Assembly: GCA_949001935.1 (NCBI GenBank)
Contig: CARJLX010000001.1
Span: 67,231-131,230 of the forward strand
Direction of reading: 5' to 3'
Source: an uncultured Eubacteriales bacterium
GTDB lineage: Bacteria; Bacillota; Clostridia; Christensenellales; UBA1242
Length of the DNA: 64,000 nt
In this document: positions 1 through 64,000 of the stretch, in pieces
Layout of the letters: each line of letters starts with the position of its first letter
Position numbering within the stretch: position 1 is the first letter of the stretch
Notes under the pieces: model-generated
Databases searched by the model: none
Told to the model about the DNA's origin: nothing
Seen by the model: only the letters and a program-made list of their open reading frames with translations
Position numbers and translations under genes: made by a program

Positions 1-1
1 T

Positions 2-313
2 GGAAACCTTATGAGAAGTGCTGTTGAACTTGCAGAAACTTGGCGTGACGACAAGGCTGTTAGAAAATTAGAGGCACTTATGATTGTTGCTGATAAAAAT
101 CAACTTTTGATGGTTTCTGGAACTGGAGAGGTAATAGAGCCAGACGAAGATATCTGTGCAATAGGTTCTGGTGGAAACTATGCCTTTGCTGCTGCCAAAG
201 CATTAAAGCAAAATACAGACATGGAAGCCAAAGATATTGCCCAAAAAGCACTAAAAATAGCAAGCGAAATTTGTGTATTCACAAACGACCATATCATTGT
301 AGAGGAGGTTTAA
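2..313 (+). CDS. hslV: ATP-dependent protease subunit HslV (ClpQ), C-terminal part; 5' end outside the window
   Basis: The frame is open from the window edge. The translation contains ...[16 protein letters not shown]..., an HslV-like pattern, and hslU follows after a 1-nt gap. Confidence 0.85.
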
Positions 314-314
314 T

Positions 315-1610
315 ATGAATTATTCACCAAGACAGGTTGTTGACGAACTTGATAAATATATTGTTGGACAATCTAAGGCAAAGCGTGCTGTTGCTATTGC
401 CCTTAGAAATAGATATAGAAGAAGTCAACTTGCAAAAGAACTTAGAGAAGAAATTACTCCTAAAAATATTATTATGCGTGGGCCAACAGGCGTTGGTAAA
501 ACTGAAATTGCAAGACGCCTTGCAAAACTTGTTAAAGCACCTTTCATCAAAATTGAAGCTACAAAATATACAGAAGTTGGTTATGTTGGCAGAGATGTTG
601 AAAGCATGGTTAGAGATTTAGTAGAAGTTTCTGTTCGTCTTGTTAAGGACGAAAAGGCTCATGAAATGGAAGCGAAAGTAGCACCAACAGTTGAAAATCG
701 CATTGTTGACGCAATATGTGACACGCTTCGTGCCCAAGATCAACAAGTTGACCGAAATCAAATTGTAGAGGAATATCGTCAGGGTAAACTTGACAATATG
801 ACAATTGACATTATGGTTCAAGAAACTGCAAAGCCTATGCTTGCTATTGGTGGGCCAGGAATTGATTTAGGCTCTATGTTTGATGGCATCATGCCAGCCA
901 AACGCAAAAAGAGAAAAATGCCGGTTGCAAGAGCAAAAGAAGTTGTGACAGGTGAAGAATGCGAACGCATTATTGATAACGACAATGTTAATGCCGAAGC
1001 GATTCGCCGTGCAGAGGAAGAAGGAATTATTTTTATTGATGAAATTGACAAGATAATTGGCAAGGGTGGGACAAACAATTCTCAAGATGTATCAAGAGAA
1101 GGTGTACAAAGAGATATTTTGCCTATCGTTGAAGGTAGTACAGTTTCAACTAAGTATGGCAATGTAAAAACCGACTTTATTCTCTTTATTGCTTCAGGAG
1201 CCTTCCATGTTTCTAGAATTGAAGATATGATTCCAGAACTTCAAGGTCGTTTTCCAATTCGCGTGGATCTTGAAAATCTTACTAAGGAAGATTTTAAGAA
1301 GATTTTGGCTGAAACCAAAAATTCTCTTATCTTCCAGTATTCAAGTATTTTAAAGGTTGACAATATTGACCTTAAATTCACAGATGACGCTCTAGATGAA
1401 ATTGCTGAAATGGCGGTTGCTGAAAATGAGACTAGCGAAAATATAGGAGCAAGACGCTTGCATACAATTATGGAAATGCTTCTCGAAGATATTTCTTTCA
1501 ATGCATCAGGTGATCATCCAATGCTTGAAGTAAAGATTGACCGTGCTTATGTTCAAAACGCTTTCAAAGAAACTAAGAAGAAGTTTGATTTGAAAAAATA
1601 TGTTTTGTAG
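315..1610 (+). CDS. hslU: ATP-dependent protease ATPase subunit HslU
   Basis: 431 aa with Walker A GPTGVGKTEIARRLAK and Walker B IIFIDEIDK. It pairs with hslV in the classic arrangement. Confidence 0.95.
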   Translation: MNYSPRQVVDELDKYIVGQSKAKRAVAIALRNRYRRSQLAKELREEITPKNIIMRGPTGVGKTEIARRLAKLVKAPFIKIEATKYTEVGYVGRDVESMVRDLVEVSVRLVKDEKAHEMEAKVAPTVENRIVDAICDTLRAQDQQVDRNQIVEEYRQGKLDNMTIDIMVQETAKPMLAIGGPGIDLGSMFDGIMPAKRKKRKMPVARAKEVVTGEECERIIDNDNVNAEAIRRAEEEGIIFIDEIDKIIGKGGTNNSQDVSREGVQRDILPIVEGSTVSTKYGNVKTDFILFIASGAFHVSRIEDMIPELQGRFPIRVDLENLTKEDFKKILAETKNSLIFQYSSILKVDNIDLKFTDDALDEIAEMAVAENETSENIGARRLHTIMEMLLEDISFNASGDHPMLEVKIDRAYVQNAFKETKKKFDLKKYVL

Positions 1611-1620
1611 GAGAAAAACA

Positions 1621-2154
1621 ATGGACGAACTTATAGATATTTATGACGAAAATCAAAATTTTGTAAAAAAAGAAATAAAAAGCATTGCTCATAAACAAGG
1701 AGATTGGCATAAATCAATTCATGCTTACCTTATAAATGATAAAAATGAGATTGTAATTCAAAAAAGAAGTGCAGATAAAGATTTGTATCCTAATGTTTGG
1801 GATGTGTCGTTTGCAGGTCATGTTGGTGCAGGCGAAAGTACAAAAACAAGTGCCATAAGAGAGTGTCAAGAAGAGTTGGGAATAAATCTTGAAGAAAAAG
1901 AAATTGAATATCTTTTTACGATCCCAGAAAAATTGCAATGGGGGCAGGTGCAAAGCAATGAATTTGTTGATGTTTTCTTTTGTAAAAAGAATTTTGGCAA
2001 GATAACAAAACAAGATGAAGAAGTTGCTGATGTGAAAGTTGTTCCAGTCAAAGAATTTATTCAAATGGTTGAAAATAAAGATAAAAATTTATTTCCTCAC
2101 TATGATGAGTATGGAAAGTTGCTTCCAATTTTAAAAGAATATGTGCAGAAATAA
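1621..2154 (+). CDS. NUDIX hydrolase
   Basis: Contains the Nudix box GHVGAGESTKTSAIRECQEELGI. I moved the start to ATG 1621, behind AGGAG; the ORF track starts at 1600. Confidence 0.8.
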   Translation: MDELIDIYDENQNFVKKEIKSIAHKQGDWHKSIHAYLINDKNEIVIQKRSADKDLYPNVWDVSFAGHVGAGESTKTSAIRECQEELGINLEEKEIEYLFTIPEKLQWGQVQSNEFVDVFFCKKNFGKITKQDEEVADVKVVPVKEFIQMVENKDKNLFPHYDEYGKLLPILKEYVQK

Positions 2155-2163
2155 GGATTAAAT

Positions 2164-2859
2164 ATGGAAGATAAAACAATTTTTGACACCTCACGAACTG
2201 AACTTCTTATTGGCAAAGAAGGGATTGAAAAACTGAAAAATAAAAGTGTAATTCTTGTTGGTGTTGGCGGTGTTGGTGGCTATGTAGCAACCATGCTTGT
2301 AAGAGCTGGCGTTGGCAAAATTAAACTTGTCGATTTTGATAAGGTGAGTTCATCCAACATCAATCGTCAAGTTGTTGCAAATGTTGATACTATCGGCAAA
2401 AGTAAGGTGGAAGTTTTAAAAGAAATGCTTTTAAAAATCAACCCAGATTTGCAATGCGAAATTGAGGACGTTAAGTTGACAGCAGATAATGTTGAAAAAA
2501 TAATCACGCCTTGTCATATGTGCATTGATGCAATTGACAGTGTGGCAGATAAGGTTGCACTTATAATTTACTGCAAAAAGCACAATATAGATATAATTTC
2601 GGCTATGGGTGCGGGCAATAGGACAAGTATTCCGCGTTTTGTTTTGACCGACGTCTACAAAACGCATGATGACGGCTTGGCAAAAGTAATTCGAAAGAAG
2701 TTACGCGAGGCGGGAGTTGAAAGTTTAAGCGTTGTAACTTGCGAAGAAAAGGCACTTTCGACAGGTGAGCGAAATGTCGGAAGTATAAGTTATTATCCTG
2801 GCATGTGTGGAATAACTTTGGCGGCGGTTGTAATAAATAAATTTTTGGAGGAGGAATAA
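2164..2859 (+). CDS. tcdA: ThiF/MoeB-family E1-like enzyme, probably tRNA threonylcarbamoyladenosine dehydratase TcdA
   Basis: 231 aa with the Rossmann motif GVGGVGG and DFDKVSSSNINRQ. Its size and N-terminus fit TcdA-type proteins. Confidence 0.7.
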   Translation: MEDKTIFDTSRTELLIGKEGIEKLKNKSVILVGVGGVGGYVATMLVRAGVGKIKLVDFDKVSSSNINRQVVANVDTIGKSKVEVLKEMLLKINPDLQCEIEDVKLTADNVEKIITPCHMCIDAIDSVADKVALIIYCKKHNIDIISAMGAGNRTSIPRFVLTDVYKTHDDGLAKVIRKKLREAGVESLSVVTCEEKALSTGERNVGSISYYPGMCGITLAAVVINKFLEEE

Positions 2860-2861
2860 AA

Positions 2862-3170
2862 ATGGAAGTATTAAACTCAAAAAATTTTGAGGAGCAAACA
2901 AAGAAGGGCATTGTGGTTGTTGACTTTTTTGCAACTTGGTGTGGCCCTTGCAGAATGATGGCACCAGTCCTCGAAGAAGTTCAAGAAGAATTAGGTGACA
3001 AGGTTAAAATTTTTAAGGTTGATGTTGACGAAAGCGAAGCTTTAGCACGTAAGTTTGGCGTTATGATGATACCAACAATGGTTATCTTTGAAAATGGTGA
3101 AGTGCGCGACAAGCATATAGGGTTATGGCAAAAAGACGATATGCTCGACCAAATCAAATCTTATTTATAA
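2862..3170 (+). CDS. trxA: Thioredoxin
   Basis: 102 aa with the WCGPC active site. Confidence 0.93.
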   Translation: MEVLNSKNFEEQTKKGIVVVDFFATWCGPCRMMAPVLEEVQEELGDKVKIFKVDVDESEALARKFGVMMIPTMVIFENGEVRDKHIGLWQKDDMLDQIKSYL

Positions 3171-3185
3171 GCGTTGCACTACTAT

Positions 3186-3217
3186 AAAAAAAGAGATTGT
3201 TTAAATCTCTCTTTTTT
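3186..3217. terminator. Bidirectional intrinsic terminator between trxA and the convergent gene
   Basis: Hairpin AGAGATT-gtttaa-AATCTCT with an A-run on the left and a T-run on the right. Confidence 0.6.
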
Positions 3218-3632
3218 ATTCTAATTCTTCTGGATTTTCTATTCTAACTTTTTGGTAAATTTCTTTCATAACATAGTGTTCATCAATTTCTTTTGTGGCT
3301 TCTTTGATAAGATTTTTTCTCAAATCTTTAACATAAGGTAAACCTTCTCTATCAGCCATGTCTTTTCTAAGCCAACTTGTTGGGTAATCAGCAGTCTCGC
3401 CATCAGGGTGTAAAATTGTATAATCACTTATAAGTTTTAATTGACAACGCCACTTAATAATGCAGCCATATTCTTGCATATAGTCAAAATTTGAAGAATC
3501 TGCAAAGAAAATATCTGTCGGGATATCAGCATAAATATCTTCTAATTTAAGTTCAGGATAAGTTTCACGTAGTATTGTAAGAATATGTTCACGACTTTTG
3601 AAATATTTAAATCTTTTTTCGCTTTTTAACAT
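3216..3632 (-). CDS. Hypothetical protein (138 aa)
   Basis: Long ORF. The start is set at the ATG behind GGAGGAA (MLKSEKRF...). I recognised no family. Confidence 0.55.
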   Translation of the reverse strand: MLKSEKRFKYFKSREHILTILRETYPELKLEDIYADIPTDIFFADSSNFDYMQEYGCIIKWRCQLKLISDYTILHPDGETADYPTSWLRKDMADREGLPYVKDLRKNLIKEATKEIDEHYVMKEIYQKVRIENPEELE

Positions 3633-3778
3633 GGGTTCCTCCATTTTTATATATTTATTCTATCATAAGTTTAAGATTTGTCAATGCTCTTTTTATGAAA
3701 AATTGCTTAAAATTGCGTTTTTTAGTCAAAAATTAAAAGAAATGGCATAAATTTTGAAAATTTAGGGGCTTTTTACTA

Positions 3779-3807
3779 TTGACAATCAGTGTGCAAAGTG
3801 ATAAAAT
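3779..3807 (+). promoter_or_regulatory. Sigma-A-type promoter of the iscS-iscU operon
   Basis: TTGACA, a 17-nt spacer, then TAAAAT, located 24 nt upstream of the ATG. Confidence 0.5.
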
Positions 3808-3830
3808 ATTTAGCGTAAAAGGAAGGTATT

Positions 3831-5003
3831 ATGAGAAAAGTTTATCTTGATAATGCTGCTACAACATTTGTTTCTAGCGAGGTTTTGGCTGAAATGCTCC
3901 CTTGCTTTAACACAATTTATGGCAATGCAAATTCTCTTCACAGTTTTGGTCGCGAGGCTTCTAATATTGTTGACAGAGCAAGAGACAGAATTGCAACTGC
4001 TATTGGTGCAGCTAAATCTAACGAAATATATTTCACTTCTGGTGGTACAGAAGCTGATAACTGGGCAATCAAGGGCATTGCTCATGCCTATGCAAACAAA
4101 GGCAAACATATTATCACAAGTGCAATTGAGCATCATGCAGTTTTAGAGGCTTGTGCTCAACTTGAAAAGGAAGGTTATGAAGTGACTTATCTTCCTGTTG
4201 ACAAATTTGGTCTTGTTAGTTTGCCAGATCTTATTCATGAGATTAAAAAAGACACGACTTTGGTTTCAATTATGGCTGTTAACAACGAAGTTGGAACAAT
4301 TCAAAACATCAAAGCTATTGCTAAGATTTGTCACGAATATGGGGTTATCTTTCACACTGATGCTGTTCAAGGCTTAGGTTCTTTAAGATTAAATGTTCAA
4401 GACATGGAAATCGACGCAATGAGTATTTCGGGTCATAAAATTTATGGACCAAAAGGTGTTGGTGCTTTATATCTTAAGAATGGCATCCGCATTGAGCCTT
4501 TAATCGCAGGTGGGGCACAAGAGAGAAATAAGCGTGGGGGAACTTTGAATGTTCCTGCAATTGCTGGGTTTGGTAAGGCTGTTGAAATTGCCGTTAGAGA
4601 TTTGGCGATAAATCAACAAAAACTTAAAGCTGTTAGAGAATACTTTATTGCTAAAGTGACTGAGAGAATTCCATATATTCAAATCAATGGTCATCCTCAT
4701 CAAAAAATTCAAGGTACTGTGCACATTTCATTTGAAATGATAGAAGGTGAGTCAATCCTTATGCTCCTCGACCTTGAAGGCGTTGCAGTTTCTACTGCTT
4801 CTGCTTGCACATCAAATTCACTTCAACCATCACATGTTTTGAGAGCTATGGGTATCCCTGACGAAATCGCTCAAGGATCAATCCGCTTCTCATTCGGTAA
4901 AAATATATCTAAAGACGATGTTGACTATGTTGTTGATGTTCTTGAAAAAGCCGTTGAACAACTTAGGTCAATTTCACCTATCACTAAAGCAGGGAGGAAA
5001 TAA
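3831..5003 (+). CDS. iscS: Cysteine desulfurase (NifS/IscS type)
   Basis: 390 aa with PLP-lysine context SGHKIYGPKG and catalytic-Cys loop SASACTS. A U-type scaffold gene follows. Confidence 0.9.
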   Translation: MRKVYLDNAATTFVSSEVLAEMLPCFNTIYGNANSLHSFGREASNIVDRARDRIATAIGAAKSNEIYFTSGGTEADNWAIKGIAHAYANKGKHIITSAIEHHAVLEACAQLEKEGYEVTYLPVDKFGLVSLPDLIHEIKKDTTLVSIMAVNNEVGTIQNIKAIAKICHEYGVIFHTDAVQGLGSLRLNVQDMEIDAMSISGHKIYGPKGVGALYLKNGIRIEPLIAGGAQERNKRGGTLNVPAIAGFGKAVEIAVRDLAINQQKLKAVREYFIAKVTERIPYIQINGHPHQKIQGTVHISFEMIEGESILMLLDLEGVAVSTASACTSNSLQPSHVLRAMGIPDEIAQGSIRFSFGKNISKDDVDYVVDVLEKAVEQLRSISPITKAGRK

Positions 5004-5005
5004 TT

Positions 5006-5404
5006 ATGTATAACAAAACTGTTATTGAAAGATTCAAGAATCCTAAAAATGCTGGCGGACTTCGTGGTGCAAATGGAATAGGCAAGGTTGGCAATGCCGC
5101 CTGTGGAGATATTATGAAGATGTATCTTCTTGTTAATGATGAGGGCATTATTGAAGATGCTCGCTTCAAAACATTTGGTTGCTGTGCTGCAATTGCTTCA
5201 ACAGATGTTGCTTGTGACCTTGTTAAAGGCAAGACAATTGACGAAGCACTTAAAGTGACAAACAAACAAGTGTTTGACATCCTTGGCGACCTTCCAGCAC
5301 ACAAAATTCACTGTTCAGTTCTCGCTGAAGAGTCAATCCGTGCCGCAGTTGAAGATTATTACAAAAAGAAGGAAAAAGAATCTAAAAAATTAGCTAAAGA
5401 TTAA
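5006..5404 (+). CDS. iscU: Fe-S cluster assembly scaffold (IscU/NifU N-terminal type)
   Basis: 132 aa with GNAACGD, FGCCAAIAS and HCSVLA motifs carrying the three conserved Cys. Confidence 0.9.
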   Translation: MYNKTVIERFKNPKNAGGLRGANGIGKVGNAACGDIMKMYLLVNDEGIIEDARFKTFGCCAAIASTDVACDLVKGKTIDEALKVTNKQVFDILGDLPAHKIHCSVLAEESIRAAVEDYYKKKEKESKKLAKD

Positions 5405-5431
5405 AAAATCACCCGTAAGGGTGTTTTTTTA
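5404..5431 (+). terminator. Intrinsic terminator after iscU
   Basis: Hairpin CACCC-gtaa-GGGTG followed by T7. Confidence 0.75.
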
Positions 5432-5439
5432 TTTTGCCT

Positions 5440-6333
5440 TTAATTTTGTTGTGCGGATAAAGATTCCAGATAAGAGTAATCGTTATATTTTCCATCATGT
5501 TTTTCAATATAAGCTTCCATACCTTCTAATGAAAATTCCTGTTCTGGATCACGATATAGTGAGTAAAGCATTTTGATATCATTTGCTGATAATTGATGGA
5601 GAGATGTACCAAAAGGATGCTTTGAGTTCATAATTGAGTCTAAATAATTTTCTGTTTCTATTAAATATAAATCACCCAAACCAAGAGAATGACAAATTTC
5701 ATGCTTAAAAGTATAAAATAAAGTAGCAGTTCTTATTCCTTGAAGATGATTTTCATCATCCCAGACCCAAGGACCTAGATGAATTTCATCTTTTTCTAGT
5801 ACAAGTTCTTCATCTAAATAAATTACAGTATCATATATCTCTTTTCCTTCTATATTTTTACTTTTATCTAAAGAATAGTGATAGTTTTGTCCGAGACTAT
5901 AATGCTCATTATATGTAAGTTCTTCAACAGTTTTTGTATATATATCTATATTGTATGGGCTTATAAGATCAGATTCTGTAGGTGTATAGTTTAACTCAAA
6001 TTTATAGACGGGATTAATAAAGGTAAATATATCATTGAATTCATCAATACAATACTGCAAAATATGTTTTTGAGTTTTTGTTATTTGAAAATTTATATTA
6101 ATTTTTATTGTCTCTTTGTTGATAGGACAAGGCATACGAATGATATCATTATCTATCAAATAAAGATTGTCTTTATCCCCAAAACTTTTTAAAAGTTCAG
6201 CTTTAACAGTATTTTTATCATTGAGAGGGAAAGTTGTATAATTAATATTTTCTTCGCATCCAACCATTGTAAAAACACCTGAAAAAATTGCCCCTGCAAG
6301 AATGAATGCTTTTGCCTTTTTAATATTTTTCAT
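5440..6333 (-). CDS. Lipoprotein zinc metalloprotease (HEXXHXXGXXD, metzincin/snapalysin-like motif)
   Basis: Signal peptide with lipobox FTMVGC, plus the motif HEICHSLGLGD near the C-terminus. Confidence 0.65.
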   Translation of the reverse strand: MKNIKKAKAFILAGAIFSGVFTMVGCEENINYTTFPLNDKNTVKAELLKSFGDKDNLYLIDNDIIRMPCPINKETIKININFQITKTQKHILQYCIDEFNDIFTFINPVYKFELNYTPTESDLISPYNIDIYTKTVEELTYNEHYSLGQNYHYSLDKSKNIEGKEIYDTVIYLDEELVLEKDEIHLGPWVWDDENHLQGIRTATLFYTFKHEICHSLGLGDLYLIETENYLDSIMNSKHPFGTSLHQLSANDIKMLYSLYRDPEQEFSLEGMEAYIEKHDGKYNDYSYLESLSAQQN

Positions 6334-6467
6334 ATCTTAATTCGTCCTTCTAGTTTAATCAATATAATATCATTGAACTTTTCTATTGTCAATACTTTTT
6401 CTGAAAGATTTTTAAAAATGAATAAAATCACAAAATCCTCACACACTAGAAATAGGAAGGAGGAGAA

Positions 6468-6722
6468 ATGAAAGATTTATATATGCTTGCTGGTTTTGGC
6501 TTAGGCCTTATCACTGGTGCTATGCTTTACAAATACTCAAAAGACACTAAGAAAATGGTGGATAATGGTGAGAAAAACCTTATGAAAGAAGCTGAAAAGT
6601 TGGGTAATAAGGCTGAAAAGGGCGTTGAAAAGCTTGGCGATAAAGCCGAAAAGGGTATTCAAAAGGTAGAACAAGCCGTTAAAAAAGGCAACAAGGCTTT
6701 ACAAAAACAGATAAATAAGTAG
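6468..6722 (+). CDS. YtxH-like small membrane-anchored protein
   Basis: 84 aa with an N-terminal TM helix followed by repeated KAEKG(V/I)EKLG coiled segments. A strong RBS GGAAGGAGG precedes it. Confidence 0.5.
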   Translation: MKDLYMLAGFGLGLITGAMLYKYSKDTKKMVDNGEKNLMKEAEKLGNKAEKGVEKLGDKAEKGIQKVEQAVKKGNKALQKQINK

Positions 6723-6732
6723 ATTAAAATAT

Positions 6733-6796
6733 AAGATGTTTAATTCCTTGTTGGTTGCAAGCAAAGACTGCGAAATTAAACATCTTTATTTTTTAC
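6733..6796 (+). terminator. Long hairpin terminator
   Basis: AAGATGTTTAATT ... AATTAAACATCTT forms a 13-bp stem with a loop of about 28 nt, followed by a T-run. Confidence 0.5.
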
Positions 6797-6928
6797 TGAA
6801 TGAATGAGACTTTGCTACCTTTTGCAAAATTTGTCGAATGATGGCAAAAAATAAATTTAAGAAATTTGTCGAAACATGTCAACAAACGGCAAAAATGAGG
6901 ACTTTAAAATAAAAATATAGTCAAAATC

Positions 6929-6957
6929 TTGATTTATCTAAAATTTTGTGATATAAT
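6929..6957 (+). promoter_or_regulatory. Promoter of the SRP RNA gene
   Basis: TTGATT, a 17-nt spacer, then TATAAT with an upstream TG, ending about 7 nt before the RNA 5' stem. Confidence 0.6.
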
Positions 6958-6963
6958 AACAAA

Positions 6964-7232
6964 ACCGAGCTAGATGGGGAGTTAGCGGTGCCCTGTACCT
7001 GCAATCCGCTATAGCAGGGTTGACGATTTGTTTCGGTTTAAACTTTTTAAAAATGTGCGATTATTTTTAATGTTGAAGTCAAGGTCTTATGCAAGTAAAA
7101 TCTATGAACCAGGTCAGAGCCTGACGGCAGCATCCTTAAGTGGACACTTTACTGTGCCATAGGGAAGCTTTGGTGGAGTTAAAATTAGTCGAGGCAGTTG
7201 GGAAGTTTTTATCAACGCAAATTGCTCGGGCT
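6964..7232 (+). ncRNA. ffs: Signal recognition particle RNA, long Bacillus type with Alu domain (scRNA)
   Basis: GGGGAGTTAGCGGTGCCCTGTACCTGCAATCCGCTATAGCAGGG nearly matches the B. subtilis scRNA Alu-domain sequence as I remember it. The domain IV-like segment is ATGAACCAGGTCAG...GGCAGCA..TTAAGTG. The 5' CCGAGC pairs with the 3' GCTCGG, and the gene has its own promoter and terminator. Confidence 0.85.
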
Positions 7233-7241
7233 TGAAAATTT

Positions 7242-7267
7242 AAGGCAGTCATAAGACTGCCTTTTTG
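7242..7267 (+). terminator. Intrinsic terminator of ffs
   Basis: Hairpin AAGGCAGTC-ataa-GACTGCCTT followed by a T-run. Confidence 0.8.
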
Positions 7268-7340
7268 CAATTAAAAGTTGAACGATTGATTAAAGTAAGA
7301 AGATGATTTTTGCATATAATTAAAAAAATGGCATTGCCAC

Positions 7341-7559
7341 TTATTCAAAATCCGTATTCCCTAATAAATAATCAGCAGAAGTTTGTAAAATTTTACAAAG
7401 TTGAAGAATAGATTTAATATCTGGCTCTTTTAAACCACGCTCCCAAGCAGAAATATAGGCTTGCGTATAGCCCAACATTTTTGCTAAATCTTTTTGTAGG
7501 AGTTTGCTTTGTTGTCTTAATTCTCTTAACCTTTCTGAAAATGTGTTATTTGTATTCAT
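7341..7559 (-). CDS. XRE-family HTH protein, 72 aa (paralog 1 of 3)
   Basis: Cro/CI-type HTH pattern F.ERL.ELR....Q..LA..LG......S.WE.G...P; C-terminus is DYLLGNTDFE. Confidence 0.85.
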   Translation of the reverse strand: MNTNNTFSERLRELRQQSKLLQKDLAKMLGYTQAYISAWERGLKEPDIKSILQLCKILQTSADYLLGNTDFE

Positions 7560-7562
7560 ATT

Positions 7563-7781
7563 TTATTCAAAATTTGTTTTTCCTAATAAATAATCTAATG
7601 ATGTATCTAAAATATAACTAAGTTGTAATAAAACATCAAAAGATGGTTCTCTTGTACCAAGTTCCCAGCCAGAAACAGCGGCTTGTTTAAAACCTGTCAA
7701 TTTACCTAGTTGTGTTTGAGTTATCTTTTTTTCTTCCCTAAGTTCTTTTAGTCTTTCAGGAAATTTATTTTTGTATTTCAT
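7563..7781 (-). CDS. XRE-family HTH protein, 72 aa (paralog 2 of 3)
   Basis: Same length and architecture as 7341-7559, ending DYLLGKTNFE. Only 3 nt separate it from paralog 1. Confidence 0.85.
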   Translation of the reverse strand: MKYKNKFPERLKELREEKKITQTQLGKLTGFKQAAVSGWELGTREPSFDVLLQLSYILDTSLDYLLGKTNFE

Positions 7782-7836
7782 AAATTTATGATACTACAAT
7801 CTGTTATATTTAAACCAAGTAACGCAAATTGCGTTA

Positions 7837-8055
7837 TTATTCAAAATTTGTTCTACCAATTAAGTAATCCGAAGTTGTTTTAAGTATCTCACATAGTTTG
7901 ATAAGAGAATCTAAATTTGGCTGTCGAGTTCCACCTTCCCAACAGGCGATAGTGGACTGTTTACAATTCAAAAATTTTCCCAACTCTTTTTGTGTGAGGG
8001 GAATTTGATTTCTTAGTTCTTTCAATCGCTCTGGAAACTTGTTTAGTTTATTCAT
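7837..8055 (-). CDS. XRE-family HTH protein, 72 aa (paralog 3 of 3)
   Basis: I moved the start to ATG 8055 (ORF track 8130). This gives MNKLNKFPERLKELR... and the same 72-aa length as the paralogs, ending DYLIGRTNFE. Confidence 0.8.
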   Translation of the reverse strand: MNKLNKFPERLKELRNQIPLTQKELGKFLNCKQSTIACWEGGTRQPNLDSLIKLCEILKTTSDYLIGRTNFE

Positions 8056-8136
8056 AAAAAAAATATAATGCAAATTGTAGTAAGGATTACAACAATTGCA
8101 TTTTGCAATATTTTTATAAAAAGATTGCAAATTAGA

Positions 8137-8166
8137 TTGACATATTGCAATTTGTAGTAATATAAT
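8137..8166 (+). promoter_or_regulatory. Promoter of the 8173 gene with an operator-like repeat in the spacer
   Basis: TTGACA, an 18-nt spacer (TATTGCAATTTGTAGTAA), then TATAAT. The spacer contains one copy of TGCAA(A/T)TTGTAGTAA. Confidence 0.5.
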
Positions 8167-8172
8167 TAAATT

Positions 8173-8784
8173 ATGAAAAATTTAGAAGTATTTTGGATGG
8201 ATTTGAGTGAATTAAGAGAAAGAATTAAGTTAATTGGAATAGATGGGTATTGTAAATATTTTAATATTAGAAAAAAAGACCTTATAAAAGTTTTAAATGA
8301 AAATATGAATTTACCACTGAAGGTTTACATGCAAATCGCTTTAAGTATGCATAAGCAATTAAGCAGTTTTATTTTTGTTGATTGGGAGGGGATGAATTAT
8401 GATTTAAAGCATCCTCGTTTTAAAAGAACTGCACTTTCACAATTTCTTCAAGACTTTATGGAGGAAAATTTTTATACACAAGCAGAGTTGGCAAAAAAGA
8501 TTGGGATTAATTCAAAAGGTATGGCTTTTTTATTATTATCAGACGAAATGTCTTTGCCAGAGGGATTAGTTGAAAAAATTGCTAAAGCCACGCATGTGAC
8601 TTCAGCAGACATAATTTTTTTACTTAATAAAAGATATGACTATTATGATGAACAAGATTATGAAAGATTAAATAGTTTAATAAAGTGTGGTTTTAATGAA
8701 AGAGATTACGCTACATTAGATTATTTAATAAAAAATGGATGTTGTAATGAAGATTATCCTGTAAAAGGCATTTTTAAACATTAA
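8173..8784 (+). CDS. Hypothetical protein with two degenerate HTH-like segments
   Basis: 203 aa, including FYTQAELAKKIGINSKGMAFLL. The C-terminus repeats LIK(C/N)G..(E/N).DY. It is divergent from the XRE trio. Confidence 0.5.
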   Translation: MKNLEVFWMDLSELRERIKLIGIDGYCKYFNIRKKDLIKVLNENMNLPLKVYMQIALSMHKQLSSFIFVDWEGMNYDLKHPRFKRTALSQFLQDFMEENFYTQAELAKKIGINSKGMAFLLLSDEMSLPEGLVEKIAKATHVTSADIIFLLNKRYDYYDEQDYERLNSLIKCGFNERDYATLDYLIKNGCCNEDYPVKGIFKH

Positions 8785-8785
8785 G

Positions 8786-9445
8786 TTAATGCCAATCAAT
8801 TGATGTTTCGCCATTTTTGATTAAAAATTCGTTGCATTTTGAGAAGTGCTTGCAGCCAAAGAAACCGCGGTATGAAGAAAGTGGACTTGGATGTGGGGCT
8901 TTTAATATTAAGTGATGTGAAGCGATTTGTGGTGCAAAGGCTTGTGCGTTTGAACCCCAAAGCAAAAATACAATTGGCTTTTCGCGTTTGGATAGAAGAT
9001 TAATGATTTGTCCTGTAAACTCTTCCCAGCCATGACCACGATGTGAATTGGCTTGATGAGCACGAACGGTTAGGGTAGTGTTTAAAAGTAAAACACCTTG
9101 TTTTGCCCAACGGGTAAGGTCACCAGATTTGATTGGATCAATGTCGAGGTCGTCATGAATTTCTTTAAAAATATTTACAAGTGATGGTGGAATATCAACA
9201 TTCTCTGGAACTGAAAATGATAAACCCTGTGCTTGATTTGGTTCATGATAAGGATCTTGACCGATAATCACAACTTTGACATCATTGTATGCGGTGTAGT
9301 TGAGTGCATTAAAGATATTTTCCATTGCAGGGTAGATTGTGCGAGTTGCATATTCATCATCCAAAAATGCTTGCAATGTTTTGAAATAATCCTTTTCAAA
9401 CTCTGATTTTAATAATTCAAACCAATTTTTCTTAATTTTTATCAT
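8786..9445 (-). CDS. ung: Uracil-DNA glycosylase
   Basis: 219 aa with the family-1 UDG motifs GQDPYH and HPSPLS. Confidence 0.93.
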   Translation of the reverse strand: MIKIKKNWFELLKSEFEKDYFKTLQAFLDDEYATRTIYPAMENIFNALNYTAYNDVKVVIIGQDPYHEPNQAQGLSFSVPENVDIPPSLVNIFKEIHDDLDIDPIKSGDLTRWAKQGVLLLNTTLTVRAHQANSHRGHGWEEFTGQIINLLSKREKPIVFLLWGSNAQAFAPQIASHHLILKAPHPSPLSSYRGFFGCKHFSKCNEFLIKNGETSIDWH

Positions 9446-9565
9446 AATGTGACCTCTTGATGAAGGTATTTTATCATATTTTTATTTTGCGGTCAAGACA
9501 TTTAAATTTAATATTGACAAATTTAGTTTCTGTGGTATAATAAAAGTAATTTTAGGAGGGAGATT

Positions 9566-10771
9566 ATGGCAAGAGTAGATTGGGAATTTTTGCTAAGAAC
9601 AGACAATATGTTAAAGAAAGGATATTGGGACACTAACGACACAGTTAGAACAAAGTGGGAAGACGGAACACCTGCACACACTGTTAAAGGGTTTTCAGCC
9701 TACAACCTTTACGATATGAGAGAAGGTTTTCCAATTTCAACACTTCGAAAAATAAATGGGGATGCTGCAATTGATGAGGTTCAATGGATTTGGCAATTAA
9801 AGAGCAACAACGTTAAAGATTTGCATAGTCACATTTGGGATCAATGGGCAGACGAAAATGGATCTATTGGCAAGGCTTATGGTTGGCAAGTTGCACAAAA
9901 GTCAAAATACAGCTGGGGTGAAGCCGATCAAACAGATATGGTGCTTCACGAACTCAAATTTAATCCGGCTTCAAGAAGAATTCTTACAGAGCTTTTTAAG
10001 CATGAAGATTTGCATGCTATGAGACTTGAACCTTGTGTTCATGGAATGCAGCTTGATGTTGCTGGTGATACTCTCAATATGTTTTTAAATCAACGCTCAA
10101 ACGACACTTTGGCGGCTGGGAATTGGAATGTTGTGCAATATTCAGCACTTTTACATATGCTTGCGCAAGTTAGTGGATTAAAGCCAGGTGTTCTTGCTCA
10201 TGAAATTGTAAACCCTCATATTTATGACCGTCATGTTCCTTTCATTGTTGATATAACTCTTTCAAGAGCAAAGAAAATTGAAGAACTTGCAGGGGAAATT
10301 TTTCGATCAGGAACAAAAATGTGTAATGCTATATACAATATGACTGATGAAGAGGAATCGGCTTTTAAACTTTTTATTAATCAACTTGTAGATAGATTTG
10401 GTCATCCAGTTTCTTATAAAGATCTAATTAAACAAGCACAAGATTTAGAACTTGAAAATGATAAGCATGATGCAACATTCTACGAAAATTATGCAAAAGA
10501 GTTTGTAGAGACTCCACAATTTAAAAAAGCAGAATATATTGTTGAAACAATGATTAAGTATCCAGAGTTTGAAAAAGCTTTCAATTTCTGTTCTCCAAAG
10601 CTTATTCTTGATCCTAGCGTTACAAATTTCTATGATTTTAAATCACCACTCACAACAGACAAAGAAACTGGCAAGTTTGTTCCTAGTGAAGATAGTTCTT
10701 TCAAAGTTGAAGATTACAACTGGAAAGAAGAAGGAATCAAATTGCAATGTGCAGTTCCTGTGGCTGAATAA
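9566..10771 (+). CDS. thyA: Thymidylate synthase (ThyA, B. subtilis ThyA-like subtype) with large internal insertions
   Basis: Catalytic-Cys context LEPCVHGMQ, plus NQRSND, HIYDRH and C-terminal ...FYDF...FKVEDY...AVPVAE. At 401 aa it is much longer than the usual 264-320 aa. Confidence 0.8.
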   Translation: MARVDWEFLLRTDNMLKKGYWDTNDTVRTKWEDGTPAHTVKGFSAYNLYDMREGFPISTLRKINGDAAIDEVQWIWQLKSNNVKDLHSHIWDQWADENGSIGKAYGWQVAQKSKYSWGEADQTDMVLHELKFNPASRRILTELFKHEDLHAMRLEPCVHGMQLDVAGDTLNMFLNQRSNDTLAAGNWNVVQYSALLHMLAQVSGLKPGVLAHEIVNPHIYDRHVPFIVDITLSRAKKIEELAGEIFRSGTKMCNAIYNMTDEEESAFKLFINQLVDRFGHPVSYKDLIKQAQDLELENDKHDATFYENYAKEFVETPQFKKAEYIVETMIKYPEFEKAFNFCSPKLILDPSVTNFYDFKSPLTTDKETGKFVPSEDSSFKVEDYNWKEEGIKLQCAVPVAE

Positions 10772-10780
10772 GACTTAATA

Positions 10781-10809
10781 AAAAAGACTTGAATTTCAAG
10801 TCTTTTTTA
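10781..10809 (+). terminator. Intrinsic terminator after thyA
   Basis: Hairpin AGACTTGAA/TTCAAGTCT followed by T6. Confidence 0.7.
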
Positions 10810-10859
10810 TTTTGATTTTTAAAGATTTTAAGATATAATTGCACTATGGAGGAATTATT

Positions 10860-11528
10860 ATGAGTTGTCCTATTAATATGAAAGGGTTTGGACCTAGCCC
10901 TATTCCTGAGGAAGCAAATTGGGTTCAAGCAAAAGAAATTACACAAATTTCAGGATTTAGTCATGGGTGCGGAAAGTGTGCACCTCAGCAAGGCACTTGC
11001 AAATTGACTTTGAATGTTAAGAATGGTGTTATCAAAGAGGCTCTTGTTGAAACTATCGGTTGCAGTGGTATGACACATTCGGCTGCTATGGCTGGCGAAA
11101 TTTTGACTGGGAAGACTATTTTAGAGGCTTTAAATACAGACCTTGTTTGTGACGCAATCAATGACGCCATGAAGCAAATCTTTTTGCAACTTGTTTATGG
11201 CAGAAGTCAATCTGCTTTTTCTGAAGGTGGTTTAGAGGTAGGAGCAGGGCTTGAAGATTTAGGTAAAAATTTGACAAGTCAGGTGGGGACTATTTATTCA
11301 AGAGAAGACACTGGCACTAGATACTTGAATTTGGCAGAAGGATATATCACAAAAGAAGGGCTTGACAAAAACGGCGAAATTATTGGTTATGAATATGTGA
11401 ACATTGGTGCACTTATGAATTTGCTAAAAGACGAAAAGGTTGATGTAAAAGAAGCTGTGAAGAAAGCAACCAAAACTTATGGGCGTTTTGATGAAGCGGT
11501 CACTGTGATTGACCCAAGGAGGGATTAA
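10860..11528 (+). CDS. NifU-N-like (Fe-S scaffold-like) domain protein, partner of the GGGtGRT protein
   Basis: Start at ATG 10860, behind GGAGGA. It carries a Cys pattern (CGKC ... GCSG) in a U-type-scaffold-like N-terminal half, and GGGtGRT follows after a 2-nt gap. Confidence 0.55.
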   Translation: MSCPINMKGFGPSPIPEEANWVQAKEITQISGFSHGCGKCAPQQGTCKLTLNVKNGVIKEALVETIGCSGMTHSAAMAGEILTGKTILEALNTDLVCDAINDAMKQIFLQLVYGRSQSAFSEGGLEVGAGLEDLGKNLTSQVGTIYSREDTGTRYLNLAEGYITKEGLDKNGEIIGYEYVNIGALMNLLKDEKVDVKEAVKKATKTYGRFDEAVTVIDPRRD

Positions 11529-11530
11529 GA

Positions 11531-12514
11531 ATGGATTACATGAAAAAATATCTTGGAATTAAAGACGCTCTAAAAAAGTATGGGATAAAGTCACTTGACG
11601 ACGCCAAAGAGATTTGTTCTAAAAACGGAATAAATGTTGAAGAGATTGTTAAAGGTATTCAACCTATTTGTTTTGATAGTGCAGTTAAGGCTTATGAACT
11701 TGGCTGTGCAATTGCTATTAAAGCAAAAGTTAAAACGGCTAGCGATGCATCACTTAAAATAGGTGAGGGCTTGCAAGCATTTTGTGAAAAGGGCTCTGTT
11801 GCAGATGACCGTCAAATCGGTCTTGGTCATGGCAGGCTGGGTGCAATGCTTCTTGATGAAAAGACGAAAAGTTTTGCATTTTTGGCAGGACATGAAAGTT
11901 TTGCGGCTGCTGAAGGAGCAATTGGAATTGCCCGTACTGCAAACAAGGTTAGAAAAACACCTTTAAATGTTATCTTGAATGGTCTTGGCAAGGATGCTGC
12001 TTACATTATTTCAAGAATTAATGGGTTCACTTTTGTTCAAACTGAGTTTGACCATAAAACTGGAAAGCTTAAAGTTGTAAAGAAAATTCCTTTTTCAAAA
12101 GGTGATAAGGCAAAGGTTAAATGTTATGGTGCTTATGATGTGCCAGAAGGTGTTGCTATTATGCAAATTGAAAAGGTTGATGTTTCAATAACTGGCAATT
12201 CTACAAATCCTGTGCGTTTCCAACATCCAGTTGCGGGAACTTACAAAAAGTGGTGCGTTGAAAACGGCAAGCAATATTTTTCTGTTGCTTCTGGTGGCGG
12301 AACAGGAAGAACACTTCATCCAGACAATATGGCAGCAGGTCCTGCAAGTTATGGGTTGACTGATACTATGGGAAGAATGCACTCTGATGCTCAATTCGCA
12401 GGTTCTTCATCAGTGCCTGCACATGTCGCAATGATGGGCTTTATTGGCATGGGCAATAATCCAATTGTAGGGGCAACAGTGGCATTATCTGTTGCGGTTG
12501 CTACAAGAAAATAA
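11531..12514 (+). CDS. GGGtGRT-family protein (uncharacterised conserved family)
   Basis: 327 aa carrying the eponymous SGGGTGRTLHPDN motif. Confidence 0.75.
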   Translation: MDYMKKYLGIKDALKKYGIKSLDDAKEICSKNGINVEEIVKGIQPICFDSAVKAYELGCAIAIKAKVKTASDASLKIGEGLQAFCEKGSVADDRQIGLGHGRLGAMLLDEKTKSFAFLAGHESFAAAEGAIGIARTANKVRKTPLNVILNGLGKDAAYIISRINGFTFVQTEFDHKTGKLKVVKKIPFSKGDKAKVKCYGAYDVPEGVAIMQIEKVDVSITGNSTNPVRFQHPVAGTYKKWCVENGKQYFSVASGGGTGRTLHPDNMAAGPASYGLTDTMGRMHSDAQFAGSSSVPAHVAMMGFIGMGNNPIVGATVALSVAVATRK

Positions 12515-12589
12515 AATTGGTACCAAATGTGCCGCGACTAGACTATGAATAAAATTGTTGAATGTAGAAAAATATTGCCATTGGCACAA

Positions 12590-12617
12590 AATAGGTCTTG
12601 AAATAGACCTTTTTTTG
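12590..12617 (+). terminator. Intrinsic terminator after the GGGtGRT operon
   Basis: Hairpin AGGTCT-tgaaat-AGACCT followed by T7. Confidence 0.75.
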
Positions 12618-12646
12618 TGGTATAATCATTTTGTTAGGAGATTAGA

Positions 12647-14290
12647 ATGGGAACATTAAAAATTACAGAAGATGATATTACAAAAATTATTCTTGGCAGA
12701 GTTAATTCTGAAGCAGAAAAATATTGGATTAAGTCTATGATTCGAGCTTTGCCATCAACCTTAGAAGGCACAGTTGTTGAGGTTGCACCAATCGAAGTTG
12801 ACGGGGGAGGGAATTCAAAAGTTACTTTTGATAAATTCACTATTAATATTGAAGGCGAACTTGCTAAATATGCTGATGAAATAAACCAAGATTATGTAGA
12901 CATTATGTGTGAAATTCAACCTGAGTTTAAAAGGTTCTATGAAAAATCTATGGAAGCAATAGAAGAAAAGACTAGAATTTTTAAGCAAAGATTATTGGAA
13001 GAATTTAATAAAAATGGCTATGTAAAAAATGACATTAAATGTATTCTTACTGGCACTGGTGTTAAAGATTTAACTCAACGGTTAGAAGCTATTAAGCATG
13101 GCGAATTTATTGCACCGATTTCAAATAAACTTAATACCCCTAATAGAAAATTCGAGCAAGGTGAAGTTTATTATGCAAATTTAAATCCTGCTTTAGTCGG
13201 TGAATTTGCAGGAGTTAGGCCAGTTGTTATTGTTGCGTGTAATGATTTTTCACTCACAATTTTGCCACTAACAAGTAAATTGGAACAAAAGGGAAACGAA
13301 GAATATCATGTTTTAGTAAAAGCAGATAAATATGATGTTAAGAATTTTACAGATTCTATTGTTTGTACTGAAGTTGTCAAAACTGTCGATAAAAGTAGAA
13401 TTTACGGCAAGGTTTTGACTTTAGATGAAGAAGATACTAATAAAATTGTAGAATTAATGGGAAAACGACTTTTTGGTGACAAATATCTTGCTCCAAGTGA
13501 TGAGTATGAAGCTTATGATATTTTTAGCGAAGAAGAGGTAGAAAAATTTGAGCGTGAGCAAGAATTAGAAGAAAAAAAGAAGGCTGAACAAGCAACCTTA
13601 AAGCAAGATAAATCGCTTAAACCTTCAAATACATTCCATACAGTGGAAAAGTTTATCAATAATCCACAAAGTGAATGCACAATTGGTGAAATTTTATATG
13701 GGATTAAAGAAGAAAAAGTTGAGGACAAAAATTTTATATGTGTAGTAGATAATTCTGTAAAGAAAACGCCAGCAGTTATTTATGAATTGACGGATGAAGA
13801 AGCCATTCAAATTTGTGAACAAAAATTTGAGGGGATGAGAGCAAATGGTTCAAGATTATCTTTTCAAGATCCTATTGTTTTAAGTAATAATTCTCTTCAA
13901 GAAGGCATTAAAATTGCATATAACACAAAAAATGTTAATGGAAAAGAGGGGAAATATTACACAGAAATTTCTTTATCCTCATTTTATGGAACATATGAAT
14001 GCGGAAGTAAAAAAAATAATAATGATATGGATTTAACTTTGTATTTGGCTTCAAAAATGGTTGAAAAATATGGAGATCATTATAAAAACAATTTCTGTAA
14101 GAATTATGTTAAGTATTTTAATAGATTTTATGAATATAATGGTGATCTAAATAAAAATATTAATCTTTTAGATTACTTCTTAAGTTTTGTTGGCAAAAAA
14201 GCAAATAATTCAAATGAATTGGTTATCAATGGATTAAGTGCATATGATTATTATAGTCTAGAAGATATAACAGAAGACGTACAGCAATAA
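12647..14290 (+). CDS. Multidomain protein with an embedded MazF/PemK-like endoribonuclease domain (residues about 168-277 of 547)
   Basis: GEVYYANLNPALVGEFAGVRPVVIVA...ILPLTSK...SIVCTEVVKTVDKSRIYGKVLTLDEEDTNKIVELMGKRL matches the MazF/PemK pattern end to end. Unrecognised regions of about 165 aa (N-terminal) and about 270 aa (C-terminal) flank it. Confidence 0.7.
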   Translation: MGTLKITEDDITKIILGRVNSEAEKYWIKSMIRALPSTLEGTVVEVAPIEVDGGGNSKVTFDKFTINIEGELAKYADEINQDYVDIMCEIQPEFKRFYEKSMEAIEEKTRIFKQRLLEEFNKNGYVKNDIKCILTGTGVKDLTQRLEAIKHGEFIAPISNKLNTPNRKFEQGEVYYANLNPALVGEFAGVRPVVIVACNDFSLTILPLTSKLEQKGNEEYHVLVKADKYDVKNFTDSIVCTEVVKTVDKSRIYGKVLTLDEEDTNKIVELMGKRLFGDKYLAPSDEYEAYDIFSEEEVEKFEREQELEEKKKAEQATLKQDKSLKPSNTFHTVEKFINNPQSECTIGEILYGIKEEKVEDKNFICVVDNSVKKTPAVIYELTDEEAIQICEQKFEGMRANGSRLSFQDPIVLSNNSLQEGIKIAYNTKNVNGKEGKYYTEISLSSFYGTYECGSKKNNNDMDLTLYLASKMVEKYGDHYKNNFCKNYVKYFNRFYEYNGDLNKNINLLDYFLSFVGKKANNSNELVINGLSAYDYYSLEDITEDVQQ

Positions 14291-14315
14291 AAAGTGGCAA
14301 AAGCCACTTTTTTTG
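14288..14315 (+). terminator. Intrinsic terminator (GTGGCA-aaa-GCCAC type)
   Basis: TAA-AAAGTGGCAAAAGCCAC followed by T7, starting at the stop codon. Confidence 0.8.
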
Positions 14316-14393
14316 ATTATTTTTGATTTTTGTTTTACTTTTTTTAAAATTTTGTATATTCTATTTATATAGTTATTTTTTCAAGGAGAAATT

Positions 14394-15128
14394 ATGGCAG
14401 AAAAAAAAGTAAATGAAAGCAATGCTAGAAGATTTCTTAATGCTTTCAATAATATTGATTATGCTTTAAAAACGCGTTATGGCATGCATAGAAGTATGGG
14501 TTTTTCTGATATGATTAGAAAAACGGTTGTTCTTAATTATATTGTTCGTAAAAATGAAGATAGTTTGATTGATTATGGGCGTCTTAGAAATGCTATTATT
14601 CACAATGCAAACGAAGATATTGTTATTGCAGAACCTCATGATAGTGTGGTTGAGGATATTGAGCGTATAGAAAAACTTTTAACAACTCCTCCTAAGGCTT
14701 TAGATTCGGTTGCTCATCGTGATGTTTTAACTATTAGTGCAGATAAAAGCATGTATGATGTTATCACTTTAATGGCAAACTCTAAGTATTCAAATATTCC
14801 TGTTTACAATGGTGAAGTTTTGATGGGCGTTGCAAATGGTCAAAAAATATTGGACTCTTTTGGACAATTTCTTTTAGCTGGTGGCAAGAGTGATGTTTTC
14901 TTAAAAAGTGTTAAGATTGAAGATATGCTCTCTGCACTTGAAAATTCTAATTATTATGTTATTGCTTCAAGTGACGTGACTGTTGAGGAAGCTTTAAATG
15001 AATTTCATAAAAATCCAAAATTGCTTGCAATTTTGATTACTCCAAATGGTGAAATTAATCAAAAGGTTTTGGGTATTGTCACAGGCAGTGACGTTATGGA
15101 TATGAATAAGATTATGGATTTATATTGA
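14394..15128 (+). CDS. HEPN-like (Rx4H) N-terminal domain fused to a CBS-domain pair
   Basis: Residues 1-95 are helical and carry YGRLRNAIIHN (R65-x4-H70). Residues about 100-244 form two CBS-like repeats (VLTISADKSMYDVITLMANSKYSNIPVY..., and VTVEEALNEFHKNPKLLAILIT). Confidence 0.6.
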   Translation: MAEKKVNESNARRFLNAFNNIDYALKTRYGMHRSMGFSDMIRKTVVLNYIVRKNEDSLIDYGRLRNAIIHNANEDIVIAEPHDSVVEDIERIEKLLTTPPKALDSVAHRDVLTISADKSMYDVITLMANSKYSNIPVYNGEVLMGVANGQKILDSFGQFLLAGGKSDVFLKSVKIEDMLSALENSNYYVIASSDVTVEEALNEFHKNPKLLAILITPNGEINQKVLGIVTGSDVMDMNKIMDLY

Positions 15129-15212
15129 TAAACCAAATATTGTGCAATTATTTTAATTAATTTTACTTGACATTTTTATAGTTTTAGTTATACTTAAATT
15201 ATCATCTTAATT

Positions 15213-15446
15213 AAATGCGTTGATGAAAGACAGGGTTGTAAGTGGAGATTTTCAGAGAGTTGTTGGTTGGTGCAAAACAATAAATTGAAACTTGGAATTA
15301 TCACTTTCGGAGTTGCTATCTGAAAATTATAGTAGGGTTTGCCGGTTCTTCCCGTTATAGAAGGCGTGAGTGATGGCTCACAGAAAAGTTTACAAGTGGT
15401 TATAACCTTTTTAAGCACGGGGGTCTTGTATCTTCCGTGCTTTTTC
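15213..15446 (+). promoter_or_regulatory. T-box riboswitch leader (Ile specifier AUC) with terminator
   Basis: Stem I elements GATGAAAGA...AGTGG...CAGAGAG...GGTGCAA; a candidate specifier GAATTATCAC (AUC then A); a degenerate T-box AAGTGGTTATAAC; and terminator GCACGG...CCGTGC followed by T5. A putative promoter TTGACA-16-TATACT lies at 15167-15194. Confidence 0.7.
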
Positions 15447-15620
15447 GAACCCAATGTTCGATGAGTGTTTATTTATTGTAATTAAAACTAATATTATATT
15501 TAATTCACAATTAATAGCTCAAATTAAAGATTTTTATTATTTTATTTTAACCTTAATAATAAGAATAAAAATCCTATTTGCGATACAAAGATAAACCTTT
15601 ATCAAGTATTGCAAAATTAA

Positions 15621-15647
15621 TTTCTTTTGTTTCTTTAAAAGAAAAGA
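15621..15647 (-). repeat. Dispersed hairpin repeat, copy R1 (shortened, degenerate)
   Basis: TTTCTTTTGTTTCTTTAAAAGAAAAGAA, the reverse complement of the family consensus CTTTTCTTT-AAA-GAAAAG-AAACAAAAGAA. It lies about 20 nt upstream of the ileS start. Confidence 0.5.
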
Positions 15648-15668
15648 ATATTGAATAAGGAGAAGGAA

Positions 15669-18600
15669 ATGAAAAAAGAAAATTCAATGCCAAATTTTGT
15701 TGAGATGGAACATGGTGTTCTAAAATTTTGGAATGACAACAAATGTTTCAACAAGCTTCAAGCGCAAAATGCAGGACACGAGCGTTTTAAATTTTTGGAC
15801 GGCCCAGCAACAGCAAATAATCGTTTAGGAATTCATCATTTTTGGGGAAGAACACTTAAAGATATGACTATTCGTTATAACGCCCTTAAAGGTAGGGATT
15901 GCCAATTTCAAAATGGTTTTGACGGTCAAGGTCTTTGGGTGGAAGTTAATGTTGAAAAAGAATTAGGGCTTAACGGCAAGCCAGAAATTCAACAATATGG
16001 AATTGATAAATTTACCAACAAGTGTATGGAGCGTGTTGCATATTTTGGCAATGAAATAACAAATCAATCTAAGCGTATGGGGCAATGGATGGATTGGGAT
16101 CATAGTTATTACACCAACACTGATGAAAATATAACTTCTATTTGGCATTTTCTTAAAAAATGTGATGAAAAAGGTTGGATTGTTAAGAAAAATAGACCTA
16201 TGGCTTGGTGTCCTCGTTGCGGAACAAGTTTAAGTGAACATGAGATGTCATCTTCTTATCATGAAGTTGAACATACAGCTATTTATGCTAAATTCCCTGT
16301 TAAAGGTAAGGATTTTTATATTATTGCATGGACAACTACTCCTTGGACATTGTCAGCTAATGTAGCCCTTGCTGTTAATCCAGAGTTTGATTATGTTAAA
16401 GTGGAATTTAATGGTGAAAAGATTGTTTTAGGTAAAGATAGATTAAAACTTTTAAAACAAGAGGTAAAAATTCTTGAGACTTTTAAAGGTTCACAGCTTG
16501 TTGGGCTTGAATATGAAACTTGTTTTCCTGAACTAACAGAACAAAATTTTGTGCACCATGTTGTTGCATGGGATGAAGTATCAAATGAAGATGGTTCTTG
16601 TGTCGTTCACATTGCACCAGGTTGTGGAGCTGAAGATTTTGAGCTTGGAGTATCATTAGGACTTCCTGAAATTTGTCCAATTAACGAACAAGGCGTAATG
16701 CTTCCTTCAACTGGTTTCTTGGCTGGTAAAAAGACTACTGAAGTTATAGATATGGTTGTTGACAGACTTAAACAAGACAACAAATTGTTATATGCACATA
16801 AACACAAGCATTCATATCCTTTCTGTTGGAGATGTAAAACTGACCTCGTTTACAAACTTATAAATGCATGGTTTATCAAGGTTGACGAAATTCGCCCAAT
16901 GGCACTCAAAGCTATTGAAGAAGTTGAGTTTAAGCCTGAATATGCTAAAAAGCGTATGGTTGATTGGCTTACAAACATGGGTGACTGGAACATTTCGAGA
17001 AGTCGTTTTTATGGGCTTCCACTTCCTTTCTATGTTTGTGAAAAGTGTGGAAAAGTTCATGTTATTGGATCACTAGAAGAACTTAAAGCTAAGGCAGTTG
17101 ACCCTAGTCTTGTAGATAATTTACCAAATATTCACAGGCCTTGGATTGATGAAATCAAAATTAAATGTGAGTGTGGTGAAGAGCTTTCTCGAATTCCAGA
17201 GGTTGGAGATGTTTGGCTTGATGCTGGTATCACACCTTTCTCAACTAAGAAATATTTTACTGATAAAAAGTTCTTTGAAGAAAATTTCCCAAGCGATTAT
17301 GTTTGCGAAATGATTGAACAAATTAAGCTTTGGTTCTACTCACTTTTAATGATGAGTGTTGTTCTGACAGGTAAAGCTCCCTACAAAAAGGTTGTGACTT
17401 ATCAATATGTTCGTGACGAAAATGGAGGAGAGTTCCACAAGAGTGGTGGAAATTCTTTGGAAGCTGACCATGTGGCAGACAAGGTGGGGGCAGATGTTGT
17501 GCGTTATCTTTATTGTTCTTCAAGTCCTGTAAACGATATGCGTTTCGGTTTCAATTTAACAGACGAGGCAAGGCGTAAACTTTTAGGTTTTTGGAATATT
17601 TACACTTTCTTTAACACATATGCTTGTATTGACAATCCAGACATTGCTGATTTTTACCCAAAAGAGAAAGATCTTTCTTATGCTGACAAGTGGCTTATTG
17701 AAAGCGTGAATAAGTTTATCATTGAAAGTGATGAAAACTTTGCCAATGATAGAAACAACTTTGTTGTTCGGGATTTTGAAAAGCTCGTTGATGATATTTC
17801 AAATTACTACATTCGTGCAAACCGTAAGCGTTTCTGGAAGAGTGAAAATAAAAATGATCAATTAACAGCTTATTGGTGCTTGTATTATGCTATCAAATCA
17901 ATTATTCAAGTTATGACACCAATAATACCATTTATGACAGAATATATCTGGCAAAATATGGTTAGAGCGGTTGAAGAAAATGAAAAAGAATGCATTATGC
18001 TTGCAGGTTTCCCAGAAAAGCTTTACGACAAAGCTTTTGATGGCGTACTTGAAACAACACAAATTGCAAGAGATATTATGTCTACTGCTCAACGCCTTAG
18101 AAATGAAAATCAAATTAAGGTTAAGCAACCTTTAAGAAAAATGTTTGTTGCAGGTAGTGAAAATGTAGATAAGGTTATCGAAAATCTTGGAGAAATTATT
18201 AAGGACGAACTTAATATCAAAGAGATTGAGCGCGTAACTGACGACTCTATGTTCAATGACGAATATTTATCTGTCAACTTTAAAAAGGCTGGTGCAGTAC
18301 TTAAAGGTGATGTCCAAAAACTGAAGAATGCTTTGGCAGAACTTTCAGATGAACAAATTAAATTTGTTATGAATGGTTATCATTCAGGCAAGGTGAGCGT
18401 AGGTGAATTTAAAGATTTAGACAGTGAACTTTTCAATCTTGAAAAGAGACCAAAAACAGACTTTGTTATCGCTCACGAAAATGGAAACACTGTTGTGCTT
18501 GATATTAATCTAGATAGAGCTTTAATTTTGGAAGGCTATTATAGAGAGTTTGTGAGAGGACTTCAAGTTCTTCGAAAAGAGGCTGACCTTTCTATTGATG

Positions 18601-18788
18601 AACGAATTTATGTTTACTTTGAAACTGGTGACGATGACTTGGCTGAAATGTTATTTGAGTTTATGGATAAAATTAAGCAAGAAGTTTTGATTATTCGAGC
18701 AGTAGAAAAAATTGTTAAACCTATTATTGAAAAAAATATTGAGGTAGGTGACAGTTTTATTATTGCTAAGTTTGAAAAAGCTGAATAA
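15669..18788 (+). CDS. ileS: Isoleucine--tRNA ligase (type 2, long form)
   Basis: About 1039 aa. The N-terminal class-I pattern F.FLDGPATANN.LGIHH...KD...RY matches the actinobacterial/clostridial type-2 IleRS pattern. It has the zinc motif WCPRCGT and a preceding Ile T-box. Start set at ATG 15669, behind AAGGAGAAGG; the ORF track uses TTG 15651. Confidence 0.9.
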   Translation: MKKENSMPNFVEMEHGVLKFWNDNKCFNKLQAQNAGHERFKFLDGPATANNRLGIHHFWGRTLKDMTIRYNALKGRDCQFQNGFDGQGLWVEVNVEKELGLNGKPEIQQYGIDKFTNKCMERVAYFGNEITNQSKRMGQWMDWDHSYYTNTDENITSIWHFLKKCDEKGWIVKKNRPMAWCPRCGTSLSEHEMSSSYHEVEHTAIYAKFPVKGKDFYIIAWTTTPWTLSANVALAVNPEFDYVKVEFNGEKIVLGKDRLKLLKQEVKILETFKGSQLVGLEYETCFPELTEQNFVHHVVAWDEVSNEDGSCVVHIAPGCGAEDFELGVSLGLPEICPINEQGVMLPSTGFLAGKKTTEVIDMVVDRLKQDNKLLYAHKHKHSYPFCWRCKTDLVYKLINAWFIKVDEIRPMALKAIEEVEFKPEYAKKRMVDWLTNMGDWNISRSRFYGLPLPFYVCEKCGKVHVIGSLEELKAKAVDPSLVDNLPNIHRPWIDEIKIKCECGEELSRIPEVGDVWLDAGITPFSTKKYFTDKKFFEENFPSDYVCEMIEQIKLWFYSLLMMSVVLTGKAPYKKVVTYQYVRDENGGEFHKSGGNSLEADHVADKVGADVVRYLYCSSSPVNDMRFGFNLTDEARRKLLGFWNIYTFFNTYACIDNPDIADFYPKEKDLSYADKWLIESVNKFIIESDENFANDRNNFVVRDFEKLVDDISNYYIRANRKRFWKSENKNDQLTAYWCLYYAIKSIIQVMTPIIPFMTEYIWQNMVRAVEENEKECIMLAGFPEKLYDKAFDGVLETTQIARDIMSTAQRLRNENQIKVKQPLRKMFVAGSENVDKVIENLGEIIKDELNIKEIERVTDDSMFNDEYLSVNFKKAGAVLKGDVQKLKNALAELSDEQIKFVMNGYHSGKVSVGEFKDLDSELFNLEKRPKTDFVIAHENGNTVVLDINLDRALILEGYYREFVRGLQVLRKEADLSIDERIYVYFETGDDDLAEMLFEFMDKIKQEVLIIRAVEKIVKPIIEKNIEVGDSFIIAKFEKAE

Positions 18789-18800
18789 AAATAAAAAAAA

Positions 18801-18826
18801 TTCACGAGAAAGTCGTGGATTTTTTA
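18801..18826 (+). terminator. Intrinsic terminator after ileS
   Basis: Hairpin CACGA-gaaag-TCGTG followed by GATTTTTT. Confidence 0.7.
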
Positions 18827-18940
18827 GTTTTCTTAGAAAAAAAATGGCAGTAAATATTGCATTTAGGGATTTATCAATCTAAAATCTCCTTAAAACATTT
18901 CAAATGTTTTGAAGATTTTAAGGAGGTATGATAAAATAAA

Positions 18941-19543
18941 ATGGAAACCAAGTACTTAAAAGGAGAGATAGAAAAGTTTGATTACAGCAAAATTATTTTG
19001 ACCTATCAACAATATTCACATGCAGATTTATGTAAAACAGGGCCGTGTGAGAATGGTGGGGAAAGTAATAGAATGTGTTGCAAGCCATTTATTCATCGTA
19101 TTCATGAACCAAAAAATATGCATACATTGCCAAAACATCCACATTGTGATTGTTTTTACAAAATTGTCAAAACAAAGTCGTTTGGAAGTATTTCTAAAAA
19201 AGGAACAGAGGCACCAGATGTATGGCTTAAACTCTTTCGCAAATTGCCTGACTATTATATAACAGAGCAAGAAGCAATAGAAGTTTATGGTTGGAACAAA
19301 AATAAAAACACAATTTCGGGCAAAGCACCCGGTAAAATGATAGGTGGAGATGTTTATAAAAATAACAAGCATATTTTGCCAGAAAAAGACGGAAGAGTTT
19401 GGTATCATTGTGATGTTGATTATGAATACGGTGCAAGAAATAGTCTAAGATTATATTATTCAAATGATGGATTGATGTTTTATTCACCAACACACCTTGA
19501 TGGGGATGTAATAGTTTATCAAATAAAAGGAAGTGAAAAATAA
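18941..19543 (+). CDS. Barnase-family ribonuclease toxin with short N-terminal MuF-like (HPxCxC) remnant
   Basis: The C-terminal 100 aa align by eye with barnase: KLPDYYITEQEAIEVYGW / APGKMIGGDVY / GRVWYHCDVDY / GARNSLRLYYS / THLDG. The N-terminus carries LPKHPHCDCFY. Confidence 0.85.
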   Translation: METKYLKGEIEKFDYSKIILTYQQYSHADLCKTGPCENGGESNRMCCKPFIHRIHEPKNMHTLPKHPHCDCFYKIVKTKSFGSISKKGTEAPDVWLKLFRKLPDYYITEQEAIEVYGWNKNKNTISGKAPGKMIGGDVYKNNKHILPEKDGRVWYHCDVDYEYGARNSLRLYYSNDGLMFYSPTHLDGDVIVYQIKGSEK

Positions 19544-19544
19544 A

Positions 19545-19871
19545 ATGAAAGAATTAATTTTTAATAGAAAGGATTACAAAAATTATCAAGAAATGTATAG
19601 TGATATGGCGATAAAATTTGGAGATGTTGGAACACAAGATTATTATGATACTTCATGTTTTGATTTTAATCCAGATATTTTATGGGAATTTTTGTTATGT
19701 TCATATGCGTTTACAAAAATTGATATAAAAATTGTTTTAGTTGGGTTTGCCCGAGAAAAGATTAAAGAAGAAAAAAATTATAACGATTATGAGTATAATA
19801 TGATTTTAAATGTTTTTGAAGATTTTGTTAAAGAATATCCAAATAATAAATTAGAATTTAGGGATGAATAA
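19545..19871 (+). CDS. Barstar-like immunity protein
   Basis: 108 aa, starting immediately after the toxin stop. FNPDILWEFLLC resembles the barstar inhibitory helix (ENLDALWDCLTG). Confidence 0.7.
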   Translation: MKELIFNRKDYKNYQEMYSDMAIKFGDVGTQDYYDTSCFDFNPDILWEFLLCSYAFTKIDIKIVLVGFAREKIKEEKNYNDYEYNMILNVFEDFVKEYPNNKLEFRDE

Positions 19872-19895
19872 AAAGTGGCATTTGCCACTTTTTTG
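19869..19895 (+). terminator. Intrinsic terminator (GTGGCA-ttt-GCCAC type)
   Basis: TAA-AAAGTGGCATTTGCCAC followed by T6. It is nearly identical to the terminator at 14288. Confidence 0.8.
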
Positions 19896-19965
19896 TTTTA
19901 TTATAGATTTCTATTGCTTTTTTGTTAAATTTTTGTTAAAATATTATTAAAGGAAATAAATTTAG

Positions 19966-20826
19966 ATGAAATTAGCAGAAAATTGGGTTGATTACAAGGT
20001 TTTAGCTACTGGTGATGGTGAAAAGTTGGAAAGGTGGGGGAATATTACCTTGCTTCGTCCTGATCCTCAAGTTATTTGGCATGCAAAAAGTGATTTGACA
20101 AAGACAAAAGGACTTGACGCACATTACAAACGCGAAAGCACGGGTGGCGGACATTGGCAATATCTTAAAAAGATACCAGATGAATGGGTTATCTCATGGC
20201 AGGGAATAAAATTTTCTATCAAACCTATGGGTTTTAAGCATACTGGATTATTTCCAGAGCAAGCAGTTAATTGGCAAGATATGTCAAAACTTATTAAAGA
20301 TGCTAAACGCGAAATCAAAGTTTTAAATTTGTTTGCTTATACTGGCGGGGCGAGCGTTGTATGTGCTAAGGCTGGAGCAAAGGTGACTCATGTTGACGCA
20401 AGCAAAGGTATGGTTGAGCGAGCTAAAGAAAATGCTAAACTCAATCAAATTGACAACATTCGATTTATCATTGACGATTGCAAAAAGTTTATTGAGCGTG
20501 AGATAAGGCGTGGAAACAAGTATGACGCAATAATTATGGATCCACCAAGTTATGGACGAGGAACAAGTGGGGAAACTTGGAAACTTGAGGATAATCTTTT
20601 TGATTTTGTATCGGTTTGCAAAGGTGTTTTGTCTGACAAGCCATTGTTTGTGCTTATCAGTTCTTACACAACAGGACTGCAACCGGGGGTTTTGACAAAT
20701 GTGTTAGGGCTTAACTTTGGTTATTCAAATATAGACGCAGACGAAATCGGCTTGCCAAGCGAAGACGGCACAATCTTGCCTTGTGGAGCAAGAGGATTGA
20801 AGGTGTTTAGGGGGGAGAATGAATAG
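19966..20826 (+). CDS. Class I SAM-dependent methyltransferase (RlmI/RlmK-like catalytic domain, no PUA)
   Basis: SAM-binding motif VLNLFAYTGGASV, followed by DAIIMDPPSYGRG (DPPxY/F motif). Confidence 0.7.
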   Translation: MKLAENWVDYKVLATGDGEKLERWGNITLLRPDPQVIWHAKSDLTKTKGLDAHYKRESTGGGHWQYLKKIPDEWVISWQGIKFSIKPMGFKHTGLFPEQAVNWQDMSKLIKDAKREIKVLNLFAYTGGASVVCAKAGAKVTHVDASKGMVERAKENAKLNQIDNIRFIIDDCKKFIEREIRRGNKYDAIIMDPPSYGRGTSGETWKLEDNLFDFVSVCKGVLSDKPLFVLISSYTTGLQPGVLTNVLGLNFGYSNIDADEIGLPSEDGTILPCGARGLKVFRGENE

Positions 20827-21952
20827 GTTTGTATATTTAGATAACAATGCGACAACCAAAATTTCAGCCGCTATTAAAGAAAAATTGCAACCATATTTGG
20901 ATTTGCAATATGGGAATCCAAGTTCACTTTATGGGCATGGAATAAAAATTAAGAAAGAAATATTAAAAGCACGTCAAAATTGTGCAGATCTTTTAAATTG
21001 CAAGCCAAATAATTTAATTTTTACAAGTGGTGGAAGTGAAAGTAATTGTTCTGCATTTAATTCGGCAGTTAATCAATTCCCAAACAAAAAGAAAATAATA
21101 ACAACAAAAGTTGAGCATAGTTCAATATTAGAATATTGCAAAATTCTTGAAAAGAAAGGTTATGAAATTGTTTATTTGGATGTAGATGAAAATTGCAATA
21201 TAAATTTAAAACAACTTGAACAAGAAGTAGATAAAAAAACTTGCCTTGTTTCAATTCAGTTTGCAAACAATGAAGTGGGAACGATTTTACTCACAAAAGA
21301 GTTTATATCAAAGATTAAAAGTCTTAAAAATGAATTTAATTTTCTGTTTCATGTTGACGCTGTTCAAGGACTTGGTAAATTTAAAATTGATATTGATGAT
21401 TTGAACGCAGATTTCATTTCTTGTTCAGGGCATAAAATACATTGTCCAAAAGGAATTGGGTTGCTTTACATTAAGGACACTAAAAACTTTATTCCTTTAA
21501 TTGCAGGACATCAAGAATTTGGGCTTCGTGGTGGAACTGAAAATGTTTTGGGTATTATTGCTTTGGGAGAATCTTGCAATTATATAAACAACAATTTTAA
21601 AGAAATTCAAGAGAAAATTATTGAAACTCACAAATATTTGGAAGAGCAACTTTCAACGATTAGAGGGTTAAAGATTAATTGTAAAGATGTAGAGAGGATT
21701 CCAAACACAACGAGTATAACATTTGATGAGATTTTTGGGAATCAACTAATGTTTAAATTCGACCAAGTAGGAATATGTGTTTCAACTGGTTCAGCTTGTA
21801 ACAGTGAAAGCAGTGAGCCAAGTTATGTTTTGACAAGTATGGGTTTGAAAAATCCACAGAATACAATTCGAGTTAGCATTGATGAAAATACAACCAAAAG
21901 TCAAATAGATTATTTCATAGAAAATCTAAAAAATATTTTAAAAGGAGAATAG
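20819..21952 (+). CDS. Cysteine desulfurase, second copy (NifS-like)
   Basis: 377 aa with PLP-Lys context SGHKIHCPKG and Cys loop TGSACNS. It overlaps the methyltransferase gene by 8 nt. Confidence 0.85.
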   Translation: MNRFVYLDNNATTKISAAIKEKLQPYLDLQYGNPSSLYGHGIKIKKEILKARQNCADLLNCKPNNLIFTSGGSESNCSAFNSAVNQFPNKKKIITTKVEHSSILEYCKILEKKGYEIVYLDVDENCNINLKQLEQEVDKKTCLVSIQFANNEVGTILLTKEFISKIKSLKNEFNFLFHVDAVQGLGKFKIDIDDLNADFISCSGHKIHCPKGIGLLYIKDTKNFIPLIAGHQEFGLRGGTENVLGIIALGESCNYINNNFKEIQEKIIETHKYLEEQLSTIRGLKINCKDVERIPNTTSITFDEIFGNQLMFKFDQVGICVSTGSACNSESSEPSYVLTSMGLKNPQNTIRVSIDENTTKSQIDYFIENLKNILKGE

Positions 21953-21954
21953 TT

Positions 21955-22545
21955 ATGCCAGCTATTATTAATCATAAAATTTGTGACCAAGCAAATGCCT
22001 GTGGAGGAATTAGTGTATGTCCAGTTGGAGCATTCACTTACAATGAAAAAACAAAAAGAATTGAAATCGACAATGACAAATGCATCTCTTGTGGAGCATG
22101 TGCAAAAACTTGTCCTATTGGTGCAATTGGAGTTGCAAAAACTTGGGAAGAGTTTGAAGAACTCAAACAATCTATTAACGAAGATCCAAGAAGTGCAGAT
22201 GATTTGTTCGTTGACAGATTTGGTGGTGATATTATCAATGAAAATGTTTTGATTGATTTTGAAAATCTTGATAAAATGATTAAAGAAAATGATAAAGTTA
22301 TTATTGAACTTTTTAATGACGATAGCATCATGTGTTTGTTAAAATCAATACCATATCAAGATATTTTAGAAAATTCGAATTATACAAAATATTATAGATG
22401 TAATGTTGGAGAAAATGATTTTTCAAAATATGGAATTACAGAACTTCCAAGTTTATTGTTGTGCAATAATGGCATGGTTAAAAAAGTTATTAATGGATAT
22501 TTTGAAGAAAAAGATAAAGAAAAATTATTTGCATTATTAAAATAA
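21955..22545 (+). CDS. 4Fe-4S ferredoxin domain fused to a thioredoxin-like domain lacking CxxC
   Basis: CISCGACAKTCPIGAI plus an upstream C..C....CP cluster. The C-terminal 110 aa look thioredoxin-fold (ITELPSLLLCNNG) but have no CxxC. Confidence 0.6.
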   Translation: MPAIINHKICDQANACGGISVCPVGAFTYNEKTKRIEIDNDKCISCGACAKTCPIGAIGVAKTWEEFEELKQSINEDPRSADDLFVDRFGGDIINENVLIDFENLDKMIKENDKVIIELFNDDSIMCLLKSIPYQDILENSNYTKYYRCNVGENDFSKYGITELPSLLLCNNGMVKKVINGYFEEKDKEKLFALLK

Positions 22546-22561
22546 AGTTTAAGGATAAATT

Positions 22562-23263
22562 ATGGAAGAGAAATTAAACGTTTTATATGAAGATAATCAT
22601 ATTGTGGTGGTGATTAAGCCTCAAAATATGCCTTCGCAGGAGGATGAAAGCGGGGACATGGATTTATTGACGCTTGTTAAAAGTTATATAAAGGAAAAGT
22701 ATAACAAGCCAGGCGAGGTTTTTATTGGGCTTGTTCATAGATTGGATAGACCTACTGGTGGGATTATGGTCTTTGCACGTAATTCTAAATCGGCAGGGCG
22801 TTTAAGCGAGCAAATTCGTGATCACAAAATGCAGAAAACTTATTATGCTATTTGCAAAGGTTGTCCAAAAGATAAAAGTGGTATACTTGTGAACTATCTC
22901 AAAAAGGATGAAAAAGAAAACATTGTTAAAATCGTCACCATGGGTTCTGTTGACGCTAAAAAAGCCGAACTAGAATATAAAGTTTTGCAAACTATTGGAG
23001 ATGAATCTCTTTTAGAGATAAAAATTATTACAGGGAGAAGTCATCAAATTCGTGTGCAACTTGCTGGAATCAATTGCCCGCTTGTAGGTGATAACAAATA
23101 TGGCAAAGACAAAACTCGTGCCAGCAGAAACTTAGGGCTATGGGCTGGGAAACTTGAATTTACTCATCCTGTATCAAAAGAAAAATTGACCTTTATGGCA
23201 ATGCCAGACACAAGCAAGTCGCCTTGGAAAGATTTTTATCTTGATAAATATTTTATACGCTAA
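22562..23263 (+). CDS. RluA-family pseudouridine synthase (no S4 domain)
   Basis: 233 aa with catalytic motif HRLDRPTGG and GRSHQIRVQ. Confidence 0.85.
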   Translation: MEEKLNVLYEDNHIVVVIKPQNMPSQEDESGDMDLLTLVKSYIKEKYNKPGEVFIGLVHRLDRPTGGIMVFARNSKSAGRLSEQIRDHKMQKTYYAICKGCPKDKSGILVNYLKKDEKENIVKIVTMGSVDAKKAELEYKVLQTIGDESLLEIKIITGRSHQIRVQLAGINCPLVGDNKYGKDKTRASRNLGLWAGKLEFTHPVSKEKLTFMAMPDTSKSPWKDFYLDKYFIR

Positions 23264-23275
23264 TTTTATATCTTT

Positions 23276-23300
23276 CTTTTCTTTTAAAGAAAAAACAAAA
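23276..23300 (+). repeat. Dispersed hairpin repeat, copy R2
   Basis: CTTTTCTTTTAAAGAAAAAACAAAA, located 13 nt after the stop codon at 23263. Confidence 0.55.
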
Positions 23301-23422
23301 TAACACCAAATGTTGCACGATTATTTTATAAAAGCCTTTATTCGCTCTTTTAAATTTTGATTAAAGGCTTTTTTATTTGTTTATTTTAGTTGAGAATAGT
23401 ATAATATCTTAAAGGAGAAGTT

Positions 23423-25198
23423 ATGAAAACAAGAAATCAAATTGAAGAGCAATATAAGTGGGATTTGAGTGTATTTGGTGTGACCGATGAAAACTTTTTT
23501 GAGAAGTGTGAGAAAGCAAAAAAATTTATGGAGAAGATTTATGCTTTAGAAGGAAAGTTGAATAGTGATGAGGATTTGATCAAACTTTTTAAACTTGAAA
23601 ATCAACTTGAAGAAATTTTAGAGCCTATTTGTATTTATGTTCATTTTAAACAATGCGAAGATTTAAGTTTATCTAAATACGATGAAATGGAAGATTATTT
23701 AGACAAAATGACGGTTGAATACGATCAAAAAACGCTTTTTATTAACAAAAAACTTAAAAAATTGTCTTTAGGCAGAATTAACGAACTTTTGAATGATAAA
23801 AGATTTAAGGCTTGGACTTTAAGACTTGAAGATTTAAAAGAGGAGAAAAAGCATCAACTTCCTGATGCTGTTGACAAGTTTTTGGCTGGGGCAGACTTTT
23901 TTCATTCAAATTCAGGAATTATGCGTAAACTCAGCGATGTCGACATGACTTTTAATGATGTTGAAGATAGCAATGGCAAAAAACATGAGTTTAATGAGTC
24001 TATTCTCACTAGTTTTCTTGAAAGCGATGACAGGGTGTTGAGAAAAAATGCTTTAACTACTTTACATGGAACTTATGGAAAGTTTATCAATACTTTTTCG
24101 GCAAATTATATCGCTTCAGTTAAAGAGAGATGTTTTTTTGCAAAGGCTTATAAATACAAATCGGCTATTTCGCGTTCTATGCAAAATGAAAAAGTTGACG
24201 AGGGTGTTTATAAAAATTTAGTTAAAAATGTAAGGGAGGCATTACCAATTTTATTTGATTATTTTGAGTTTAAGAGAGAAAAATTGGGATTAAAGGAATT
24301 TTGGAATTACGACACTTATGCTTCAATAAATTACAAAAACAAGAAAAAATACACCTATGATGAGGCAATAGAACTTATTAAAAAAGCAGTTGCACCTCTT
24401 GGTGAAGAGTATGTTTCATTAGTTCAGCGTGCTAAGGATGAGCGTTGGATAGATGTTTATCCAAATAAGAATAAGCGTACTGGTGCTTTTGAATCTGCTA
24501 TTTACGGATATCATCCATTTGTGTTAACGAATTTTGATAATGGACTTGAAAATGTGTTCACTCTTGCACATGAACTAGGTCATGCAATGCACAGTTATTT
24601 TTCTGATAAAACTCAAGACAGAGAAAAGAGCCAATATACAATCTTTGTTGCTGAGGTTGCAAGTACAACTAACGAAATGTTATTATTGAATTATTTACTT
24701 TCGCAGACAAAATCCAAAGCAGAAAAAGAAGAACTTTACAACAAACTTTTTGATAGTGTTAAGGCTACTATTTTCCGTCAAACTATGTTTGCTGAATTTG
24801 AAGAAAAGGTTCATGCTATTCATGAAGAGGGAAAGGCTTTATCTAAAGATAAACTTTGCGATATTTATTATAATTTGAATAAAGATTATTTTGGCAATAA
24901 GGTTAAACTTTTGGGCGAAGTGAAATATGAATGGGCAAGAATTCCACACTTTTTTACTGCTTTTTATGTTTATAAATACGCTATTGGTCTTATCTGTGCT
25001 TTAAATTTTGCTGATAGACTAACAAAAGGCGAAAAAGGTGCAAGGGAGAAATATATTAACAATTTCCTATGTGCGGGATGTAGTAAAAAGCCTGTTGAGA
25101 TTTTAAAAGAAGCAGGGTGTGACCTTGAAGATGAAAAGACCTATCTTAACACATTTAAGTTTTTGAAAGATAAGTTGGATGAATGGAAAAAATTATAG
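23423..25198 (+). CDS. pepF: Oligoendopeptidase F (M3B)
   Basis: 591 aa with the zinc motif HELGHAMH and a typical PepF length and N-terminus. Confidence 0.9.
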   Translation: MKTRNQIEEQYKWDLSVFGVTDENFFEKCEKAKKFMEKIYALEGKLNSDEDLIKLFKLENQLEEILEPICIYVHFKQCEDLSLSKYDEMEDYLDKMTVEYDQKTLFINKKLKKLSLGRINELLNDKRFKAWTLRLEDLKEEKKHQLPDAVDKFLAGADFFHSNSGIMRKLSDVDMTFNDVEDSNGKKHEFNESILTSFLESDDRVLRKNALTTLHGTYGKFINTFSANYIASVKERCFFAKAYKYKSAISRSMQNEKVDEGVYKNLVKNVREALPILFDYFEFKREKLGLKEFWNYDTYASINYKNKKKYTYDEAIELIKKAVAPLGEEYVSLVQRAKDERWIDVYPNKNKRTGAFESAIYGYHPFVLTNFDNGLENVFTLAHELGHAMHSYFSDKTQDREKSQYTIFVAEVASTTNEMLLLNYLLSQTKSKAEKEELYNKLFDSVKATIFRQTMFAEFEEKVHAIHEEGKALSKDKLCDIYYNLNKDYFGNKVKLLGEVKYEWARIPHFFTAFYVYKYAIGLICALNFADRLTKGEKGAREKYINNFLCAGCSKKPVEILKEAGCDLEDEKTYLNTFKFLKDKLDEWKKL

Positions 25199-25388
25199 TT
25201 ACTTTTCTATGCTAGAAAAGGCATCCAGTTTTTGCACGACTAGGGAGAACAAATCTTGTGTAATTTTAAAAGTGCCTAAGGCACAAAGATTCTGGGAGTT
25301 GCAATTCTCCCCGAACCACTACAAACGCTAAAAAGTGGATTTTGTGTTAAGCAAAAAAACTTTTAAATTAAAATAATTAAGGTGTGAT

Positions 25389-26329
25389 ATGAAACTTTTA
25401 GATGAAATTTTGAAGAAAAAAGAAGAGGTTTTCACAAGTTGTGGTGAAAATGTGAAAATTGATAGTATTATGATTGAGAACAATGGCGAGGTTGCTCAGC
25501 ATTTTTACAAACCTGATGGGCTGCATGAAATGAGAAGTATAAGCAAAGTTATGATTGCCTTAGCTTACGGAATTGCCATAGATAGGCAAATTCTTGGCGG
25601 GGGGGGTATCAGTTAACTCTTGATACGCTTGTTTATCCAATTCTTAAAGATTTGACTGAGATTAGAAATAAAGACAATATAGATAAAATCAAAAAGTGGA
25701 CGATTAAAACACTTTTAACTTATTCGGCTGGTTATGAAAACCAAATGTTTTCTAATAAATTTATCAAAGATATTTATCCTAAAAATTATGTTGAATATTG
25801 TTTAAACTACCCATTAAAAAATCAACCTAACACCAAATATGTCTATAACAATGCCGAACCCTTCTTACTTTCAGTTTGTTTTCAAGAATATTTTGGAATT
25901 AATATTAAAGATTTTATTGTAAAAGAAATTTTCAAACCTTTAAAAATTAAAGATTTTATCTGGAAAAACTACGACAAATATTGTCCTGGTGGCACTGGGC
26001 TTTATCTTTCTCACAAAGATTTATTTAAAATTGGGCAGTTGATTTTAAGCAAAGGAAATTTTGAAGGCAGGCAAATTATAAGCAAAAGATATATTGAACA
26101 AATGTGTTCAACGCAAATGCAAACTCCATATGCTGTAAAGCCAGAGAGGGTTTTACCAAAAGAAAGTGTCGGGCTTGTGATGAAAATTTCAAGAAATGGC
26201 TATGTCTTTAAGGATGCGAAAAATGGCCAATACTTGATTGTTAATTTTGACAAGAATTTGCTTATCACAATTTTGGCAAGTGAAAAAGAAATGCAGTTTG
26301 TGACTGAAATTTTGAGAGGAGTTATTTAA
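25389..26329 (+). pseudogene. Serine hydrolase (beta-lactamase/PBP-like family) interrupted by a frameshift in a G8 tract
   Basis: ORF 25389-25616 carries the SxxK motif (SISK). ORF 25652-26329, in another frame, carries YxN (YNN). The second frame stays open back to the G run at 25599-25606, and G9 or G6 would fuse the two into ...LGGG(G)YQLTLDTLVYPILKDL.... Confidence 0.75.
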
Positions 26330-26334
26330 ATTAA

Positions 26335-26368
26335 AAACAAAAACCGCTATTATTAGCGGTTTTTTGTT
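26335..26368. terminator. Bidirectional terminator
   Basis: Hairpin ACCGCTA-ttat-TAGCGGT flanked by A-run and T-run, lying between convergent genes. Confidence 0.75.
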
Positions 26369-26665
26369 TTAACACTTCTTTCCTGTGTTGCCTATCATAT
26401 AGCCTGCGTACATGTAGAGTAGTGAGCAAGGTATTTGAAAATTTATACAACCGCAACTTGGAGTACAACATTGTGGTTGACATGGAAAGTTTGGAAAAGG
26501 CTGTTGAAAGCATGGTTGTTGAAATTGTGGGTAAAACCAAGGGTTATTCCATACAGGATTTTCACAGCCGCAATTTCTATGTGGTGGGCGAGGGCGGTCA
26601 CAGCCACAGGGTGGACGATGGAAATCGAAGCATTGTCCTTCAACATAATTTGTATTATATTTCAT
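26369..26665 (-). CDS. Small Cys/Pro/Gln-rich protein (98 aa)
   Basis: Strong RBS AAAGGAGGC, 13 Cys and many PxP/QP motifs. I recognised no family. Confidence 0.6.
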   Translation of the reverse strand: MKYNTNYVEGQCFDFHRPPCGCDRPRPPHRNCGCENPVWNNPWFYPQFQQPCFQQPFPNFPCQPQCCTPSCGCINFQIPCSLLYMYAGYMIGNTGKKC

Positions 26666-26696
26666 ATTAAAGCCTCCTTTTTAATAAATTGTATTA

Positions 26697-27764
26697 ATGA
26701 GTAATTTTTTTGCTAGATGTATTTGTAAAGCCACATCAAACAAATGTTTAATGACTTTTATGGTTATTGTTGGCACTGTTATTGGCAGTGGATTTTTGAG
26801 TGGAAAAGAGATAGTTGTTTTCTTTTCACGCTTTGGCAAAATGAGTTATTTTTGCATATTTCTTGCTTTTCTGCTTTTTTGGGGATTATTTTATTTTTTC
26901 CTTAAATATGCTGGCGGGACATTAAATAGGCTTGCAAGTTCTAAATATGCAAAGGTATTAAATTTTCTAATTTGTTTAATTTTATCAGCGGCAATGTTTG
27001 CAGGGATTATTGATTTATTATCATCGCTATGGTTTCCTATTCAAATTAGTATAATTTTTATCATGCTTTTAATTTGTTCAAGAATTGCATTAAAGGGGGC
27101 AAGTGTTCTTGAAAAACTAAATCTTTTCTTAGTGCCGATAATGATTGTATTTTTGATTATAAATCTTATATCTTTACTTTCATTAAAGACTTCTTCACTA
27201 TTTGTTGGTGGATATTATCCATACAGCATTTTCTTTTGCGTTTTGTATGTTATATTAAATACCTCAAATTCGGCTATAGTTATTTCTAATTTTTCTAAAG
27301 AATTAACTCAAAAGCAAAAAGTGCAAGTCAGTTTTTCCGCCGCACTTGCACTTTTTATTATTCTTTTATTTGCAAATATTGTATTACTACAAAATTCTTT
27401 TGCCTTTGGGCAGGAAATGCCTTTACTTTATTTAGTTAAGGGTGTCCAAAAAATTTTGATGAGTATCATCATGCTTATCGGATGCTCTACAACGCTTTTT
27501 TCTTTAGTATATACTATTTCTAGCAGTTTGAGAGGGGTGCATAATAAATTTTTTCTTTTGTTTTTCAGCGTTGGGCTTCCTTTTGCACTCAGTTTTCTCG
27601 GTTTTGGACTTATTGTTTCCTATTGTTATCCACTTACTAGTGTCTTGGGTATTTTTCTTTTGTGCGACTTATTTTGCATACCTTTTTTCAAAAAGGTTTA
27701 CAAGGGCATACATTCCACCCGCAAGAATACAAAGCAGGAAGATACTGGTCATGACAAGGTCTAG
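26697..27764 (+). CDS. YkvI-family polytopic membrane protein (putative transporter)
   Basis: About 10 hydrophobic segments and the N-terminal motif VIGSGFLSGKEI, typical of YkvI-like proteins. The start is uncertain because no clear RBS precedes it. Confidence 0.6.
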   Translation: MSNFFARCICKATSNKCLMTFMVIVGTVIGSGFLSGKEIVVFFSRFGKMSYFCIFLAFLLFWGLFYFFLKYAGGTLNRLASSKYAKVLNFLICLILSAAMFAGIIDLLSSLWFPIQISIIFIMLLICSRIALKGASVLEKLNLFLVPIMIVFLIINLISLLSLKTSSLFVGGYYPYSIFFCVLYVILNTSNSAIVISNFSKELTQKQKVQVSFSAALALFIILLFANIVLLQNSFAFGQEMPLLYLVKGVQKILMSIIMLIGCSTTLFSLVYTISSSLRGVHNKFFLLFFSVGLPFALSFLGFGLIVSYCYPLTSVLGIFLLCDLFCIPFFKKVYKGIHSTRKNTKQEDTGHDKV

Positions 27765-28475
27765 ATTAAGCATACTTTTGCCTAGATTGATTAGATAACC
27801 AAGTCCTGCCGTACTTGAAAGATATTCGCCCATAACAGTGCCAACCCAGCTCATACCTACATTAATTTTAAGCACGGAGATAAAGTCGGGTATTGCACTT
27901 GGCAATATGAGTTTTCGAAGTATTTGAAATTTGCTTGCATGCATAGACTGCATAAGCAAGATTTTATCTTGGTCGCAACTAGTGAAGGCATTTAGAAGTG
28001 AAATGGTTGTTATAACTATACAAATTAGCACGCACATCACTATTGTTGCACTAAAGCCTGAGCCTACCCAGAAGATTATTATTGGTCCAAGGGCAATTTT
28101 TGGTAGACTATTCAAAACTATAAGGTAGGGTTGAGCAACTTTTCTTGCTCGTTCGCTCCACCAAAGAAGAATTGCAATTAAGCCTCCAAGTAAGGTGGCA
28201 ATCAAGAAACCTAATATAGTTTCAAGCAGGCTTATACCCATATGCATCCAGATTTCACCCCCACTAAACAGGTCAACAAGAGTGACTGCTATTTTACTTG
28301 GGCTTGAAAAGAAGAATGGGTCTATAACGCCAGTATACGCAAATAATTCCCAAAGACCTAAGAAGAGAAAGAGAAGTAGTATCTGCAAAAAGATTACTAA
28401 TGTTTTCTCTTTTTTTAAAGATTTTACATATTTTTTATGTGTCTGAGAAAATTTTACTTGTTGTTTGGTTTTCAT
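27669..28475 (-). CDS. ABC transporter permease (NitT/TauT, SsuC-like family)
   Basis: Six TM segments and an EAA-like loop (LMQSMHASKFQILRKLILPSAIP). Start set at MKTKQQ (28475), which overlaps the end of the ATPase gene. Confidence 0.8.
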   Translation of the reverse strand: MKTKQQVKFSQTHKKYVKSLKKEKTLVIFLQILLLFLFLGLWELFAYTGVIDPFFFSSPSKIAVTLVDLFSGGEIWMHMGISLLETILGFLIATLLGGLIAILLWWSERARKVAQPYLIVLNSLPKIALGPIIIFWVGSGFSATIVMCVLICIVITTISLLNAFTSCDQDKILLMQSMHASKFQILRKLILPSAIPDFISVLKINVGMSWVGTVMGEYLSSTAGLGYLINLGKSMLNLDLVMTSIFLLCILAGGMYALVNLFEKRYAK

Positions 28476-29229
28476 TGGTAAGACTTCTCCAAATGGTTTC
28501 AAAATGCCTGCCAAATTCGCTGTCCTCGCGTTTTGCAAGTGGCGTCTTACCCTCAAAGTTTAAGTCTAGCACCTGTTTTACTTGGGCTGGACGAGATGAT
28601 AACACAATTATCCTATCCGACATGGACAGAGCTTCAGATATGTCATGACTGACAAGAAGTGCTGTCTTTTTTTCTCGCTTTATAATATCATAAACATCAT
28701 CGCAGACGAGAAGGCGGGTTTGAAAATCTAGTGCTGAGAATGGTTCGTCAAGAAGTAGCAGGGCAGGCTCTAACATTAAAGTTCGAATAAGAGCCACACG
28801 CTGTCGCATTCCGCCAGAAAGTTCGCGAGGCTTTTTGTTTTTAAAGTTGTAGAGGTCATATTTTTTGAGAAGTTCATTGGCTCGTTCAAGTTTTTCATGG
28901 TCTTTATTTTTCTTTTGTATCTCAAGTCCAAGCGTTATATTTTGCCAAATAGTGCGCCATTCAAATAATTGGTCGCGTTGAAACATATAGCCAACCTTGC
29001 CGTCATGTTTATTAACAATTTCACCATTAATTGTAATTTCTCCGCTTGAAGGCTTTAAAAGCCCAGCAGTTAGAGATAAGATTGTGGTTTTTCCACAGCC
29101 ACTTGGGCCAACGAGGGAGGCGAAAGAGTCTTGTTTGACAGAAAAGTCAAGGTTATTTAACGCTTGAATTTCATTATCTTTAGTTTGATAAAAGAAAGAA
29201 ACATTTTTATATTGTAAAAAGTTTTCCAT
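28435..29229 (-). CDS. ABC transporter ATP-binding protein (NitT/TauT family)
   Basis: Walker A GPSGCGKTT, signature LSGGMRQR and Walker B LLLLDEPFSALD. Confidence 0.92.
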   Translation of the reverse strand: MENFLQYKNVSFFYQTKDNEIQALNNLDFSVKQDSFASLVGPSGCGKTTILSLTAGLLKPSSGEITINGEIVNKHDGKVGYMFQRDQLFEWRTIWQNITLGLEIQKKNKDHEKLERANELLKKYDLYNFKNKKPRELSGGMRQRVALIRTLMLEPALLLLDEPFSALDFQTRLLVCDDVYDIIKREKKTALLVSHDISEALSMSDRIIVLSSRPAQVKQVLDLNFEGKTPLAKREDSEFGRHFETIWRSLTNENQTTSKIFSDT

Positions 29230-29380
29230 GATTTTTTTAACCTCTACAATATCATTTTATAAATTCCTCAATCTTTTGTGACTAAATTTTTAAAAAAATT
29301 GCAAATAGTTGGCAGTAAACCTTGAAAAACAATAATTTCATATTTTATACTCATGCCAAAGTTGCTTAAAGGAGGAAAGG

Positions 29381-29683
29381 GTGGATGAAGAAGGAAAACT
29401 TAAAAAGGCTTTATTAAAGAAAGCTTTGGGTTATGATGCCAACGAGGTTGTATGCGAGTATGTTCTAGATGAAGAAGGTCAAGAAAAGCTTAGCAAAAAA
29501 AAGGTGACCAAAAAGCATTATAGTCCTGACATATCGGCCGTCAAAATGATGTTTGAAAGATATTATGGAGATGATTATGCAGATATTTACAACATGAGTG
29601 ATGAAGAACTTGAAAGCGAGAGAAAGCGACTTTTGAAAATTTTAAAGGAGGAAGATGATGGAAATCACAAGATGCAAACATAG
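29381..29683 (+). CDS. Possible small-terminase C-terminal fragment (tentative)
   Basis: 100 aa. KKALLKKALGYD...KK..SPDISAVKMMFERY resembles the C-terminal part of some Firmicute phage TerS proteins. No N-terminal HTH is present. Confidence 0.3.
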   Translation: MDEEGKLKKALLKKALGYDANEVVCEYVLDEEGQEKLSKKKVTKKHYSPDISAVKMMFERYYGDDYADIYNMSDEELESERKRLLKILKEEDDGNHKMQT

Positions 29684-29879
29684 GGTTAAGTGTGACTTTT
29701 ATGGTTGTAGCAATTTGGCAGATTACTCTTTTTCTACAAAGGGGCTTATAAAAAGAGATTTATGTTTTTGCCAAGATTGTTTGAAAGGAATGTACGAATG
29801 TATTTCTAAAATGCAGGTACCCAAGGGAATTGAAAGCCCATTTAAATTAAATAAGAGGTTAAAGAAAGATGAAAAATAA
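29655..29879 (+). CDS. Small Cys-rich (zinc-ribbon-like) phage protein
   Basis: 74 aa with several paired Cys (C..C, CFC..C). It overlaps both neighbouring genes. Confidence 0.4.
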   Translation: MMEITRCKHRVKCDFYGCSNLADYSFSTKGLIKRDLCFCQDCLKGMYECISKMQVPKGIESPFKLNKRLKKDEK

Positions 29880-31740
29880 TAAAGTTAAACTAGAAGAACA
29901 AAGAGTTCAAGATTTAGTTAAGGAAGTTATTGATGACTTCCACAAGCGTCAATATGACCGCAAAAGTTTTGATACAACTTGGCAAATGAACATGAATTTT
30001 CTGCTTGGAAATCAATATTGCAATATTGGTTATGGCGGAGCTGTTGAAGAGATGGACAAGCAATATTTTTGGCAGGAGCGAGAGGTTTTTAATCATATTG
30101 CACCTATTTATGATATTAGATTTGCTAAATTATCTAAAATTAAGCCAAAAATGAGTGTTATACCATCAACAACTGACGAGAGAGATATTAAAACTGCAAA
30201 GGTTTCAAAAAAGATTTTATCTGCGATTTACAACAAAATGGGTATTGGTGAAAAAATCAACGAAGCTTTAAAGTGGAGTGAGGTTTGTGGAACAAGTTTT
30301 TACAAGGTTGTTTGGAGCAAAGATTTAGGTCAAGTAGTTGGCATTGATGAAAATAATAATCATATTAAAAGCGGTGAAGTTGAAGTTTCTGTTTGCTCTC
30401 CTTTTGAAATTTATCCAGACAATATGTCGGCAGGCAATTTAGATGAATGTCAATCAATTATTCATGCAAAAGCATATTCGGTTTTTGACATTAAAGATTT
30501 ATTTGGTGTTGATGTTGAAGGGCAAGATATTAAAACTTTTACATTAAATAATGTTTATTCTGGATTAGGTGGTCTTGGTTATAATGCAACTGCAACTAAG
30601 ATTACACAAAACGTTAAGTCAAATTCAGCAATTGTAATTGAGCGTTATGAAAAGCCATCAAGAGAATTCCCTAATGGTAGGCTTATTATTGTTGCTGGAG
30701 ACAAACTTGTTTTTGAGGGAGAACTTCCTTTTGCAAACGGAATTGATGGCAAAAGAGATTTTCCTTTTATAAGACAAATTTCTTTTGAAAATCCTGGTTG
30801 TTTTTGGGGAAGCAGTGTTATAGAAAGACTGATTCCTGTTCAAAGGGCTTATAACGCAGTAAAAAATCGCAAGCATGAATTTATCAACAGGCTTTCTCTT
30901 GGGATATTGAGTGTTGAGGATGGCTCTGTTGATATTGACAATCTTGAAGACGAAGGCTTATGTCCAGGGAAGGTTTTGGTTTATAGACAGGGGGCTGACA
31001 AGCCAGAGTATCTTTCTGCAGAATCAATCCCTAGCGGTTTAAGTGATGAAGAAGATAAGTTATTAACAGAATTCTCTAAAATAAGTGGCGTTACAGAGAT
31101 TTTGGATAAGAGTTATGTTTCTTCTAATCTAAGTGGTGTTGCACTTGAACTTTTGATTGGTCAAGATGAAACAAGATTAAATATGTCTAGCGAGAGTTTA
31201 AAAAATGCTGTTAGACTTATTGCTCAAAAAATCTTGAGGCTTTACAAACAATTTGCAATTTTCCCAAGACTTGCAAAACTTGTTGGAGATAATGGCAAAT
31301 TGGAAATGTTTTATTTCTCTTCAAGTGATGTTTCATCTGATGATGTTGTGATTGATGCTCAAAGCGAGGTTGGAGAAACGCTTACTCAAAGAAGAGAAAT
31401 GCTTTTCACACTTCTTGACAAGGGCTTATTAAGTGATGAAAATGGAAGTCTATCTAATCGTATGAAAACCAAGTTTTTAGATATGCTTGGACTTGGCGTT
31501 TGGGAGGGTGGACAAGACCTACACGAACTTCAAACCAATATGGCTGACGAAGAAAACTTAAAAATGCTTGACGGCGTTAGTGTTAAAACTTGTGAGATTG
31601 ATGATAACGAATTGCATTACAATTCTCATGTTGCCTTTATGCTTGGCAAAGATTACCTAAATGCAAAAGCTAAAAACCCTAAACTTGAAGATATATTTTT
31701 AGAGCATGTGCGTGAACACAAAAAAGAATTAAATAAATAA
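29869..31740 (+). CDS. Phage portal protein
   Basis: 623 aa. It sits directly upstream of the scaffold-like and capsid-like genes, and the N-terminal ...NMNFLLGNQY... region is reminiscent of podoviral head-tail connector proteins. Confidence 0.6.
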   Translation: MKNNKVKLEEQRVQDLVKEVIDDFHKRQYDRKSFDTTWQMNMNFLLGNQYCNIGYGGAVEEMDKQYFWQEREVFNHIAPIYDIRFAKLSKIKPKMSVIPSTTDERDIKTAKVSKKILSAIYNKMGIGEKINEALKWSEVCGTSFYKVVWSKDLGQVVGIDENNNHIKSGEVEVSVCSPFEIYPDNMSAGNLDECQSIIHAKAYSVFDIKDLFGVDVEGQDIKTFTLNNVYSGLGGLGYNATATKITQNVKSNSAIVIERYEKPSREFPNGRLIIVAGDKLVFEGELPFANGIDGKRDFPFIRQISFENPGCFWGSSVIERLIPVQRAYNAVKNRKHEFINRLSLGILSVEDGSVDIDNLEDEGLCPGKVLVYRQGADKPEYLSAESIPSGLSDEEDKLLTEFSKISGVTEILDKSYVSSNLSGVALELLIGQDETRLNMSSESLKNAVRLIAQKILRLYKQFAIFPRLAKLVGDNGKLEMFYFSSSDVSSDDVVIDAQSEVGETLTQRREMLFTLLDKGLLSDENGSLSNRMKTKFLDMLGLGVWEGGQDLHELQTNMADEENLKMLDGVSVKTCEIDDNELHYNSHVAFMLGKDYLNAKAKNPKLEDIFLEHVREHKKELNK

Positions 31741-31754
31741 AATTTGGAGGATTT

Positions 31755-32456
31755 ATGGAAGAATTACAAAGAGAACAACCATTAGAGGAACCAGCAAATG
31801 TTTCAGGCGAAACGATTGGTGAAAGTGCTGCGAGTGTGAATGGCTCTCTAAAAGAAATGGCAGATGGTGAGTTTGTAGATTTTGAAAATTTTGAGGACAA
31901 AGTTGATACTCCCTCAATTTTACAAGAACATAAAGAAGGAGATTTAGGAAAGTTTAAATCTGTGCAAGCTTTGTTTGACGCGTATAACAATTTGCAGGCT
32001 TCTTACACCAAAAAGTGCCAACGCTTAAGTGAACTTGAAAAAGAGAAAGCAGATTTTAAAGAAGATTTAAAGGAGAATGAAAATTCTTTAGAAGCTAACT
32101 TAAATTTGTTCCTTTCAAAGAACGCCGAAGCGAAAGGTTTTGCCGAAGAAATTAAAAATAAAATAGAAAATTCTGGCAAAACTGACATCTCCGCAATTGA
32201 AGGTGCTTGGAATGAAATTGTACTTGATCATATCAAGAATCCTTTTGATGACGGAGATAAAATAGTGGACAAATATGTCCTAGAAAATCAAAATGTTCGA
32301 GATAAAATTATTCAAGATTATATTAATTCATTAAACAAAACTTTAGTTCCTAAAGTTATTTCTTCAGGACAAGGACAAAGAGTGTCAGACATAACGACTG
32401 GCACTCCTGCGTCATTGTCTGAAGCTAAAAAAATGATGAAGCGAATGTTTGAATAA
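31755..32456 (+). CDS. Scaffolding protein (candidate)
   Basis: 233 aa, acidic and coiled-coil-rich, lying between the portal and capsid genes. Confidence 0.5.
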   Translation: MEELQREQPLEEPANVSGETIGESAASVNGSLKEMADGEFVDFENFEDKVDTPSILQEHKEGDLGKFKSVQALFDAYNNLQASYTKKCQRLSELEKEKADFKEDLKENENSLEANLNLFLSKNAEAKGFAEEIKNKIENSGKTDISAIEGAWNEIVLDHIKNPFDDGDKIVDKYVLENQNVRDKIIQDYINSLNKTLVPKVISSGQGQRVSDITTGTPASLSEAKKMMKRMFE

Positions 32457-32493
32457 TTTTCTTAACAAAACAATTATTTAAAGGAGAAAAATT

Positions 32494-33714
32494 ATGGTTT
32501 CACTTACAACAGCAAACAACGCTTTAAAAGATGTTTATGTAGGCGTTGTTGCAAATCAATTAAACATCAATGCAAATCCTCTTCTTTCTCAAATCAAAAG
32601 ATCTAATAAGGATATTTGGGGAAAAGAGATCGTAAAAATGACTACTTATGGTATCAATGGTGGTATCGGAGCAGGCGAAGAAACTGGGGCTCTTCCTATG
32701 GCAACTGGCAATAGTTATGCACAAATTCGCGCTACACTTAAAAACCTTTATGGTCAACTTGAAATATCAGACAAAGCTATCAAAAGTTCTGCAAACAATA
32801 TTGGTGCTTTTGTTGACCTTCTTGCTTATGAAATGGAAGGACTTGTAAAAGCAAGTTCATTCAATCTTGGCAGAATGCTTTATGGTGATGGTTCTGGAAA
32901 AGTTGCAACTATTTCAGCTGTTGATACTTCAGCTAAAACAATCACTTGTGATAGCGTTAGAAATATCATTGAAGGTATGGTTTTGGATGCTTTTGCAGGT
33001 TCTACTAAGAAAAGTACAGGGGCTATTAAAGTGACATATGTTGACCGCACAAACAACAAGTTTACATTTGATGGTGATATTTATGCAGGTAGCGAACTTG
33101 CTAAAGATCAAGTTTTATATGTTCAAGGTTCAAAAGATTTAGAGATAACAGGTCTTGGAAAACTTTTCTCTGCTGAAGATACATTATACGGTCTTAGCAA
33201 AACAACTTATCCTTGGCTTAAGTCTTATAAAACAGACTCAACAGAAAAAGAAATTTCTGATATGCTTATTCAAGAAGCTATTGATTTCTTGGAAGAGAAC
33301 AATGATGCAGGAATAAACTTTATTTCTTGTTCAAGCAAGGTTAGACGTGCATATCAACAATATCTCTCTGCTTATAGAAGAAATGTAGATATTGCTGAAC
33401 TTGCGGGTGGCTTTAAAACTATTACTCACAATGGAATTCCTGTTGTTGCAGATAGATTTGTTGAGGATGATGCTATGTATCTTCTTAACACTAACGACTT
33501 TACACTTCATGAACTTGATGACTGGAAGTGGATTGAAAGCGAAGATGGAAGTGTATTAAGACAAAATGCTGGACATGCAACATATTCAGCAACACTTGTT
33601 AAATATGCCGAACTCTTATGTGATAAGCCTGCTTCTCAAGCAAAGATTTGCGGAATTAAAGCAACTGTGACCAATCCATTTTTACCAAATGTGACTGCTA
33701 ATACAGAAGGTTAA
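32494..33714 (+). CDS. Major capsid protein (candidate)
   Basis: 406 aa with a strong RBS AAAGGAGA. It follows the scaffold gene, and its composition and the ...GRMLYGDGSGK... block are typical of phage coat proteins. Confidence 0.6.
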   Translation: MVSLTTANNALKDVYVGVVANQLNINANPLLSQIKRSNKDIWGKEIVKMTTYGINGGIGAGEETGALPMATGNSYAQIRATLKNLYGQLEISDKAIKSSANNIGAFVDLLAYEMEGLVKASSFNLGRMLYGDGSGKVATISAVDTSAKTITCDSVRNIIEGMVLDAFAGSTKKSTGAIKVTYVDRTNNKFTFDGDIYAGSELAKDQVLYVQGSKDLEITGLGKLFSAEDTLYGLSKTTYPWLKSYKTDSTEKEISDMLIQEAIDFLEENNDAGINFISCSSKVRRAYQQYLSAYRRNVDIAELAGGFKTITHNGIPVVADRFVEDDAMYLLNTNDFTLHELDDWKWIESEDGSVLRQNAGHATYSATLVKYAELLCDKPASQAKICGIKATVTNPFLPNVTANTEG

Positions 33715-33798
33715 AAATAGAGGGCAAAAAGTTTACTTTTTGCCTTTTATTGTTTTTTGAAGAATTTTTAAGGTTTTTAATCTATTTTAGGAGGTTTT

Positions 33799-34113
33799 AT
33801 GAGAAATTATTTGCTTGTTGATAATGATGTTTATTTTATTTCACAAAGATTGAAAGAGATAGATTTTCGTTATTTTATACTTTTCAATTTAAAAAAACAT
33901 AAATATGAAGTTCACAGCCTAGGACAGATAGGAGGTAGTTATTGTTTTACTCTTCCATTTGACTGTCTTGATGCAAGAGCAATTTCTTTTACTTTAAAAA
34001 CCAAAAGTGAAAACATTGAAAAGCTTGTTAAGGAAATAGATGAAGAAAACAAAAAACTAGAAAAAAACAATATAAAAAAGGCAGTTAATAAACTTGAGGA
34101 GGTTTTATTATGA
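33799..34113 (+). CDS. Phage hypothetical protein (104 aa)
   Basis: RBS AGGAGG, and a 4-nt overlap with the next gene. Confidence 0.5.
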   Translation: MRNYLLVDNDVYFISQRLKEIDFRYFILFNLKKHKYEVHSLGQIGGSYCFTLPFDCLDARAISFTLKTKSENIEKLVKEIDEENKKLEKNNIKKAVNKLEEVLL

Positions 34114-34670
34114 AAGCAATAGATATTATAAAAATTGCTTGTGATTTTACTGAAAATCAAGAGCTTGCTATAAAATTAGACGAAGAAAACCCTGAGTTTA
34201 CTTCAAACGAAAACAAAAAAATAAATTTGTTATTAAAATGTTTAAATTTAATTCAAAATGAGGTTGCGTGTGAATTTATTCCCTTGCAAGCCATAGAGGA
34301 AGTTAAGGCTACAGATTTTAAGGTTAATTATAATCAATTTTCTAAAAAACCAATTTCTATTATTTGGGCAAAAGATAAATTAGGAAGAAACATTCGCTTT
34401 AAGTCTTTTGCAGATTACCTTATGATTTTTGGTGGTTCAGCAAAAATTAAATATAATTATATGCCAAAGGAAATCACTTCTCTTGATAGTGATATAGAGG
34501 AAGCTATTTTACCAATGCGCATATATGCATATGGAATAGCCAGAGAATTTTATCTTATGCAGAGTTTGAGTGAAGATGCAGATATTTGGGAGGTTAGATT
34601 CAAGGATAGTCTTTGTGTTTTTGCAAGAAAAAAACAAGAAGTCAAAATGCCTTGCAGGAGGTGGCTATGA
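34110..34670 (+). CDS. Head-tail adaptor candidate (186 aa)
   Basis: Its size and position correspond to T7 gp11-type adaptors. Its stop overlaps the next gene's start (ATGA). Confidence 0.35.
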   Translation: MKAIDIIKIACDFTENQELAIKLDEENPEFTSNENKKINLLLKCLNLIQNEVACEFIPLQAIEEVKATDFKVNYNQFSKKPISIIWAKDKLGRNIRFKSFADYLMIFGGSAKIKYNYMPKEITSLDSDIEEAILPMRIYAYGIAREFYLMQSLSEDADIWEVRFKDSLCVFARKKQEVKMPCRRWL

Positions 34671-36154
34671 TTTTGAATAAAAACCTAGTGAAAGGCAAGA
34701 AGAAAACTCAAAAAAATCTTATTTATGATGTATTTCAAAACTTTGTAGACTCTTCTATTGCAGAAAGCAGGCAAGAGATTAAAAATGTATCTTCAACTTA
34801 TAACTTTGATATATCAAATGGAGAACTTAAAAGTGGTTATGGGTTTAAAAGACTACAAATGCCAACTAGCAGTTCAAACCTTGATAGTGAAGAGGTTTTA
34901 GCGTTGGATGGCAATGAAGTTTATGCTTTATGGTCTTTCAAATGGTATAGTTCGCTTGCTAAAGAGAACAGATACTATATTGTTTATTATAACGACTTAA
35001 ACAGGCTTGGCTTTGCAAATCTTTTCAATGCTCGTCCAGTTGCCTTGTTTGCTCCAACAGACTTTACTAGTACACCTGTTGGAAACAAAACAAGATACAA
35101 TGGTGACGATGCTATGGTATTTTCTGGCGACATTGATGGACTTTATTTAATGACTGGAAATATTTCAAGAATGTACGAAGATGCACCAAGGGTTTTGTCT
35201 ATTTGTTGGCAGTTTGATAAATATTTTGCAATCACAGCTGGTGAACAGGCTAATTTATATTACAGTGACAATAAAGACATAACTTCTTGGACGGCTCAAA
35301 CCATGAAAGAGATAACATTTGATGATGATAAGGGCAAGCTCAACAAGGTTATGGCGTTCAACGACTATGTTTATGTTTTTAGAGATTTTGGCATAACTAA
35401 AATTTCTATTTATAGTACAAAAAACTTATTTGATGTTAGTGGCATTTATCAATGTGATAGTTTTATTTATCCTGGGACAATCGCATCATCGGGAGATAAA
35501 ATATATTTTCTTGAAGGTTCGGGTATTTATTCCTTCAATGGTTCTTCTACAACAAAAATCAATCTTGAATGTGATGATATGTTAAATAAGACTCAAAAAC
35601 ACAATGCAAGTGCCGTTTGTTTTGAGGGCAGGTATTATCTTGCATGTCGTTATAATTTTGATGATGGTAAAGTTGTAGGGTGCGAAAATGAAGAGGGATA
35701 TGTAAATAATGTCCTTTTTGTGCTTGATTTGGTTTCTAAAAAAGTTAATCTTTTGCGAGGAGTTGATATTAAACAACTTTGTGTCTTGAATAATCCATTT
35801 AAAAGTAAGGTTGTTGCATGTTTTAATGGGAACAATAAAAGTTTTATTGGCGAACTTACTATGGATGGAGATGTATTTGAAGTTTCAACAAGCAAAGAAT
35901 GGACGAGTGTATTAAGTGATTTGAAAGAGCCTGAAAAACTTAAAAAGATTGAATATTTAACTATAAAATCGACAACCGATTGTGAGGTTAAAATTGATAG
36001 TGATAGAGAAGATAAGAGAATTCAAGTTTTGGGTTGTGAAAAATTACAAAAATTGAGTGTTAATGTTTTAGGGCGTGAATTTAAAATTTCATTCTCAACA
36101 ACAAGTAAAGATGCAAACATTTCAAATGTTAAATTAGGCTATAGTATAACCTAA
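34667..36154 (+). CDS. Beta-propeller-like tail nozzle/tubular candidate (495 aa)
   Basis: Start at ATG 34667, behind AGGAGGTGG. It has repeated Y/F-rich beta-strand blades (YALWSF, YIVYYND, YLMTG, YFAITAG, YVYVFRDFG, IYFLEGSG, YYLACRY, LFVLDL). Its position corresponds to T7 gp12. Confidence 0.35.
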   Translation: MILNKNLVKGKKKTQKNLIYDVFQNFVDSSIAESRQEIKNVSSTYNFDISNGELKSGYGFKRLQMPTSSSNLDSEEVLALDGNEVYALWSFKWYSSLAKENRYYIVYYNDLNRLGFANLFNARPVALFAPTDFTSTPVGNKTRYNGDDAMVFSGDIDGLYLMTGNISRMYEDAPRVLSICWQFDKYFAITAGEQANLYYSDNKDITSWTAQTMKEITFDDDKGKLNKVMAFNDYVYVFRDFGITKISIYSTKNLFDVSGIYQCDSFIYPGTIASSGDKIYFLEGSGIYSFNGSSTTKINLECDDMLNKTQKHNASAVCFEGRYYLACRYNFDDGKVVGCENEEGYVNNVLFVLDLVSKKVNLLRGVDIKQLCVLNNPFKSKVVACFNGNNKSFIGELTMDGDVFEVSTSKEWTSVLSDLKEPEKLKKIEYLTIKSTTDCEVKIDSDREDKRIQVLGCEKLQKLSVNVLGREFKISFSTTSKDANISNVKLGYSIT

Positions 36155-36275
36155 TGATAATTTTCAATTTAGGACATATTTCCCACTACAAAAAAAAGAA
36201 ATTAATTCGTGAGGTGGGCGATATGAAAAAACTTTTTAATGAAGAAATACTAGGACGATCTAAGGATAAAGGTCT

Positions 36276-36500
36276 ATGAGTTTTTGGAATGAAATAATAA
36301 GCGTTGTTGTTAGTAATGGAATTTTTGCCACATTATTTGTTTTTCTATTTTTCTATCAACTAAAAGATAGTTCTAAACGCGAAAAAGCATATCAGCAAAC
36401 AATAACCGATCTTACTCAACATTTAGAAATGATTGAGGAGGTTAAAGAAGAGGTTAAAGAATTGCAAGGACTTATCAAAGGAGGGGAAGATGAAAAATAA
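36276..36500 (+). CDS. BhlA/UviB-family holin-like protein
   Basis: 74 aa with an N-terminal TM segment NGIFATLFVFLFFYQLKDSSKREKAY, typical of BhlA, followed by an acidic coiled tail. Confidence 0.65.
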   Translation: MSFWNEIISVVVSNGIFATLFVFLFFYQLKDSSKREKAYQQTITDLTQHLEMIEEVKEEVKELQGLIKGGEDEK

Positions 36501-36756
36501 ATTTCGATCTTATGGATTTTGGACAGCACTTGCTGGAGCGGTTGTGGTGCTGCTAAATGCATTAGGTCAAGCCTTTGGATTTTCTGTGAATGATGAAATT
36601 GTGACAAGTATAATTATGGCGATAGCGGGTGTACTTGTTGTGTTTGGAGTTGTCAGTATGCCAAAAGGTGAAGACGAAAATAAACAAGATGAAATTGAAG
36701 AACAAAAAGAAGATCAAGAAGAATTGGAAGAAAATAAAGATAACAAGCAAGAATAA
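36490..36756 (+). CDS. Phage holin (two-TM, phi LC3/SPP1-like pattern)
   Basis: Start at ATG 36490, behind AGGAGGGG. MKNKFRSYGFWTALAGAVVVLLNALGQAFGF...IIMAIAGVLVVFGVV, followed by a highly charged tail. Confidence 0.6.
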   Translation: MKNKFRSYGFWTALAGAVVVLLNALGQAFGFSVNDEIVTSIIMAIAGVLVVFGVVSMPKGEDENKQDEIEEQKEDQEELEENKDNKQE

Positions 36757-36782
36757 AAAAGGTGCCATTGGCACCTTTTTTT
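36755..36782 (+). terminator. Intrinsic terminator ending the phage-like module
   Basis: Hairpin GGTGCC-att-GGCACC followed by T7. Confidence 0.8.
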
Positions 36783-36880
36783 AGCAATATAAAATTCATT
36801 GGATTTTTATTGTTTCTATAGATAAAATTTAAATAAATTAGTTTTTATAAATTGTTAATTTAAAAGAAATTAAAAGTATA

Positions 36881-36927
36881 AAACAAAGCATTTGAAATCT
36901 TTGATAAAAGATACAAATGCTTTGTTT
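36881..36927. repeat. 47-nt near-perfect hairpin
   Basis: AAACAAAGCATTTG ... CAAATGCTTTGTTT forms a 14-bp perfect stem around an inner ATCTTT/AAAGAT pairing. Confidence 0.6.
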
Positions 36928-36931
36928 TTAG

Positions 36932-36964
36932 TTTTCTTTTGTTTACTTTTCTTTAAAAGAAAAG
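36932..36964 (-). repeat. Dispersed hairpin repeat, copy R3
   Basis: The reverse complement reads CTTTTCTTTTAAAGAAAAGTAAACAAAAGAAAA. It lies about 10 nt downstream of the stop of the minus-strand gene ending at 36975. Confidence 0.6.
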
Positions 36965-36974
36965 TAATGCTAAA

Positions 36975-39074
36975 TTAAGCCACAACAGCGAGTCCTACTT
37001 GGAACTTGTAGTTTTTGGTTGCATAGTCGGATGCAGTCGTCACTTTTACAACCTCAAAAGCAACTTCAAAGAAATCGCAACCATCACTGCCAGAGAACTT
37101 TTCTGGATTTAAAGTTCCATAAGTGTAGGTGGTTTTATCTTCCTCGTTGAAACCATTTTGCATAGTGTAGTAATTGCGTCTGTCGTTGTTTCCTGTTAAA
37201 GGAAGTGCTGTGCCAATGCTTACAAGTCCGTTATACTCTTCTATAGATTGAAGTATACCATTGCCGATATCAGTAGTAAATTCACTGCAAGTGATACCTC
37301 TTGCTTTGCCATTTATGTCGTCCGAATTTATGCCATAAAGCATTGCGGTATTGTTTTTAGAGCCATAAGAGAAACCAGTATCTTGAATTGTTATTTGCAT
37401 AACCTCGTATTTATTTGTGCCTTGTTTGAGATAGGCAGGTCGATATAAATTGTCCTCTTTTGTGTAGTGATTCATGTGGATATTGATTGTGATAGACTCG
37501 TTGCCAACAATGTCGTCGCTACCTTTGTAGTTGAACATTAATCTAATATTCGAGAATTGGAATTTTTTTCTAAACATAAGTGCAAAACTTTGATATTCAA
37601 GTTCTGGCAGATTTGCAAACTCATTGCCTTTGTCGGCAGAGATAAAGAAATCGTTTCCAAAATAATCTATAACTTCACTTGCAAGATATCTGTCGTTGAT
37701 AGTAGGAGCATTTTCGTCTTCGCCCTCTTCTGGATTTTGACCGATTGAAACGAGAGTTGTGCATATGTCGATAATTGCATCAATGTTTTCTTCATAGTGT
37801 CTATCAATATCAGTCACTTTGACTGGTGTTGAAACTTCAACTTCAGGTTGAGGTGTTGTTTGAGGATTGCCGTTTTTATCGCAATAAACTTTGGTTGTTG
37901 TGGAGCCTGATGTTTCCTCATAATAATATTGTGTTGAGGTAGTTGTGATTTCGTTGATAGTAAACGAATTGTCGCTGTTTTCGCCAATAATGTTTTGTAA
38001 AATCCAATTTTTAAGACGAATTTGTTGACGATCAGTTATGCCGACATAAGAGCCAACTTTTTTGAAAACATCTTGAATAGTTTCAAGTGCAATATCTACA
38101 GATGATTTTTCGTCGGTTGCAGGATAGCCGGCAATTTCGACTAATGGAGTGCCATCACTTTTTAAACGAACTTCCATACTGTTTGGAGTTAAATCCAAGT
38201 TGAAACAATAAATTGCATATTCAAGTGCTTTTACATAATCACTGTAATTTAAAAATTGTAGTTGTTTTTCTTCGTATTCAGTTCCAAGATAAATTTTTGA
38301 ATAGTTGTTTTGATAGTTTGTTGCGTTATAAATGGTAGAAAATTCTCTATAAATGTCTTGCTTATCAGTAAAACTATTATCAGGATCAAAAGCGGGGGCA
38401 ATAACACTTATATTTTCAGTTGTAAGGGCTTCGGCAGGTTTACCTTCGGTGTCGTAAGCATAGTAGGAATATTCATAATTATTTATATTTGTGTCAAAAC
38501 TCCAATTCCAAGACTTTTGAGTTGACGCTCTAACAACATAACTATTACTTTTTGGAGAAGGCGAACCTTGTGAGAAAGAGCCATCAGCATTTTTTGTTAA
38601 TTTTACTTCTTGACTTATATTATTTCCGTAAGAAGAAATTTGATATCTTATACTATCATAGAAGCCATTTAATTTATCATCAGTGTCTGGAATTATGTTT
38701 TCAAGAATAGTTCCATCATTCAAAGTAATTTCAATTTTTTGAGTGGTAGCGTATGTTCTGGTCAAAGAGTTTAAAATCCACCAAGCATATTGACCATAAT
38801 AGTATTCATTTCCTTGGCCTATGTAATCTTCATCTTCCCAGCCATAACTCTCAGGGCGATATAAAACTTTTGTGCCGTAAAGAGGAACAGATTGAGAAAG
38901 CAGGCGTTGTTCCAAAAATTCTTCATAACTTATCTCACCATTTTCATAGCGGTCTTTTAAGGTAGAAGAGTAGTTTGAGTCATTACCAGAGCATCCAACT
39001 CCAAGCACACCAAAAATGCACACGAGAAGTGAGCAAAGAATTTTTGATAATCTACCTTTGTTTTTCTTTTTCAT
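36975..39074 (-). CDS. Large lipoprotein of unknown function (699 aa)
   Basis: Signal peptide with lipobox LGVGCSG. The protein is rich in Asn, Thr and Tyr, and I recognised no catalytic motif. Confidence 0.7.
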   Translation of the reverse strand: MKKKNKGRLSKILCSLLVCIFGVLGVGCSGNDSNYSSTLKDRYENGEISYEEFLEQRLLSQSVPLYGTKVLYRPESYGWEDEDYIGQGNEYYYGQYAWWILNSLTRTYATTQKIEITLNDGTILENIIPDTDDKLNGFYDSIRYQISSYGNNISQEVKLTKNADGSFSQGSPSPKSNSYVVRASTQKSWNWSFDTNINNYEYSYYAYDTEGKPAEALTTENISVIAPAFDPDNSFTDKQDIYREFSTIYNATNYQNNYSKIYLGTEYEEKQLQFLNYSDYVKALEYAIYCFNLDLTPNSMEVRLKSDGTPLVEIAGYPATDEKSSVDIALETIQDVFKKVGSYVGITDRQQIRLKNWILQNIIGENSDNSFTINEITTTSTQYYYEETSGSTTTKVYCDKNGNPQTTPQPEVEVSTPVKVTDIDRHYEENIDAIIDICTTLVSIGQNPEEGEDENAPTINDRYLASEVIDYFGNDFFISADKGNEFANLPELEYQSFALMFRKKFQFSNIRLMFNYKGSDDIVGNESITINIHMNHYTKEDNLYRPAYLKQGTNKYEVMQITIQDTGFSYGSKNNTAMLYGINSDDINGKARGITCSEFTTDIGNGILQSIEEYNGLVSIGTALPLTGNNDRRNYYTMQNGFNEEDKTTYTYGTLNPEKFSGSDGCDFFEVAFEVVKVTTASDYATKNYKFQVGLAVVA

Positions 39075-39145
39075 AACAATATTGTATACTATTTTTAAAA
39101 ATAAATCAATTATATTAAATAAAAAAGTAGGATACTTCCTACTTT

Positions 39146-40573
39146 TTAAATATTTTGTTCTTTTTCTTGTATTTGAACTGCTAAGAATTCTTTATCACCT
39201 TCATAAACATTGTAAGTTTTTAAAACCTGTGAATAAGTGTCTTTTGAAGGCTCTTTTCCTAAAAAGTTTTCTTTTGCAACTTGAAGTTTAGTTAATGTAG
39301 AATTTGATCTATTTATTTTTAAATTATATTCATAAATAACATTGTCTTTTACCATAACAATAGTATGAGGATCTTGGCCAAGAGTACTTAAACCATACCA
39401 ACCAGTCCAATCTGCTTTTTTATAATCGTCTTTTAATGTTTGGGTTTTAAGAATCTGCACTAGTTCTTGTTCTTTTTCTTCATTACCTATACAAAACGAA
39501 TATTTTTCTATGCATGAAGTAGTTTGTAAATCATAATTTAAGTTTTGTTTATAAATATCTTCATAGGTGATATCTTTTTGTGTTGGAATAGTTAATTCTA
39601 CCCATTTAAGAAATATATCTTGCGTGTCAGTTCTTTGTAAAGTATAAACAGCACCAATAGTATCAACTACCGAAGAGTTTTCTGACTTAGTTAAGTAAAC
39701 ACTAAAAACATCTTGCAATTCTGATTTTTTTGTTGCTTTGTGACAAATATTCTCAACATGTGGTCGCATTGCTTGTTTCACTGCTTCAATATTCTCAGCA
39801 GTGATTTTAAATTCTTCTTCAACTGGAGGTTGTTCTTGTGTGTTGTTTACATAAGAGGAAGGAAGGTTAACAGGTGAGTTATTAACATTATAAACAGCCA
39901 TTGTTTGATTTGGTGTTGTCAAAACAAGTGAGTTATCTTTTGTGTTATATTGGCAAGAAACATTTAATTTTGATGAACTAACATCTGTTTTTCCATTCAA
40001 AGTGATTTGATTATTTTCTTGTTTTGCAGAAGTCCATTCAACCTCTCCAAGAGTTTCACAAAGTGAAGATTTAAGTGTTTGAGCGGTGAAGTTTTGAGTA
40101 GAAAAATTTTTATGCCATTCATTATTTTGAAGGGTGTATTCAAAAGCCTGACCTTCGGTGGTGTCAACATAAGTTATTTCTTGATTTTCTGTTAATTTAA
40201 CTTTACTATCTTCAATTTCAAATATTTTTGCATTATTTCCATTAGTTGTATCAACAGAAGAAGTTAAACTTTTTGCTTTCACGATATTTGAAACGATTTT
40301 GTTATATTCGCCTGTTGCAGTTTCAAGAAGAATTTTATCTTTATCTTCAGTTGTTGGTTTATCTGGTTCAATTGGCTCAACAGGTGTTGGTGGATTTGGA
40401 TTTACTGGTTTAGATGGCACATCTTTACAACTTGTAAACAGGGTTGCACCAAGTGCCAATGTTGCAGCAAGTCCCAACGCACCAAGAACTTTCATAACCT
40501 TTTTAAATCTTTTACCAACAGGTGCTTTATATGTATTTTCTTGTTTTACAATTTCATTAAATTTGTTTTTCAC
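39146..40573 (-). CDS. Lipoprotein of unknown function (about 476 aa)
   Basis: Lipobox LFTSC followed by a Pro-rich linker PVNPNPPTPVEPIEPDKP. The likely start is GTG 40573, behind GGAGGG; the ORF track starts at 40606. Confidence 0.65.
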   Translation of the reverse strand: MKNKFNEIVKQENTYKAPVGKRFKKVMKVLGALGLAATLALGATLFTSCKDVPSKPVNPNPPTPVEPIEPDKPTTEDKDKILLETATGEYNKIVSNIVKAKSLTSSVDTTNGNNAKIFEIEDSKVKLTENQEITYVDTTEGQAFEYTLQNNEWHKNFSTQNFTAQTLKSSLCETLGEVEWTSAKQENNQITLNGKTDVSSSKLNVSCQYNTKDNSLVLTTPNQTMAVYNVNNSPVNLPSSYVNNTQEQPPVEEEFKITAENIEAVKQAMRPHVENICHKATKKSELQDVFSVYLTKSENSSVVDTIGAVYTLQRTDTQDIFLKWVELTIPTQKDITYEDIYKQNLNYDLQTTSCIEKYSFCIGNEEKEQELVQILKTQTLKDDYKKADWTGWYGLSTLGQDPHTIVMVKDNVIYEYNLKINRSNSTLTKLQVAKENFLGKEPSKDTYSQVLKTYNVYEGDKEFLAVQIQEKEQNI

Positions 40574-40715
40574 AATTTCCCTCCATTTATAGATATATTT
40601 TATCATAAAAACAGCATTTTTGCAATAGTTTTTTAAGTAATTATTTTTTAATTTAGTTAAAATAATTGTCTACTTGACTAATTCGACATTTTTTGATACA
40701 ATTTAGGCGATATTT

Positions 40716-42863
40716 ATGGAAGAATGTGTTAAGGCTAGTAAAGAGGCGGGCAAGAAAAAGAAGAAGATTATTCATTTGAGATATCTATTCTATGCTTTTT
40801 TGGCATTTCTTTTAGGTTTAACTCTTGCTAGAAGTTTATATGCAGGCGAGGCTTTATATATCGCAATTACTATAGTAATTTTAATAAGCGTTTTGATTGG
40901 GCTTTGTTTAACTAAGCGTTTTGCTATGTTAATTATTATATTTTCGCTATTTTTTGTTGGGAATGGTTTATATTTTTGGGGTTATTCTTCTTTTATCGGT
41001 CAAACTTACGAGGGGAATGTTGCCGTGGTTGGTCGGGTTAGCGATCGCATTGATGATCATGGAGATTATCTTTCTTTAAAATTGGACAATGTGACAATCA
41101 ATGGCAAGAGTGAGAGAAATATTTGGCTTGGAGTTGAATTAAATGGTAAAAGCATCAAAAATGGTGATATTTTAGCCTTTGAAACCAACATTGAGCATGT
41201 TAAGCTTTACGAGTTTGGTAAGTTTAATTTTACATATTATCGTATGAACACGCCTTACAGGGCTAGCGTTGATTTAGATGAGGTTGTTATCAGTGAGGGT
41301 GGTTTGCGTTATGACGAGAGTATCAGGGCAGATGCCTACAAGCTTCTTCAAGCCAGTATGGGTGAAGAAAATGCTAATATTTGTTTTGCCGTTCTATTTG
41401 GCGACAAAAGTTTTGTTGATGGTGACACCAAAGATTTATACAACAATGTTGGAATTATTCATATTTTAACGGTATCTGGCTTACATGTTGGATTTTTAGT
41501 TGCCTTATTATACTTTTTGCTTAAAAAAGTTAACAAATATATAAGATTTTCGGTACTTTTTGCGGTTTTATTGCTTTATAACATTCTTTGTGGCTTTACT
41601 CCTTCTGTGCTTCGAGCCTCAATTATGGCTTTAGTACTTTTGATATCTAAGTTGAGTGGCAGGGAGTACGACAGTTTAAGTTCGCTTTCACTAGCTGGGT
41701 TTTTGATTATTCTGCCTCAGCCTTTGGTCGCTTTGGATACAGGTTTTTTAATGAGTTTTTTCAGTGTTGCGGGCATTTTCCTATTAAATAAACGAATTTT
41801 TAAGCTTTTATCTAAAGTTATTCCAGAAAAGATTGCAACTTATATTGCTATTTCAATTTCTGCTCAAATTGGAATTACTCCTTTTGTTGCAAGTTTCTTT
41901 TCAACCTATAATTTTCTTGCTGTTTTTGCAAATCTATTTATTCTTCCTGTTTTTGGCTTCTTATTCCCTCTACTTTTTGTGTCGTTTGTTATTGGACTTG
42001 TTCTGCCATTTATGAAATTTCTATTTCACATTATAGACTGGGGATTTGAAGTTATAAACTACATTGCATATATTTTTGGTTCAAGTTCGCTTAAAGTTGA
42101 CCTCAAACCTCTCCCTATTGTATTTAATATTTTACTTTCGCTTGCCATGTTTGTTGTTAGTTATTTTCTTATGGTGGAAAGCGTGGTTAGGTGGGCTTTA
42201 CTTGCCTCTATCGTGTTTGCCTCTTGCATAACTTTTGTCGTTACTGATGGTGGAAATCGAGAGAAGAACTTTATGGAGTACACCGATTATCCGGGAAGTG
42301 AGGTTGTTTACGCTGTTAACGAGCATGGAGAAAGTTTACTTGTTTGTCAATCGGCTGATGCGGGGTTTTATGCAAATTATGCTCACCTTCGTGGTTTTAA
42401 AAGCTTGGATTACATTATCACTTTTGACAATGAGTTAAATGCCGACAATTTTGAAACTTTTGGAGTCAAGGCGGTGGCTTACCCAGACAGAATTCTATAT
42501 AACAAAGAAGGCTATGAAATAGAGAAGGAAAGCAAACATCAATTTGGTGGTTTTGAATTTAAATATAAATTTATTGACGGATTGGTTGCGGGAGTTGAGT
42601 TTTCTGTTAATAATTTTGTAAATTTCTTTGCTAATGATTTGTATTTGAGTTATAATATTGTTGAAAGTTATATTGATTATCTAGAAAGTTCTTCTTTTGC
42701 TTTTAATTTTTTGAATAAGAGCTATTTAGTTTATCCTGCTCAAGTTAAAGGTGAAAAGTTGTGCACATATTCTAATGATTATATAAACAACTCACTTTAT
42801 GTCTTTGGCAATATGAAGATAAATTTTGCGAAACAAAATTATACTTTGAGGTGCGTGGATTGA
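40716..42863 (+). CDS. comEC: ComEC/Rec2-family DNA internalisation channel protein
   Basis: 715 aa and polytopic, with the competence-domain motif IIHILTVSGLHVGFL. It sits upstream of holA, as is typical for Bacillota. Confidence 0.8.
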   Translation: MEECVKASKEAGKKKKKIIHLRYLFYAFLAFLLGLTLARSLYAGEALYIAITIVILISVLIGLCLTKRFAMLIIIFSLFFVGNGLYFWGYSSFIGQTYEGNVAVVGRVSDRIDDHGDYLSLKLDNVTINGKSERNIWLGVELNGKSIKNGDILAFETNIEHVKLYEFGKFNFTYYRMNTPYRASVDLDEVVISEGGLRYDESIRADAYKLLQASMGEENANICFAVLFGDKSFVDGDTKDLYNNVGIIHILTVSGLHVGFLVALLYFLLKKVNKYIRFSVLFAVLLLYNILCGFTPSVLRASIMALVLLISKLSGREYDSLSSLSLAGFLIILPQPLVALDTGFLMSFFSVAGIFLLNKRIFKLLSKVIPEKIATYIAISISAQIGITPFVASFFSTYNFLAVFANLFILPVFGFLFPLLFVSFVIGLVLPFMKFLFHIIDWGFEVINYIAYIFGSSSLKVDLKPLPIVFNILLSLAMFVVSYFLMVESVVRWALLASIVFASCITFVVTDGGNREKNFMEYTDYPGSEVVYAVNEHGESLLVCQSADAGFYANYAHLRGFKSLDYIITFDNELNADNFETFGVKAVAYPDRILYNKEGYEIEKESKHQFGGFEFKYKFIDGLVAGVEFSVNNFVNFFANDLYLSYNIVESYIDYLESSSFAFNFLNKSYLVYPAQVKGEKLCTYSNDYINNSLYVFGNMKINFAKQNYTLRCVD

Positions 42864-43804
42864 AAACATTAAAAAATAGACTAAAATCGTCTGTAAAAGT
42901 TTGTTATCTTCTTGAAGGGGACGACCTCTATCTTTTTGATAAGGCAATTTCTATGATAAAAAAAGCCTGCAATCTTGAACTTGAAGAATTCAACCTTTCT
43001 GTTTTTGATGACGAAAACTATTCTATGAAAGCAATTTTAGATGCCTGCGAAGTTATGCCTATGGTAGGCGACAAAAAAGTTGTTTTATTAAAAAATATAT
43101 CTAAAGTGACAGAAAGCGATAAAAAACTTCTAGAAAAATATCTAACTTCACCTCTAGAAAGTACTTGTCTAATAATAAGTGATTTTGACGGCAAATTTGC
43201 GTCAATAAAAACTAAAACTGAGTTTGTTGATTGCAAGCGTATGGATAGAAATCTTGCAACGGCTGTTATTGTTGCAGAATTATCCAAACAAGGCAAACAA
43301 ATTAGCGGTGAGGCGGTTGCAACATTGTTAGATTATTGCAATAGTTATTTGACAGGGGTTATGAACGAACTTGACAAACTTATAAATTATGACGCTAGCC
43401 AATCTCTTGTCACCAAAAAGGTTGTGGAAGAAGTGGTATCCAAAGCCACCGAATTTACAGTTTTTGAATTGACCGAAGCCTTAGGCAAAAAGGACAGCGA
43501 CAAGGCTTTAGAACTTGTTAGTTTGATGGAAAAGGATATTTCCACGTTATCTTTAATAACCAATCATTTTAGGCGATTATTTTTTATCGCGATAAGTGAC
43601 TCTAGCGACAGTGAACTTGCTTCTTTATTAGGTGTCAAGGAATATGCCATCACAAAGGCACGGGGGCAGGTTAAAAATTTTTCCAAGATGCAATTAAAAA
43701 AGATTTACTCTTTACTTGAAAAGGTGGATTATTTTATCAAGTCTGGGCAAATGCTTGCTTTAAATGCTTTATATTATCTTGTTTTTTCTATTCTTTATAT
43801 TTAA
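42851..43804 (+). CDS. holA: DNA polymerase III delta subunit
   Basis: 317 aa. It follows comEC in conserved synteny, and its N-terminus VCYLLEGDDLYLFDKA is typical of HolA. The exact start is uncertain (GTG 42851 or TTG 42860). Confidence 0.7.
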   Translation: MRGLKTLKNRLKSSVKVCYLLEGDDLYLFDKAISMIKKACNLELEEFNLSVFDDENYSMKAILDACEVMPMVGDKKVVLLKNISKVTESDKKLLEKYLTSPLESTCLIISDFDGKFASIKTKTEFVDCKRMDRNLATAVIVAELSKQGKQISGEAVATLLDYCNSYLTGVMNELDKLINYDASQSLVTKKVVEEVVSKATEFTVFELTEALGKKDSDKALELVSLMEKDISTLSLITNHFRRLFFIAISDSSDSELASLLGVKEYAITKARGQVKNFSKMQLKKIYSLLEKVDYFIKSGQMLALNALYYLVFSILYI

Positions 43805-43809
43805 TTTTT

Positions 43810-43840
43810 CTTTTCTTTTAAAGAAAAGAAACAAAAGAAA
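43810..43840 (+). repeat. Dispersed hairpin repeat, copy R4 (closest to consensus)
   Basis: CTTTTCTTTTAAAGAAAAGAAACAAAAGAAA, located 6 nt after the holA stop. Confidence 0.6.
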
Positions 43841-43891
43841 TCTAAATCAAACAAAAAGCTGAGAAAATTTTCTCAGTTTTTTGTTTGATTA

Positions 43892-44101
43892 TTATTCTTC
43901 TCTTCCTAATAAATAATCTGTTGTCACTTTATAAAAATCGGCTAGTTTACACAACATTTCTAATGATGGTTCTCTATCACCTGTTTCATATTTGCCGTAA
44001 GTTGATCTTGAAATATTCAAAAAATCAGCAACATCTTGTTGCGAATATTCATTCTCTTTTCTAAGTTCTTTCAATATTCTTGAAATTTTCAATAAAATCA
44101 T
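43892..44101 (-). CDS. XRE-family HTH regulator (69 aa)
   Basis: Start set at MILLKISRILKELRKENEYSQQDVADFLNISRSTYGKYE; C-terminus is DYLLGREE. Confidence 0.8.
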   Translation of the reverse strand: MILLKISRILKELRKENEYSQQDVADFLNISRSTYGKYETGDREPSLEMLCKLADFYKVTTDYLLGREE

Positions 44102-44179
44102 ACCTAATTTATTGACATTGTACCAAACAAGTGCTAAACTAAACTCAATTGCGACACTTCGCCACAAAAGGAGATTGAT

Positions 44180-44416
44180 TTGGAAATACTTAATTTAGGA
44201 AAAAATTTACGAAGAATTTTAAAGCAAAGAAAGTTGGTAGTTCGTGAATTTTCCGAATTGAGCGGTGTAAGTACTCAAACGATTGATAATATTTTAAATT
44301 ATCGTAGAAATGATTACAGGCTTAGTACAGTTATTTCAATTTCTAATGCGTTGGGTGTCGATATAGATGATTTATTGGAAAGAAAAAAAGAATTTATTCG
44401 TAAAAAATCTAATTGA
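44180..44416 (+). CDS. XRE-family HTH regulator (78 aa), divergent partner
   Basis: TTG start behind AAAGGAG. NLRRILKQRKLVVREFSELSGVSTQTIDNIL shows the HTH pattern. Confidence 0.7.
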   Translation: MEILNLGKNLRRILKQRKLVVREFSELSGVSTQTIDNILNYRRNDYRLSTVISISNALGVDIDDLLERKKEFIRKKSN

Positions 44417-44551
44417 CAAATTTTGCTAAAAAGACACGCAATTCGACAAAATTGACGAGTTTATTCTTTTGATATATTTTCTCTTTGGTGTATACTCGCT
44501 CTTGTCACTATTATTATGTGATTATTTTTATTAAAGGAGAAAAATTTTGTC

Positions 44552-44878
44552 ATGAAAAACGATATGCTAAAAACTCTTGCATTACGAGCTAAAAACAGAT
44601 TAATTTGCAAAAACAATTCAGGTAAGCCTATTCCTGAAAAGAACGATTTCCGCATTAAAATCATCAAGAGCGGTGATGAGGTTTTTTATGACAAGGTTAA
44701 AACTCTGCTTGAGCGTGAAGAAAGTGTTCTAAATCCTATCAAGGAACTTATGGACGAGCGTGCATATTCTAATATGTCAACTATGGAAAGAGAAAAATAT
44801 CTTCTCGAAACGGTTGATAAATTTACTAGGGTTAAAAGCAAGATTGAATATGAAAAAGAATTGAAGGTTGTTTATTAA
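44552..44878 (+). CDS. Hypothetical protein (108 aa)
   Basis: RBS AAAGGAGA. The protein is charged and helical, and I recognised no family. Confidence 0.5.
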   Translation: MKNDMLKTLALRAKNRLICKNNSGKPIPEKNDFRIKIIKSGDEVFYDKVKTLLEREESVLNPIKELMDERAYSNMSTMEREKYLLETVDKFTRVKSKIEYEKELKVVY

Positions 44879-44927
44879 ACCTTCAATTTTGTTTGGTTTT
44901 TATATTCTTTTTTGATACAATAGTTCC

Positions 44928-47180
44928 ATGGCAAATTACGATATAAATACTCTTAATGATGAACAACTTCTTCCTCTCAAACAGATTGAGGGGGCTATTT
45001 TAGTGACGGCTGGAGCAGGTTCTGGCAAAACTAGGCTGCTGACTCATCGTGTTGCATATTTGATAGACGAATTGGGTGTTAGTCCTTATAATATTTTGGC
45101 TATAACTTTTACAAACAAGGCAGCAGGCGAGATGAAAGAGCGAATTAGCAAAATGGTTGAGGGTGCTGATGGAGTTTGGATTTCTACCTTTCACTCAATG
45201 TGTGCTAGAATATTGAGACGCGATATCAGCGTTATGCATCCATATGACAAAAATTTTACAATTTATAGTGCTGATGACAGCGAAAAGGTTATCAAAGAAC
45301 TTTTGAGCGAGAGGAATATTGTTGACGATAAGTTTAAAAAGTCGGTTGAGTATCATCTTTCTAATTGGAAAAATTCAAGTCAGAGTTTTGAAGAATATTT
45401 TTCCACACATGAAGATGCAAATGATATTAAAAAGATTGCATTTATTATTAGTGAATATGAAAGCAGGCTAAAACGCAACAACGCCTTAGATTTTGATGAT
45501 TTACTTGGTAAAACTGTAGATCTTTTTAAAAGATATCCAGAAGTTTTGAAATATTATGCAAACAGGTTTAGATATATTTTAGTTGACGAATTTCAAGACA
45601 CCAACACTGTTCAATACAATTTAGTCAAAATGTTGGCAAGTGTTCATGGCAATGTTTTTGCGGTTGGGGATGAAGACCAATGTATATATTCTTGGCGTGG
45701 AGCAAATTTTCAAAACATATTCAATTTCAAAAAGGATTTTGAAGATTGCAAAGTTTTTAAACTTGAAAGAAATTATCGCTCTACATCTGGTATTTTAAAG
45801 ATAGCCAATAATGTTATTAAAAACAATTCTGCACGCTTAGACAAAAAGATGTGGACAGACAAAGATGAAGGTCAATTGCCAGAGTTATATAACGCATATG
45901 ATGAGCGTGATGAGGCTTTATTTGTTGCAAAAAACATCGAAAAACTTATAGTAAATGGTTATAAATATGATGAAATCGCAGTTTTGATGCGATTAAATGC
46001 GTTATCTCGTAGTTTTGAAGAGGCATTTTTATCTTATAATATTCCTCACAGAATTTATGGGGGTTTTAAGTTTTTTGAACGGCAAGAAATTAGATATATA
46101 ATTTCTTATTTAAGATTATTTATCAATCAAAAAGATGATGTTTCTTTATCTCGTGTTATAAATTTCCCTAAGCGTGGGATTGGTGATGGTGCGATTTCCA
46201 AAATAAAGTCTTTGGCAGGTGATAATAGTTTGTTACAAACAATTCTTTCGCCTATTATGACAGAAGAGATGGCAGTTCATAAGAAATTATTGGATTTTAT
46301 TGAAGTCTACAATAGGCTTAATCTTTTACCTAAAAACCCTATATCTAATTTTGTAGAAGAGGTTATTAAATCTTTTAAAATTCGTGAAGCGTATGGCAAC
46401 AAAACAGAAGAAGACACAAACAGGCTTCTCAACATAGAAAGTTTGGTGGCTTCTGTCAAGGAGTTTGAAAAGGCTAATCCAAATATGGATTTGGGTGATT
46501 ATCTTGAAACTATAACATTAATAAGCGACAGCGACGAGATTGGAGAAAATGGTGCAGTGACTATCGCAACAGTCCATGCTGTGAAAGGTTTGGAGTTTAA
46601 GGCTGTGTTTGTTATTGGTTTGGAAGAAGGAATTTTTCCTATTCAACGAGTTTCATCGCCTAGTGATTTAGAGGAAGAGCGAAGGCTTTTATATGTTGCA
46701 ATCACACGTGCTGAAGAAATATTATATATGTCACATTGTTCAAAAAGATATATGTATGGGCAAAGCCAATATCAAGCACCGAGCAGGTTTATAAGAGAAC
46801 TAGGCTTGCTTTCTTTAAGTATAAGTCAAACGCCTAAGAATGATTTTGCTTTTTCTGGCTATCATTCAGGTGGCGGAGATTATTCTTTTAAACCAAAGCA
46901 AAGAAGTTTAAGTGATGACGAAAGGGCAAATGCCTATTCTTCTAATTCAGGGATTGGGTTTAACAGAAAGGATTTTATGCAGAATATTAATACTCGTGTT
47001 GACGACAAGCCTAAAAAAGACATTTCTATTTATTGCATTGGGCAAAAAGTTGAGCATCCAAAATATGGTGAGGGGGTTATCAAAGATATTACGCCTGACG
47101 GTTTAGTGGCTGACATAGTGTTTGAGGATTTTGGCATGAAGAGTTTAATGCTTGAACTTGCCCCATTAACTATTCTTTAG
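44928..47180 (+). CDS. pcrA: ATP-dependent DNA helicase PcrA (UvrD family)
   Basis: 750 aa with Walker A GAGSGKT, DEFQDTN and VHAVKGLEF. It sits upstream of ligA in the usual synteny. Confidence 0.93.
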   Translation: MANYDINTLNDEQLLPLKQIEGAILVTAGAGSGKTRLLTHRVAYLIDELGVSPYNILAITFTNKAAGEMKERISKMVEGADGVWISTFHSMCARILRRDISVMHPYDKNFTIYSADDSEKVIKELLSERNIVDDKFKKSVEYHLSNWKNSSQSFEEYFSTHEDANDIKKIAFIISEYESRLKRNNALDFDDLLGKTVDLFKRYPEVLKYYANRFRYILVDEFQDTNTVQYNLVKMLASVHGNVFAVGDEDQCIYSWRGANFQNIFNFKKDFEDCKVFKLERNYRSTSGILKIANNVIKNNSARLDKKMWTDKDEGQLPELYNAYDERDEALFVAKNIEKLIVNGYKYDEIAVLMRLNALSRSFEEAFLSYNIPHRIYGGFKFFERQEIRYIISYLRLFINQKDDVSLSRVINFPKRGIGDGAISKIKSLAGDNSLLQTILSPIMTEEMAVHKKLLDFIEVYNRLNLLPKNPISNFVEEVIKSFKIREAYGNKTEEDTNRLLNIESLVASVKEFEKANPNMDLGDYLETITLISDSDEIGENGAVTIATVHAVKGLEFKAVFVIGLEEGIFPIQRVSSPSDLEEERRLLYVAITRAEEILYMSHCSKRYMYGQSQYQAPSRFIRELGLLSLSISQTPKNDFAFSGYHSGGGDYSFKPKQRSLSDDERANAYSSNSGIGFNRKDFMQNINTRVDDKPKKDISIYCIGQKVEHPKYGEGVIKDITPDGLVADIVFEDFGMKSLMLELAPLTIL

Positions 47181-47186
47181 ATTTAT

Positions 47187-47396
47187 CTTCTTTTCTTTAT
47201 AGAAAAGAAGCAAAAGAACATTATTTTACGATGCTCTATAAGTAAACTTATCTTCGCATCGTAAAAACATATCTTTTCTTATTTTATGAAATCTTAAAAT
47301 GAAAAATAGTAGTTTTAGCAACTGAAGGATGCGAATGCAGCCAAAGTTGCTAAAAAATAGTTTTCTTTTGTTGCTTTTCTTTCAAAGAAAAGCAAA
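47187..47396. repeat. MITE-like element: inverted copies R5 and R6 of the dispersed repeat flanking about 140 bp with internal hairpins
   Basis: The left end is CTTTTCTTTATAGAAAAGAAGCAAAAGAA (47190-47218). The right end (47361-47392) reads, as reverse complement, CTTTTCTTTGAAAGAAAAGCAACAAAAGAAAA. Internal stems are TACGATGC/GCATCGTA and TAGCAACT/AGTTGCTA. Confidence 0.55.
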
Positions 47397-47420
47397 TAAT
47401 AACAACAAAAAGGAGGCAAA

Positions 47421-49373
47421 ATGGACAAAATAGAAGAAATGAAGAAATTGATTGAGGAAATCAACAAACATAACTACAACTATTATGTGCTTGATAATCC
47501 AACAATTTCTGACATAGAGTATGATAAACTTTATTATACTCTTGTTGATCTTGAAAAAGAATTGAACATAATTTTGCCTTCGTCTCCAACTCAACGGGTG
47601 GGCGGAGACATTTTGGACGGCTTTCAAAAAAAGCAACACGAAGTTCAACTTTATAGTTTAAATAAGGTTAGAGATTTTGATGACCTTCGCTCTTGGGTGG
47701 ATGACATGAACAAACTTTCTAGAGGAACAGATTTTGCCTTGGAATATAAGTTTGACGGTCTTCAAATGGTGCTTGAGTATAATGATGGAAATCTACAATC
47801 TGCAACAACACGAGGCAATGGACTTGTGGGGGAAGATGTGACTGTACAAGTTAAAACAATTCAATCTGTGCCACTTGAAATACCTTATAAAAATAAAATA
47901 ATAGTTCAAGGTGAGGTTATGATGACAAATTCTAACTTTGAACAATATAATAAAACTGCACTTGAGAAACTTAAAAACCCAAGAAATGCAGCGGCAGGAG
48001 CTATTCGTAATTTAGATCCAAAAGAAACTGCTAAGCGTAAACTAGATTATTTTTGTTATTCAATTCTTTTATGTGAAGGAAGAGAATTTGAAACTCAAAC
48101 CGAAATGCATAAATTTTTAGAGGAAAATAGATTTCAAACAGGATTATATTTCTGTAATTTTAAAACCGCTGAAGAGGCTGTTGAAAAAATTAAGGAAGTT
48201 GACAAAATCAAATCTAGACTTGATGTTTTGATAGATGGAATGGTTTTAAAAGTTAACCGTGTGGATGTACGTAAAAAAATTGGTTATACATCCAAATTCC
48301 CTAAATGGGCAGTTGCTTTCAAATTTGAAGCTCAAGAACTTTCAACAATTTTGAAAAAGGTGTCTTGGCAGGTTGGGCGAAGTGGACGCGTCACGCCTAT
48401 TGCTGAACTTGAAGCTATTGAACTTGCAGGGGCAACTGTGCAAAGAGCTACATTAAATAATATTGAAGATATTCGTAAAAAAGGCGTAATGGAAAACAGC
48501 CGAGTTTTTGTAAGGCGTTCAAATGAGGTTATTCCTGAAGTTATGGGATTGGCAGAAAAATTGCCTAATTCAAAAATTATTGAAGAGCCAGAAAACTGTC
48601 CAAGTTGTGGACATAAACTTGTTAAAAAAGGACCATTACTTTACTGTATAAATCACGATAATTGCAAGGAACAAGTAGTTGATAGGCTTGCACATTTTGC
48701 TAGTAGAAATGCAATGAATATTGATGGCATTTCAGAGAAAACTGCAGGTACTTTTTACGATGAACTCGGTGTTAGAAAATTGTCTGATTTATATTCTTTA
48801 AAAGAAGAAAATTTGTTAAAATTAGACAAATTTAAGGATAAAAAAGCAAAAAACACAATAAATTCAATAAAAAACAGTAAAAATCCAGAATTATCTTCAT
48901 TTTTATTCGCTTTAGGGATTGCAGAAGTTGGCTTAAAAACTGCCAAAGATTTAGCAAGAACCTTTGGAAGCATAGATAATTTGAAAGTTGCAAGCAAAGA
49001 AGAAATATCTAGTGTTAGAGATGTTGGGGAAGTGATAGCTCAAAATATTTTTGATTTCTTTAAAGATACTGATAATTTACAAGAGATAGATAAACTTTTT
49101 AATGCTGGCATAACAATTAAAGAGCTAAGTACAATCACAAAGTCAACAGCCATTACTGGAAAGACTATAGTTTTGACAGGGACACTTCCAACGCTAACGC
49201 GTGATGAAGCAACACAACTTATAGAAGAGGCTGGAGGCAGAACATCCAGTTCTGTTTCTAAAAACACCGATTATGTTTTGGCTGGAGAAGAAGCTGGAAG
49301 CAAATTGATTAAAGCAAAAGATTTGGGAATCAAAATTATTAATGAAGATGAATTTAAAGAATTAATAAAATAA
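47421..49373 (+). CDS. ligA: NAD-dependent DNA ligase
   Basis: 650 aa with adenylation motif EYKFDG, zinc finger CPSCGHKLVKKGPLLYC, and C-terminal BRCT (GKTIVLTGTL...). Confidence 0.95.
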   Translation: MDKIEEMKKLIEEINKHNYNYYVLDNPTISDIEYDKLYYTLVDLEKELNIILPSSPTQRVGGDILDGFQKKQHEVQLYSLNKVRDFDDLRSWVDDMNKLSRGTDFALEYKFDGLQMVLEYNDGNLQSATTRGNGLVGEDVTVQVKTIQSVPLEIPYKNKIIVQGEVMMTNSNFEQYNKTALEKLKNPRNAAAGAIRNLDPKETAKRKLDYFCYSILLCEGREFETQTEMHKFLEENRFQTGLYFCNFKTAEEAVEKIKEVDKIKSRLDVLIDGMVLKVNRVDVRKKIGYTSKFPKWAVAFKFEAQELSTILKKVSWQVGRSGRVTPIAELEAIELAGATVQRATLNNIEDIRKKGVMENSRVFVRRSNEVIPEVMGLAEKLPNSKIIEEPENCPSCGHKLVKKGPLLYCINHDNCKEQVVDRLAHFASRNAMNIDGISEKTAGTFYDELGVRKLSDLYSLKEENLLKLDKFKDKKAKNTINSIKNSKNPELSSFLFALGIAEVGLKTAKDLARTFGSIDNLKVASKEEISSVRDVGEVIAQNIFDFFKDTDNLQEIDKLFNAGITIKELSTITKSTAITGKTIVLTGTLPTLTRDEATQLIEEAGGRTSSSVSKNTDYVLAGEEAGSKLIKAKDLGIKIINEDEFKELIK

Positions 49374-49426
49374 TATTTTAGGGCAATATGTTTTTGAATG
49401 GAGAAGCAAGAACTAAAAAATTAATA

Positions 49427-49455
49427 TTGACTCAATAAAAATTTTATGCTACAAT
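49427..49455 (+). promoter_or_regulatory. Promoter upstream of the decayed gene
   Basis: TTGACT, a 17-nt spacer, then TACAAT with an upstream TG. Confidence 0.5.
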
Positions 49456-49476
49456 TTCAATTGAAAAGAGATTAAT

Positions 49477-50037
49477 ATGCAAGAGTTAGAAAATTATGAT
49501 GAAGTTAAAGATTATATTGAAGAAAAAAAGTATATTTCAAACAGAAGTTTAAAGATTAAATCTGAATATATTGATAGGATGCTTAAAGCACGCGTTCAAT
49601 ATGAAATCCATAAGAAGAACGAAGGTTAGTTAAAGAACAATCTTAAAGCATTAAAATTAGCTAAGTTTGAGTCATTAAAATTAAGTATGTTATCTATTGC
49701 ATTTGGAGTTGTAGGTGGAGAACAACTTTTACAAAGCGGAATTCTTTTAGGGTAAGATTATAAAGGCTTGGCAATTTTTAGTTTAGTTGCTTCAGGAGTT
49801 GCAATTTTGACAAGTTTACTTGTTGCTATTATAGATGAAAAAATTAAGAAGAAGCGACCACCAGAAGTTATTGAAACTGAAAAAGAATACAAGGGAATAA
49901 AAAAGTTTTTAAAAACATCATTAAGATAAGAAAGATCTTTAAAGAAGACTGCAAAGAACGATTATTGTTTTATGAAAGTTCTTTGCAAAGAAAATGATGT
50001 TTTTATGGAAGAGATTGATGGCGCTGAATTAAAATAA
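49477..50037 (+). pseudogene. Decayed membrane-protein gene with three in-frame stop codons (possible paralog of 50199-50924)
   Basis: Hand translation in a single frame gives 187 codons, with stops at TAG 49627, TAA 49753 and TAA 49927. The text stays protein-like throughout, including a TM-like LAIFSLVASGVAILTSLLVAII segment. Confidence 0.6.
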
Positions 50038-50198
50038 TACTTTCAAAGGTTTAAGAGTCTTGTTTAGTCTAATATGAATTATGTAAAACGGCCACTTGCT
50101 GTTTTTTGTTATAGTAATTTAATTTCCCTCTTGACAAATCTCTATTTTATGATAAAATATAAACAAATAAGATATTTTTTCACAAAAGAGAGGAGAAA

Positions 50199-50924
50199 AT
50201 GGCTAAAAAAGATAAAAAAATAATTTCACATAAAAAATTGCTTATAAGAGATGGGGTTCTTTTAGGGGCTAATGTAGTAGGCGGAATAACAGGGTTATCT
50301 CTTGCTTCTAATGTTTTATTAACTGGTCTTGCAGGTGTTACATTGGCGCTTAGTGGCGTTTGGATTGCCTTGGGTATTAAGGCTATTAAAGATATCAAAA
50401 ATAAAAAGGCTAATCTTGAAATTGATAATGATAAATGGTTGACACATAATAAAAAATATAAATTAGCTAACGCAGAGAGGAAAAAAGAAATAAAGCAGGA
50501 AAAGAGCGATTTTAAAGTTGCCAAAAAAGAAATTTTGAATAAAAAAGACACTTCAAAAAAAGAAAAGACTGAGTTAATTAAAGAAAAAAAGATTGAAGAA
50601 AAAGCTCACTTAAAGCAAATACCTAAAAAGTCACGATATCGCCATGCGAAAAGATTGGCAATTTTAGCGGCAGGTCTTTCTGGGGTTTTAACCTTAGGAT
50701 GCGGAATTTTCTTTGCAAAAGAGTTTGAAACTGCCTCTGCTTATGCTAATGAAGCAAATCAAAAGCAAGAACAATATCTTAACACAGAAACAGTTAAAAA
50801 TCTTGGAGTTGGAGTTGCTCTTGCAAGTATTCAAGTTGCAAATACAGTGGTTGCTACTTTATCTGCTAGAAACATTGCAAGAAAGCGTGAAGATGAGATT
50901 ATTGAATACGAAGAAGTAGAATAA
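50199..50924 (+). CDS. Lys-rich membrane protein of unknown function (241 aa)
   Basis: Promoter TTGACA-16-TAAAAT and RBS AGAGGAGA. It has TM segments near both the N- and C-termini, with a charged KKE-rich centre. Confidence 0.6.
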   Translation: MAKKDKKIISHKKLLIRDGVLLGANVVGGITGLSLASNVLLTGLAGVTLALSGVWIALGIKAIKDIKNKKANLEIDNDKWLTHNKKYKLANAERKKEIKQEKSDFKVAKKEILNKKDTSKKEKTELIKEKKIEEKAHLKQIPKKSRYRHAKRLAILAAGLSGVLTLGCGIFFAKEFETASAYANEANQKQEQYLNTETVKNLGVGVALASIQVANTVVATLSARNIARKREDEIIEYEEVE

Positions 50925-50970
50925 GAGTCAAAAGTATATAAACCAAAATATGTAGCAAGCAAAATAAAAA

Positions 50971-51003
50971 ACCTTGTCAAAACCCTTGACAAGGAATTTT
51001 TTT
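50971..51003 (+). terminator. Intrinsic terminator overlapping the rpsL promoter -35
   Basis: Hairpin CCTTGTCAA-aaccc-TTGACAAGG followed by AATTTTTTTT. Confidence 0.7.
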
Positions 51004-51013
51004 TGTTCTATAA
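50985..51013 (+). promoter_or_regulatory. str operon promoter
   Basis: TTGACA, a 17-nt spacer, then TATAAT (both hexamers consensus). Confidence 0.7.
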
Positions 51014-51254
51014 TATGCGAGTATGCTTCGTTGTCGGAGGCAGTGCTGAAACTTCTCTTTAGTGAGAAAAGCATAAACAAACAACAAGTGAGATTTATCT
51101 TGCTGATTCGCTTTTAGAAAAGTGGAGTTGTTCGAGTGGTTGCGAACAATCGTGTTGTTCATGTTTTACACAAGTTTTTTGCATGTTTACGCGACGCATA
51201 CAAAGTTATGTAGTCGCGTTTTTTAACGACAAAATTTAAAAAGGAGGAAACAGG
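51014..51254 (+). promoter_or_regulatory. Long 5' leader of rpsL with terminator-like hairpin (candidate ribosomal-protein leader or attenuator)
   Basis: About 240 nt lie between the consensus promoter and the rpsL ATG. A hairpin CGCGACGCATA...TATGTAGTCGCG followed by T6 at 51190-51224 sits just upstream of the RBS. Confidence 0.35.
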
Positions 51255-51632
51255 ATGCCTACAATTAATCAATTGGTTCGCAATGGCAGAAAAACTTTTG
51301 ATAAAAAATCAAAAGCTCCACTTCTTGAAGAAAACCCTCAAAGAAGAGGTGTTTGTCTTTCAGTTAGAACTGCTACACCTAAAAAACCTAACTCAGCTCT
51401 TCGTAAGATTGCCAGAGTTAAATTAACAAATGGTTTTGAAGGTACTTGCTACATTCCTGGCGTAGGTCATAACTTGCAAGAACACAGTGTTGTTCTTATC
51501 CGTGGTGGAAGAGTTAAAGACTTGCCTGGTGTGCGTTATCATATTGTTCGTGGAACTCTTGATACAGCCGGTGTTGTAAACAGAAAGCAAAGCCGTTCTA
51601 AGTATGGTGCTAAACGACCAAAAAGCAAGTAG
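51255..51632 (+). CDS. rpsL: 30S ribosomal protein S12
   Basis: 125 aa beginning [13 protein letters not shown], with ...[10 protein letters not shown].... Confidence 0.97.
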
Positions 51633-51652
51633 AAAATAATTTGAAATGTGGG

Positions 51653-51727
51653 CTTCTTATTAAATAAATTAATTTTCTCGCTGGTTGTTTCTCAAAGGCT
51701 TCAAAAATTAACTTATTTAATAAGAAG
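51653..51727. repeat. 24-bp inverted repeat (one mismatch) forming a long hairpin in the rpsL-rpsG spacer
   Basis: CTTCTTATTAAATAAATTAATTTT (51653-51676) pairs with AAAATTAACTTATTTAATAAGAAG (51704-51727), leaving a 27-nt loop. Confidence 0.7.
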
Positions 51728-51879
51728 AAAAGAAAATTCATTTTATTAAAATTTTTAGTGAAGTGAATATTTGAGGATATTGCAATTTCAAATTATTATA
51801 AAAAAGAAAAAAGAAAAAGTGGATGATCCACAAAAAAATGACTTATGTGTTAATTTAACACTGCAAAAGGAGGATAATT

Positions 51880-52353
51880 ATGCCAAGAAGAAATAGTGCG
51901 GTTAAAAAAGATGTTCTTGTAGATCCAATTTATAATAGCAAGGTTGTGACTAAACTTGTAAATCAAGTTATGCTTGATGGAAAGAAAGGTCTTGCTCAAA
52001 GAATCGTTTATGGAGCATTTGATATTATTAAAGAAAAGATGGGTGCTGACCCAATGGAAGTTTTTACAACTGCCCTTGAAAATGTTAAACCTGTTCTTGA
52101 AACAAAATCAAGAAGAGTAGGTGGTGCTACTTACCAAGTTCCTATGGAAATCAGACCTGAAAGACGCCAAACTCTTGCAATCCGTTGGATTGTAGATTTC
52201 TCTAGAAAGAGATCTGCTGAAAGAGGAATGGACGCTAAACTTGCAGGCGAAATTATGGACGCTTACAATTCTACTGGTTCATCTATCAAAAGAAGAGATG
52301 AAATGCACAGAATGGCTGAAGCTAACAAGGCGTTTGCTCATTACAAGTGGTAA
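51880..52353 (+). CDS. rpsG: 30S ribosomal protein S7
   Basis: 157 aa beginning [28 protein letters not shown].... Confidence 0.97.
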
Positions 52354-52541
52354 TTCGCGGGGACAACTAGAATTTCTTTACGCGGGCACGGCTGTCGCCT
52401 AACCACTAAAATTCGTTTTCCCACGCGTGCCTCTTTCCGCCTCTTGAAAAATTCCGCTGGACATTTTTCTGCGAGAGTAGTGGCAATCAAATTTTTAGGG
52501 TCGGGCAAAGCCCTTCTTCCCATAAAAATTTTATTGCGATT
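52354..52541 (+). repeat. Structured intergenic repeat, copy A (after rpsG)
   Basis: It shares long blocks with copy C: GGACAACTAGAATTT, CTAAAATTCGTTTTCCCA, CTTGAAAAATTCCGCTGGACATTTTTC and CAAATTTTTAGGGTCGGGCAAAGCCCTTCTTCCCATAAAAATTT. Confidence 0.8.
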
Positions 52542-52602
52542 AGAAAGAAAAGGGGATTTGCAAAATTCTAAGCCTTATATATAAGGTTGAAAGAGGGAAA
52601 TT

Positions 52603-52800
52603 ATGGAAAATAAAGAAAAAGTCCAAAATGTAAGCGATTTAGTTGATAAAATGCTTAATAATGGACAAGTAAAAAGCGAAAAAACTACAAAGCCTGTTGA
52701 AGAATTACCAGATGGTTCAGTAGGAAAGGTTTTAGTAAACTTTTTATTAAAAGAAGATGTTTCTCCAACTAAAATTATTTTTGGGGAGAAAGATAATTAA
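52603..52800 (+). CDS. Small hypothetical protein (65 aa) between rpsG and fusA
   Basis: RBS AGAGGGA lies 6 nt before the ATG. The protein is hydrophilic, and I recognised no family. Confidence 0.35.
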   Translation: MENKEKVQNVSDLVDKMLNNGQVKSEKTTKPVEELPDGSVGKVLVNFLLKEDVSPTKIIFGEKDN

Positions 52801-52854
52801 AAGTGTTTAACTTCACTTTAAAAAGTTAAAATTTATTAAAAGGAAAAAATTATT

Positions 52855-54930
52855 ATGGCTAATGATTTACACATGACTAGAAATGTTGGTATCATGGCTC
52901 ACATTGATGCTGGTAAAACTACCACAACTGAGCGTATCCTTTATTACACTGGCAAGAGCCACAAAATCGGTGAAGTTCACGATGGCGCTGCCACAATGGA
53001 CTGGATGGCTCAAGAACAAGAAAGAGGTATTACTATTACTTCTGCTTGTACTACTTGCCAATGGAAAGGTCACAAGATTAACATCATTGATACTCCTGGA
53101 CACGTTGACTTCACAATCGAAGTTGAACGTTCATTGAAGGTTCTTGATGGTGCAGTTCTTGTTCTTTCTGCTCGTGATAAAGTTCAACCTCAAACTGAAA
53201 CAGTTTGGCGTCAAGCAACTAAGTATCATGTTCCAACTATTATCTATGTTAACAAAATGGATAGAGATGCCGCAGACTTTTTTGCCTGCCTTGAGTCTAT
53301 TGAAAGAAGACTTAAAACTCCAACTCTTGCCATTCAAATGCCTGTTGGTGAGGCTGATACATTCTCTGGAATTATCGACCTTATGACCATGAAGGCTGAA
53401 ATTTACAAAGATGATATGGGTACTCAAATTGAAATTACCGAAATCCCTGCTGAACTTAAAGATAAAGCTCAACAATATCATGATAAAATGATTGAACAAA
53501 TCGTTGAAACTGATGATGCTTTACTTGAAAAGTATTTTGGTGGCGAAGAAATTTCAATGGATGAACTTAAAAAAGCTCTTAGAAAGGGTACTATTGCAAA
53601 AACTTTCACTCCTGTTCTTTGCGGTTCTTCTTATAAGAACAAGGGTGTTCAAATGTTATTGGATGCTATGGTTGATTATCTTCCATCTCCACTTGACATT
53701 CCTGCAATCAAAGGTGTAAACCCTGACACTGAAGAGCAAGAAGAAAGAAATGCAGATGAAACTGCACCTCTTGCTGGTCTTGCTTTTAAGATTATGAATG
53801 ACCCATATGTTGGAGGTTTAACATTCTTCCGTGTTTACTCTGGTAAACTTACAGCAGGAAGCTATGTTTATAACTCAAACACTGGTAAACAAGAACGCGT
53901 TGGTCGTTTGATCCGTATGCACGCAAACAACCGTCAAGAAATCACTGAGGTTGGTGCAGGTGATATTGCTGCTATTGTTGGACTTAAAGATACTATCACA
54001 GGACATACTCTTTGTGATGAAAAACATCCAATTCAACTTGAATCTATGCAATTCCCAGAGCCTGTTATTCAACTTGCTATTGAGCCTAAAACTAAAGATA
54101 TGCAAGAAAAGATGTCTATTGGTCTTGGCAGACTTATGAGAGAAGATCCTTCTTTCAGAGTGACTACAAACCAAGAAACTGGACAAACTCTTATTGCTGG
54201 TATGGGTGAACTTCACCTTGAAATTATCGTTGATCGTCTTCTTCGTGAATTCAAGGTAGAAGCTAAGGTTGGTGAACCTCAAGTTTCTTATCGTGAAGCT
54301 CTTAAAAAACCTGTTAAAGCAGAAGGTAAATTCATCCGTCAAAGCGGTGGTAAAGGTCAATATGGTCACTGCGTGATTGAACTTGAACCATTGCCAGCTG
54401 GTAGCGGTTATGAATTTGTAGATAAAACTGTTGGTGGTTCTATTCCAAAAGAATATATTCAACCAATCAACAATGGTATTCAAGAAGCTTCTCACAATGG
54501 TGTAGTTGCAGGTTATGATACTGTTGACTTTAGAGTTACAGTTATTGATGGTTCTTACCATGAAGTTGACTCTTCTGAAATGGCGTTCAAGATTGCTGGT
54601 TCTATGGCTTTCCAAGATGGTGCTAAGAAGGCAGACCCTGTTCTTCTCGAGCCTATCATGAAGGTGACTGTTGAAGTCCCAGATGAATATCTTGGAACAG
54701 TTATGGGTAACCTCACTTCTCGTCGTGGTATGCTTACAGGAACTGAAAGCTCTGCAGGAATTCAAATTGTTAATGCAGAAGTTCCACTTGCTGAAATGTT
54801 TGGTTATGCTACTGACCTTCGTTCTCAAACTCAAGGTCGTGGAAACTATGTTATGGAACCATTGAAATATCAAGAAGTTCCTCGTTCAATTGCTCAAAAT
54901 ATTATTTCTGCAAGGGCTAAGAAAGACTAA
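52855..54930 (+). CDS. fusA: Elongation factor G
   Basis: 691 aa with G1 motif AHIDAGKTT and DTPGHVDF. Confidence 0.97.
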
Positions 54931-54931
54931 A

Positions 54932-55075
54932 AGGCAAGGACAACTAGAATTTTAACGGCGACAGGGCACTTTGTGCCTAACGCTTAACTTTCGGTTTCCC
55001 GTCCCAATCTCCCTCCAATTAAGGTTGCAAAATCGAACACATGATTTTCGATTGTTGCGTTTCTATAGGAGGAAT
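54932..55075 (+). repeat. Structured intergenic repeat, copy B (after fusA; divergent or partial)
   Basis: It starts AAGGACAACTAGAATTTTAACGGCGACAGGGCAC...TTAACTTTCGGTTTCCCG, matching the 5' module of copies A and C. It then diverges into its own hairpin AATCGAA...TTCGATT. Confidence 0.6.
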
Positions 55076-55268
55076 CAGAAGGTTGTTATTTAAAACTACT
55101 ATATATAGTTGAAAAACTATATAAAAGCGGCATAAGAGTACAAAAATTCTCTTGGCTATAGCAAAATATTGCTAAAAAATTAAAAAATTTTGCAAAATCA
55201 TTTTGAAAATATTTTTAAATATGTTAAAATGATAGCGTAAATAAAAAATTAAAGGAGATTTAAAAATT

Positions 55269-56471
55269 ATGGCACAAGGTGTATTTAACAGAAATAAACC
55301 ACACGTTAACATCGGTACTATTGGTCACGTTGACCATGGTAAAACCACTTTGACCGCTGCTATTACTATGACATTAGCACTTAAAGGTCAAGCTCAAAAA
55401 ATGAGATATGACGAAATCGACAAAGCCCCAGAAGAAAAGGCTAGAGGTATTACTATTAATACTGCTCACGTTGAATACGAAACAGCAAATCGTCACTACG
55501 CTCACGTAGACTGCCCAGGACACGCTGACTACGTTAAAAACATGATTACTGGTGCTGCACAAATGGACGGAGCTATCCTCGTTGTTGCATCAACAGATGG
55601 TCCTATGCCTCAAACAAGAGAGCATATTCTTCTTGCTAGACAAGTAGGTGTTCCATACATCGTTGTCTTCATGAACAAAACTGATCAAGTTGACGATCCT
55701 GAACTTCTTGAACTTGTTGAGATGGAAATCCGTGACCTTCTTTCTAAATATGATTTCCCAGGAGATACAACTCCTATTATTAAGGGTTCTGCTTTAAAAG
55801 CATTAGAAGCTGCTCAAGCTGGAAACGCTGATGATCCTGCTTGCAAATGCATTTTCGAACTTATGGATGCAGTTGATTCTTACATCCCTGAGCCTGCTCG
55901 TGAAATCGACAAACCTTTCCTTATGCCTGTTGAAGATGTATTCACAATCACAGGTCGTGGAACTGTTGCTACTGGTAGAGTAGAAAGAGGACAAGTTAAA
56001 GTTAACGATACAGTTGAAATCGTTGGTCTTGGCGCTAACAAAACTACAGTTATTACTGGCGTTGAAATGTTCCACAAATCACTTGATGCTGCTATGGCTG
56101 GTGATAATGCTGGACTTCTTCTTCGTGGTGTTCAAAGAAACGAAATCGAAAGAGGACAAGTTCTTTGCAAACCTGGTTCAATTCACCCTCACACTAAATT
56201 TAATGCAGAAGTTTATGTATTGAAGAAGGAAGAAGGTGGTCGTCATACTCCATTCTTCAATGGTTATAGACCTCAATTCTTCATTAGAACTTGTGATATC
56301 ACAGGTGTTATCGAACTTGAAAAGGGTGTAGAAATGGTTATGCCTGGAGATAACGTTCGTATGACTATCTCTCTTATCAACCCTGTAGCCGTTGAACAAG
56401 GTATGCGTTTCGCTATCCGTGAAGGCGGAAGAACAGTTGGTTCTGGTGTTGTTTCTTCAGTTATTGAATAA
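55269..56471 (+). CDS. tuf: Elongation factor Tu
   Basis: 400 aa with GHVDHGKTT and DCPGHADY. Confidence 0.97.
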
Positions 56472-56473
56472 GT

Positions 56474-56648
56474 CTCATAGGGACAAGTAGAATTCTGACG
56501 CGGACAAGACCGCTAAAATTCGTTTTTCCCATGAACCCTTTTTCGCTTCTTGAAAAATCCCGCTGGGCATTTTTCGTCGAGTAAGGTGGCAAACAAATTT
56601 TTAGGGTCGGGCAAAGCTCTTCTTCCCATAAAAATTTGATTGCGAATT
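56474..56648 (+). repeat. Structured intergenic repeat, copy C (after tuf)
   Basis: GGACAAGTAGAATTC ... CTAAAATTCGTTTTTCCCA ... CTTGAAAAATCCCGCTGGGCATTTTTC ... CAAATTTTTAGGGTCGGGCAAAGCTCTTCTTCCCATAAAAATTT. Confidence 0.8.
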
Positions 56649-56780
56649 TAAAATAGAAATAAAAACACAAGACGCTTTGCGTCTATAAATAAAATATTAG
56701 AAAATAAAACTTGTACATTTGGCGTTTATTTATCTTTTGATAGGTTTTTGCGATGTAAAATAAAAAAATATGCATATATA

Positions 56781-56817
56781 AATAAACATGCTTGTGGTTG
56801 GGCATGTTTATTTTTTA
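56781..56817. terminator. Hairpin terminator between tuf and the convergent acyltransferase gene
   Basis: Hairpin AAACATGC-ttgtggttgg-GCATGTTT followed by a T-run. Confidence 0.6.
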
Positions 56818-56820
56818 TTG

Positions 56821-57801
56821 TTAAATTTTTGATATGATAACCTTTATTGTCTTGATGCTTATAAAGGCTAGAAATGCTGTTAGAATTATTATTGTAATCA
56901 AGTATAATAAAATATTGAACGCTAGATTTTGTGTAATATTTAATAGTGATAATGCTCCAACTGCAAAAATATGATGTGATAAATATATGTAAAAACTGTA
57001 TTTATCACTATAAATTAATATTTTATATGTAGGTTTATTATTTAAAAATTCAAAAGCGATTAATATTATAAAGGAAAATGTTAAAGCGAATATAACTGCA
57101 CAAATTCGTTGGAGAAAAAGTGAAAGGTGGTACAACATAAAAGTATTTTGAGGAAAGCAATGTATAAAGTACATAAAGGGTAAAACAGTTATTAGAAAAA
57201 TTAAAATGCAGATAAAAATGCTTTTATTTTTTTGTTTATAAACTTTTTCTAAAGTTTGAAACCTACTTAAAGCAAATCCTATTACAAAGATAATAATTCC
57301 TAATTGCATACTTGTAAACAAGCAAATGATTGTTTCAAGAATTAAAAATATACTTAAAAATACTATTGCAAGTTTGTTATATTTATGGGATTTATCAAAG
57401 GCAATTTTTATCAATGGAAGTATGAGATAACATATAAATATATTTGGTATAAACCATAGGTGTCCTAAGGCAAACAATTCTGAGGATATATAACTCCACC
57501 AGTTTAAAGGATTTATTGCATTAGTGGCAAAGATTGTACAGAGGAAAAATTCTATTAAACAGAGAAAAAGTACAGGAATAAAAATTTTAATTGCTCGATT
57601 TAAATAAAATTTTTTAATATTTTTTATTTCAATTTTTTCATATAAATATCCACTTATAAAAAAGAAAACTTGAACTCCAAAATATAAAGGTATTATACCC
57701 GCACCTTTCCAGGGGCTAAGAATCATTAAAATATGATAAATTACAATCATAATTGCCGACAAACATCTTAGCACACTGACATTATTTAATCTTTTGTTCA
57801 T
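56821..57801 (-). CDS. Membrane acyltransferase, family 3 (OafA/YrhL-like O-acyltransferase)
   Basis: 326 aa with about 10 TM segments. The N-terminal LRCLSAIMIVIYH motif is typical of acyltransferase_3 proteins. Confidence 0.75.
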   Translation of the reverse strand: MNKRLNNVSVLRCLSAIMIVIYHILMILSPWKGAGIIPLYFGVQVFFFISGYLYEKIEIKNIKKFYLNRAIKIFIPVLFLCLIEFFLCTIFATNAINPLNWWSYISSELFALGHLWFIPNIFICYLILPLIKIAFDKSHKYNKLAIVFLSIFLILETIICLFTSMQLGIIIFVIGFALSRFQTLEKVYKQKNKSIFICILIFLITVLPFMYFIHCFPQNTFMLYHLSLFLQRICAVIFALTFSFIILIAFEFLNNKPTYKILIYSDKYSFYIYLSHHIFAVGALSLLNITQNLAFNILLYLITIIILTAFLAFISIKTIKVIISKI

Positions 57802-57837
57802 AAAAAATTTGCTCCCTCAAACAACTTATTCACAGTC

Positions 57838-57865
57838 AGTATATTGCGGGGGGGGGACTTGTCAA
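57838..57865 (-). promoter_or_regulatory. Acyltransferase promoter with a C9 homopolymer in the -35/-10 spacer
   Basis: The minus strand reads TTGACA-agtCCCCCCCCCgcaa-TATACT (16-nt spacer), then GAGGGAG and the ATG at 57801. Confidence 0.6.
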
Positions 57866-57940
57866 GCAAAAATAAAAAATAGTTGTAAAAATTTGCAAAA
57901 ACAATTTAATTATGATAAAATATTATCATCGAGGTTTATT

Positions 57941-58309
57941 ATGAGTTGGATGGATTATATTTTTAAAGCACTGGGATTTGAAAGTGAAGAAAAGAAAAAC
58001 AAAACTGTTAAGAAAAAGACCAGAGCGTCTTATAAGTTAAAAAACGGCAAAGCTCAGGATAGAGTGGAAGAGATTGATGGTATTCCTGTTTATTATCCCG
58101 AAAATTTTATTCAAGCTAGAGAATACACTGAGTTTTTAAAAGATAAAAAAGCGGTTATAATATCTACTGATCTTTGTGACAAAGATGACCGTGACAGAAT
58201 ATTAGACTTTTATAATGGTGTAGTAGCGGGCATTGGTGCAAAGTTCATTGTATTAGATGAGGGCAGACTTTATTTACTTTTGCCTGAGGGGTGTGAAGTT
58301 GAAGAATAA
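57941..58309 (+). CDS. sepF: Cell division protein SepF
   Basis: Start at ATG 57941, behind GAGG. MSWMDYIFKALGF..., and the C-terminal domain (PENFIQAREYTEFLKDKKAVIIST...DRDRILDFYNGVVAGIGAKFIVLDEGRLYLLLP) fits the SepF pattern. Confidence 0.8.
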   Translation: MSWMDYIFKALGFESEEKKNKTVKKKTRASYKLKNGKAQDRVEEIDGIPVYYPENFIQAREYTEFLKDKKAVIISTDLCDKDDRDRILDFYNGVVAGIGAKFIVLDEGRLYLLLPEGCEVEE

Positions 58310-59024
58310 AAAACTTAATATATGCAACATATTAATGTTATCTTTTTTGGCTTTTGCTTTAATTTTTGATTTAGTTACTAAGTATGTGATTGAAGGAAAG
58401 ATGAAATTAGGGGAGGAGGCAAGTTTTCTTCCTGGTTTTATGAATTTTGTTATTGTTCATAATGATGGTGCTGCTTGGAATTTATTTTCAGGCTTTCAAA
58501 TTTTGCTTATTATTGTCACAGTTATATTTTTGATAGTCTATTTTTGGTTTTTCTTTTCAAAAAAGTCTAAATCAAATCTATTAGGCATTGCTTCTGGACT
58601 TCTTTTAGGTGGTTGCATTGGAAATCTATATGATAGAATTTTTCTTGGCTATGTTCGCGATTTTTTAAATTTTCAATTTATGACTTTTCCTGTTTTTAAT
58701 ATAGCAGATGCAAGCCTTTGCATTGGCGTCTTTTTGCTTGCGATATATTTTATATTTATCTATCCTAAAGAGCTTAAAAAAGAAAAAGAGGAACTTGAAA
58801 AACAGGGCATAAAAACTGATGGCAATGGTGAAGTATATACTGATGACCTTGACAAAATAAAACAAAAGAAAACTAATATTAAAGATTTATTAAATATTAA
58901 AAAACTTATTGGCAAGCACTCTAAAAATGGTAAAAAAGAAGCTGTTAATATTGAAGTCAGCAATGAAGTAATAACTAAGGAAGATAAAGTAGAGAAGACC
59001 AAGGAGAAAGAAGATGGAAGGTAA
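58293..59024 (+). CDS. lspA: Lipoprotein signal peptidase II with a Lys-rich C-terminal extension
   Basis: Motifs HNDGAAWNLFSG and FNIADASL. A tail of about 85 extra charged residues follows. The start is probably GTG 58293, behind GAGGGG. Confidence 0.85.
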   Translation: MKLKNKKLNICNILMLSFLAFALIFDLVTKYVIEGKMKLGEEASFLPGFMNFVIVHNDGAAWNLFSGFQILLIIVTVIFLIVYFWFFFSKKSKSNLLGIASGLLLGGCIGNLYDRIFLGYVRDFLNFQFMTFPVFNIADASLCIGVFLLAIYFIFIYPKELKKEKEELEKQGIKTDGNGEVYTDDLDKIKQKKTNIKDLLNIKKLIGKHSKNGKKEAVNIEVSNEVITKEDKVEKTKEKEDGR

Positions 59025-59913
59025 AATTATTGTACCTCAGGAAGTTAAGGGGACTAGATTAGACCTCTTTCTTTTGTCGCAATTTGCAAATTTTACTAGG
59101 GCTTATATTAAAACCCTTATTGAGAACGGAAGTTTTAAAGTGGATGAAAAAATTGTAAAGGCGGGGTTGCCACTTAAAACAAATATGGTTATTACATATA
59201 AAATAGAAGAGGCTAAACCCTTGGATGCAGTTGCTGAAGAGGTTGAATTTGATATTGTTTTTGAAAATAAAAATTTGCTTGTTATAAATAAGCCTCAAGG
59301 ATTAGTAGTTCATCCATGTTCATCAACAAAAAATAACACCTTAGTAAATGGATTACTTTCAAAAGTCAAGGATTTAAGTGGGATTAATGGCACTCTTAGA
59401 CCTGGCATTGTTCATCGTTTAGATAAAAATACTTCTGGGTTAATGTTGGTGGCTAAAAATGATGTTGCTCATCTTTCACTTGCAAAGCAGATTCAGGACA
59501 AGACTTGTAAACGCAAATATTTAGCTCTTCTTGAAGGTAATTTAAAGCATGAAGAAGGAGAAATTATAACTCAAATAGGAAGAAATCCAAAAGATCGTAA
59601 AAAGATGGCTGTTCTACAAGATGGTGGAAAAGAAGCGATAACAACTTATAAAGTTGTGAAACGCTATCAAAAGTTTTGTCTTGTAGAGTTTTCACTAAAG
59701 ACAGGCAGAACTCATCAAATACGCGTCCATGCAAGCTTTTTAGGACATCCAGTTGTAGGTGATGATATTTATGGCAAGATAAACAAAAGTTTGAAGGGGC
59801 AACTGCTTCATTCTTATTATATAGAATTTGATGAGCCTGTATCTAAAGAAAGATTGCATTTTGAAATTGGACTTCCATATTACTTTGAAAAATTTATTGA
59901 AAGGTTGATTTAA
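59014..59913 (+). CDS. rluD: 23S rRNA pseudouridine synthase RluD-type (S4 domain plus RluA catalytic domain)
   Basis: 299 aa with HRLDKNTSGLML and GRTHQIRVH. It follows lspA in the usual synteny. Confidence 0.88.
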   Translation: MEGKIIVPQEVKGTRLDLFLLSQFANFTRAYIKTLIENGSFKVDEKIVKAGLPLKTNMVITYKIEEAKPLDAVAEEVEFDIVFENKNLLVINKPQGLVVHPCSSTKNNTLVNGLLSKVKDLSGINGTLRPGIVHRLDKNTSGLMLVAKNDVAHLSLAKQIQDKTCKRKYLALLEGNLKHEEGEIITQIGRNPKDRKKMAVLQDGGKEAITTYKVVKRYQKFCLVEFSLKTGRTHQIRVHASFLGHPVVGDDIYGKINKSLKGQLLHSYYIEFDEPVSKERLHFEIGLPYYFEKFIERLI

Positions 59914-60044
59914 TATTTATAATTTTTGCTCATATGGCATATATTTCTAAGGATTTCCTTGATAAAATTTATTTAAATTCAACGTTTGTGCTTGAAAAGG
60001 GTGAGGTTATAGATTTTGAAGTGGAAGAGATTGTGTCTTATTAA

Positions 60045-60076
60045 TAAAAAATCCACGAAGTATCGTGGATTTTATT
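60045..60076. terminator. Bidirectional terminator
   Basis: Hairpin ATCCACGA-agta-TCGTGGAT flanked by A-run and T-run. Confidence 0.75.
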
Positions 60077-60093
60077 ATTTTGTGTTAAAATTT

Positions 60094-60474
60094 TTAAACG
60101 GATTGAAGTTCTGTTATGCCAACATGGCGTTTCTTTCTTTCGACCTCGATAAGGCTTGATAACATATCTCTAACTTCATAAGGCTTTGCAATATGGCGAA
60201 GGTGGAAACATGGTGCTTTTGCATCATTTGAGAAAATTTCAATAGTTCCTGTCTTGAAAATTTTGTCTGCCAAAGAGAGTTGCAATGTAAGGTCAAAGCA
60301 ACGATATACATTAATTTCATCAATAATAGCTGTTAAGAAACCCTTGTGACGGAATAATTTAATCCATTCTCCCTCTTTTTCAACAAGGTAATAACGATAG
60401 AAAGACCAAGGTAATCCTAAGTGTCTTTTTCTATCTTGCCATAAAACTTTTGTTCCTTTTGGAAATCTCATCAT
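60094..60474 (-). CDS. Bacterial PH-domain (bPH_2/YdbT-like) protein
   Basis: Start at ATGATG, behind GGAGG (60474). ...LWQDRKRHLGLPWSFYRYYL...GFL....EINVYRCFDL... resembles membrane-flanked PH domain proteins. Confidence 0.5.
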   Translation of the reverse strand: MMRFPKGTKVLWQDRKRHLGLPWSFYRYYLVEKEGEWIKLFRHKGFLTAIIDEINVYRCFDLTLQLSLADKIFKTGTIEIFSNDAKAPCFHLRHIAKPYEVRDMLSSLIEVERKKRHVGITELQSV

Positions 60475-60633
60475 CGTCCTCCAATTACTTAAATAATAAC
60501 CTAAAACCAACAAAAAGTAAAGAGTTTTTTTAAAATTTTCAAATTTTTATTATAGGCTAACTAAAAAAAGCCCAAAAATTGGGCTTTTTTTAGAAATAAT
60601 TAAATGTTTTTGATTGGGCTTATAAGGTGATGG

Positions 60634-60819
60634 TTATTTACAACCGTTTCCGCAACCACAGCCACAAATGAGTAAAAGGAAAATTATTGTGCATGGGTCA
60701 ATTTGGCAACCGCAACCACAGCATTGTAAAAGTAATAATAAAGTGACGATAGAACATACATCACAGCCACCTTGACAACCACAAGAGTTGTTGCCACAAC
60801 CGTTATTAAAGAAATTCAT
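60634..60819 (-). CDS. Small Cys/Gly-rich hydrophobic protein (61 aa, 20 Cys by my count)
   Basis: Strong RBS AGGAGGAA. It has two hydrophobic segments, each followed by a CGCGC cluster (IVTLLLLLQCCGCGC and IIFLLLICGCGCGNGC). Confidence 0.6.
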   Translation of the reverse strand: MNFFNNGCGNNSCGCQGGCDVCSIVTLLLLLQCCGCGCQIDPCTIIFLLLICGCGCGNGCK

Positions 60820-61052
60820 TTGTTCCTCCTAAAATTTTAACTTATGTATTTATGCGAATATCTGCATTTATTGCATTTACATCCGCACATTAACATATTA
60901 TTAAGTCTTCTTAATAAGTGTGCATAAGATATTTTAGAAAATTTTCAGTTTATTCATTTTTTTGACCTCTTTCGACAAAAGTAGTGAAATTTCTTCCGCA
61001 TATTTATTTTGACCTCTCACAAAATATTTTTGATTTTAATAAGGCAAATTCC

Positions 61053-61081
61053 TTGACATTACCTATAAAATAATATAAAAT
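61053..61081 (+). promoter_or_regulatory. Promoter of the large surface protein gene
   Basis: TTGACA, a 17-nt spacer, then TAAAAT. Confidence 0.5.
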
Positions 61082-61124
61082 AGGGTGTTGAAAAATTTAC
61101 TTATATTAATGCGAGGTTATATTT

Positions 61125-64000
61125 ATGACAAAATCATCTAAAAACAAAACTGGAAAAATCTTTAAAGGAGCTGTTTTAGGCGTAGCATGCGTTCTTTCTT
61201 TATCTGCTTTCCCTTTTGCTTCTCTTCAAAGTGCAACAAGTGCTGAAGGGGTTGAAGCTTCTACTACTGCTAAATCTATCGCAGTTTCTGGTGCAGAAAA
61301 GACTGTTAAAAAAGGTGGGCAATATAATATTAAGTCTGCTGATTATTATGTTGGAACTACTAAAAAGACAACCATTTCTTTAGATAAAAACTTAGGAGAA
61401 GAAGGTTCTCTTAAAACAGATATTTCAGTTAAATATAAAAATTCTAATATAGAAGAAGTTATTGAGGCTGGTAGCGGTTCAATTGCTGGTGTTTTCACTC
61501 CTACTATGGTTGGAACATATACTATCACTTATACAGTTGAAGACTCTGGAAGTAAATTCTCTTATGACTACGATATTACCTGCGAAGTTAGTGAGGCTTC
61601 TTTTGAGTTTGAAACAAATGCTAAAGAAGTTATTCCTTCTGTTTATGACCTTTCTATGATGACAACTCCAAAGAACATCAATCTTCCACAACCAAAAATC
61701 CTTGATGAAAAGGGTGAGGAAGTTAAAGATGTTGTATACCTTACTTCTAAACCAACAGATGGGACTACAACTGATTATGTTTTAATCAGTGTTAATGGTG
61801 GTGTTAATGAAGGAGCTAAAAATGCGCTTAAACAAGATGCTGATACAAAAGCCTTCTATCTTGATGGAAGTGTTTTAAAAGAAAGCGGAATTGGAACTTA
61901 TACAATCACTTATGCTTACTATCAAAACAATCAATTTGTTGTTAGCACAACTAAATCTTTTGATATTAAAGAAAATTACTACAAAATGACAGATAAAGAA
62001 GGTGCTGAGGCTGGCTATGAACTTGTTGCTTCTTTTGCCACAACTAGACCAGATAAGGCTTCTACTGGTGTTGCTATCACTCTCCCTACAGTTAGAGGTA
62101 CAACTTCTTCTAAAAATACTCCTTCAACTGAAAGCGTAAATGTTAGTTATTCAGTTCAAGTTATGAGAAAAGATAACAGTGGTGCATATACTGAAGATGT
62201 TTCAAATTGTGTTGATACTGTTAAAAATACTTTCACTGCTCCAAAAGATGGTGATTACAGATTTGTTTACACTGTGACCGATTTCTATGGTGGAGATAAG
62301 CACTCAGTTAGCAACGAAACAATGACATTCTATATTAGAGATGTTAAGGATGATGTTGCTCCAACTGTTGCAATTTATGATGCTAGCGAAGAGCAAGAAG
62401 TTAAAGATGGCAAGATTGAATACAAGAGTGCTAGAAACGCTTTCAAGAGCGAAACTGTTAATAGAAACATTGTTATTTATGCAATCGGTGCAAATGATAA
62501 TGCAAGCACTTTAGATGAAATGACTTTAACTCGCCGTATTCAAGATAACGGTGGAAATACTAGATTCTCAATTCAAGAGTATAATGATTATAACCTTATC
62601 TTCAATTTCTCTGCTATTAGAGATGAAGCTAAATCACCATATATTCAATTTGTTGAAGACAACTTTGCTGTTGCAAGCAAGATGACAGATGTTGACACAA
62701 GTGATGCTAATGCAATTGCTAAATATCTTAAAGACAACAAATTTTTGATTGTTACACACAATTTAAACAAGAATCCAGAAACAAATGAAGATTTAACTGG
62801 AAGTGATGAAGAAAAGAAAACTAAATTACTTGAACTTGGTTATGCTTATATTGAAAATGCTTCAAATTACTCATTCTCAACTCAAACTTATTCAGTTTAT
62901 TATACAGCTAAAGATAAGGCTGGAAATACTGTTGAAAACGATTATATTTCTATGCATGTGACAACTGATACTCAAGTTAGCGATACAAAAGCTCCAACTG
63001 TCACATTCTCAACTTCACTTCAAAACACTTATCTTCCAGATGACTCTTTTAAATTTACTGCTCCAAAATTTAATGATGATCTTGATAGAAATATTGAAAG
63101 TGTAGTTGCTTATAGATATTTACAATCTGATAAAGAAACTGAAATTGTTGTTGCAGATAAATCTAAGCCATTAACTTTTAAAACTAATTCAAATTCTTTG
63201 GTTAAAGACAAATGGTATGGAGTTGAAGGAACTCACAATACTCAAGCATTTATTCAACCTGAATTAGATAGCAATGGTGAATATAAAGTTGATTTAAGCG
63301 AAAAACCTAATGGTGCAGGGTATGTTGAAATCCTTGTTTATGGTGTTGACGACTATGGCAATATTGGTTTCTGGAATAAGGTTATCACTATTGCACAAGC
63401 AAATGACAAACAAACTCCAACTCTTAAATCTGTGACTGGTGGAGATGCTTTGACTGGTACACAGGGCAAGAAAGTTACTCTTCCAACTCTTGTTTATACT
63501 GATGACCTAGTAGATTATATGACTCAATCTGTTGAAGTTTACTATGTTTCTACCGTTGATGGTGAAACAACTTATAGATCAATGCCAAGTGAAAATGCAA
63601 GTACATCAACAGATACTCGTCGTAAAAGATTTGTTTTAAATGCAGGAACTTTCACTGCTTCTTATGCAGGAAATTATCGTGTTGTTATCACAGTTAAAGA
63701 TGCAGGTAACAATAGTATCGCAACTTTCTTTGATGTAGAGGTTGATGGTTCTACTATCACAGAGGATCCAGTTGTAGACAACTTGACAAGTGAAACAATC
63801 GAGCTTGATGTTGATGAAACATATGCTCTTCCATCACCAACAATTAAGGTTGTTGAAAACGAAAGCAGCAAGATTAGATATGTAGGCTATGAGAAAGGTG
63901 ATGATGCAAAAACTGCAACATATTACACAGTTTCTGCAATAAGTGCTGAAACAAACTACTACGACTTAACTAAATATCACTTTACAGGTCATGCATCGGG
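61125..64000 (+). CDS. Very large secreted or surface protein with repeated Ig-like (HYR/DUF5011-like) modules; 3' end outside the window
   Basis: Hand translation shows an open frame from ATG 61125 to the window end (more than 958 codons). It has a signal peptide ...GVACVLSLSAFPFASLQSATSAEG and recurrent blocks such as GTYTITYTVEDSG, YRFVYTVTDFYGG, YSVYYTAKDKAGN and YRVVITVKDAGNN. It is absent from the ORF track because no stop falls inside the window. Confidence 0.8.
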   Translation, partial: MTKSSKNKTGKIFKGAVLGVACVLSLSAFPFASLQSATSAEGVEASTTAKSIAVSGAEKTVKKGGQYNIKSADYYVGTTKKTTISLDKNLGEEGSLKTDISVKYKNSNIEEVIEAGSGSIAGVFTPTMVGTYTITYTVEDSGSKFSYDYDITCEVSEASFEFETNAKEVIPSVYDLSMMTTPKNINLPQPKILDEKGEEVKDVVYLTSKPTDGTTTDYVLISVNGGVNEGAKNALKQDADTKAFYLDGSVLKESGIGTYTITYAYYQNNQFVVSTTKSFDIKENYYKMTDKEGAEAGYELVASFATTRPDKASTGVAITLPTVRGTTSSKNTPSTESVNVSYSVQVMRKDNSGAYTEDVSNCVDTVKNTFTAPKDGDYRFVYTVTDFYGGDKHSVSNETMTFYIRDVKDDVAPTVAIYDASEEQEVKDGKIEYKSARNAFKSETVNRNIVIYAIGANDNASTLDEMTLTRRIQDNGGNTRFSIQEYNDYNLIFNFSAIRDEAKSPYIQFVEDNFAVASKMTDVDTSDANAIAKYLKDNKFLIVTHNLNKNPETNEDLTGSDEEKKTKLLELGYAYIENASNYSFSTQTYSVYYTAKDKAGNTVENDYISMHVTTDTQVSDTKAPTVTFSTSLQNTYLPDDSFKFTAPKFNDDLDRNIESVVAYRYLQSDKETEIVVADKSKPLTFKTNSNSLVKDKWYGVEGTHNTQAFIQPELDSNGEYKVDLSEKPNGAGYVEILVYGVDDYGNIGFWNKVITIAQANDKQTPTLKSVTGGDALTGTQGKKVTLPTLVYTDDLVDYMTQSVEVYYVSTVDGETTYRSMPSENASTSTDTRRKRFVLNAGTFTASYAGNYRVVITVKDAGNNSIATFFDVEVDGSTITEDPVVDNLTSETIELDVDETYALPSPTIKVVENESSKIRYVGYEKGDDAKTATYYTVSAISAETNYYDLTKYHFTGHAS

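Follow-up and report, generated by a model that had tools for sequence, protein, structure and literature searches.

REP/BIME sequences of enterobacteria are reportedly transcribed extragenic hairpin repeats, found for the most part 3' of genes or in intercistronic spacers, that occur as mosaics with other motifs, and stabilize the upstream segment of the mRNA; when less than ∼15 nt from a stop codon they are said to disturb termination. The repeated element described here resembles them in its gene-3'-end and intercistronic sites and in its mosaics. However, a REP is a single ∼35 nt palindrome with a GTAG head, is present in hundreds of copies in both orientations, and is linked to RAYT transposases, whereas the element is ∼190 nt long, has three domains with conserved unpaired nucleotides and no GTAG-headed unit, and is present in one to three canonical copies per genome, almost always in the sense orientation, with no RAYT seen. 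We thus rejected a REP/BIME assignment.

The bcr1, ERIC, Correia, RUP and BOX repeats also fold as RNA and are co-transcribed with their neighbors, as is probably true of the element, and bcr1 repeats have reportedly been discussed in relation to mRNA decay in Bacillus cereus. Members of these families are bounded by terminal inverted repeats or form one long palindrome, show target duplications and number in the tens to hundreds, whereas the element has no terminal inverted repeats, a single ambiguous duplication candidate, and a low copy number. Integron attC sites overlap the preceding ORF's stop codon or begin at it, and the element likewise lies near a stop codon. They are imperfect hairpins of 57–141 nt with AAC...GTT ends, comparable to the ∼70 nt first domain of the element with its ...ACAAC / GUUUU... 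ends, and the variable orphan ORFs adjoining copy A add to the likeness. However, GGACAAC and GTTTTCC do not fully match the core sites RYYYAAC and GTTRRRY, only AAC and GTT fitting, and the conserved second and third domains and linker have no attC counterpart. Moreover, attC sites travel with cassettes, whereas the hosts here are core housekeeping genes such as rpsG, fusA and tuf, with no integrase in the flanking gene tables inspected, and we rejected this class also. Surveys of GC-rich intergenic regions from the Breaker laboratory recognize a mobile/repeat category by inconsistent orientation and transposase association (PMC11109978). The element is like the surveyed motifs in being GC-rich, covarying and intergenic in an AT-rich genome, but differs from the mobile/repeat candidates in its consistent orientation and stop-codon placement, and it has no Rfam 15 match.

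Three copies of the element in the str operon

The window, the whole 64 kb stretch of DNA analysed, contains three copies of the element on the forward strand, here called A, B and C, which follow rpsG, fusA and tuf, respectively (Table 1). The sequence blocks quoted for them in the initial annotation were all found by alignment where it had placed them, and copy B indeed shares only the 5' module: its first domain (54933-55004) is kept, while the second and third are replaced by an unrelated hairpin (55005-55095), a decay read from alignment with two relatives whose fusA-site copy is complete (L001, L005) and a third in which the site is empty (L059). A covariance model, R1, built from 19 family members, scored copy A at 140.5 bits (over 52352-52487), copy C at 107.9 bits and copy B at 51 bits, and with filters off it found no further credible copies in the 64 kb window. 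The motif GGACAASTAGAATT has exactly three exact matches in the window, all at copies A, B and C, and six matches at two or fewer mismatches, against 1.28 expected by chance. The 5' part of copy A has an identical counterpart in an independent contig, L004, and an identical copy of C is present in L001. The element also accounts for the tendency of assemblies of these genomes to break within the str operon; contig L004, for example, ends within the loop of the second domain.

Table 1. Coordinates of the element copies, their domains, host genes and flanking signals in the window.
Feature	Position	Strand	Remarks
rpsG (S7), host of copy A	51880..52353	+	ORF; Pfam Ribosomal_S7 on identical protein
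Copy A, complete	52354..52546	+	directly 3' of rpsG stop (stop ends 52353); GGACAAC from 52361
A-M1, branched 5' domain	52356..52427	+	pairs supported by covariation
A-J, pyrimidine-rich linker	52428..52440	+	conserved unpaired columns (alignments A2, A4)
A-M2, extended hairpin CUC..GAAAAAUUCC-GCU-GGA(C)AUUUUUC..GAG	52441..52475	+	10/10 core pairs paired
A-M3, long AU-rich hairpin	52482..52537	+	folds; pairing kept despite stem divergence
fusA (EF-G), host of copy B	52855..54930	+	ORF; Pfam domains on L001 orthologue
Copy B, decayed	54931..55095	+	3' of fusA stop (stop ends 54930); GGACAAC from 54938
Promoter-like site for tuf, TTGAAA-16-TAAAAT with TG	55203..55230	+	3' of copy B; conserved in L001, L005, L059
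tuf (EF-Tu), host of copy C	55269..56471	+	ORF; Pfam domains on L001 orthologue
Copy C, complete	56472..56652	+	3' of tuf stop (stop ends 56471); GGACAAG from 56481
C-M1	56474-56534	+	tip hairpin absent
C-M2	56546-56581	+	part of copy C
C-M3	56588-56643	+	part of copy C
Intrinsic-terminator-like hairpin and T run	56780..56813	+	3' of copy C; nearest + strand site

The elements are richer in GC than their surroundings, as had been noted, with values of 0.41–0.46; the window as a whole stands at 0.33 and the rpsL-rpsG spacer at 0.23. The inflation of the str-operon spacers is also borne out, these being 501 nt and 338 nt long, with a tuf 3' UTR of ∼340 nt to the terminator, whereas spacers in relatives without the element are ∼80–190 nt. 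If the promoter-like site for tuf is real, copy B lies at the 3' end of an rpsL-rpsG-fusA transcript, and if the terminator-like site is real, copy C lies within the tuf 3' UTR. The elements probably fall in transcribed spacers and a 3' UTR of the operon, as originally proposed, each co-transcribed with its host gene. The sole promoter-like match that touches an element is weak (9/12, 56464-56493), and its -35 hexamer lies in the end of the tuf coding sequence. A terminator scan found no terminator-like sites within A, B or C, and the third domain is followed by GCGAUU in place of a U run; the element is thus not an intrinsic terminator.

Folding, covariation and conservation

The element has three domains: M1 is a branched helix, M2 is a hairpin, and M3 is a longer hairpin, of ∼20 bp, with a conserved, A-rich tip. 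In copy A, the basal stem of M1 is CGCG/CGCG, followed by GGGACAAC/GUUUUCCC; beyond it are a UA bulge, GAAUUU/AAAUUC and an inner stem GCGG/CCAC, and the distal part has an internal loop GCAC/CUAA and then a variable tip. The linker between M1 and M2 has the family-wide consensus CCCCUUUU, and the M3 tip of copy A is GGGUCGGGC-AAA-GCCCUUCUUCCC, preceding the GCGAUU tail. Unpaired nucleotides are strongly conserved across the family, those of the junctions and internal loops being ACG / G-R-CAC / CUAAC / CUAAAA together with the linker; no pseudoknot or additional covarying contact was detected in M1-M2.

Single-sequence folding of the copies recovered the three hairpin blocks that had been proposed from the letters, with z values of −2.6 (A), −3.0 (C) and −1.6 (B). 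Whether the differences between copies A and C are compensatory had been left to a proper alignment, and across the family they are: changes on both sides are seen at 18 of 37 pairs in a MAFFT alignment and at 28 of 37 in a model-fitted alignment of 26 copies. Pairing holds in 94.4% of the cells of the MAFFT alignment, as against 35–55% when the partners are slid, and in 96.3% of those of the model-fitted alignment; the slid controls overall gave 34–56% of cells paired and four to ten compensatory pairs. None of 500 shuffles matched the observed number of compensatory pairs (18, then 28) in either alignment. A covariance model and a covariation check had been suggested, and the compensatory changes support the helices above slid and shuffled controls; the element is a structured RNA. 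In the M2 core, all ten pairs are paired in 100% of cells and eight are compensatory in the model-fitted alignment. The stems of M3 vary in sequence by locus, with pairing and tip retained, and contain 21 G-U pairs against one A.C 1x1 mismatch. M1 and M2 together have 18 G-U pairs against 15 A.C mismatches, and because G-U is no commoner than A.C there, these stems do not identify the functional strand; M1 and M2 may act as a DNA-level hairpin.

The initial annotation did not recognize a known RNA family, and neither did we. Searches of Rfam 15 at gathering score returned only the SRP RNA in the whole window and nothing at nine related loci, and in region 51600-52900 there was no match on the element even at E<=10.

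Identity of rpsG third-codon positions between the window and either L016 or L030 is 0.61–0.66, and we read these positions as near saturation; identity of the element in the same comparisons is 0.76–0.79, compensatory changes included. These sequence comparisons show the element to be conserved beyond what would be the neutral level. It is, nevertheless, not essential at any one site, as is seen from the loss or decay of copies among close relatives (L002, L005 and L059) and from copy B of the window.

Distribution, hosts and position

The initial suggestion of a true repeat family holds, with the same module present in other genomes beyond the window. Related copies were found at ∼20 loci in uncultured low-GC gut Clostridia (mouse, rabbit and human), and A, B and C are members of an undescribed ∼190-nt structured RNA family of this clade. 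An exact-pattern scan of 185,579 species genomes identified 14 loci in 12 MAG species, to which metagenomes add four. No MAG has more than two exact-pattern copies, and the closest has one, the MAGs being incomplete. Copies at different genes share 75–88% identity, and there are no near-identical copies at unlinked loci; a selfish repeat of the MITE or REP type with many near-identical copies does not fit these data. Plasmids, phages and viral contigs yielded no matches.

The genes for S7, EF-G and EF-Tu are hosts both in the window and in relatives. RpoB is a further host (translation read by eye), and Pfam identifies HPF, a sigma factor, Obg, an ABC transporter, SecY, TpiA, GroEL, OGG and a DnaD-like protein. 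By eye, DnaK is a putative host, from a C-terminal fragment, and the host in L021 is a 673-aa ORF, a putative P-type ATPase. OGG, the ABC transporter, the putative P-type ATPase and the DnaD-like protein lie outside the highly expressed class. What lies downstream varies: orphan ORFs, tuf, rpoC, adk or a convergent gene, or no gene at all. We thus rejected a 5' leader (riboswitch, T-box or r-protein), as the constant neighbor is the upstream stop codon.

A stop codon lies 2–10 nt before GGACAAC at 12 of the 14 genome-scan loci and at all three copies in the window; in L021 and L024, the remaining two, the UAG that closes the ORF (...GDN*) belongs to the element itself. The distance from stop codon to basal stem is 0–6 nt at ∼17 independent loci, and a variant copy in L031 is also behind a stop codon. 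Sense copies account for ∼20 loci and antisense copies for two; antisense copies are seen within a tyrS T-box leader (L049, L042) and immediately upstream of fusA (L061). There are other exceptions. One copy (L063) is ∼150 nt past the stop codon with other hairpins in between, and a variant copy in L031 follows a consensus promoter, TTGACA-17-TAAAAT, with no ORF upstream. Tandem arrays occur in L030 (variant arrays) and L049, and mosaics with other hairpin modules in L063, L005 and L016.

Possible roles of the element

We tentatively favor a cis-acting 3'-UTR or intercistronic module, from a low-copy mosaic repeat family, that stabilizes or processes mRNA; such a role would be the most economical reading. 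The element has no promoter or terminator of its own and would be transcribed within the host mRNA in the sense orientation; behind the terminating ribosome it would fold into M1, then the linker and M2, then M3. The compact fold could form a barrier to 3'-to-5' exonucleases and the long M3 duplex may supply a defined cleavage site, with the joint effect that the upstream cistron would be stabilized and uncoupled from downstream sequence. As a low-copy mosaic repeat, it would occasionally be duplicated or converted and joined with other hairpin modules, and copies would frequently be lost through deletion between short repeats. We note that three domains with conserved junction and loop nucleotides are far beyond what a simple exonuclease block needs, and that a stabilizer model needs no tight stop-codon spacing.

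Three other explanations were weighed. In the first, the element is selfish DNA akin to REP/BIME or MITE repeats, its hairpins being recognized as DNA, for instance in single-stranded form by a Y1 transposase or a RAYT-like enzyme that acts in trans. The RNA would then be without its own function, with position and orientation merely reflecting where insertions are tolerated. The several copies per genome at unrelated genes, the antisense copies, the tandem arrays and mosaics, the varying presence and absence among close strains, and the nearly all Watson-Crick M1 and M2 stems, with no excess of G-U over A.C, are all in keeping with this, but we consider it unlikely. The regularity of ∼20 of 22 loci being sense and stop-abutting is too great for tolerated random insertion, the unpaired nucleotides are strongly conserved, and copy number is very low, with near-identical copies absent from unlinked loci and with plasmids, phages and viral contigs giving no hits. 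The gene tables and ORF lists inspected for some of the loci contained no transposase. As a test for terminal inverted repeats, local alignment of the opening 45 nt with the reverse-complemented closing 45 nt of four copies scored 5.0–5.5, not above chance in a shuffle control with a median of 5.0 and a 95th percentile of 7–7.5, which speaks against a MITE derived from a DDE transposase. TAAAA does flank a 163-nt segment at copy B and is single at the empty site of L059, the one filled/empty pair; given that L001 and L005 share the fusA-site copy with the window, the S7 tree makes microhomology deletion in L059 an equally good or better and simpler account. Copy A has no evident flank duplication, and the AATAA on both sides of copy C is weak in AT-rich DNA. 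The MITE-like label originally suggested is only a loose fit: the repeat family stands, but terminal inverted repeats and high copy number do not, and the candidate duplication is ambiguous.

It is also improbable, in our estimation, that the RNA itself is the functional product, as a ribozyme, a ribonucleoprotein component, or a 3'-UTR-derived small RNA made abundant by highly expressed transcripts and released at the M1 base, either through self-cleavage or by a host RNase. Such an RNA would account for the hallmarks of a complex fold (covarying stems of variable length, conserved junctions, and A-rich tip loops), the enrichment of hosts for the most abundant mRNAs, the three copies in one operon, the tandem variant arrays of L030 and the promoter-linked variant of L031, and because the M1 base is directly at the stop codon, a cut there would leave the ORF intact. 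It sits poorly with the failure to match known ribozymes or RNA families at permissive thresholds, with no pseudoknot or further covarying contact having been detected in M1-M2, with decay and deletion in close relatives that show no sign of compensation, and with no partner protein having been identified. A regulator coupled to translation termination appears distinctly less probable. Here, a ribosome on the stop codon would melt the first ∼10 nt of M1, so that the fold reports translation of the upstream ORF to mRNA decay, Rho access or the next cistron; an attenuator tuning S7, EF-G and EF-Tu is one form of this. The 0–6 nt spacing and the two ORFs ending at the element's own UAG are in keeping with it, and anti-Shine-Dalgarno-like tracts (CCUCUU and CCCCUUUU) pair with the Shine-Dalgarno-like GAGAGG inside the element. 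Yet no alternative pairing is family-wide, AAAAGGGG partnering the linker in some copies only, some copies lie far from any stop codon, run antisense or carry a promoter of their own, and those at operon ends, such as copy C, have no downstream target; the GroEL, DnaK and HPF copies are presumably also at operon ends, judging by usual operon structure. Downstream genes are, moreover, mutually unrelated, and the presence of the module behind many unrelated genes in other genomes argues against an attenuator dedicated to S7, EF-G and EF-Tu, a proposal of the initial annotation that is too narrow.

A bolder reading, which we regard as somewhat unlikely, is that the element represents a new class of bacterial RNA with a complex fold, active only by virtue of its stop-codon site in heavily translated messages. 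One example would be a module, self-processing or RNase-guided, whose release gives the mRNA a defined 3' end; another would be a sensor of the terminating ribosome that sets the lifetime of mRNAs encoding the translation apparatus.

Transcribed intergenic repeats as such are already known. What is unusual here is the combination of a large, three-domain, strongly covarying RNA with very low copy number and near-constant stop-codon proximity, together with its preference for the most abundant housekeeping messages (S7, EF-G, EF-Tu, RpoB, SecY, GroEL, HPF, TpiA and probably DnaK) and its conservation across lineages whose synonymous sites are apparently saturated. If the element proves to be a ribozyme or a terminating-ribosome sensor, it would represent a new RNA class. 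If the preferred role in 3'-end stability or processing is correct, it would be a general, portable expression module of an uncultured gut clade, and a candidate part for engineering of Firmicutes.

The str operon copies and their fold

The three copies of the element in the str operon start directly past the rpsG stop codon (copy A), past the fusA stop (copy B) and past the tuf stop (copy C). All of the sequence blocks quoted in the initial annotation were found at these copies, and the hairpins that it drew were recovered by single-sequence folds (z = -2.6 for copy A, -3.0 for C and -1.6 for B). The window contains the motif GGACAASTAGAATT exactly three times, once at each copy, and the elements are GC-richer (0.41–0.46) than the window (0.33). 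With R1, a covariance model built from 19 family members, copies A, C and B score 140.5, 107.9 and 51 bits respectively, and scanning the 64 kb with this model, filters off, gave no further credible copy. Copy B is a decayed copy, of which only the 5' domain remains. The coordinates of the copies, their domains and the surrounding genes are collected in the table.

Coordinates of the str operon genes, the element copies and domains, and a second hairpin family
Feature	Position	Strand	Remarks
rpsL	51255-51632	+	ORF reading
rpsG	51880-52353	+	ORF reading
Element copy A	52354-52546
M1 (copy A)	52356-52427		long helix of several segments
M2 (copy A)	52441-52475		extended hairpin, tip UCC-GCU-GGA
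M3 (copy A)	52482-52537		AU-rich hairpin, ~20 bp
65-codon ORF	52603-52800	+	ORF reading; between rpsG and fusA
fusA	52855-54930	+	ORF reading
Element copy B	54931-55095
tuf	55269-56471	+	ORF reading
Element copy C	56472-56652
GCCGCCAAACGAAAnCGC-loop-GCGnUUUGCGGCG hairpin	L060 7475-7525
GCCGCCAAACGAAAnCGC-loop-GCGnUUUGCGGCG hairpin	L005 ~7555-7605
GCCGCCAAACGAAAnCGC-loop-GCGnUUUGCGGCG hairpin	L063 ~905-950

With copy A as the reference, the element consists of three domains. In M1, a variable basal stem (CGCG/CGCG) is accompanied by a stem GGGACAAC/GUUUUCCC, a UA bulge and GAAUUU/AAAUUC, together with an asymmetric junction (UCUUAAC/UA), an inner stem of 4 bp (GCGG/CCGC), an internal loop (G-R-CAC/CUAA) and a tip hairpin of variable length and sequence, missing from copy C. 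A pyrimidine-type linker, consensus CCCCUUUU, joins M1 to M2. M3 ends in a conserved tip, either GAG-C-GGGC-AAA-GCCC-U-UUC or GGGUCGGGC-AAA-GCCCUUCUUCCC, and is followed by a GCGAUU tail.

Several candidate motifs were considered and rejected. Mimicry of the sarcin-ricin loop by CGAGAGGA, after M2, fails because its GAG pairs with CUC, with covariation, leaving no GAGA tetraloop. Copies with a GGCG/CGCC inner stem keep the M2 loop unchanged, which argues against pairing between CCGC of this loop and GCGG of the inner stem of M1, and the Chi-like AGCGG on the opposite strand is gone in these variants. The ACAC/CUAA loop has no tandem G.A pairs and is thus not a kink-turn; to the UAA/GAN type it may bear a resemblance at most. 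No convincing extra covarying contact or pseudoknot was found in M1–M2. About 75 codons are open past the S7 stop at copy A, but a read-through extension of S7 was rejected because the frame relative to the stop differs among loci (gaps of 2–10 nt). Also set aside were small minus-strand ORFs called within the element, at 52341-52523 and 56461-56670 in the window and of 49 aa and 38 aa in the related locus L001, since conservation tracks base pairing and changes in M1-tip length would break any frame.

A signal scan found a terminator-like site at 56780-56813 (+), 3' of copy C, and a conserved putative tuf promoter at 55203-55230, 3' of copy B. No terminator-like site lies within any window copy, and identity with an intrinsic terminator was therefore rejected. 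The sole promoter-like match touching a copy is weak (9/12, 56464-56493), with its -35 hexamer inside the coding end of tuf. From these positions we infer that the window copies probably sit in transcribed 3' UTR or spacer. A tRNA search of the window found none.

Family, covariation and placement

Relatives were sought in 185,579 species, each represented by one genome, with the pattern GGACAASTAGAATT-N15-45-TTCGKTTTYCC, and the exact pattern gave 14 loci in 12 MAGs. An M2-loop pattern run against metagenomes matched mostly by chance (4/31 real), and added four true members with a more divergent M1 (L030, L031, L042 and L049; L numbers denote related loci or contigs from other MAGs or metagenomes). 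The window's S7 protein was found again in metagenome contigs, and its relatives are uncultured Clostridia MAGs of human, rabbit and mouse gut; an exact look-up of EF-Tu gave no record.

The helices covary, as the initial annotation had proposed to check with a proper alignment. When 19 copies were aligned with MAFFT, the structure being supplied by us, paired cells amounted to 94.4%, versus 35–55% with partners slid, and 18 of the 37 pairs had changes on both sides, a number reached in 0 of 500 shuffles. A model-fitted alignment of 26 copies gives 96.3% paired cells and 28 of 37 compensatory pairs; this alignment is biased towards the model, and the independent MAFFT result agrees in direction. 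The M3 stem is widely divergent in sequence among loci while its pairing and tip motif are kept. When the window is compared with L016 or L030, third-codon identity in rpsG is 0.61–0.66, which we read as near saturation, whereas identity of the element is 0.76–0.79, and this difference argues that the element sequence is either under selection or renewed again and again.

A same-strand ORF stops 2–10 nt before GGACAAC, and thus 0–6 nt before the basal stem, at all three window copies and at 12 of the 14 loci from the genome scan. The host genes encode S7 (window, L001, L059, L016, L030), EF-G (window, L001, L005), EF-Tu (window, L001), RpoB (identified from a translation read) and, by Pfam, HPF, a sigma-70-family factor, Obg, an ABC transporter, SecY, triosephosphate isomerase and GroEL. 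One further host is presumably the C-terminus of DnaK, judged by eye, and a 673-aa ORF in L021 we likewise take to be a P-type ATPase. This ORF and that of L024, an OGG glycosylase by Pfam, enter the element and end ...Gly-Asp-Asn-stop at its own conserved UAG. In L031 a variant copy ('type 2') lies behind a stop codon as well, that of a DnaD-like gene (Pfam). The element is not tied to any one gene family, and was rejected as the leader of one.

About 20 loci carry the element in sense orientation and two in antisense. Several loci depart from the usual placement. In L049 and L042 it lies antisense in a tyrS T-box leader (L049 1-530; L042 ~2990-3210), between Stem I and the antiterminator, with a partial second copy adjoining; the ~315-nt gap from Stem I (26-135) to the antiterminator (452-492) of L049 holds one full and one partial antisense element. 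The T-box signal at these loci comes from a genuine tyrS leader on the opposite strand, into which the element is inserted, and T-box identity of the element itself was rejected. L061 and L062 have a 5' fragment after the rpsG stop and a full antisense copy just before the fusA ribosome-binding site. In L063 and L064 (S7 99% identical) the element is ~150 nt past the rpsG stop, behind two other hairpin modules and directly after an ATG that in L005 opens a 92-codon ORF. A weak ribosome-binding site and the ATG precede the L063 element (~1000-1030), and a 7-codon mini-ORF there, ATG GGG ACA ACT AGA ATT TTT TAA, enters M1. In L030 the canonical copy behind rpsG is followed by 2.3 tandem variant copies. 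One L031 variant copy has TTGACA-17-TAAAAT directly upstream, without an ORF. We also note a ~600-nt non-coding stretch of L031 (4850-5450), upstream of a variant element, in which TCCGCTC, resembling the M2 loop UCCGCU, occurs at least 10 times, ~35–100 nt apart.

Some sites also give evidence of loss. The S7 protein of L002 is identical, yet rpsG is followed there by two other ORFs and no element, and only a 20-nt stump remains after tuf in L005. The fusA site of L059 is empty: GACTAAAACC is followed directly by TAC, as against TAAAA[163 nt]TAAAA in the window. Since the fusA-site copy is present in the window, L001 and L005, and L059 branches among these by S7 identity, deletion between the TAAAA repeats appears more likely than insertion with target duplication. 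The rpsG and fusA copies of L001 have a ~60-nt identical stretch in common, which suggests gene conversion between them.

Other features of the operon and window

The rpsL–rpsG spacer contains a long AT-rich hairpin (51649-51730) whose loop core, UCGCUGGUUG...CAAAGGCUU, is also seen in L001, L002 and L059; the flanking stems differ in sequence with pairing kept. It could be a regulatory site of the str operon, such as a ribosomal-protein binding site; Rfam gave spurious microRNA-like matches only. Just upstream of fusA is a conserved leader hairpin, GUGUUUAACUUCACUUUAAAAAGUUAAA (52803-52830). Relatives keep its GUG..CAC..AAAAA frame and the stem covaries (UUUAACUU/AAGUUAAA versus UAUAAUCU/AGAUUAUA and GUUAUAAC/GGUUAUAA); two alternative hairpins look possible, and extra copies flank variable ORFs in L002, L005, L059 and L063.

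The 65-codon ORF is an orphan, with no Pfam or PHROG family and alone in its cluster among 5.8 billion proteins, and the orphan ORF beside copy A was found in gut metagenome contigs only, one of them from mouse. Pfam and PHROGs gave no family for the orphan ORFs next to copy A. Unrelated ORFs occupy the same slot in relatives (L001, 92 aa; L005, 92 + 194 aa; L002, 196 + 103 aa; L030, 148 aa), and this core operon thus has, in its rpsG–fusA spacer, a hot spot of small and variable genes. The second hairpin family, GCCGCCAAACGAAAnCGC-loop-GCGnUUUGCGGCG, is conserved and its stems covary. In L060 it, too, starts 3 nt past the rpsG stop codon, and in L016 and L014 it lies 3' of the element; a search of the window for it found none.

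Elsewhere, the window encodes a large bacterial SRP RNA (6965-7229, 164 bits, Rfam) and three tandem small paralogous genes of 72, 72 and 97 aa (7341-8130, minus strand) that look like helix-turn-helix regulators, with a fourth related segment at 43884-44089. The palindrome CTTTTCTTT(T/A)AAAGAAAAG occurs at 15615, 23263, 36929, 43797 and 47361, at several gene ends, and may be a shared bidirectional terminator hairpin.

Nature of the element

M3 contains 21 G-U pairs, a conserved G.U in GAG/UUC among them, versus a single A.C mismatch, and this wobble pattern favours a sense-strand RNA. M1 and M2 are almost purely Watson-Crick, and their wobble pairs are uninformative on the strand; with G-U no commoner than A.C (18 versus 15), these hairpins may have a DNA-level role. 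Tentatively, we favour a cis-acting module of the 3' UTR or intercistronic spacer. It would be co-transcribed with its host gene and fold immediately behind the terminating ribosome, giving the upstream cistron a protected or defined 3' end and insulation against whatever sequence follows. At the DNA level it belongs to a mosaic repeat family of low copy number, whose members are duplicated, converted and deleted. Such a module would work similarly to REP/BIME and bcr1-type repeats, although it is a member of neither family.

Purely selfish repeated DNA seems unlikely: blastn against plasmids and phages and a scan of viral contigs with two patterns gave no matches, and no terminal inverted repeats were found. 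Integron attC identity was rejected on its core sites. The hosts are enriched for the most abundant housekeeping messages, strikingly albeit not absolutely, and we give a similarly low chance to a free-standing functional RNA or ribozyme carried on abundant transcripts. A termination-coupled regulator is more doubtful still. A plain stabiliser would account neither for so elaborate an architecture, conserved as it is, nor for the tight stop-codon spacing, and for this reason the more novel readings are kept alive.

The initial annotation recognised no known RNA family here, and Rfam has no match to the element even at E<=10. A literature search of incomplete coverage found no description of the motif, which is weak evidence of novelty only. 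That the element represents a new functional RNA class is somewhat unlikely; it belongs among a known kind, the transcribed structured intergenic repeats. Within that kind it constitutes a real family of structured repeats, hitherto undescribed and placed by unusual rules, with a putative function.

Follow-up and report, generated by a model that had tools for sequence, protein, structure and literature searches.

A run of nine cytosines lies between the predicted −35 and −10 hexamers of a gene for a membrane acyltransferase of family 3 (AT3), in a 64-kb stretch of DNA that was analysed as a whole and is referred to here as the window. Its position raises the question of whether the run is a passive spacer or, as a preliminary description of this DNA had proposed, a slipped-strand phase switch. 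The answer that we consider likely is that the C9 run is the part that varies within the spacer of a housekeeping-sigma promoter (sigma-70/SigA-type) driving the stand-alone AT3 gene, and that slippage of the run switches this gene. Probably, it is an on/off or dimmer switch for surface modification, of the classical slipped-strand type.

The tract is C9 on the minus strand, at positions 57856-57848 (G9 on the plus strand), where the minus-strand letters are CCCCCCCCC. The elements of the locus, together with the one RNA gene recognised in the window, are listed below.

57865-57860, minus strand: −35 hexamer TTGACA, 6/6 consensus, invariant in 7/7 aligned intergenic regions
57859-57844, minus strand: 16-nt spacer agt-C9-gcaa (agt 57859-57857, C9 57856-57848, gcaa 57847-57844)
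57856-57848, minus strand: C9 homopolymer, the variable element, with a length of 7, 8, 9 or 10 in orthologous contigs
57843-57838, minus strand: −10 hexamer TATACT, 5/6 consensus, invariant in the seven-region alignment
57832-57830, minus strand: predicted transcription start, about 7 nt past the −10 hexamer, giving a leader of about 30 nt (from standard promoter geometry)
57818-57812, minus strand: Shine-Dalgarno-like GAGGGAG, 10 nt before the ATG (from the sequence; the lineage with 83% identity has GACGGGG there)
56821..57801, minus strand: AT3-only membrane acyltransferase gene, 326 aa (Pfam PF01757 and PHROG 3333)
56684-56670, minus strand: terminator-like hairpin and T run, 3′ of the acyltransferase gene (sequence scan)
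57893..57921, plus strand: divergent promoter-like site TTGCAA-17-TGaTAAAAT for sepF-lspA-rluD (consensus scan)
6965-7229, plus strand: large (Bacillus-type) SRP RNA (Rfam, 164 bits), the sole Rfam match in the window

Reading of the sequence, together with a consensus scan, returned the hexamers, the 16-nt spacer, the Shine-Dalgarno site and the start codon described previously. GAGGGAG and the ATG (57801-57799) are where they had been placed; the distance of about 30 nt given for the ATG was too short, as 37 nt separate it from the −10 hexamer. TTGACA-16-TATACT matches 11 of 12 consensus positions and is the top-ranked site between positions 56500 and 58400. It is also the only strong minus-strand site within the 139-nt intergenic region, and weaker promoter-like sites are present farther upstream on this strand.

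The run itself is exceptional for the DNA in which it lies. At 33% G+C, the window contains only three G/C runs of at least 6 nt (G6, G8 and G9). The G6 belongs to a ribosome-binding site, the G8 occupies positions 25599-25606, and the G9 is the only run of at least 9 nt. Between about 0.02 (independent bases) and 0.03 (first-order Markov) G runs of at least 9 nt are expected per 64 kb, in agreement with the earlier statement that composition makes a G/C run of nine improbable. As in promoters of the porA/opc type, discussed below, the tract has a length at which slippage can be expected (about 8 or more), exceeds what composition predicts and sits in the −35/−10 spacer of a sigma-70-type promoter that immediately precedes a gene. 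The paired GATC sites of Dam/OxyR-dependent promoters of the gtr/oafB type are absent, the 139-nt intergenic region having no GATC; a methylation-type switch was excluded on this ground.

The product of the gene is a member of the AT3 family, as had been proposed. It matches Pfam PF01757 (Acyl_transf_3) over residues 8-311 (E 1.2e-31; 110.4 bits versus a cut-off of 31) and PHROG 3333, ‘O-acetyltransferase’, over its full length (E 7.7e-16). The R-X10-H motif, which defines AT3 domains and is absolutely conserved in their first transmembrane helix (PMC9833829), is present as R12 and H23, both invariant in the family alignment. The FFFISG region is also present and a fused SGNH domain is absent. 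At the RXXR position, in the third transmembrane helix, the protein has R69-A-I-K72, with Lys replacing the second Arg; homologues have RLAK, RITR, RFYK or QCTK. Hydrophobicity analysis yields 11 overlapping Kyte-Doolittle peaks, or about 9-10 segments by this crude method, for an AT3 expectation of about 10 helices. With its R-X10-H motif and FFFISG region the acyltransferase looks functional, and its open reading frame (ORF) is intact and conserved in all relatives. The gene has 24% G+C, compared with 30-40% in the neighbouring genes. No G/C run of at least 5 nt occurs inside the ORF, only A6-A7 and T6 runs of a kind common in AT-rich DNA, and an intragenic repeat tract of the oafA/icaC type is accordingly missing.

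Two homologues of 26-30% identity (P0005 and P0006) are encoded inside glycosyltransferase/polysaccharide operons. This context fits O-acylation of a surface polysaccharide, the presumed substrate. No solved structure was found among the sequence relatives. Viral contigs scanned with the family alignment contained no relative, and a phage-borne gene finds no support despite the PHROG O-acetyltransferase match. Direct or inverted repeats flanking the gene were limited to AT-rich low-complexity matches, none of them convincing, and thus give no evidence of a mobile cassette.

The acyltransferase gene is the only minus-strand gene among plus-strand housekeeping genes, with rpsL, rpsG, fusA and tuf on one side and sepF, lspA and rluD on the other; the window as a whole has a strong coding-strand bias and purine skew. 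The tract promoter and the sepF promoter stand back to back without overlapping, the tract being 37 bp upstream of the sepF −35 hexamer. The Rfam search gave no match near the locus. Gene order, the large SRP RNA, the strand bias and the purine skew point to a host of Firmicutes type with low G+C. Ferredoxin, NifU-like and GGGtGRT-family proteins encoded in the window suggest that this host is an anaerobe.

Comparison of window positions 55269-59913 with contigs L106, L108 and L109 revealed a mosaic. In L106, the segment comprising tuf, the intergenic region and the AT3 gene is 99.4-99.7% identical to the window, sepF 93%, and lspA and rluD 78-80%. Such a pattern points to a recombination breakpoint within or close to sepF, or to diverged backgrounds having exchanged the segment from tuf to AT3. 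Separately, a 17.7-kb Logan contig (L001/L002) ends at about window position 56426, in the 3′ end of tuf and 395 nt beyond the AT3 stop codon. The ends of Logan contigs L004 and L108, and that of L005 from the 83% lineage, likewise fall within the tuf 3′ end or shortly before it. A second tuf copy may be breaking these short-read assemblies.

The protein is rare. A word-indexed search returned seven relatives, and a scan of species-representative genomes with the single protein returned none, so that either the host species or this gene is missing from that set. The contigs of the relatives and of their cluster members were compared with the window, a contig being called window type when its AT3 belongs to the same 90%-identity protein cluster. 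The most diverged of the window type is L108, with 95.8% DNA identity in the gene. L001 and L002 are one contig, which has 100% identity to the window and was not treated as an independent case. The tract reads as follows in each contig.

Window and L001 (identical), window type: C9, spacer 16
L106 and L107 (two JGI samples), window type: C9, spacer 16
L108 (SRR20820550), window type: C10, spacer 17
L004 (SRR35536352) and L109 (ERZ14864032), window type: AG-C7, spacer 13
L003 (ERZ13657770), window type: contig starts 1 nt before TATACT
L005, 83%-identical orthologue: C9, spacer 16
L006, 83%-identical orthologue: C8, spacer 15
L007, 40%-identical homologue: TTGACA-gtg-C14-TATGCT, spacer 17
L110, 40%-identical homologue: C13, spacer 16
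L111, 40%-identical homologue: contig starts inside the run

The preliminary description had made its proposal depend on a tract that is not invariant across strains. Related contigs from other samples carry 7, 8, 9, 10, 13 or 14 C's, differences that were observed between samples. Length variants are present in all three lineages, and the C-run is never interrupted in the relatives. Several contigs are of low coverage (2.5-8x) and C13 and C14 are hard to call by short-read sequencing; some of the differences could be errors. Two assemblies (L003 and L111) break at the tract, which is only suggestive of variability within populations.

Variation in length is confined to the run, in close relatives whose flanks are collinear. 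The window differs from L004 (over 1.8 kb) and from L109 (over 2.5 kb) by a sole indel, at the run. Between L005 and L006, one C is the sole indel in 1,948 aligned nt that contain 12 substitutions. The difference between C14 in L007 and C13 in L110 is the sole indel in 6,739 nt, and the surrounding 5.3 kb are without any substitution. Thus, in all three close pairs the tract is the only indel in 1.8-6.7 kb. An alignment of seven intergenic regions shows both hexamers to be invariant, and within the promoter gaps occur only in the run. One further 1-nt gap sets the 83% lineage apart from the window lineage in the 5′ leader, whose sequence, unlike that of the hexamers, also differs between the two.

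The spacer is 16-17 nt long in 7 of the 10 contigs with a readable run. This length is built differently in different lineages, from 9-10 C's and 7 fixed bases in one case and from 13-14 C's and 3 fixed bases in the 40% lineage. Clustering at 16-17 nt is the pattern that selection on spacer length would predict. The AG-C7 allele is a 3-nt deletion (the T and two C's) and not a simple one-unit slip. It is common to two samples (L004 and L109) that also share SNPs, and is therefore a fixed lineage allele and not proof of rapid switching. C9, in turn, is shared by three diverged backgrounds, so the run does not change at every opportunity.

The 40%-identical homologue belongs to another genome, of 42% G+C, and to another gene neighbourhood, in which a terminator immediately precedes it and no gene is transcribed divergently. 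Its promoter in L007, TTGACA-gtg-C14-TATGCT, matches 10 of 12 consensus positions with a spacer of 17 nt. At L007:3854-3898, the ATG with which the essential R-X10-H N-terminus is restored follows the −10-like TATGCT by only 13 nt and lacks a Shine-Dalgarno site; its mRNA would have almost no leader. Because of this short distance and the missing Shine-Dalgarno site, the promoter model is less secure in the 40% lineage. Gene callers took later starts there, with products of 291, 245 and 213 aa. A hexamer CATAAT is also present 8 nt farther downstream, where 17-nt spacing would arise only with C6. Among more distant homologues, P0004 (32% identity) is preceded by a promoter region of its own in which no G/C run occurs, and the gene of L026 (36% identity) is directly behind another gene. 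The promoter-type run is thus confined to the clade of the window and the 40% clade.

From this arrangement, we infer an active promoter, expression that would depend on tract length, and switching that would be frequent and reversible within a single population. Slipped-strand mispairing at replication would add or remove C's, and each gain or loss would alter both the distance between the −35 and −10 hexamers and their rotational phasing. C10 would give the optimal spacer of 17 nt, C9 a near-optimal one of 16 nt, representing the ON state captured in the window, and C8 a weak or dim promoter with 15 nt; the assignment of C10 and C9 as ON states follows from analogy with porA. Transcription of the acyltransferase, and with it the degree of surface-glycan O-acylation, would differ from cell to cell in a heritable but reversible way. 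In the AG-C7 allele, a 13-nt spacer would disable TTGACA, and an overlapping TTGCTT is then exactly 17 nt from the −10 hexamer. This allele may be a low-level state with weak activity that is not fully off.

Could the promoter instead be static and constitutive, with length differences that are neutral polymorphism or homopolymer sequencing or assembly error, and no switching at all? We regard this as unlikely, although several observations are compatible with it: C9 occurs in the window, L106, L107 and L005 alike, although the genes next to it are only 78-83% identical; coverage is low for several of the contigs with variants; assemblies may break at homopolymers for technical reasons; and AG-C7 is a fixed allele. 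However, a neutral spacer offers no reason for an uninterrupted homopolymer of 9-14 nt to be conserved across 17% and 60% protein divergence, with 0.02-0.03 such runs expected by chance, and a static promoter leaves unexplained why length variants occur in all three lineages and are the sole indels in kilobases in close pairs. AG-C7 was assembled independently from two samples, and is hence not an error. Most spacers, moreover, are kept at 16-17 nt through different combinations of run and fixed bases.

A different role for the run is improbable, be it as a regulator site, as rigid poly(dG).poly(dC) affecting the sepF-lspA-rluD promoter or as an anti-Shine-Dalgarno element in a longer transcript. 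The run is indeed only 37 bp from the divergent −35 hexamer, weaker promoter-like sites do exist farther upstream on the minus strand, and folding of an 86-nt region is predicted to pair three of the C's in the run with the GGG in GAGGGAG. Yet this fold is no better than those of shuffled sequences (z = 0.26; 116 of 200 shuffles do as well or better), for which reason anti-Shine-Dalgarno pairing was rejected, and the run would not be transcribed from the predicted promoter. The 40% lineage has the same design after a terminator, without a divergent gene or a G-rich Shine-Dalgarno site, indicating that the run travels with the acyltransferase promoter and not with sepF. Slimmer still is the chance that the hexamers merely match the consensus by accident in AT-rich DNA, the gene being transcribed from elsewhere or silent and the run having no regulatory role. 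Such matches are common here, with 17 promoter-like sites in the 1.9 kb scanned versus 12.8 expected, but the tract site is the only one to reach 11/12 and the only one on the correct strand inside the intergenic region. Both of its hexamers are invariant while the leader diverges, and the ORF that it precedes is intact in all relatives. Thus, as far as sequence alone can tell, the proposal of a slipped-strand switch in the promoter spacer is supported.

Runs of G also occur in distant members of the family. Scans with the family alignment identified 94 loci with distant homologues (23-36% identity; 515 kb), most of which originate from gut and rumen metagenomes; among the genome records that carry a name are Bacteroidales, Prevotella, Muribaculaceae, Christensenella, Ruminococcus, Acutalibacteraceae and Bacilli. 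Thirteen G/C runs of at least 8 nt occur in these 515 kb, all of them poly-G on the coding strand. Eight lie inside the queried AT3 gene, which represents 21% of the sequence (p = 0.0017). Two others are in AT3 paralogues, two in hexapeptide-repeat acetyltransferases and one in an ORF without a family, so that 12 of the 13, G8-G10 in length, are in AT3 or hexapeptide-repeat acetyltransferase genes.

L014:3318-3325, L105:3207-3215, L022:1888-1897, L051:3403-3412: intragenic poly-G
L076:3120-3127, L093:2983-2991, L098:1679-1687, L074:1239-1246: intragenic poly-G
L029:4581, L061:264, L051:2586, L076:1698: further poly-G, in AT3 paralogues or hexapeptide-repeat genes

The poly-G runs are typically followed by TAA or TA, and a slip in at least one direction therefore meets a stop within a few codons. 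An example is provided by L014 and L105, where the run is at the same codon position, just before KGLGHLWF: with G8 (L014) the ORF is intact, whereas with G9 (L105) it is split. The AT3 enzyme family is thus a recurrent target of repeat-mediated switching. The run is placed within the gene in the distant homologues, and in the promoter in the clade of the window and the 40% relative. A bolder reading, which we advance tentatively as a possibility, is that the AT3 gene and its poly-C-spacer promoter have been conserved as one unit over tens of percent of protein divergence, having been moved between genomes or having evolved twice, and that genes for polysaccharide O-acetyltransferases are preferred carriers of G/C-run contingency switches in uncultured gut and rumen bacteria. 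On this reading, promoter-spacer runs are used by the window and the 40% relative, and intragenic poly-G followed by stops by the distant homologues, several of them in Bacteroidales and Prevotella.

Textbooks describe promoter switches driven by repeats in mycoplasmas and a handful of Gram-negative pathogens. We know of few documented cases from low-G+C gut commensals and of none that concerns an AT3 acetyltransferase. The known AT3 switches use intragenic repeats or DNA methylation. In Mycoplasma hyorhinis vlp, the system closest in phylogeny (low-G+C Gram-positive lineage), the promoter spacer that sets expression of a surface component is poly-A rather than poly-C. In Bordetella fim, a poly-C run likewise sets expression of a surface component, but it is located between an activator site and the −10 hexamer, unlike the −35/−10 spacer of the window. 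The opc tracts of Neisseria meningitidis have 12-14 C's, resembling C13 and C14 of the 40% lineage, and the icaC repeat of Staphylococcus aureus is inside the gene.

In N. meningitidis porA, poly-G lies between the −35 and −10 hexamers, and 11G gives high, 10G intermediate and 9G low expression (PMC3639595). The window resembles it in having a G/C homopolymer of similar length (9-11) as promoter spacer; it differs in that porA encodes an outer-membrane porin of a Gram-negative pathogen and that switching, experimental there, is deduced here. For opc, PMC5084427, citing Sarkari et al. 1994, states that the promoter poly-cytidine sets expression via promoter size; the poly-C promoter is the shared feature, in another phylum and gene class. 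Haemophilus influenzae oafA encodes an AT3 O-acetyltransferase of lipooligosaccharide (LOS) with repeat-mediated phase variation and effects on immunity (PMC9558356; PMC11868660), but its repeat is a tetranucleotide in the reading frame that acts as a translational on/off switch, whereas the window has a homopolymer in a promoter spacer. S. aureus icaC is switched by slipped-strand mispairing (PMC4117637), is reported to have TTTA as its repeat motif and is called an O-succinyltransferase (both PMC8987812), and is treated in a review of AT3 proteins (PMC9558356). Like the acyltransferase considered here it is a Gram-positive, polysaccharide-modifying membrane protein; unlike it, icaC belongs to the ica operon and is switched by frameshift rather than by transcription. 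Salmonella OafB/GtrC (AT3) is phase-varied at the promoter level by an epigenetic mechanism (PMC9558356). OafB is also a stand-alone AT3 enzyme, an O-antigen acetyltransferase encoded outside the main glycan cluster, but its switch depends on DNA methylation, and the intergenic region of the window is devoid of GATC. A limited literature search found no report that joins AT3 phase variation with a promoter-spacer homopolymer, and no paper on the sample accessions. Both parts are already known, AT3 phase variation by other means (oafA, icaC and OafB) and the spacer of the porA/opc type; what is new is the host and the gene.

Other features of the window deserve mention. Its second-longest G/C run, the G8 at 25599-25606, splits the gene of a beta-lactamase-family serine hydrolase (25389-26329, plus strand) into a 75-aa N-terminal ORF with a SISK motif and a 225-aa ORF. 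With G9 there would be one ORF of 313 aa, and with G6 one of 312 aa. The restored ORF can be aligned from end to end, including the parts before and after the run, with intact homologues about 311 aa long (at most 71% identity). This run is a candidate for a second contingency locus, in its OFF state, or the gene may be a pseudogene or the split a sequencing error. Elsewhere, a 547-aa ORF (12647-14290, plus strand) contains a PemK/MazF-like toxin domain at residues 170-268 and is far longer than the usual stand-alone MazF toxin. In a 401-aa ORF (9566-10771, plus strand), the thymidylate synthase domain covers only residues 15-237, and the C-terminal segment of about 160 residues has no family match.

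Surface-glycan O-acylation governs phage adsorption and antibody recognition. If the switch is confirmed, an uncultured gut-type bacterium would vary the O-acylation of its surface glycan stochastically, and the length of the run, C7-C10, would be a simple marker from which on/off dynamics in vivo could be read in existing metagenomic reads. Should acetyltransferase genes also prove to be preferred carriers of such runs, O-acetylation would rank among the main surface traits that commensals switch by means of repeats, and metagenomes would show it directly.
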